From an uncultured virus (IMG/VR IMGVR_UViG_3300030098_006717) (Duplodnaviria > Heunggongvirae > Uroviricota > Caudoviricetes): a DNA stretch of 20,000 nucleotides. A model generated the notes under the pieces. That model did not search any database and had not been told where the DNA came from. It saw only the letters and a program-made list of their open reading frames with translations. How positions within the stretch are numbered: the stretch's first letter is position 1; each line of letters opens with the position of its first letter. Below are positions 1-20,000 of the stretch, one piece after another. Location: the IMG/VR virus record IMGVR_UViG_3300030098_006717; one strand, 5' to 3'. The position numbers and the translations under genes were made by a program.

Positions 1-1
1 T

Positions 2-1696
2 TCAAGAATTTGGGATTTTTATTATCCTTATAGTTGGGAAGAAGGTGATAATTTAACATTTTCTATTTTACTTAAATCAGATACACCTTTATCTGTTGCA
101 ACTAAATTTTCAATTAGATCTAATGTTGTAGATGAAGATACTCATCAAAATCCAGATGGAAGTAATATTATTGTAGATGATGTTCCTTTATCTCCATTAG
201 GAGGTATATCTTGGGATGAAGATTCTGCAAATCAATATTGTATTGATGCTGGATATGCTTATATAGTTAGTTATGAGGGATATCATACTGGATGTGAAAC
301 TATTAGTATATATGCTTGTACTGATAACAATGAAGAACAGATACCTTGTAGTGTGTATGGGGATGTTGTACCTGGTGAATATTGTGGTGATGAAACTTTA
401 ATATGTGGGGATGATGGATTGTGTCATCATTATTATCCTGAAGATTGTAATGAAGATATAAATATAGATTCTACTACTGGTGAATATTGTGAATCATTTG
501 ATAATGAAAACGATTGTGATATAACCTATTGTACATGGATAACTTATGAACCAGTGTGTTCTGGAGGGGAAAATTCAGATACTGATGGGTATGGTATAGA
601 TTGTAGTTTACTTGATGTAGATGAGTGTGGAGAAACAAATGAAGATATAGGTTATGGTGAAGGTGATTGTCATTGGGTAGACAATTCAGAATATAATAGT
701 TGTGAAGTATCTATTGATGCTCCTTCTTGGATAGGTAATTGTTCTGAACTTCAAGGTGAAAATTATACTTGTAACTCGGTTGTAGATAGTACTCCTAATT
801 GTGTACATAATTATTATAAATATAATATTGAAAATGGTGAGTGGGATATACTACAAAATGTTAATCAAGAAGCTATGTTAATATCAACTATCACTTGTAC
901 TCATGATGATATTTTAGATGATGATTATGGTTCACAAAGTAAAACAATTGGATTGGATAACCAATGGAATAATTTTACTTGGAATGTAACGGCTCATGAG
1001 GGAACTGAAAATGGTGGATTTGATTTGGAATTGATTGGTATACCAAATAAAAAAATATATGCTGTTTATCCTTCTTTTGTTCACGGACAAAGTGTAGATC
1101 AAGATAATATTGATGAACAAAGTGACCAATCTTGGTTTGGAACACATCCAGATACGCCTGGTGAAAACCCGTATTATTATCCTGTTTTACCTAAAATTAA
1201 TCAATATGGGCAATTTGATGAAAATTTAGGTATGATGGGTGGTAAAAATTCTCAACAATTTTTAGGTTATATATGTGAATTAGGAATGCCGGATGAAAGT
1301 GAATATTATAATGAAAATGGATATTTTGATAATCAAGAAACTTGTTTAACTGCAACTAGTTGTACTGTTAATTCTGTTCTTTGTATTGAATATTATCAAA
1401 CTGATGTTTCATTAAATAATGTTCCATTTGGAAGTCATAATAGAAAATGGAATGAAAAAGATGAACAAGCTTTAGTGAATAAAAAACAAATTGATAATAG
1501 TTATAATATAGAGATGAGTCTAAAAGTATCAGAAGTTAATAATGAGGCTATAGAAGATAAAAGTGGAGCTGGACGTTTAGGTTTGACTACCGGTGATTAT
1601 AGAGTTGGGTATGATAAAGATACAAAAGAACCAGCAAAAAATCCAGAAAGAATAGATGTAACAGTTTCAAATAATAGAAAAAGAGGACCTGTATAA
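2..1696 (+). CDS. Acidic Cys-rich probable virion protein, 5'-truncated by the window edge
   Basis: Frame 2 is open from base 2 (SRIWDFYYPYSWEEGDNLTF...) through the track ORF to TAA 1694-1696, so the GTG at 353 is internal. The C-terminal 'IEDKSGAGRLGLTTGDY' resembles the end of the next protein. Confidence 0.8.
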   Translation, partial: SRIWDFYYPYSWEEGDNLTFSILLKSDTPLSVATKFSIRSNVVDEDTHQNPDGSNIIVDDVPLSPLGGISWDEDSANQYCIDAGYAYIVSYEGYHTGCETISIYACTDNNEEQIPCSVYGDVVPGEYCGDETLICGDDGLCHHYYPEDCNEDINIDSTTGEYCESFDNENDCDITYCTWITYEPVCSGGENSDTDGYGIDCSLLDVDECGETNEDIGYGEGDCHWVDNSEYNSCEVSIDAPSWIGNCSELQGENYTCNSVVDSTPNCVHNYYKYNIENGEWDILQNVNQEAMLISTITCTHDDILDDDYGSQSKTIGLDNQWNNFTWNVTAHEGTENGGFDLELIGIPNKKIYAVYPSFVHGQSVDQDNIDEQSDQSWFGTHPDTPGENPYYYPVLPKINQYGQFDENLGMMGGKNSQQFLGYICELGMPDESEYYNENGYFDNQETCLTATSCTVNSVLCIEYYQTDVSLNNVPFGSHNRKWNEKDEQALVNKKQIDNSYNIEMSLKVSEVNNEAIEDKSGAGRLGLTTGDYRVGYDKDTKEPAKNPERIDVTVSNNRKRGPV

Positions 1697-1699
1697 TAT

Positions 1700-4195
1700 A
1701 TGGCTACTAAAAAAATTATAAATAATTCTATTCCTGATGAGGGTGGACTTGGTCAAATGAATATTGATGATGAAACTCTTTTGCAATCTGGTATTGGTGA
1801 TTTATTTCATTTATATACTACTAGACATGAATATGATTATAATGAAGATAATATAGAAACTTACCCATCCAATACTAATAATTCTTGGAATGATGGACTT
1901 AATTGGATGAGTGATGGTAGTGAATTTAAAATTATTAATGCTAAAATAGTAAATAGAGGTGTTAATATGGATGTTGTGGGTGGTGGATGGGCTGCTTATG
2001 TTGTAGATGATGCTATGAATCCTGATATAGCAAGTGCAGAATCAGGTAATGCAATTAGAGATGCAGTTGGTGGTACTAATGAGGCAAATCAAAATGATTG
2101 GGATGAAAGTTATGCATATCTTTATCACAAATCAAGAGGAACTATAAATTCAGGTGGATCTATTGGTGAGATTATAGAAGCTTCAAATTGTACTAATTGT
2201 CATGATGATTTAACAATTTCAGATTTTCCAAAAAACTTTAATACAGTTTCTGATGAATATACTGCTATTAATGGGGATATGGAAGAATTTTCAAAAGATA
2301 TGGGTTCTGGTAATAGTGCTTATCATGTAGTTATAAGAATGGCTGGAGATGCAGAAGATTATGGTCCTAATGATTCTAGAAATAGAAGTTATAACAAATA
2401 TACTTTAAGAAAAACTTTATTAAAAGATATGTGGATGCAAGGTGAAAATTTTGAAAATAGTCATGATGGTGGAAATTATGAAGTTTTTTGTTGGGGTAAA
2501 GGTGTGGGTGATTCAGTTGGTCAAGGTTTAAATTGTACACATAAAGTTGGTCCTAATACATCTACTGTTGCTGATAATTATAATATAGATGACTCGGATG
2601 AATGGGAAGATGTGACAGCAGCTGCTTTTAAATGTCAATGGTTGGCTGTTAAAGTAACTCCACCGACTTGGAAATTATCTGAAGCTCCTAAAGATATATA
2701 TTTTGGTGAAAATTGGTATAGGGGTATATATTGGATTAATGAGTTAGATAATAATGATTATATAAAAATAAGACCTGATAATTGGGTAGATTATACATTT
2801 TTATATACGGATAGTACAGAAACTGAATTTTTAGATCCAAATCATATATTTGATTTCAGACCAGTAAGTCATATTAGTGTAACTCATCCAGATGATGAAG
2901 ATCCACAAGATGATCAACCAGGAGATGGTATAGATATTCAATCTTTCTATGAGCCAGAAACAACAGAATTTCAATATTCTGTCGCTCCAAATGTTGTTAG
3001 ATTACAATTTAAAATGTCATATGATTATACAACTGCTGCAACTGAATTAAATTATTTTACTTATAATGCTGAATCTAATTTATGGGTAATAAATGATATA
3101 AATCCAGATTCTAATTCACAACTTGGATATCCAGGTGATATTGGTTTTAAAATGGTTGTAGTAGATTGGGAAGCTGAAGATTCTGATTTTGATTTTGATG
3201 ATATTTTATTTGATTGGCCACAAGATTATACTGAAATGAATAATCTTAGACAATTAAAAAATACTTATCATTTTAAAGATGTATATGATAAAGAAACTGA
3301 AACTTATAATTCTTTGTATCATCAGTATAATACGGCGGGATATAAAATTATAAAAGCATTAGTATTTAGTTATATTAAACATTCTAATGACCAAGATCTA
3401 ATTCAGGCTTTGAGATGGAAAGGTGTAGTTATAACTCATCATTTAGCCTATAGTTCAATAGATATGGAAGACTTTGGTTTGATTGGTGGTCCTGGATACA
3501 CATTTCTTCCATGGCCTTATACTACTCCTATTGTTGGTGGTATAAGTAATGATAGTCAATATATTAATAGTGTTGAAAATATTTTAGGTAAAAATTACTT
3601 TAAAGAAACTGAATATAATTCATATTTTCAGACATTAAATAGTTGGAAAAATAAACCTGGAAGTGAGATAGATGAGTTAGGTAAATATCCAGGTAAAATA
3701 GATTTTGGTCAATTAAGATATTTTAATAATGGTAATTTTGATATGAATAATTTACTTGGAATATCTTCTAATATAACAGATTTAGAAGATGGATCTATAT
3801 TCCATCCATATAATGATTTTAATCATTGGCAAGGTGATCCGTGTCAAACAGATGAGAATCAAGATTATTTAGATCAATATTTTGAAGATTTATATGAATG
3901 TACAAATTTACCAACATATCCTCAAGATTCTTGTGTTGGACTTATATTTATAGAAGACAGTATGCGTACTGATTTAAAAAATGCTTGTAAATTAGAATTA
4001 AGTGTTAGTGATATAGATAATGGTGCATTGATAGATACATCTTTGGGGGATAAAAAAGGTATACTTATAGGTGATTATTCTTTAGAGAAACGTGATTATT
4101 TAGATCCTGTGGCAAAGACATCAGAACCTATTGTACCTGAAATAGATGATGTTGATTCACCACCATTAAAATTTGTGGAGGATATTACTACATAA
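1700..4195 (+). CDS. Acidic 831-aa probable virion structural protein
   Basis: Long ORF starting 3 nt after the upstream stop. It has a PKD-like motif 'LYHQYNTAGYKIIKALV' and a C-terminal 'LIDTSLGDKKGILIGDY' shared with the upstream protein. Confidence 0.75.
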   Translation: MATKKIINNSIPDEGGLGQMNIDDETLLQSGIGDLFHLYTTRHEYDYNEDNIETYPSNTNNSWNDGLNWMSDGSEFKIINAKIVNRGVNMDVVGGGWAAYVVDDAMNPDIASAESGNAIRDAVGGTNEANQNDWDESYAYLYHKSRGTINSGGSIGEIIEASNCTNCHDDLTISDFPKNFNTVSDEYTAINGDMEEFSKDMGSGNSAYHVVIRMAGDAEDYGPNDSRNRSYNKYTLRKTLLKDMWMQGENFENSHDGGNYEVFCWGKGVGDSVGQGLNCTHKVGPNTSTVADNYNIDDSDEWEDVTAAAFKCQWLAVKVTPPTWKLSEAPKDIYFGENWYRGIYWINELDNNDYIKIRPDNWVDYTFLYTDSTETEFLDPNHIFDFRPVSHISVTHPDDEDPQDDQPGDGIDIQSFYEPETTEFQYSVAPNVVRLQFKMSYDYTTAATELNYFTYNAESNLWVINDINPDSNSQLGYPGDIGFKMVVVDWEAEDSDFDFDDILFDWPQDYTEMNNLRQLKNTYHFKDVYDKETETYNSLYHQYNTAGYKIIKALVFSYIKHSNDQDLIQALRWKGVVITHHLAYSSIDMEDFGLIGGPGYTFLPWPYTTPIVGGISNDSQYINSVENILGKNYFKETEYNSYFQTLNSWKNKPGSEIDELGKYPGKIDFGQLRYFNNGNFDMNNLLGISSNITDLEDGSIFHPYNDFNHWQGDPCQTDENQDYLDQYFEDLYECTNLPTYPQDSCVGLIFIEDSMRTDLKNACKLELSVSDIDNGALIDTSLGDKKGILIGDYSLEKRDYLDPVAKTSEPIVPEIDDVDSPPLKFVEDITT

Positions 4196-4208
4196 TGGAG
4201 ACTTATAA

Positions 4209-7200
4209 ATGCCAATTATAGAAGATAATTTTGATCCTTCGATATTAGAATTAATCACATCTGGATTTGATTCGGTAGATACCTTTGATCCAGTTGCTGG
4301 TGATTATGTTAGAATGTCTGTATATGATAGACAAGGTACATTAGTATCTATATACAGATCAGATTCTACTTGGGATATTAATTCTGCTACCGGATCTCCA
4401 AATAAAATATTTTATGATAATGATTGGACTCCATTTTTTAATCTGACTGGTGATGTATATTCAGAAGAAATATCATTTCCATATATAAATCAAGTTCAAT
4501 TACCAATATATAAAGATTCTGATGGTAAAGTATATGTTAAACCAAATGATACATTAGATGCTGACCCCAACATAGATTATAATAAAGGTTTTTATACTTT
4601 AAAATTTGATTTTATATGGGATTCATTTAATGGTGCTATAGGTGGATTAGGTTATGTAAATCCAAAATTTTATTTAAGAGAAATATCTCCATCAAGAACT
4701 GAGGTTAGATTATTAGTTAGACAAAATATCACCCAAAATAATTCAGAACAAGTACCTCTTAATCAACAATTTATGGATGCTTTTAGTGATTTAAATGTTG
4801 GTTTAAGTGATTTAACTTGGGTTTTAGGATTACCTGAAGCAAAAAATATTAATATTTTAAATTATGCATTTGATAATATTTCTATACCAAATACTAATTC
4901 TTTAGTTTTAAAATTAAGTGGTGAAGTACCAATTGATGTAAAATCTCCACAATCTAAAAATATTATGATTGGTAAGGAGATATATCCTACTCAAACAGAA
5001 GAAATATTTTATATAACAGAAGATGCTGTAGATGATGAAATATACTCATTAACTCCAGATAATACAATAGAAACTGATAATAGTACTTTATCTTATGATA
5101 TACCTCAAAGTTATAATGATTTAATTGGAACTTCTTCTACTTTTTCTGACGGTGATGCTTCGAATGTAGAATTATCTGTATACTCACAAAGTCATGATAA
5201 TTTAAATATTGATTATTCTGAATTTGAAAATTATGCATTTTTTGGTTCGGCTGAACAAAAATTAAAAAACTTTTATAATAAAGTTAAAAAAATAGAAGAT
5301 TATTCTTTAGAAATAAGTTCTTCTATGACTTCTATACCATCTGATCATATAGATGCTACTTTTGTTACTGAATCTTCTGTAGTAGAAAGAAGAAGAAATT
5401 TATTTAAAAATATAAATGAAATAGTTACTAATTTTACTCCTTATGAATTATGGATGTATAGAAATAATATTCATTCTGGATCATATCCTAAATCTGGAAA
5501 AGACCATTCTAATTATCCACCTATATCGGGTAGTTTTAATGAATATTTTGGAAATGATATAAGTGGTGATGCCAGTGTTATAAAAGATTATTATGGATTT
5601 AAAACAGTATATAAAATTTCTACTGGTGATGATAATATAATATCTCAAAGTAATTTTACTGGTGATGATAGTATAGGTTCAAGTTTATATGATACTTGGT
5701 ATACTGGATCAACTAGTAACTGGAGATTTGAAAATAATGAAATTGGTTATGTTCCGGGCGGTGGAGATACTAAATTGTATCATATATCTGGTGGATTAGA
5801 TGATACCTTATTCAATAAACTTGATGATCCACATACTGTTCAAAACTTTAGTTTATTTAGAAATAATACTAAATATAAAATTAGATTTAAATTATCTACT
5901 TGTTATGTTGGTGATAATTTAACCTTTAGATTGGGAGGTGAAGAGGGAGCTGAATCTAAAATATTTACAGTTGATGTCACTGATAGTGGTTCTTATTTTG
6001 AACATGTATTGGATGTAGAAGCTGCATCATTTCCAGGTGAAAATTATAATTATTTAGTTATAGATGCTGGATCATTATTTTCAGGTTCACTTGATGACAT
6101 TGAAATATTAGCAGCTACTGATGTAGATGGAAGAGCTGATATATTTACTGATCAATATAGAGTTGAAGATTACCCTTTTCATCATTACAATGGAAAATAT
6201 TATTTATCCTTTTTAGCTAGTTGGGATAGTTTACCTCATTGGGAAAATTATAATGCATCACAATCGGTAAATTCATTGGGAGAAACAATTGAACCTATTC
6301 CTATGGATGCATTTAATTCAGAATCTATACAAACTCAAACGGAAGAATCAAATACATCTGGAAGTTTTCATAGATATATTTTAGCGGCTTCTCAATCTTA
6401 TTGGAGATATCCTGATGATGAAAGTATTCAACTTACTGCATTAGACGAAGCAGATGCAACTAATTCTACTTTTGGTTGGGAAATTTTAGATGGTGAAAAT
6501 ATAACTGGATCTTATGGTCAAAATATTTTAAATCAAAATAATTTATATAATGAATTATATTCTTATGGTAGTTCTTCTATACTTCCATCTGGTGAATTAT
6601 TTAGATTATATCATATAACTTCATCGGATGCGTTGGCTCCAGTTTCTCATTCTTATGTAATGGATGTAAAATTATTTAGAGAAGATAACATATGGTCAGG
6701 TCAACCATCTGATATAATAGATTTTTCTCATTTATATAGTACTTCTTCAAACGCAGTGAACACTTGGTATGAAAATAGAATAGATAGTGCTTCTCAATAT
6801 GATAGACAGAATGTACATTATTTATATAATCAATTACCTCAATTTATTAGAGATGAGGATGAAACCAAAACATTAGAAAAATTTATAAATGTAATAGCTG
6901 AACAATTTGATGCTTTAAAAAATTATATAGATAATTATATTCATTTAAATTATAGATCTTATCAAGAAATAGATTCTATTCCTTATAATATAATAGAAAT
7001 AATTGGTTCAAACTTTGGTTGGAAATTTATTAATACAGGTGCTCTCAAGAATTTATTAGATTACCATATTGGAAATAAAAAGAAATCAGCTTATAAAGAT
7101 GTTTCTGCTCAAATATGGAAAAATGTACTCAATAACTTAATATACATTTATAAATCAAAAGGAACTGAAAATAGTGTTAGGGCTTTATTAAATTCGTTTG

Positions 7201-10200
7201 GATTACCTCCTAATATTTTAACAGTTAGAGAATTGGGTGGTTCTTTAGAAAGTCAAACAAATCCGACTGTAGATTTTTTAAATCCTGAAGGTGTTGAATT
7301 TTCTGTAGGTAATGTTTCTTATAATAAAGAACAAAGATATATTCAATCAATGAATATTAATGAAAGAAGTACAAATTCATTTAAAACAGATTGGAATACA
7401 TCTGAAAGTGGTTTAAATGTCGGTGTAGAATTTATTGGAACTTTTCAACATAATAATGCTACTCAAAGTATACTTTTATCTTCTGGATCTTATAGACAAA
7501 ATTGGGATTTGGTGTACCACCCAGATCAAAATTCTGATAAAAATGCCCATTTAGAATTAAGAACTAATCTTATAGAAACTGGATCGGTTCTCATTGAGGC
7601 ATGGCCAGTATCCCAAACTACTTTAGTTTCTGATAGTTTACCATTAACTGAAGATGGTGGTAAATATCCTTGGCATATTTTGGTACAAAGAATTGAAGCA
7701 TCTGACTATGGTGCTTACAATAATAATTTTCCACTTTCAAGTTCGTTGGAGATGCATGTAGCCAGAAGAATTGGAGATACTATCACTCATTATTGGAGTG
7801 GTTCTGTTGATGTTTCTGGATCTTCTAGTACTAATTTTATATCTACTGGATCAGGTGCGGTAATTAACTCTGATAATTTAGTATTTGGTGATCCGGGTGC
7901 ATCAGATATAACTTTTGCAGCTCCATTTACTGGTTCTATATCAGAAGTGAGAGTATTAGCTCAACCTATAACAGCTTCTAAATTTTATACTCATGTTTTT
8001 AATCCAGATAGTGTTGTTGGAAATACTCAAGATGGATTTATGGATATTATTCATAGATATTCATTTAAAGGAAATTATTTCAAGGATGATGATTATATAG
8101 TTATAAAAGACAATGGTAGTGGTGTTAGTGGTTCTAAACCTGTAACTATTTCTAAATCTAATGTGACAAGGTTACCTTCTTTTAGAAAAAATTATTATGA
8201 TTTTTATGAATTTAATCCTAGATCTATAGATTTAAAACAATTTAATTCTAAAAAAGTAATAGTTTCTGATAAAAGAGAATTTATAGGTACTGAATTAAGT
8301 CCTGTAGAAAATAGATCTGTTGGTGATTTATATGTAGATAAAGAATTAAAAAGAATAAGAAATTTTGATCCTATTGTTGATATTTCTATTTCTCCGGCTA
8401 GAGTTATAGATAGGTTAATAACTTCTTATGTCAGTGATTGGTATCTCGGTGATTTACTTGGTGATCCATTAGATAATTCCAAATCTAATTATACAGATTT
8501 AACAGTATTTGCGAAAAGATTATTTGGTCAATTTGATGGTTTAATAGATGTTAACCAATGGATTAGATCTCAGGCTGGAATGATTCCAGATGGATTTTGG
8601 ACTACTTTAGAAGAAATTCTTCCAGCATCAGTTCAGTCTATAACTGGATTAACTATAGAAAATCATCTTTTATTTAGAAATAAAAATCCAAAAGATTTAT
8701 TAGATTCTTCTAAAAAATATAACGGATACCCAACTGCTCAAGTTTATACCGCCCGTACAGATCATAGTATGGCGAATAGTTTTGTACCAGAAATAATTTC
8801 TAATACACCATCTATAGTTGTAACGGATGATATCACAGTTGAAGCAACAAATCCAATTCCACCAATGGCTACAGATTTTTATAATTTTGAAACAGATTAT
8901 AATGTAACATCTGAAGTTAAAAAAGATTTATCTGGAAAAATATTAATTAATACTGATACCAGTATAATGATGACATCTTTTATTAATGGATTATTGATAG
9001 ATACTATTTCTTTAATTGAAAGTGAAGATAATCCAGATGGTGTTGATATAAATAGTTGGTTTGATTATCCAACTGAAGCTGTTATTGAATTGGAAGAGGA
9101 TATAATAATATCTACTATTCATAATGATGTTAAAATTGCGGATATTGATGTACCAGATCATATATCATCTAGTATTCATGTTCCTTATAAATCTGAAGAT
9201 ATAGATTTATCTTATATAAGTAATTTGGATAGTGAATTTAAAGATTCATTAGATTCAAAAATAGATATATCAAACTTATCAGTTCTTTCATCTAGTATTA
9301 AAGAACATGTTGTAAGTGAAGATATAGATTTATCTGATATAACAAATTTAGAAACTTCTGTACCAGAACATCATACATCTAATATACCTATAACTGATTT
9401 AAAAGTGTTATCATCTAGTATTCAAGATCATCCTTTAAGTGAAGATATAGATTTATCTGATATAACTGATATTAAGACATCATTCAAAGATTCATTAGAT
9501 TCTAATATAAACATATCAAGTTTATCAGTTCTTTCATCTAGTTTACAAGATAAATTAATAAGTAGAGATATAGATTTATCTGATTTATCTGATATAAATA
9601 CTTCCTTTGAAGATAAGATTAGGTTTGATATAAATATATCAAGTCTTTCTACTATATCATCTAGTTTTGAACATAAGATAACTTCTAATAAAATAGATTT
9701 ATCCGACTTATCTGATATAAATAGTTCTTTTGAAGATAAGATTAAATTTAATTTGGATGTGTCCAATTTAAATGTTATTTCTTCTAGTTTTAAAGATAAT
9801 ATATCTGTTGATAAAATAGATTTATCTGACTTATCTGATATAGATAGTCAATTTCAAGATATACTGATGGTAGATGACATTGATATGGGGTTAGTAAGTC
9901 ACAATATGGTATCTGCTAGCTTGTATGATTATATAGATCAAACCAATAGGTTACAGAAAAACGAAGTAGCAACTATTACTTCTTTCAAACAAATAGTTCC
10001 TACGGGAGAAGAGTCTAAATCTTTTATAAGAGGATCTTCATTCCATAGAAAAGGAAAATGGGATTCTGAAAAATATTTAGATCCTACTAATGAAAATTAT
10101 GTAATAGATGTGGGTGTTAGTCCTCATGCAACCTTTAGACCTCATTGGACAATGCAACCAGTATCTGGAGCTTTTTATGAAACAGAAATGGTATTTAGAT

Positions 10201-10784
10201 CTATAGGTGATACCGAAACACTTAATTTTTGGGGAGATAGATATTCAGTTACACAACCACATTCTGATTATCCTAATGTAGTTGTATATGGTAGGGATTG
10301 GCATAATTATGATAACGATCACCCTCAAATGTTTGGTGGTAGAAATATAATGAAAAACAGACCAGGTAAAGGAGGAGCTCCAGGTGGTAATAGGGGTAGA
10401 CATGATGGTAGAAAAATAGGAAGAACACAAAGAATATATACTTGGAAACATTTTTCTGATACATTTGTAGAATTTAGTAATGAAGGATTTACTTGGGGTG
10501 ATGATTTTGAAAAAATATATTATCCTCCTGATAGTTATTTTAAAATAGGATGGACATTAAAAAATCAAAGAATTAAAAGAGTAACTACAAATCATGGTCC
10601 AACAGCTGGTGGAGTTCCAGCGACAGATGCTGGTGGTAATAGTGTTTTTGGAAATAAAGGTGGGGATCTTTTAAAAAGAGGATGGTACGATCCAGAAAAT
10701 CTTATAACTGGTCGAACTGAAGTAGTAATAAGTAGACAAGTTCAAGGTGGATCTAAGAAACTAAAAGTATCAAATCCTGATTAA
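4209..10784 (+). CDS. 2191-aa baseplate wedge-like protein (P2 gpI / T4 gp7-like core) with putative CBM-like and LamG-like domains and a 41-aa repeat tract
   Basis: GGAG lies upstream. The segment ~6801-7241 'LYNQLPQFI...IYIYKSKGTENSVRALLNSFG...TVRE' matches the K-G-T-x-x-x-V-x-x-L-L pattern of gpI/gp7-type wedge proteins. 'FTGSISEVRV' is a LamG-like end motif. ~5635-6110 'TKYKIRF...FSGSLDDIEI' looks like a galactose-binding/CBM beta-sandwich. Confidence 0.7.
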   Translation: MPIIEDNFDPSILELITSGFDSVDTFDPVAGDYVRMSVYDRQGTLVSIYRSDSTWDINSATGSPNKIFYDNDWTPFFNLTGDVYSEEISFPYINQVQLPIYKDSDGKVYVKPNDTLDADPNIDYNKGFYTLKFDFIWDSFNGAIGGLGYVNPKFYLREISPSRTEVRLLVRQNITQNNSEQVPLNQQFMDAFSDLNVGLSDLTWVLGLPEAKNINILNYAFDNISIPNTNSLVLKLSGEVPIDVKSPQSKNIMIGKEIYPTQTEEIFYITEDAVDDEIYSLTPDNTIETDNSTLSYDIPQSYNDLIGTSSTFSDGDASNVELSVYSQSHDNLNIDYSEFENYAFFGSAEQKLKNFYNKVKKIEDYSLEISSSMTSIPSDHIDATFVTESSVVERRRNLFKNINEIVTNFTPYELWMYRNNIHSGSYPKSGKDHSNYPPISGSFNEYFGNDISGDASVIKDYYGFKTVYKISTGDDNIISQSNFTGDDSIGSSLYDTWYTGSTSNWRFENNEIGYVPGGGDTKLYHISGGLDDTLFNKLDDPHTVQNFSLFRNNTKYKIRFKLSTCYVGDNLTFRLGGEEGAESKIFTVDVTDSGSYFEHVLDVEAASFPGENYNYLVIDAGSLFSGSLDDIEILAATDVDGRADIFTDQYRVEDYPFHHYNGKYYLSFLASWDSLPHWENYNASQSVNSLGETIEPIPMDAFNSESIQTQTEESNTSGSFHRYILAASQSYWRYPDDESIQLTALDEADATNSTFGWEILDGENITGSYGQNILNQNNLYNELYSYGSSSILPSGELFRLYHITSSDALAPVSHSYVMDVKLFREDNIWSGQPSDIIDFSHLYSTSSNAVNTWYENRIDSASQYDRQNVHYLYNQLPQFIRDEDETKTLEKFINVIAEQFDALKNYIDNYIHLNYRSYQEIDSIPYNIIEIIGSNFGWKFINTGALKNLLDYHIGNKKKSAYKDVSAQIWKNVLNNLIYIYKSKGTENSVRALLNSFGLPPNILTVRELGGSLESQTNPTVDFLNPEGVEFSVGNVSYNKEQRYIQSMNINERSTNSFKTDWNTSESGLNVGVEFIGTFQHNNATQSILLSSGSYRQNWDLVYHPDQNSDKNAHLELRTNLIETGSVLIEAWPVSQTTLVSDSLPLTEDGGKYPWHILVQRIEASDYGAYNNNFPLSSSLEMHVARRIGDTITHYWSGSVDVSGSSSTNFISTGSGAVINSDNLVFGDPGASDITFAAPFTGSISEVRVLAQPITASKFYTHVFNPDSVVGNTQDGFMDIIHRYSFKGNYFKDDDYIVIKDNGSGVSGSKPVTISKSNVTRLPSFRKNYYDFYEFNPRSIDLKQFNSKKVIVSDKREFIGTELSPVENRSVGDLYVDKELKRIRNFDPIVDISISPARVIDRLITSYVSDWYLGDLLGDPLDNSKSNYTDLTVFAKRLFGQFDGLIDVNQWIRSQAGMIPDGFWTTLEEILPASVQSITGLTIENHLLFRNKNPKDLLDSSKKYNGYPTAQVYTARTDHSMANSFVPEIISNTPSIVVTDDITVEATNPIPPMATDFYNFETDYNVTSEVKKDLSGKILINTDTSIMMTSFINGLLIDTISLIESEDNPDGVDINSWFDYPTEAVIELEEDIIISTIHNDVKIADIDVPDHISSSIHVPYKSEDIDLSYISNLDSEFKDSLDSKIDISNLSVLSSSIKEHVVSEDIDLSDITNLETSVPEHHTSNIPITDLKVLSSSIQDHPLSEDIDLSDITDIKTSFKDSLDSNINISSLSVLSSSLQDKLISRDIDLSDLSDINTSFEDKIRFDINISSLSTISSSFEHKITSNKIDLSDLSDINSSFEDKIKFNLDVSNLNVISSSFKDNISVDKIDLSDLSDIDSQFQDILMVDDIDMGLVSHNMVSASLYDYIDQTNRLQKNEVATITSFKQIVPTGEESKSFIRGSSFHRKGKWDSEKYLDPTNENYVIDVGVSPHATFRPHWTMQPVSGAFYETEMVFRSIGDTETLNFWGDRYSVTQPHSDYPNVVVYGRDWHNYDNDHPQMFGGRNIMKNRPGKGGAPGGNRGRHDGRKIGRTQRIYTWKHFSDTFVEFSNEGFTWGDDFEKIYYPPDSYFKIGWTLKNQRIKRVTTNHGPTAGGVPATDAGGNSVFGNKGGDLLKRGWYDPENLITGRTEVVISRQVQGGSKKLKVSNPD
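9192..9870 (+). repeat. In-frame degenerate tandem repeat, 123 nt / 41 aa, about 5.5 copies
   Basis: Units start at 9192, 9315, 9438, 9561, 9684 and 9807, exactly 123 nt apart. Consensus is roughly SEDIDLSDIxxIxxSFxDxxxxxIxISxLxVLSSSxxxxxx, with DNA core 'atagatttatc'. Confidence 0.95.
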
Positions 10785-10812
10785 TATTTAATAAAAAGTA
10801 TATTTTTTTAAT

Positions 10813-10888
10813 AAACTTTATATTTATTAATGAATAGGAACAGGAATGAAAATAAATAATTTAAAAAACATAATAAGTTTATATTTAT
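10813..10888 (+). promoter_or_regulatory. Two copies of a putative phage promoter motif (AAACTTTATATTTAT 10813-10827; TAAGTTTATATTTAT 10874-10888)
   Basis: Both copies lie in the largest intergenic gap. The same motif occurs at 13860-13875 and 19035-19050. Confidence 0.5.
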
Positions 10889-10929
10889 TTATAGTATATC
10901 AAATAGGATAAATTTACAGGAGAACAATT

Positions 10930-11640
10930 ATGGGATTTCAACCAGATACAGGGGCAGTAGTAGTAAAAGCCACTTTAACAGATTTAGGAACAAAATATCT
11001 ATTAACCGAACCAAATAAATTTGTAATAGACAAATTTGCAGTTTATGATGATGAGGTAGATTATAGATTATGGAATCCAGATCATCCAAATGGTACAGAT
11101 TATTATGGTTATGCCATAGAAAACTTACCTTTATTAGAACCAATAACAACAGCAGCTTATCAATTAAAATATGCTTTACATAGAGATTATGAAAGAGATA
11201 CTGCTAGAGTTGGTGTAGGTGAGATATTAGGTGATGGTCAATCTAGTGTTGTACTGGAATCTATCAGAGACGTACATGATTTAGCAATTAGATATCATAA
11301 TATAACACCTGAAAATATAGAAGTAACTGTTGGAAATAAAACAGTAGCTGCAATCAATCCTAAATCAGGTAATATGGTTGAAAAAGATATACGTGGAACG
11401 GCTATTGCTAATACTACAAGAGCTGCTGGATTTATACAACCTAGAAGGTTTACAACAGGTCCATCGGGTGATGTTGTTGAATTTCAAATTTCAGCTGAAT
11501 TAAACCCTAATGTACATGATCCTGTAACGACTATGGTAACTATTAGAGAAACGAGCCATAATGTAATTAATCATATTTTAGTGACTGTTCAACCAAATGG
11601 TAACTTGAATTTAGCACCAACAACACCATCTGGTAAATAG
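10930..11640 (+). CDS. Probable baseplate/tail structural protein
   Basis: AGGAG at 10918-10922. The N-terminus 'ATLTDLGTKYLL...IDKFAVYDDEVDY' resembles the LTxxG...IxxFAxxD start of tail-collar (DUF3751-like) folds. The C-terminal half is beta-rich and Ig-like. Confidence 0.65.
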   Translation: MGFQPDTGAVVVKATLTDLGTKYLLTEPNKFVIDKFAVYDDEVDYRLWNPDHPNGTDYYGYAIENLPLLEPITTAAYQLKYALHRDYERDTARVGVGEILGDGQSSVVLESIRDVHDLAIRYHNITPENIEVTVGNKTVAAINPKSGNMVEKDIRGTAIANTTRAAGFIQPRRFTTGPSGDVVEFQISAELNPNVHDPVTTMVTIRETSHNVINHILVTVQPNGNLNLAPTTPSGK

Positions 11641-11668
11641 GAAAGAAAGCAATTAAGGAGATTATAGA

Positions 11669-12835
11669 ATGATATTTAAAGAATTAACAATAAATGACAG
11701 ACATACCGACACTACAAAATTGACCCAAGGAATTTTTACTGGTGGAGCTGGTACTTTAGAAGGTCCGGCTTTTAGTACTGCCTCTATTTCTTCTAGTAAT
11801 GTTGCTTACTTTTACACACTTCAAGAGGGTAGTGGTTCTACTGCAGTTGAAAGATTAGATGTCGCTTGGGGACATAAATATGGATCTGGATCATCTGCTA
11901 CTACATATGCAAATGCTTCAAAAGCGATTTATAGACAATGGGCTAATTTAATATTAGATTCCAATAGTTCTCAAAATCAAGATCCATCTTTTACATTTAA
12001 AAGTATTTTTTCTGGAAGTGAAGATGTAACAGTAGATAATACACCAGATAGTGTTTATATTTTATCTGTAAAACAAGATACTACTAAAGATAGACTTGAT
12101 CAAAGATGGTCAATTGTATTAAGTGGTTCTCGAACTAACTTGGGTGGTGCAGCTGATCACCCTACAGGATCATCTTTACATTTAACAAATTATACAGCAA
12201 GTTTATATGAAGATCAATCTACAGTGGGTGGATACTATAAAGTAATTAGTGGTTCAGCTGGAGTTCCATCTTCAATAACTAATGAAACAACTTGTTATGG
12301 ACATTTCTATCCAGAGTTATCAGCTATTGTATTTGATGCTGACAGACTTTCTGGAAGTCTTAATGGTGATGCTGCCTTTGTTACTGAAGGTGGAGGAGCT
12401 GGACATGATCATACAGGACTTGGTCTAAACGTAGGATTAACACCTGATCTTTCAACAGATGGAACAGCAGACAATGCTGGTAAATTAGTACACGCTTTAA
12501 CTGGAACTAGATCAATATTAGGTGATGCATCATCTGCATCTGGATCAACAGGTGGTTCAATAACAATGAGAAGTGAAGAAGATATCAACCAAACAACATA
12601 CTATTGTAGAATGTGGCATAATGAGTTTAATATCTCATCTAATCCATCATTCTTAGAGAGTGGATCTGAATTGGGTGATATTGATACAAACTTTATCGGT
12701 AATCCAACAGTATATGCGACTGCGATTGGTTTACATAATTCAGATGGTGATTTAATAGCTGTAGCTAAATTAAGTGAACCTCAAAAGAAAAACTTCAATA
12801 CTGAATTAACTGTAGCCGCTAAAATTGACGGATAA
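11669..12835 (+). CDS. Ser/Gly-rich probable baseplate/tail structural protein
   Basis: AGGAG at 11656-11660. The C-terminal 'EFNISSNPSF...YATAIGLHNSDGDLIAVAKLSEPQKK' is a pattern typical of baseplate/tail-collar proteins. Paralogous to the next gene. Confidence 0.7.
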   Translation: MIFKELTINDRHTDTTKLTQGIFTGGAGTLEGPAFSTASISSSNVAYFYTLQEGSGSTAVERLDVAWGHKYGSGSSATTYANASKAIYRQWANLILDSNSSQNQDPSFTFKSIFSGSEDVTVDNTPDSVYILSVKQDTTKDRLDQRWSIVLSGSRTNLGGAADHPTGSSLHLTNYTASLYEDQSTVGGYYKVISGSAGVPSSITNETTCYGHFYPELSAIVFDADRLSGSLNGDAAFVTEGGGAGHDHTGLGLNVGLTPDLSTDGTADNAGKLVHALTGTRSILGDASSASGSTGGSITMRSEEDINQTTYYCRMWHNEFNISSNPSFLESGSELGDIDTNFIGNPTVYATAIGLHNSDGDLIAVAKLSEPQKKNFNTELTVAAKIDG

Positions 12836-12853
12836 GAGATATGGACAATACAA

Positions 12854-13846
12854 ATGTCAAGCGAGATAACTCCAAATGATATTAGGTATATTGAATCCAC
12901 AGTTCATAAAACAATAACTTTGTCGAACGAAAGTGATGGTATAAGTACCGTCACTTTCATATCGGCATCTTCACCTACAAACGCAACATCATCAGAATTT
13001 CATTATTATAATGCTATAAATCATCTTCATTATAGACCAATTGCACATACCCAATGGGGTAATTCTTGGATTCCTGAAATGTATGGTATATATGATCATG
13101 ATCATTATAGACAAAGTGGATCAAGTGATTCTTCTTGGACAAGAACTGAATTTGATAATTTTAGACCACAATATAAAAATAAATTTCATGATAAAGGATT
13201 ATTATTAAATCTTTCTTCAAGTAGATATGGTAATCAAATTAAACCAGGTACTTTTCGTCTGACTGATACAAGTAATGGTACAGGTGCAAGAACTTTTCAT
13301 TTAATAGATGATGGTTTTGGAAATTTATATAATCCAAATGCACAAGAATATCAAAATAGTGAAACTTCTATATCATCATCAGATAATTATGTTGGGAATA
13401 TATTTTATGAACAAGGATTGGTAGTTTTAACTGAAACTGGATCTTATACATCAGGTGTAAGTAAATATTATTATAATGGTGGTACTGCATATTCAATGTC
13501 ATTTGATTCTGATGTTAGTATTAAAACTATGGAATTTACTTGTAAAATTCCTGCGGATCAATACAATATAACTTCAAATCCTACAATATTATCAAGTAGT
13601 TTGGGTTATCCATCAGTTGAACAAACTAAATGGTTTGATTATAATGTACAAGCCACTAGAAGTTTTTGGAATATTGTAGATGGTGAAATTGCAATACCAT
13701 ATAGAGATAGAAATTTTCAACCTTATATAACTCACATAGCTTTATTTAATGAAGATGATGAACCTTTGATTAAAACATCATTTCCACACCCAATAAGAAA
13801 ACCAGATGATCAAGATTTAGTTATAAAAGTTCAGATGGATTATTAA
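12854..13846 (+). CDS. Probable baseplate/tail structural protein, paralogue of 11669-12835
   Basis: It contains 'VGNIFYEQGLVVL' and a C-terminal 'QYNITSNPT...PYITHIALFNEDDEPLIKTSFPHPIRK', which align by eye with the upstream protein. Confidence 0.7.
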   Translation: MSSEITPNDIRYIESTVHKTITLSNESDGISTVTFISASSPTNATSSEFHYYNAINHLHYRPIAHTQWGNSWIPEMYGIYDHDHYRQSGSSDSSWTRTEFDNFRPQYKNKFHDKGLLLNLSSSRYGNQIKPGTFRLTDTSNGTGARTFHLIDDGFGNLYNPNAQEYQNSETSISSSDNYVGNIFYEQGLVVLTETGSYTSGVSKYYYNGGTAYSMSFDSDVSIKTMEFTCKIPADQYNITSNPTILSSSLGYPSVEQTKWFDYNVQATRSFWNIVDGEIAIPYRDRNFQPYITHIALFNEDDEPLIKTSFPHPIRKPDDQDLVIKVQMDY

Positions 13847-13859
13847 GGTTTTTATAAAA

Positions 13860-13875
13860 AAATTATATATTTATA
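13860..13875 (+). promoter_or_regulatory. Putative promoter motif AAATTATATATTTATA upstream of the envelope gene cluster
   Basis: Intergenic, ending 54 nt before ATG 13930. An identical 16-mer occurs at 19035-19050. Confidence 0.5.
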
Positions 13876-13929
13876 TAAGATAGATCTTTGAAATAAAGAG
13901 GTTACACTAACTAAAATCGGAGAACTGAT

Positions 13930-14346
13930 ATGGAAGAAGCAATCCAAAATCAGGTTTCATTTTTATTGGGAAAATACGGATGGTTATTTTTAGTTGGTGT
14001 TCTAACATTACTCTTCAGAGGCACAATTGAAAAGTTTGTTTCTGGTATGTTTGTTTTTATGGGTAATGATTACAATGAAGATGATGTAGTGGAAGTAGAT
14101 GGTAAGCCAGGACGGATAGTGAGATGTGGAATATGGAGTACAACTTTCTTTACATATGATGTCAGAGATGGGGTCATTGTAGGAGGAGCAAAACTAGTAG
14201 TTCAGAATGACAAACTGAAAGACTTAAAAATAGAAAAACCTTTACCACTTTTGGACTTGTCAAAATATAAAGTGGATACATCGTGTACAGATTTACTTGC
14301 AGAATTAACTGGTGTAGTAAAAAAACACGAGAATAAAAAGAAATAG
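13930..14346 (+). CDS. Truncated MscS-family (small mechanosensitive channel domain) membrane protein
   Basis: An N-terminal TM segment is followed by 'IEKFVSGMFVF...YNEDDVVEVDGKPGRIVRCGIWSTTF...LVVQNDKL', which matches the MscS TM3 plus middle beta-domain pattern. The C-terminal alpha/beta domain is absent. GGAG RBS. Confidence 0.7.
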   Translation: MEEAIQNQVSFLLGKYGWLFLVGVLTLLFRGTIEKFVSGMFVFMGNDYNEDDVVEVDGKPGRIVRCGIWSTTFFTYDVRDGVIVGGAKLVVQNDKLKDLKIEKPLPLLDLSKYKVDTSCTDLLAELTGVVKKHENKKK

Positions 14347-14356
14347 GAGAAAGTAA

Positions 14357-15445
14357 ATGAAAAAATTACTATCGATACTATTAACAGCAACTATCTTATT
14401 TGCGGAGGAAGGTAGTAATTACTTTGTAGACAACTTTTTAAAGTATTCTACATTTTATACGAGTGTGAGTTTAAATTCACCATTTGTTGCTCAATCACAA
14501 TGGGACGTTGATGTAGAAAACGGGACATTTGTAGAAACAACAAAAGAAAATGAGTTAGCATACAATTTATCAGTTGGTGTTAGGAAATTAGCACGTTTTA
14601 AATATCAGTCAAAAGGTAAAAACTTCTATGATGGTTCAGAAAAGAATTTATCTGATGTAGCTACAATTGGAAATGTAAGTGGTTGGGAGTATTTAGTTAA
14701 GTATTCTACAATCAGAGAATTTGGTGAAGAATTTGTAGATACGGAATCTTGGGTTAGATACTTGGGTGATAATTTTGTAGTTAAAGGTTCATATGCAAAC
14801 TTTGGAAGACAAGGTTTAGAATTTGGACAATTAGATGCAAGATGGAGAAAACCACTTGGTAATAGTTGGAATGTTACATTGGGTGGAAACTTTAGAGGAC
14901 ATCCAGCTTATGGTTTATTTCCATTCAATGATTGGTTAGCTGGTTCTAACGGACAATGGTGGGAATTAGCATATAACTATGGGTATGATGATGAATATTG
15001 GTTTGAAGATTTAAATCAGAATGGCATTCAGGATCCAGGTGAATATGGTAACTACGAGTGGTTTGATGAAAATGGTGAATTGATTGCAGAAACCGATGAT
15101 GAGTTTTATGAATATTATTACGGTGATATAATTAACCTTTACAATGAAGAAGAGATTGATAAGTTAGGTTATCAATGGGAGTCTTCACTTGTTATTGGTG
15201 TGGATTACTATTTATATGATAAACAATATTGGGTTCACGGGTGGGCTTCAATAATACCTTTTAGTAAAGGTTTAACAGATTATGCCTTTAAATATGAATC
15301 TGGTGATATTGACTTTGACATAGGTTTAGTAGCTGGATATAAATTTAACAGAAATATTGGTATCTTTGGTGAAGGAAGATATCTTAAATACTTTGGAATT
15401 GATGCTTACGAATTAAAAGCAGGTATTAATGTAACTATATTTTAG
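14357..15445 (+). CDS. Secreted outer-membrane beta-barrel-like protein
   Basis: Sec signal peptide MKKLLSILLTATILFA, alternating amphipathic aromatic-rich strands, and a C-terminal beta-signal 'YELKAGINVTIF' ending in Phe. AGGAG at 14345-14349. Confidence 0.75.
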   Translation: MKKLLSILLTATILFAEEGSNYFVDNFLKYSTFYTSVSLNSPFVAQSQWDVDVENGTFVETTKENELAYNLSVGVRKLARFKYQSKGKNFYDGSEKNLSDVATIGNVSGWEYLVKYSTIREFGEEFVDTESWVRYLGDNFVVKGSYANFGRQGLEFGQLDARWRKPLGNSWNVTLGGNFRGHPAYGLFPFNDWLAGSNGQWWELAYNYGYDDEYWFEDLNQNGIQDPGEYGNYEWFDENGELIAETDDEFYEYYYGDIINLYNEEEIDKLGYQWESSLVIGVDYYLYDKQYWVHGWASIIPFSKGLTDYAFKYESGDIDFDIGLVAGYKFNRNIGIFGEGRYLKYFGIDAYELKAGINVTIF

Positions 15446-15568
15446 ATGCCAAATAAAAAAGCCAAACAGAGAAAACAAGAAAGAAGAAAAAAAAATGAAT
15501 ATCTTAAAAGACATGGTAGAACTCGTAAACAAATAAAGAGATTTAAGAGGAGAAAGAAAAATGGATAA
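15446..15568 (+). CDS. 40-aa highly basic peptide MPNKKAKQRKQERRKKNEYLKRHGRTRKQIKRFKRRKKNG
   Basis: The ATG directly follows the upstream TAG and the ORF fills the gap. 21 of 40 residues are K/R. Not in the ORF track. Confidence 0.7.
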   Translation: MPNKKAKQRKQERRKKNEYLKRHGRTRKQIKRFKRRKKNG

Positions 15569-15620
15569 ATGTAATTGTGAATGTGAATGTTGTAAGAGTT
15601 GTGACAAATGCAAAAAATAG
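15561..15620 (+). CDS. 19-aa metallothionein-like Cys-rich peptide MDKCNCECECCKSCDKCKK
   Basis: GAGGAG at 15547-15552 lies 8 nt before the ATG. The peptide has 7 Cys in CxC/CC/CxxC arrangement and overlaps both neighbours. Confidence 0.55.
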   Translation: MDKCNCECECCKSCDKCKK

Positions 15621-16252
15621 GTGAAATATTAGTTGAAAAGGGTTATGTAACCCAACAACAACTTGAAGGTGTGTTAGCAGTAAAAGGTCCTGATGCTCAA
15701 GTAGGACAAGTTCTTATAGAGTGGGGATTACTTACGCAAGAACAATTGATGGAAGCTTTAAATATACAAGCTCCACCTCCTCCACCTCCTCCACCTCCAC
15801 CAGTTCAACAACAGATACCACAACAACAAATGTATCAACAACCTGTATCTCCACCTCCAAGTGGTGGTCCAGATTTAACAATGGACAATCTACAAACATC
15901 AAAGTTTAGAATTGATTTAAAAACTATGATATTTGTTGGTTCTATGTTGGTATCACTTGTAACTATGTATTTTACATTTATGGGTGAAATGGATGCTAGG
16001 TTCGGAGCACTTGAAAACCAAGATACAGAGTTGATGAATAATATTGATAAAAGACTTACAGAATTAGAAAACAAGTTTACACCGATTGGTGATGGGGTTT
16101 ATTCAGTAGATCCTAATACAACTTGGCCACCATCTCGTGGTGAATATACTATGAAACAGAATATGAATGCAAATAAGATTACTGTTTTGGAAGAAACTAT
16201 AGATAGATTAGAAAAAGAATTAGAAAAGTTAGAAAATAAAATAGATAAGTAG
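15608..16252 (+). CDS. Membrane-anchored protein: N-terminal MshEN-like domain, Pro/Gln linker, single TM helix, C-terminal coiled coil
   Basis: Tandem 24-aa motifs KIGEILVEKGYVTQQQLEGVLAVK and QVGQVLIEWGLLTQEQLMEALNIQ, five residues apart, match RLGxxLLxxGLVxxxxLxxxLxxQ. TM segment 'MIFVGSMLVSLVTMYFTFM'. Heptads 'LEETIDRLEKELEKLENKIDK'. Confidence 0.8.
   Translation: MQKIGEILVEKGYVTQQQLEGVLAVKGPDAQVGQVLIEWGLLTQEQLMEALNIQAPPPPPPPPPPVQQQIPQQQMYQQPVSPPPSGGPDLTMDNLQTSKFRIDLKTMIFVGSMLVSLVTMYFTFMGEMDARFGALENQDTELMNNIDKRLTELENKFTPIGDGVYSVDPNTTWPPSRGEYTMKQNMNANKITVLEETIDRLEKELEKLENKIDK
15773..15802 (+). repeat. CCW trinucleotide run encoding 10 consecutive prolines
   Basis: Sequence is cca cct cct cca cct cct cca cct cca cca. 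Confidence 0.95.
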
Positions 16253-16260
16253 GAGAGGTT

Positions 16261-16647
16261 ATGTTCAAAAAAATAATTATATTTGGAATGTTAGTTACAT
16301 CACTATTTGGTAATGTAAGAGAACTAACTGATGAAAACTTTGATAAGGCTATAAAAAGAGGTATGGTTGTAGTAGAATTTTATGCGAGTTGGAACAAAGC
16401 TAATATAGTGACATTATTAGATGAGTGGGATAACTTTGAAGTTAATAGAGTGTGTAGGTTGGATGTTGAAAAATATGATAAGATAATGACTTCAAATAAT
16501 GTAGTAGTATTACCAACAATAATTTTTTATCTTGATGGTGAAGAAGCGGGAAGACTTCAAGGTAATATGAAGTTTCAATTAGAAACTACAATAAAAGAAC
16601 TTGACAAGATGGTTGAGGAAATTTATAATAAAGATAAGTTCAATTAG
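16261..16647 (+). CDS. Secreted thioredoxin-fold protein without a CxxC active site
   Basis: Signal peptide, then 'ELTDENFDKAI...VVVEFYASWNKAN...RLDVE...VVVLPTIIFYLDGEEAGRLQG', a thioredoxin pattern with WNKAN in place of WCxxC. AGGAG at 16251-16255. Confidence 0.8.
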   Translation: MFKKIIIFGMLVTSLFGNVRELTDENFDKAIKRGMVVVEFYASWNKANIVTLLDEWDNFEVNRVCRLDVEKYDKIMTSNNVVVLPTIIFYLDGEEAGRLQGNMKFQLETTIKELDKMVEEIYNKDKFN

Positions 16648-16656
16648 GAGAGAGTT

Positions 16657-17595
16657 ATGAAAAAGTTATTTAATTTTTTATTTTTAACAATGTTTGTAAT
16701 GTTTGGATTACAATCTTGTGATGATGATGACACAATTGTGGGTGGTGGTATAGATATAGAGCCAGAATTAACAGGTTGTGAAGCAACATCATTTTACGAT
16801 TGGAGTGATTTTACATTTGAAACATCACTTGATGCTGGTGCAACTACTTGGTTAGGATTTGAATTAGATGAAACTACTTTGTTTTCAATTAATTTAAATC
16901 AACCTGGTTTTCATTGTGCAATATTTGAGGGATGTGATGGAGAGTTAGGTTCACCACCACCTTTATATAGTTTTATGTCAAATGGTAATGGACAAGAGGT
17001 TGGTATTGTAACAGAGGGTTCTTATTATTTAGAAATTACAAATACAAGACCTGGTAGATTAGATTTTAATTTTGGTATTAGTTTATCAGATATAGTTTAT
17101 GGATGTCTTAATGATGATGCATTAAATTATAATTCAGATGCAAATGTAGATGATGGTAGTTGTGAATTTAATGATTGTAATACGGATTACTATCAAGAAA
17201 ATTATGGTGAGATGATATTAGATTGTGATGGAAATTGTGCACCTATATCTTGGATAGCTGATGGATATTGTGATGATGGTGAATGGGGAATCTATGATGA
17301 AGAAGGTAATGTAGTTCCAATCAATTTATATTGTGCAGAATTAAATTTTGATGAGGGTGATTGTGAAGCAATTGATGAAGATTGTACACCTGGTTTGATT
17401 GAAGATTGTAACGGAATATGTGCACCTGCCAATTGGTTAGGTGATGGATTCTGTGACGACGGTTCTTATGAGTATAATGGAAATCCAATATTCTTCAACT
17501 GTGAAGAATTAAACAATGATAATGGAGATTGTGATGCACTTGGAAGAACGACACAACAAAGACAATTACCAAACGGGAAAATCAAAATCCAATAA
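16657..17595 (+). CDS. Cys/Asp-rich lipoprotein with LNR(Notch)-like repeats
   Basis: Lipobox LQS-C followed by DDDDT, a 'GCLNDDALNYNSDANVDDGSC' motif, and two 'C..W..DG.CDDG....C...N.D.GDC' repeats. AGGAG at 16646-16650. Confidence 0.8.
   Translation: MKKLFNFLFLTMFVMFGLQSCDDDDTIVGGGIDIEPELTGCEATSFYDWSDFTFETSLDAGATTWLGFELDETTLFSINLNQPGFHCAIFEGCDGELGSPPPLYSFMSNGNGQEVGIVTEGSYYLEITNTRPGRLDFNFGISLSDIVYGCLNDDALNYNSDANVDDGSCEFNDCNTDYYQENYGEMILDCDGNCAPISWIADGYCDDGEWGIYDEEGNVVPINLYCAELNFDEGDCEAIDEDCTPGLIEDCNGICAPANWLGDGFCDDGSYEYNGNPIFFNCEELNNDNGDCDALGRTTQQRQLPNGKIKIQ
17221..17532 (+). repeat. Two LNR-like Cys-rich peptide repeats (17221-17364 and 17404-17532)
   Basis: DCDGNCAPISWIADGYCDDG...LYCAELNFDEGDC aligns with DCNGICAPANWLGDGFCDDG...FNCEELNNDNGDC. 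Confidence 0.85.
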
Positions 17596-17692
17596 ATCAC
17601 TATGGAACGAAGAAACTTGTGATATATGTCACGGTTCAGGAGTAGTGGGTGATGGTACTTGTGATTCTTGTAATGGAAAAGGTATTATATAG
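17534..17692 (+). CDS. 52-aa protein with a DnaJ-type zinc finger (two CxxCxGxG motifs)
   Basis: MHLEERHNKDNYQTGKSKSNKSLWNEETCDICHGSGVVGDGTCDSCNGKGII. GGAG at 17524-17527. Its TAG forms the TAGGAG RBS of the next gene. The start is uncertain because it overlaps the upstream CDS by 62 nt. Confidence 0.7.
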   Translation: MHLEERHNKDNYQTGKSKSNKSLWNEETCDICHGSGVVGDGTCDSCNGKGII

Positions 17693-17701
17693 GAGTTTGT
17701 T

Positions 17702-17947
17702 ATGAAAAGGTTTTTAATAGGTTTAATATTAATATCATTTTTAATACCAAAAAATGTGGAAGAGAAAGAAGTCGGGAGGTATCAATTGGCTGTTTCAACT
17801 TATACATCTCAAAAGGGAAAAGTATATATAGTTGAAACAGTTCTTGATACAAAAACTGGTAAAGTAGTTAAAAGAAAAAGAATTTATCACACTAAATATA
17901 AATTACCTTATAAAAATGATAGAGGTAAAACAATATATGAGGAGTAA
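17702..17947 (+). CDS. Small secreted or membrane-anchored hypothetical protein
   Basis: AGGAG at 17691-17695, a hydrophobic N-terminus, and a 'GRYQL...VLDTKTGKV' beta-rich motif. Confidence 0.75.
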   Translation: MKRFLIGLILISFLIPKNVEEKEVGRYQLAVSTYTSQKGKVYIVETVLDTKTGKVVKRKRIYHTKYKLPYKNDRGKTIYEE

Positions 17948-17950
17948 ATT

Positions 17951-18280
17951 ATGTCAGAGGAAGTGAAAGAAGTAAAAAATTATCATCCTGCAGATACTAA
18001 TGGTGATGGTAAGGTATCTAAAAAAGAACAAGAAATGTTTTTAGAATTTAAGCGTAAAGAACTTGAAGATGCTGACGCAATGAGAGATGCTCAGCGTAAA
18101 ATGGCGTGGTTTGCTATGTTTGGTATGTTACTATATCCATTTGCAGTAGTAATTGCTAATTGGGTTGGATTAGATCAAGCTTCTAAAATACTTGGTGATA
18201 TGGCGGCAACTTACTTTGTTTCTGTAGCGGCAATTGTAGCAGCTTTCTTTGGAACACAAGCATATTCGAAGAATAAGTAA
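17951..18280 (+). CDS. Holin-like two-TM membrane protein with an N-terminal EF-hand loop
   Basis: Canonical 12-residue loop DTNGDGKVSKKE (17993-18028), two hydrophobic helices and a short basic tail. AGGAG at 17940-17944. Confidence 0.6.
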   Translation: MSEEVKEVKNYHPADTNGDGKVSKKEQEMFLEFKRKELEDADAMRDAQRKMAWFAMFGMLLYPFAVVIANWVGLDQASKILGDMAATYFVSVAAIVAAFFGTQAYSKNK

Positions 18281-18918
18281 TGATAAAATTAAAAAACTTA
18301 TTAGATTTAAATGATATGAAATATTCTGATGAGGTTAAACCTAAACATCAGAAAACTATGAATATGGAAACTAAATTTATACTTGATGTTAAGATTCCAG
18401 AACAACTTCCTCCTGAAAATTCTAGTAATGAAACTAAATTTGAATTAGAATGGTTATTAATAAATAATCAAGATGTAAATGAGGATTTTGTTAAAAAGGG
18501 TGATAATATTGAAAAAGTTTTTGATGATTATATGAAAAAAAATAATTTAAAATATGATAAAAAATATATTCAAAAAATATTAAAAGAATCTTCAAAAACA
18601 ATTTTACAATTAAAATATTATTACAACAGACCAAGACCAAAACAAATAGCAGACTATTATGGTATGAAAGAATTTAAAAATGTTAATTTACCATCAATGA
18701 AATCACCAAGTTATCCAAGTGGACATTCTACTCAAGGACATTTAGTAGCTTTAATACTTTCTCAAAAATATCCAAAACATTATGAAAAATTTAGAAAATT
18801 AGCCAATATGATATCAGCTTCTCGAATGGTAGGTGGAGCTCATTATCCAAGTGATTGTAAATTTGGTGAAAAAGTTGCTATGTATATATCGGGAGGGATA
18901 GTTATAAAATGGACTTAA
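18280..18918 (+). CDS. PAP2-superfamily phosphatase (acid phosphatase / vanadium haloperoxidase-like)
   Basis: All three motifs are present: KYYYNRPRP, SYPSGH and SRMVGGAHYPSD. TAATG overlap with the upstream gene. No signal peptide. Confidence 0.9.
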   Translation: MIKLKNLLDLNDMKYSDEVKPKHQKTMNMETKFILDVKIPEQLPPENSSNETKFELEWLLINNQDVNEDFVKKGDNIEKVFDDYMKKNNLKYDKKYIQKILKESSKTILQLKYYYNRPRPKQIADYYGMKEFKNVNLPSMKSPSYPSGHSTQGHLVALILSQKYPKHYEKFRKLANMISASRMVGGAHYPSDCKFGEKVAMYISGGIVIKWT

Positions 18919-19088
18919 TGTACATGACAGAATCAGATAAGGCTGAATGGGAAACATCAAGTTCTTTGAGTGATTCACAATCATCTGGATCTTTTTTTAC
19001 AACTGGAAGTTCTGTATTTTGTACAGATTCAAATAAATTATATATTTATAATGGTCTGAGTTGGAAATCAACTACATTGGGAGATTAA
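18909..19088 (+). CDS. 59-aa Ser-rich protein with a tail-fibre-type 'GSxVFxTDxNKLYIYNGxxW' motif
   Basis: MDLMYMTESDKAEWETSSSLSDSQSSGSFFTTGSSVFCTDSNKLYIYNGLSWKSTTLGD. GGAGG at 18892-18896, with an alternative in-frame start at 18918 (TAATG overlap). It fills the gap exactly. Confidence 0.75.
   Translation: MDLMYMTESDKAEWETSSSLSDSQSSGSFFTTGSSVFCTDSNKLYIYNGLSWKSTTLGD
19035..19050 (+). promoter_or_regulatory. Putative promoter motif AAATTATATATTTATA embedded in the small upstream ORF
   Basis: Identical to 13860-13875 and ends 39 nt before the GTG at 19090. Confidence 0.35.
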
Positions 19089-19089
19089 A

Positions 19090-19698
19090 GTGAAAATATT
19101 TTTAATATTATTATTAAGTTTAGGTTTATCATCTGAATGGGGGACATCAGTAAGTGTTAGAACACCTAATGATAACACTAAAGAATTAGACTATGAACTA
19201 TCAGTCAAGTTAGAAGATACAGATGGTAAGTTTCAGTATCTACTAAAGAAAGATTGGGAAAGAGAACTTGGTGAAAAGTATGAAGATGATATCATAAAAT
19301 TTCAACATCAAGTTATAGGTCATCTATATTATGGTGTAGATTATGTCAATAAGGAGTCTAAAGACATAGATTATATTACAGGCAATATAGGTGCTACTAT
19401 CGGTTGGTTTAAAGGTGGAATATCATTTAAACAAGTAGATGATAAAGTATCACCATTGTTAAATTTAGCGTTATCAACAAAAGCTGATATAAAAAACCTT
19501 GACAATGAACCAAATATTTCGTATATTATAAGTATATCTGTAAAATCAGATATTAGTGATAACAATATTATTAATGTAAAATCAGAAGTAAAAAAATGGT
19601 TATCTAAAAAGGTTAATTTATTTGGTTTATATAAACATGAATATTATAATGAAAAAGAAGACTTTCAATTTAAAGTTGGTATTGGAGTTAAATTATGA
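19090..19698 (+). CDS. Secreted outer-membrane beta-barrel-like protein
   Basis: GTG start with GGGAG upstream, a short signal peptide, amphipathic strands and a C-terminal strand 'FQFKVGIGVKL'. Confidence 0.65.
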   Translation: MKIFLILLLSLGLSSEWGTSVSVRTPNDNTKELDYELSVKLEDTDGKFQYLLKKDWERELGEKYEDDIIKFQHQVIGHLYYGVDYVNKESKDIDYITGNIGATIGWFKGGISFKQVDDKVSPLLNLALSTKADIKNLDNEPNISYIISISVKSDISDNNIINVKSEVKKWLSKKVNLFGLYKHEYYNEKEDFQFKVGIGVKL

Positions 19699-20000
19699 TT
19701 ATTAAAATAAAAGATTTATTATTTGAAGATATTACTATTAGAAATCCTAAAACAAACCAAAGGATAAAGGCTACTTCAGCTTTAACTTCAGATGATCCAA
19801 CATTAGTTAAAAAAGCTAAAAGAGCTTTAGGTATGGATAGTGGAGATACTTCTACAGAAGAACCTAAAAAACAAACAAAAATATCTTCAAATCCGTATGA
19901 TGATAAAGATAAATCTGATTCATCAGATGAAGTAGAAACTGATGAGACAAAATCAGTTATAAAAACTTTAAAACAAATAAAAAAAATATCAGAAAAATTA
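19695..20000 (+). CDS. Hypothetical phage protein, 3'-truncated by the window edge (MIIKIKDLLFEDITIRNPKTNQRIKATSAL...)
   Basis: ATGA overlap with the upstream stop, GGAG at 19684-19687, and an open frame to the window end. Confidence 0.8.
   Translation, partial: MIIKIKDLLFEDITIRNPKTNQRIKATSALTSDDPTLVKKAKRALGMDSGDTSTEEPKKQTKISSNPYDDKDKSDSSDEVETDETKSVIKTLKQIKKISEKL

Follow-up and report, generated by a model that had tools for sequence, protein, structure and literature searches.

A putative conserved micro-gene of uncultured marine phages and its candidate 19-residue metallothionein-like peptide

Metallothioneins are recognized by CxC, CC and CxxC groups of cysteines combined with few or no aromatic residues. 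Neurospora-type Cu-thioneins are short fungal metallothioneins, and the SmtA/BmtA-type bacterial metallothioneins are small Cys-rich proteins of the prokaryotic cytoplasm. According to passages of PMC12508003, metallothioneins contain 13-35% Cys and range from 22 to more than 300 aa, the smallest one cited there being that of Magnaporthe grisea (22 aa). In passages of PMC13317609 and PMC12917443, metallothionein genes are named as candidate viral auxiliary genes. Short Cys-rich ORFs have also been described as polycysteine leaderless sORF attenuators in mycobacteria, for which the available part of bioRxiv 10.1101/834739 gives two consecutive Cys codons as an inclusion criterion.

The window (the whole stretch of 20,000 nucleotides that was analysed) belongs to a virus record of 72,965 nt that carries baseplate wedge, PhoH, Hsp20, peptide deformylase and DNA methylase genes and whose sequence is present in marine metagenome runs. 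Since the closest cultured phages are just 27-29% identical, at one protein, the host is not assignable. At positions 15561-15620 on the + strand, the window contains a Cys micro-ORF whose translation is MDKCNCECECCKSCDKCKK, followed by a stop codon. This peptide has 19 aa, of which 7 are Cys (37%, spaced CxCxCxCCxxCxxC) and 5 are Lys, and its residues after Met are limited to D, K, C, N, E and S; CxC, CC and CxxC groups are all present. A Shine-Dalgarno-like (SD) GAGGAG (15547-15552, + strand), made of the codons AAG AGG AGA of an upstream 40-aa ORF, is separated by 8 nt from the ATG at 15561. Re-reading of the sequence therefore recovers the micro-ORF of the original prediction in all its elements, i.e. 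its length, its Cys and Lys counts, its three types of Cys groups and its well-spaced GAGGAG.

All neighboring genes are encoded on the + strand. Upstream are located a 362-aa gene without family match (14357-15445), which in many relatives directly abuts the MshEN-like gene, and a 40-aa Lys/Arg-rich ORF (15446-15568), a called gene in a cluster of 6 that is a frequent neighbor of Cys micro-genes, in either order. The downstream gene (15608-16252), called MshEN-like below, encodes a 214-aa protein that has an N-terminal MshE-related domain with a c-di-GMP motif, a polyproline linker and a hydrophobic segment. It scores 46.4 bits against NCBIfam NF053729.1 (cut-off 38) and weakly matches PDB 5HTL (E=0.0012). 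Compared with the motif given in passages of PMC5013675, the leading Arg is changed to Lys or Gln and the first Gln to Lys, so that c-di-GMP binding by this protein is not assured. This stand-alone phage MshE-related protein has 219 relatives in metagenomes. The micro-ORF overlaps the stop of the 40-aa ORF by 8 nt at its start and the MshEN-like gene (ATG at 15608) by 13 nt at its end, where C-K-K-stop corresponds to the first codons of that gene read off-frame. The overlap-free core (15569-15607, + strand, 39 nt) contains six of the seven Cys codons and is the sole gap of more than 10 nt between listed ORFs in the gene run, all others being of 10 nt or less.

The micro-ORF is beyond chance. 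No other ATG ORF of 10-45 aa with at least 5 Cys and at least 20% Cys occurs across the 72,965-nt genome, and none of 120 Markov-simulated genomes contains an ORF with at least 7 Cys and at least 30% Cys. The sequence itself recurs in other assemblies: one relative is identical to the window at the micro-ORF locus, a DNA contig that possibly comes from the source sample itself has 0 differences over 15368-15651, and a contig from a 2025 study has 0 differences over 15353-15594. One RNA run provides exact contigs at 15329-15550 and 15592-15756 and a variant over 15558-15610, none being exact across the ORF; RNA-run contigs cannot show transcription or translation, and this run was left out of the support for the micro-ORF. 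The start signals were compared with two backgrounds. Firstly, GGAG is found 5-8 nt before the ATG in 11/11 sequences of the family described below versus 44 of 2265 (1.9%) non-start ATGs of this genome, each of the 11 being reachable by at least one search that does not require GGAG. Secondly, the pattern GGAG-ATG-x-x-C-x-C gives a short Cys-rich ORF in 34 among the 120 matches listed, versus 0/36 for its ATA version (p=5e-5); when only distinct peptides are counted, the values are 30/111 among the matches listed and 0/23 (p=0.002). Together with the conservation reported below, these sequence data make it very probable that the micro-ORF is a translated gene under selection.

Relatives were fetched via the neighboring genes, i.e. 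independently of the peptide, and the best 80 of 219 metagenome relatives were read. A Cys micro-ORF is present on the coding strand in 15 loci among these best 80 of 219. It directly precedes the MshEN-like gene in 10 of the 72 loci having 100 nt of upstream sequence; nine of these were found by script and the tenth (L114), which is below the script threshold, is visible on reading, and one of the ten is identical to the window. Five viral loci were also examined, none of which has a Cys ORF at this junction. Two of these five virus records do have a related Cys micro-ORF, but it follows another gene some 3 kb further downstream; the other three, among them a 95% complete record, yielded no family-like copy. 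Five other occurrences of the peptide are on fragmentary records, in which the MshEN-like gene was not found, an absence given no weight because these records are incomplete. Among close homologs, six distinct 39-nt cores were selected for their DNA similarity among the loci obtained via the neighbor gene. Their Cys-codon sites vary in 0/18 cases versus 6/18 for the other sites (Fisher p=0.019), and Cys third positions vary in 0/6, in a genome that codes 98% of its Cys by TGT.

Pattern scans of viral contigs revealed 11 distinct DNA sequences sharing the spacing CxCxCxCCxxCxxC. They encode peptides of 17, 19, 20 or 21 aa, the frame being kept through the length changes. Since this set is defined by its Cys pattern, its Cys invariance is partly circular. 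Spacer residues swap among K, E, D and N, Cys content ranges from 33 to 41% and net charge from -2 to +2. The peptide tail is borrowed from the following gene (CKK, CNAE, CNK or C-stop), and the seventh Cys is retained whether it is provided by the TGC of the next gene or by a free TGT. The original prediction had proposed to look in related phages for conserved Cys codons with synonymous variation, and considered that loss of the ORF and of its ribosome-binding site in relatives would speak against it. Cys codons are invariant in close homologs while spacers vary, TGT/TGC exchange occurs in three of the seven Cys columns of the 11-sequence set, and the ORF and its SD are kept. A pattern lacking the SD/ATG requirement gave 21 matches, only 2 of which are ATG-started micro-ORFs of this phage group. 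In prokaryote genomes, one scan gave a single, uninformative match: a 12-aa ORF from a contig of a Poribacteria MAG, without GGAG and without any recognized metal gene beside it. The 7-Cys family is part of a wider class of Cys micro-ORFs (12-36 aa, 6-12 Cys, variable spacing) that are thiol-dense and devoid of aromatic residues. This class includes a 20-aa subfamily that was found with only two Cys fixed in the search: all nine Cys are kept in 9/9 sequences, with TGT/TGC exchange in six of the nine columns.

The genomic context of the 7-Cys peptide is highly variable. It is found after six different upstream genes and before at least three different downstream neighbors, which include the MshEN-like gene, the basic peptide, a 418-aa gene and genes close to a terminase large subunit. 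In locus L071, a complete peptide is located 1.3 kb from the MshEN-like gene and carries 15 nt that match the start of that gene. These 15 nt occur twice in this locus (1988-2002 and 3270-3284), flanking the inserted 418-aa gene, and both genes are whole. Gene order at the junction corresponding to 14357-16252 is strongly shuffled in relatives, and the same runs also contain forms that have neither small ORF. The swapped order of the basic ORF and the Cys micro-ORF is also found in one contig from an RNA run. No metal transporter or sensor was recognized beside any member, neighbors having been read by eye and two of them scanned. The best reading of these arrangements is that the micro-gene is dispensable and mobile.

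With a probability of roughly 57%, we consider that the 7-Cys peptide is a metallothionein-like metal binder. The composition put forward in the original prediction stands, with 37% Cys, CxC, CC and CxxC groups and no aromatic residue, and both MDKCNCECECCKSCDKCKK and its family show this combination. Seven thiolates could hold about two Zn/Cd ions or several Cu(I) ions. Spacers are free, charge is variable and the class is thiol-dense, as would be expected of peptides that, like metallothioneins, depend on their thiolate count and not on their surface. Furthermore, the odd number of Cys and the lack of a signal peptide speak against secretion as a disulfide-closed peptide. It is composition that suggests this function, the peptide being included in none of the curated families tested. 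Indeed, metallothionein models of Pfam and NCBIfam gave no match above cut-off (0/3 and 0/13 peptides for Pfam, 0/7 peptides for NCBIfam), in searches whose sensitivity is low for 20-aa queries. The best metallothionein profile, PF12749, reaches E=0.92 and 10 bits, versus a cut-off of 22, for one of 13 peptides, a member of another subfamily. A PDB sequence search with the peptides remained at chance level (E=3.2), no match was found in annotated phage records, and a 36-aa member of another subfamily retrieved from the ESM Atlas only unnamed clusters below 0.9. The patchy presence, the lack of a metal-gene neighbor and of a profile above cut-off, the resemblance of the DNA to a (TGTRAN)n repeat and the zero variation of Cys third positions in close homologs count against the metallothionein reading.

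If the peptide binds metal, large uncultured marine phages would carry a conserved, mobile micro-gene for a minimal metallothionein-like peptide of 19 residues. The micro-ORF would be translated as part of a polycistronic mRNA, its start being coupled to the stop of the upstream ORF, and ribosomes would be handed on to any following gene. During infection, the seven thiolates are predicted to enclose a small cluster of Zn/Cd or Cu(I) within the cytoplasm of the host, and the peptide may buffer or scavenge metal or oxidants in the infected cell. The position before the MshEN-like gene would be a by-product of gene shuffling in the region.

Comparison with described metallothioneins reveals both likenesses and differences. 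Like the smallest fungal metallothioneins, the phage peptide is very short and Cys-rich, has CxC groups and no aromatic residue, and probably has no fold without metal. Unlike them, it is encoded by a phage, belongs to a family of 17-21 aa with a CxCxCxCC arrangement and charged K/E/D/N spacers, matches no profile, and its metal binding is a prediction. Compared with the values in passages of PMC12508003, the family is at or slightly over the range of Cys content and its length is below the quoted minimum of 22 aa. As SmtA/BmtA bacterial metallothioneins, it is small, Cys-rich and would be located in the prokaryotic cytoplasm, but it is about one third as long, contains no His, has no Pfam/NCBIfam match and lacks a recognized repressor gene nearby. 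The genes mentioned in passages of PMC13317609 and PMC12917443 are likewise metallothionein-type genes on viral contigs; these are annotation-level calls, whereas gene callers overlook the phage micro-peptides and no profile matches them.

The gene-level evidence applies equally if the thiols of a real micro-protein serve a role other than metal buffering, an alternative that we regard as unlikely but that survives better than any other. The peptide could be a redox or sulfur buffer, or a small module stapled by metal or disulfides and binding to a protein of the phage or the host, for instance together with the neighboring basic peptide or in late assembly. Its neighbors are structural-region genes or the terminase large subunit and not metal genes, and a Cys micro-ORF adjoins the 40-aa basic ORF in 6 of the 10 distinct copies of that ORF in the loci examined. 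Moreover, one subfamily is preceded by a gene that may encode a selenoprotein, as it contains a conserved in-frame TGA. However, the free exchange among K, E, D and N and the charge ranging from -2 to +2 leave little specific binding surface, and the variability of the wider class in length and Cys number is what would be expected if only thiol number matters.

Alternatively, the locus could be a non-coding low-complexity (TGTRAN)n spacer, or a neutral filler that serves coupling and whose product is irrelevant. The overlap-free part is only 39 nt long, TGT and RAN codons alternate, all spacer codons but one have A at the middle position, presence is patchy, and none of five family peptides of 21-24 aa that were checked is among the called proteins. 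These features are outweighed by the retention of SD and ATG across six upstream contexts, the empty ATA control, substitutions that spare Cys codons and indels that stay in frame. In addition, reading of the best 80 of 219 relatives showed no decayed copy ahead of the MshEN-like start, and the conservation of nine Cys with synonymous exchange in the 20-aa subfamily does not fit such a spacer. We therefore consider this explanation improbable.

The ATG at 15608 has no GGAG of its own, in agreement with the weaker ribosome-binding site originally ascribed to it. However, an SD-like word is also absent in 33 of the 62 scored loci lacking the Cys ORF (among which the script binned L114), indicating that an SD-less start is ordinary for the MshEN-like gene. 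Passive translational coupling of the two overlapping genes, in line with the original proposal, remains likely in this genome. A promoter/terminator scan and RNA folding around the micro-ORF revealed nothing above shuffles (z=0.09 for folding of 15530-15660), and the centroid structure has no pairing over the start. Like the mycobacterial attenuators, as far as the available part of bioRxiv 10.1101/834739 describes them, the micro-ORF is short, Cys-rich, located directly before a gene and endowed with one CC pair; unlike them, it has an SD and sits within a gene run, no competing RNA structure is seen, the gene that follows is not a cysteine gene, and no single downstream gene is tied to it. 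The proposal that it is a Cys- or metal-responsive leader gating translation of the MshEN-like gene, as these attenuators do, could draw on the CC pair and on the 13-nt overlap with an SD-less start, conserved in five non-identical relatives, but is the least probable of all and is not supported, because the MshEN-like gene lacks an adjacent Cys ORF in 62/72 loci having 100 nt upstream and in 5/5 viral loci, the peptide also precedes other genes, neither a terminator nor an SD-hiding hairpin is present, the SD-bearing ORF inside a gene run is probably not leaderless, and the downstream gene is MshE-related and has no link to cysteine metabolism. Being conserved beside changing neighbors, the micro-gene is unlikely to act as a switch of the gene that it overlaps.

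Returning to the metallothionein-like reading, a broader proposal can be made tentatively, at somewhat less than even odds: marine phages may carry a widespread unannotated class of metallothioneins of 12-25 residues, the shortest known. These would control the level of free Zn/Cu or the thiol redox state of the infected cell, and would spread in the form of portable cassettes whose last codons come from the gene that follows. No description of this Cys micro-peptide family was found in the literature, with a coverage that is thin for subscription journals and confined to main texts; the supplement of PMC13317609, which lists viral metallothioneins, may bear on its novelty. Passages of PMC11705764 and PMC10694778 contain no mention of phage metallothioneins. 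If metal is bound, the size floor of natural metallothioneins would drop below the 22 residues quoted in the passages of PMC12508003. Such binding would also add a phage gene class overlooked by gene callers and profile libraries, and tie this class directly to the way infected marine bacteria handle trace metals. Since the peptide is cheap to synthesize, the metal-binding claim is directly testable.

Several other features were observed in the window and its relatives. The 9-Cys 20-aa subfamily and a 12-aa variant sit in tRNA gene clusters (ten loci), and this subfamily is followed by a conserved non-coding stretch starting with GCGCT(G/A)TTCTGCTCGC, without Rfam match at the gathering cut-off. 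In L003 (5822-6160), as in L002, L004, L005 and L102, an ORF of 35-38 codons is in frame with the next ORF across a TGA, whose context A-H-N-TGA-A-T-H is invariant in the five aligned loci. Judging from this context, selenocysteine incorporation or read-through is possible. A Cys micro-ORF overlaps the stop of this TGA-containing gene in L003, L005 and L102. Downstream of the MshEN-like gene, positions 16261-16647 encode a protein with a Thioredoxin fold (Pfam E=1.5e-10), a hydrophobic N-terminus and no CxxC, which is conserved at this place in relatives. A perfect sigma-70 consensus (TTGACA-17-TATAAT) is located at 16601-16629, just 5' of a 312-aa gene at 16657. The long ORFs of this genome have a mean Cys content of 3.2%. 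Finally, the window opens with an ORF (1-1696) that is the end of a 6914-aa protein (G000:C1:33917-54661).

Follow-up and report, generated by a model that had tools for sequence, protein, structure and literature searches.

The closest described counterpart of the phage protein reported here is the MshEN_N subdomain of Vibrio cholerae MshE (PDB 5HTL), a four-helix bundle of two 24-residue motifs in which two leucine triads and, at the glycines of the motifs, backbone amides hold the guanines of c-di-GMP; in the available text of that study, the glycines and the leucine clusters contribute most to binding, which glycine substitutions abolish, and changes of R9, D12 or Q32 cost less than fivefold (PMC5013675). 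The GSPII-B domain of Thermus thermophilus PilF (PDB 8PDK) has no arginine at the start of its motifs, and the accessible part of its description reports that lysine or leucine at position 1 gives stronger binding than arginine, that binding persists at 460-950 nM after single Gln-to-Glu changes, and that the N-subdomain binds alone with no need for MshEN_C (PMC11731258). For PilF GSPII-A, the text at hand describes a construct with serine at motif II position 1 and alanine for glycine in which binding is abolished, and full GSPII-A for which a perfect motif is insufficient for binding (PMC12002112). Outside the ATPases, E. coli NfrB is, as far as the partial descriptions go, a membrane protein with a MshEN domain and no ATPase, though it is a host glycosyltransferase. 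Phages have so far been seen to disturb c-di-GMP through host enzymes or to be gated through host receptors: the YfiN-interacting peptides (PMC8085984) and Tip, Aqs1 and Zip (PMC11656802) likewise touch c-di-GMP signalling or pilus motors, but they bind host proteins, and in the available text of these reports none is described as a nucleotide receptor domain. Our literature search, which covered titles and the beginnings of abstracts and had most subscription papers outside its coverage, returned no phage-encoded MshEN domain.

We analysed a window of 20,000 nucleotides from an uncultured virus (IMG/VR IMGVR_UViG_3300030098_006717) that encodes a protein of 214 residues with a MshEN-like head (Table 1). 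While the MshEN domain is known, its setting in a phage envelope module appears to be new. The head resembles MshE MshEN_N in its two 24-residue motifs, four-helix bundle, glycines, triads and last Gln, but has K and Q for the two arginines, K for the first Gln, a four-residue spacer and no basic patch, and the phage-encoded, membrane-anchored protein lacks MshEN_C and the ATPase. It shares the missing motif-start arginines and the K of motif I with PilF GSPII-B, which differs in having leucine at motif II position 1 and both glutamines where the phage head has glutamine and a single glutamine, respectively. Unlike NfrB, the phage protein has no enzyme domain.

Table 1. Features of the window in and around the gene for the 214-residue protein.
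Feature	Position	Strand	Remark
Small MscS-beta-domain membrane protein, 138 residues	13930..14346	+	7/7 window-lineage loci
Exported 362-aa protein, outer-membrane-barrel-like	14357..15445	+	putative, from sequence features
Very basic 40-residue ORF	15446..15568	+	between barrel-like gene and 214-aa gene
19-residue ORF, 7 cysteines, own Shine-Dalgarno	15561..15620	+	overlaps 214-aa gene start
Gene for single-pass membrane protein, 214 aa	15608..16252	+	ORF call and translation
MshEN motif I, K3-K26	15614..15685	+	K for R at position 1, K for Q at position 24
Spacer, G27-A30	15686..15697	+	4 residues vs 5 in MshE
MshEN motif II, Q31-Q54	15698..15769	+	Q for R at position 1
P10 tract and Q/P-rich linker, residues 56-88	15773..15871	+	relatives vary in length
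Single transmembrane helix, residues 107-125	15926..15982	+	sole hydrophobic peak, Kyte-Doolittle 1.89
Predicted periplasmic part: helix, conserved non-helical insert (157-180), terminal coiled coil	15983..16249	+	
Thioredoxin-fold protein, signal-peptide-like N-terminus, no CxxC	16261..16647	+	next gene in 75/75 loci with at least 350 bases downstream (86 loci in all, two of them found via the thioredoxin-fold query)
TTGACA-17-TATAAT perfect site	16601..16629	+	just upstream of lipoprotein-like gene; total site count of the promoter scan at chance level
Acidic Cys-rich lipoprotein-like protein (LQSC)	16657..17595	+	downstream in six other window-lineage loci
Small membrane protein, weak EF-hand match	17951..18280	+	
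PAP2 phosphatase	18280..18918	+	PAP2 genes near the cassette in 9 loci
Second exported protein	19090..19698	+	with the cassette in 4/4 close loci long enough

Most of the anatomy proposed in the initial annotation was borne out, namely two 24-residue MshEN-type motifs beginning KIG and QVG, the first of them ending in K, followed by P10 (residues 56-65), a Q/P-rich linker, one transmembrane helix and a predicted coiled coil, with no ATPase domain matched by Pfam in the 214-residue protein. The two motifs match 20 of 22 consensus positions, whereas 5000 shuffled versions of residues 1-60 average 8.1 matches and reach 13 at most; in this scoring, the sets of accepted letters had been broadened in knowledge of the protein (K at position 1, I/V at 2, Y/F at 11). 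The exception is the supposedly canonical spacing, as K3 and Q31 lie 28 residues apart where R9 and R38 of MshE lie 29 apart. Poly-proline comes after Q54, and the MshEN_C subdomain is absent. K99, R101 and K105 ahead of the transmembrane helix suggest an N-in orientation, and a full-length model of low confidence (pLDDT 54) has long helices at residues 104-156 and 178-213. The start of the gene lacks a Shine-Dalgarno sequence of its own, and the overlapping 19-residue ORF may couple its translation with that of the 214-residue protein. Peptides resembling the 40-residue basic ORF are found in many related loci, often directly after the thioredoxin-fold gene. In a relative from an RNA run, the barrel-like gene runs straight into the 214-aa-type gene, which there has a Shine-Dalgarno sequence. 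A marine RNA library holds a 165-base contig identical to positions 15592-15756, which is no proof of transcription.

That residues 3-54 form a MshEN_N four-helix domain is, in our judgement, close to certain. Searched against the PDB as a single sequence, the protein finds V. cholerae MshE as its best match (E 0.0015); a profile of 41 close relatives reaches PilF at E 1.8e-5 and MshE at E 8e-5, and a profile built on the head alone, in which 30 of the 36 rows come from a sister lineage described below, reaches PilF, PilB and MshE at E 5e-17 to 1.4e-10. A structure model of the head alone (pLDDT 84.8) has MshE and PilF at the top of a Foldseek search (probability 1.00, TM 0.77, E 0.03), and among 48,161 chains of a further structure search its top five matches are all MshEN/GSPII domains with Z of 8.3, 7.7, 7.7, 6.0 and 5.8, against 4.3 for the best unrelated chain. 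The superposition with MshE (Z 8.3) covers 56 residues at an rmsd of 2.1 A, and sequence identity to MshE is 38-40%. Since a Z near 8 is commonplace among small helical folds, the assignment rests on the agreement of sequence and structure, and the profile and fold comparison that the initial annotation had called for came out as a MshEN match on both sides. The C-terminal domain of fumarase/aspartase, proposed by Pfam at E 0.0016, was rejected as the fold of the head (Z 4.3 vs 8.3). PF05157 gives no row at E<=0.1 for the 214-residue protein in the Pfam scan and none for the near-canonical heads of P0151 and P0152 either, so that this Pfam model appears to miss the N-subdomain when it stands alone. 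An unnamed viral model of 90 residues likewise matches the head structurally, and the ESM Atlas returned unnamed viral clusters, with only sub-0.9 leads for the head. Among 19 candidates for longer proteins with the same head, one qualified, a NfrB-like protein at E 0.09, and no donor was found.

By sequence comparison, the head is an optional N-terminal addition on a membrane protein that is widespread in marine phages. Homologues of the 214-residue protein at E<=0.001 make up 1703 of 1853 candidates, and residues 88-214 have 31 matches among 1.84 billion representatives, which include the headless short proteins P0137 and P0138 as well as P0151 and P0152 with their two near-canonical heads. 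A short form aligns with the membrane and coiled-coil part of the window protein at an hhalign probability of 96.6, and many relatives proved headless in the survey that the initial annotation had suggested; its term "stand-alone" is misleading for a domain whose membrane and coiled-coil carrier is tied to thioredoxin-fold and barrel-like genes. The sister lineage, which has the near-canonical head (R/K-LG), comprises 749 matches among 8000 scored candidates. Outside the window lineage, 160 of 207 sequences could be parsed into 68 distinct heads (the other 47 are short forms or truncated), all 68 of which begin each of the two motifs with R or K, with Q (59/68) or K (9/68) at position 24 and a spacer of six residues. 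Window and sister-lineage heads are 25-34% identical and their linkers differ. A single head-bearing clade is rejected by the tree of the membrane and coiled-coil part (AU p 0.0003; 49 rows, with five dropped by the trimming rule and the headless P0124 labelled head-bearing), and both two captures of the head and one capture with losses and recombination would fit.

Counted over the 69 distinct domains among 132 window-lineage sequences, G5, G12, G33, L47, L51 and Q54 are each present in 69/69 and G40 and I4 in 68/69. The head of the window protein keeps the glycines at positions 3 and 10 of both motifs (G5, G12, G33, G40) and both hydrophobic triads (I4/L47/L51 and L19/L23/V32). At position 1, where R, K or L is expected, K3 conforms and Q31 does not; the glutamine at position 24 is kept as Q54 and lost at K26; and the spacer falls short of five residues. 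These changes are themselves widespread in the lineage, with K (54/69) or M (14/69) at motif I position 1, Q31 in 69/69, K26 in 65/69, V32 in 58/69 and a spacer of four (62/69) or three (7/69) residues. The dN/dS of the head is 0.07-0.27 in six pairwise comparisons, two of them between near copies, so that the head is under purifying selection, and its reading as a decayed pseudo-domain was rejected.

The initial annotation had doubted binding because the signature arginines are replaced, and this was overstated for K3: PilF GSPII-B, in which K and L replace both arginines, binds c-di-GMP at 6 nM according to the available text, and the loss of arginine is therefore compatible with binding (PMC11731258). 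The doubt was fair for Q31, as it was for K26. Judging from these residues, we see the chances that the head binds c-di-GMP at cellular levels as evenly divided. Against binding stand Q31, K26, the short spacer, V32, which would shrink one leucine cluster, and the missing basic patch (three basic and seven acidic residues in the head vs about nine and ten in the sister lineage), and together they leave the matter close to balance.

Much of this would also suit a head that has given up the nucleotide and now serves the envelope module through protein interaction or oligomerisation, like the N-terminal domain of XpsE or PilF GSPII-A, which do not bind it. Q31 is fixed, K26, the short spacer and the absent basic patch point the same way, the invariant surface residues K11, Q14, Q16 and W39 (69/69) would fit a new interface, and non-binding members of the fold exist, as the accessible parts of two studies report (PMC5013675; PMC12002112). 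We judge this main rival unlikely all the same, given that the non-binder XpsE, in the text available, has lost pocket glycines and leucines (G11V, G40L, L54H and L58C) of the kind kept here (PMC5013675), that the structural match of the head to binders scores better (Z 8.3, 7.7) than that to XpsE (5.8) or GSPII-A (3.5), and that low divergence of the family inflates every invariance count.

Two further readings grant the head a ligand and assign it another role. The altered second half-site, whose changes are fixed across the lineage, could shift specificity, for example to 3'3'-cGAMP, and let the protein read or absorb an anti-phage alarm signal. MshEN_N does bind cGAMP, though weakly (330 uM in the text at hand; PMC5013675), but guanine is selected via backbone amides at glycines that are both kept here, and no defence-related neighbours were seen, so that we hold this idea to be remote. 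More remote still is a sponge function, by which the protein would draw down the c-di-GMP of the host. With one pocket per chain and no catalytic domain the protein has the makings of a sponge, but a weakened pocket and an anchor in the membrane with a conserved periplasmic half would suit that role poorly, and the module persists in the headless short forms.

The 214-residue protein very probably belongs to a phage envelope module, as gene order and predicted protein features suggest. Its layout, a homologous single-pass coiled-coil protein followed by a CxxC-less thioredoxin and accompanied by a barrel-like gene, recurs among relatives: the barrel-like gene is present in 7/7 window-lineage, 15/42 sister-lineage and 9/28 short-form loci, many of which lie on short contigs, and the 362-residue protein is 29% identical over 409 columns (E 5e-48) to the product of the gene upstream of a short-form relative. 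The MscS-beta-domain gene is tied to the cassette in both head-bearing lineages. In six other window-lineage loci the cassette is preceded by a gene for a zeta-toxin-like kinase (L001:7708-8442 and equivalents), which is absent from this position in the window.

This setting also bears on the proposal that the head-bearing protein interferes with pili or secretion. Phage inhibitors of PilB such as Tip, Aqs1 and Zip set a precedent, and the membrane anchor would bring the protein close to the platform, yet these inhibitors are small peptides that bind PilB or PilZ and not, in the available text, copies of MshEN (PMC11656802). Moreover, the head consists of the N-subdomain only, the remainder of the protein stays conserved along with the partner gene whether or not a head is there, and the gene sits among virion genes. 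We therefore regard pilus or secretion interference as highly unlikely; this idea and that of a decoy, both raised in the initial annotation, gained no support.

The explanation that we prefer, a ligand-reading head on a phage envelope module, falls just short of an even chance in our estimate, whatever its output. The 214-residue protein would be the inner-membrane member, a single-pass coiled coil working with an exported Cys-free thioredoxin-fold protein and a barrel-like protein, and would carry its MshEN_N head in the cytoplasm on a proline-rich tether. The head would bind a single c-di-GMP of the host, with an affinity probably below that of MshE, and its occupancy may alter the clustering of the membrane helices and coiled coils or the hold on the thioredoxin-fold partner, so that the module could act according to the sessile or motile state of the host. 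The least certain step is the output, possibly an envelope control late in infection and most plausibly a delay or release of lysis, which would follow the example of phage T4. There, according to the accessible text, holin T and antiholin RI combine a small cytoplasmic domain, one helix, a periplasmic domain and an exported partner (PMC11413866). The likeness is one of topology only, since T has no MshEN domain and no sequence match to the phage protein, and the endolysin is not near the module. If the other steps hold, lysis control is the likeliest output, though we give it somewhat less than an even chance.

Endolysin genes lie within 5 kb in 9/28 short-form loci; among loci with 5 kb of flank, the counts are 0/17 head-bearing vs 6/17 short-form loci (Fisher p 0.018), in a comparison based on four endolysin seeds and on loci that are not independent. 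A Rz-like gene is found 7-9 kb downstream in four close loci. In G004, a related genome of 169 kb, the cassette gene lies at 112.5 kb, some 42 kb from the GH108 endolysin gene at 154.2 kb, and a Rz-like gene is found at 119.6 kb; the G004 proteins that were scanned include no recognisable holin. In two sister-lineage loci, a 3-TM holin is encoded separately at a distance of 2 kb. With the endolysin far off and separate Rz-like and holin genes, the module is unlikely to be the spanin in these myoviruses. A holin PHROG match of the 214-residue protein (E 0.0019) is confined to the coiled coil.

In the sister lineage, an H-NOX gene abuts the start of the head-bearing gene in 20/42 loci, with upstream sequence available in 38 of the 42 (L018:339-890 and 19 more loci, where the phage H-NOX gene overlaps that start; its 90% cluster has 227 members). 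The encoded domain (PF07700, E 7e-44) looks intact, as do its proximal histidine and YxSxR, which we take to be the H-NOX motif. The idea of a sensor, with its predicted binding by the head, gains from this near-canonical motif beside an H-NOX gene. In bacteria, hnox genes usually sit beside those for kinases or c-di-GMP enzymes, according to the available part of a report (PMC8738867). Neither H-NOX nor GGDEF was found in 5/5 window-lineage genomes, one of them 95% complete, neither an M15 peptidase nor a second MshEN in five related genomes, and neither EAL nor HD-GYP in a Pfam scan of 138 G004 proteins that left out the largest ORFs.

Taken to its full extent, the preferred reading would mean that a c-di-GMP receptor became attached to the cytoplasmic end of a trans-envelope module in large marine myoviruses, perhaps on two occasions, and that a lytic phage reads the biofilm messenger directly, in the sister lineage along with nitric oxide via H-NOX, to time the opening or protection of the envelope; the arginine-less head would then widen the binding motif or read another cyclic dinucleotide. 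This composite picture is distinctly unlikely as a whole. If true, a lytic virus would condition an envelope step on the attached or free-living state of its host. With 1703 homologues in one lineage and 749 in the other, the family is abundant, and it offers a natural series that runs from headless forms through a near-canonical head, alone or with H-NOX, to the arginine-less head, so that constructs of 55 residues could directly test binding rules and module function.

Upstream of the cassette, four genes have their matches in the baseplate region of G004, which is 95% complete and encodes a T4-like capsid, portal, terminase, tail tube and bS21. Its capsid protein is ca. 50% identical to those of Microcystis phage Mel-JY01 and the Flavobacterium immuto phages. 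GenBank phages hold no full match for the 214-residue protein, P0151 or the barrel-like protein. Among GTDB genomes there is one match, a contig (L017) in a Pelagibacter bin that shares the genes and gene order of phage locus L002; it is probably a binned phage contig, and Pelagibacter was rejected as a clue to the host. Phages with bS21 have predicted Bacteroidetes hosts in the available text of one study (PMC9723584), but a Shine-Dalgarno core precedes 12 of 15 window genes against a background of 6%, and such sequences are not read by Bacteroidia ribosomes, as far as partial sources state. The host may belong to the Marinisomatota, which is no more than our guess. In G004, the gene for ribosomal protein S21 (L110:14279-14515) lies beside the capsid genes, as does that for a volactin-family actin (L110:11963-13018, E 2e-75).
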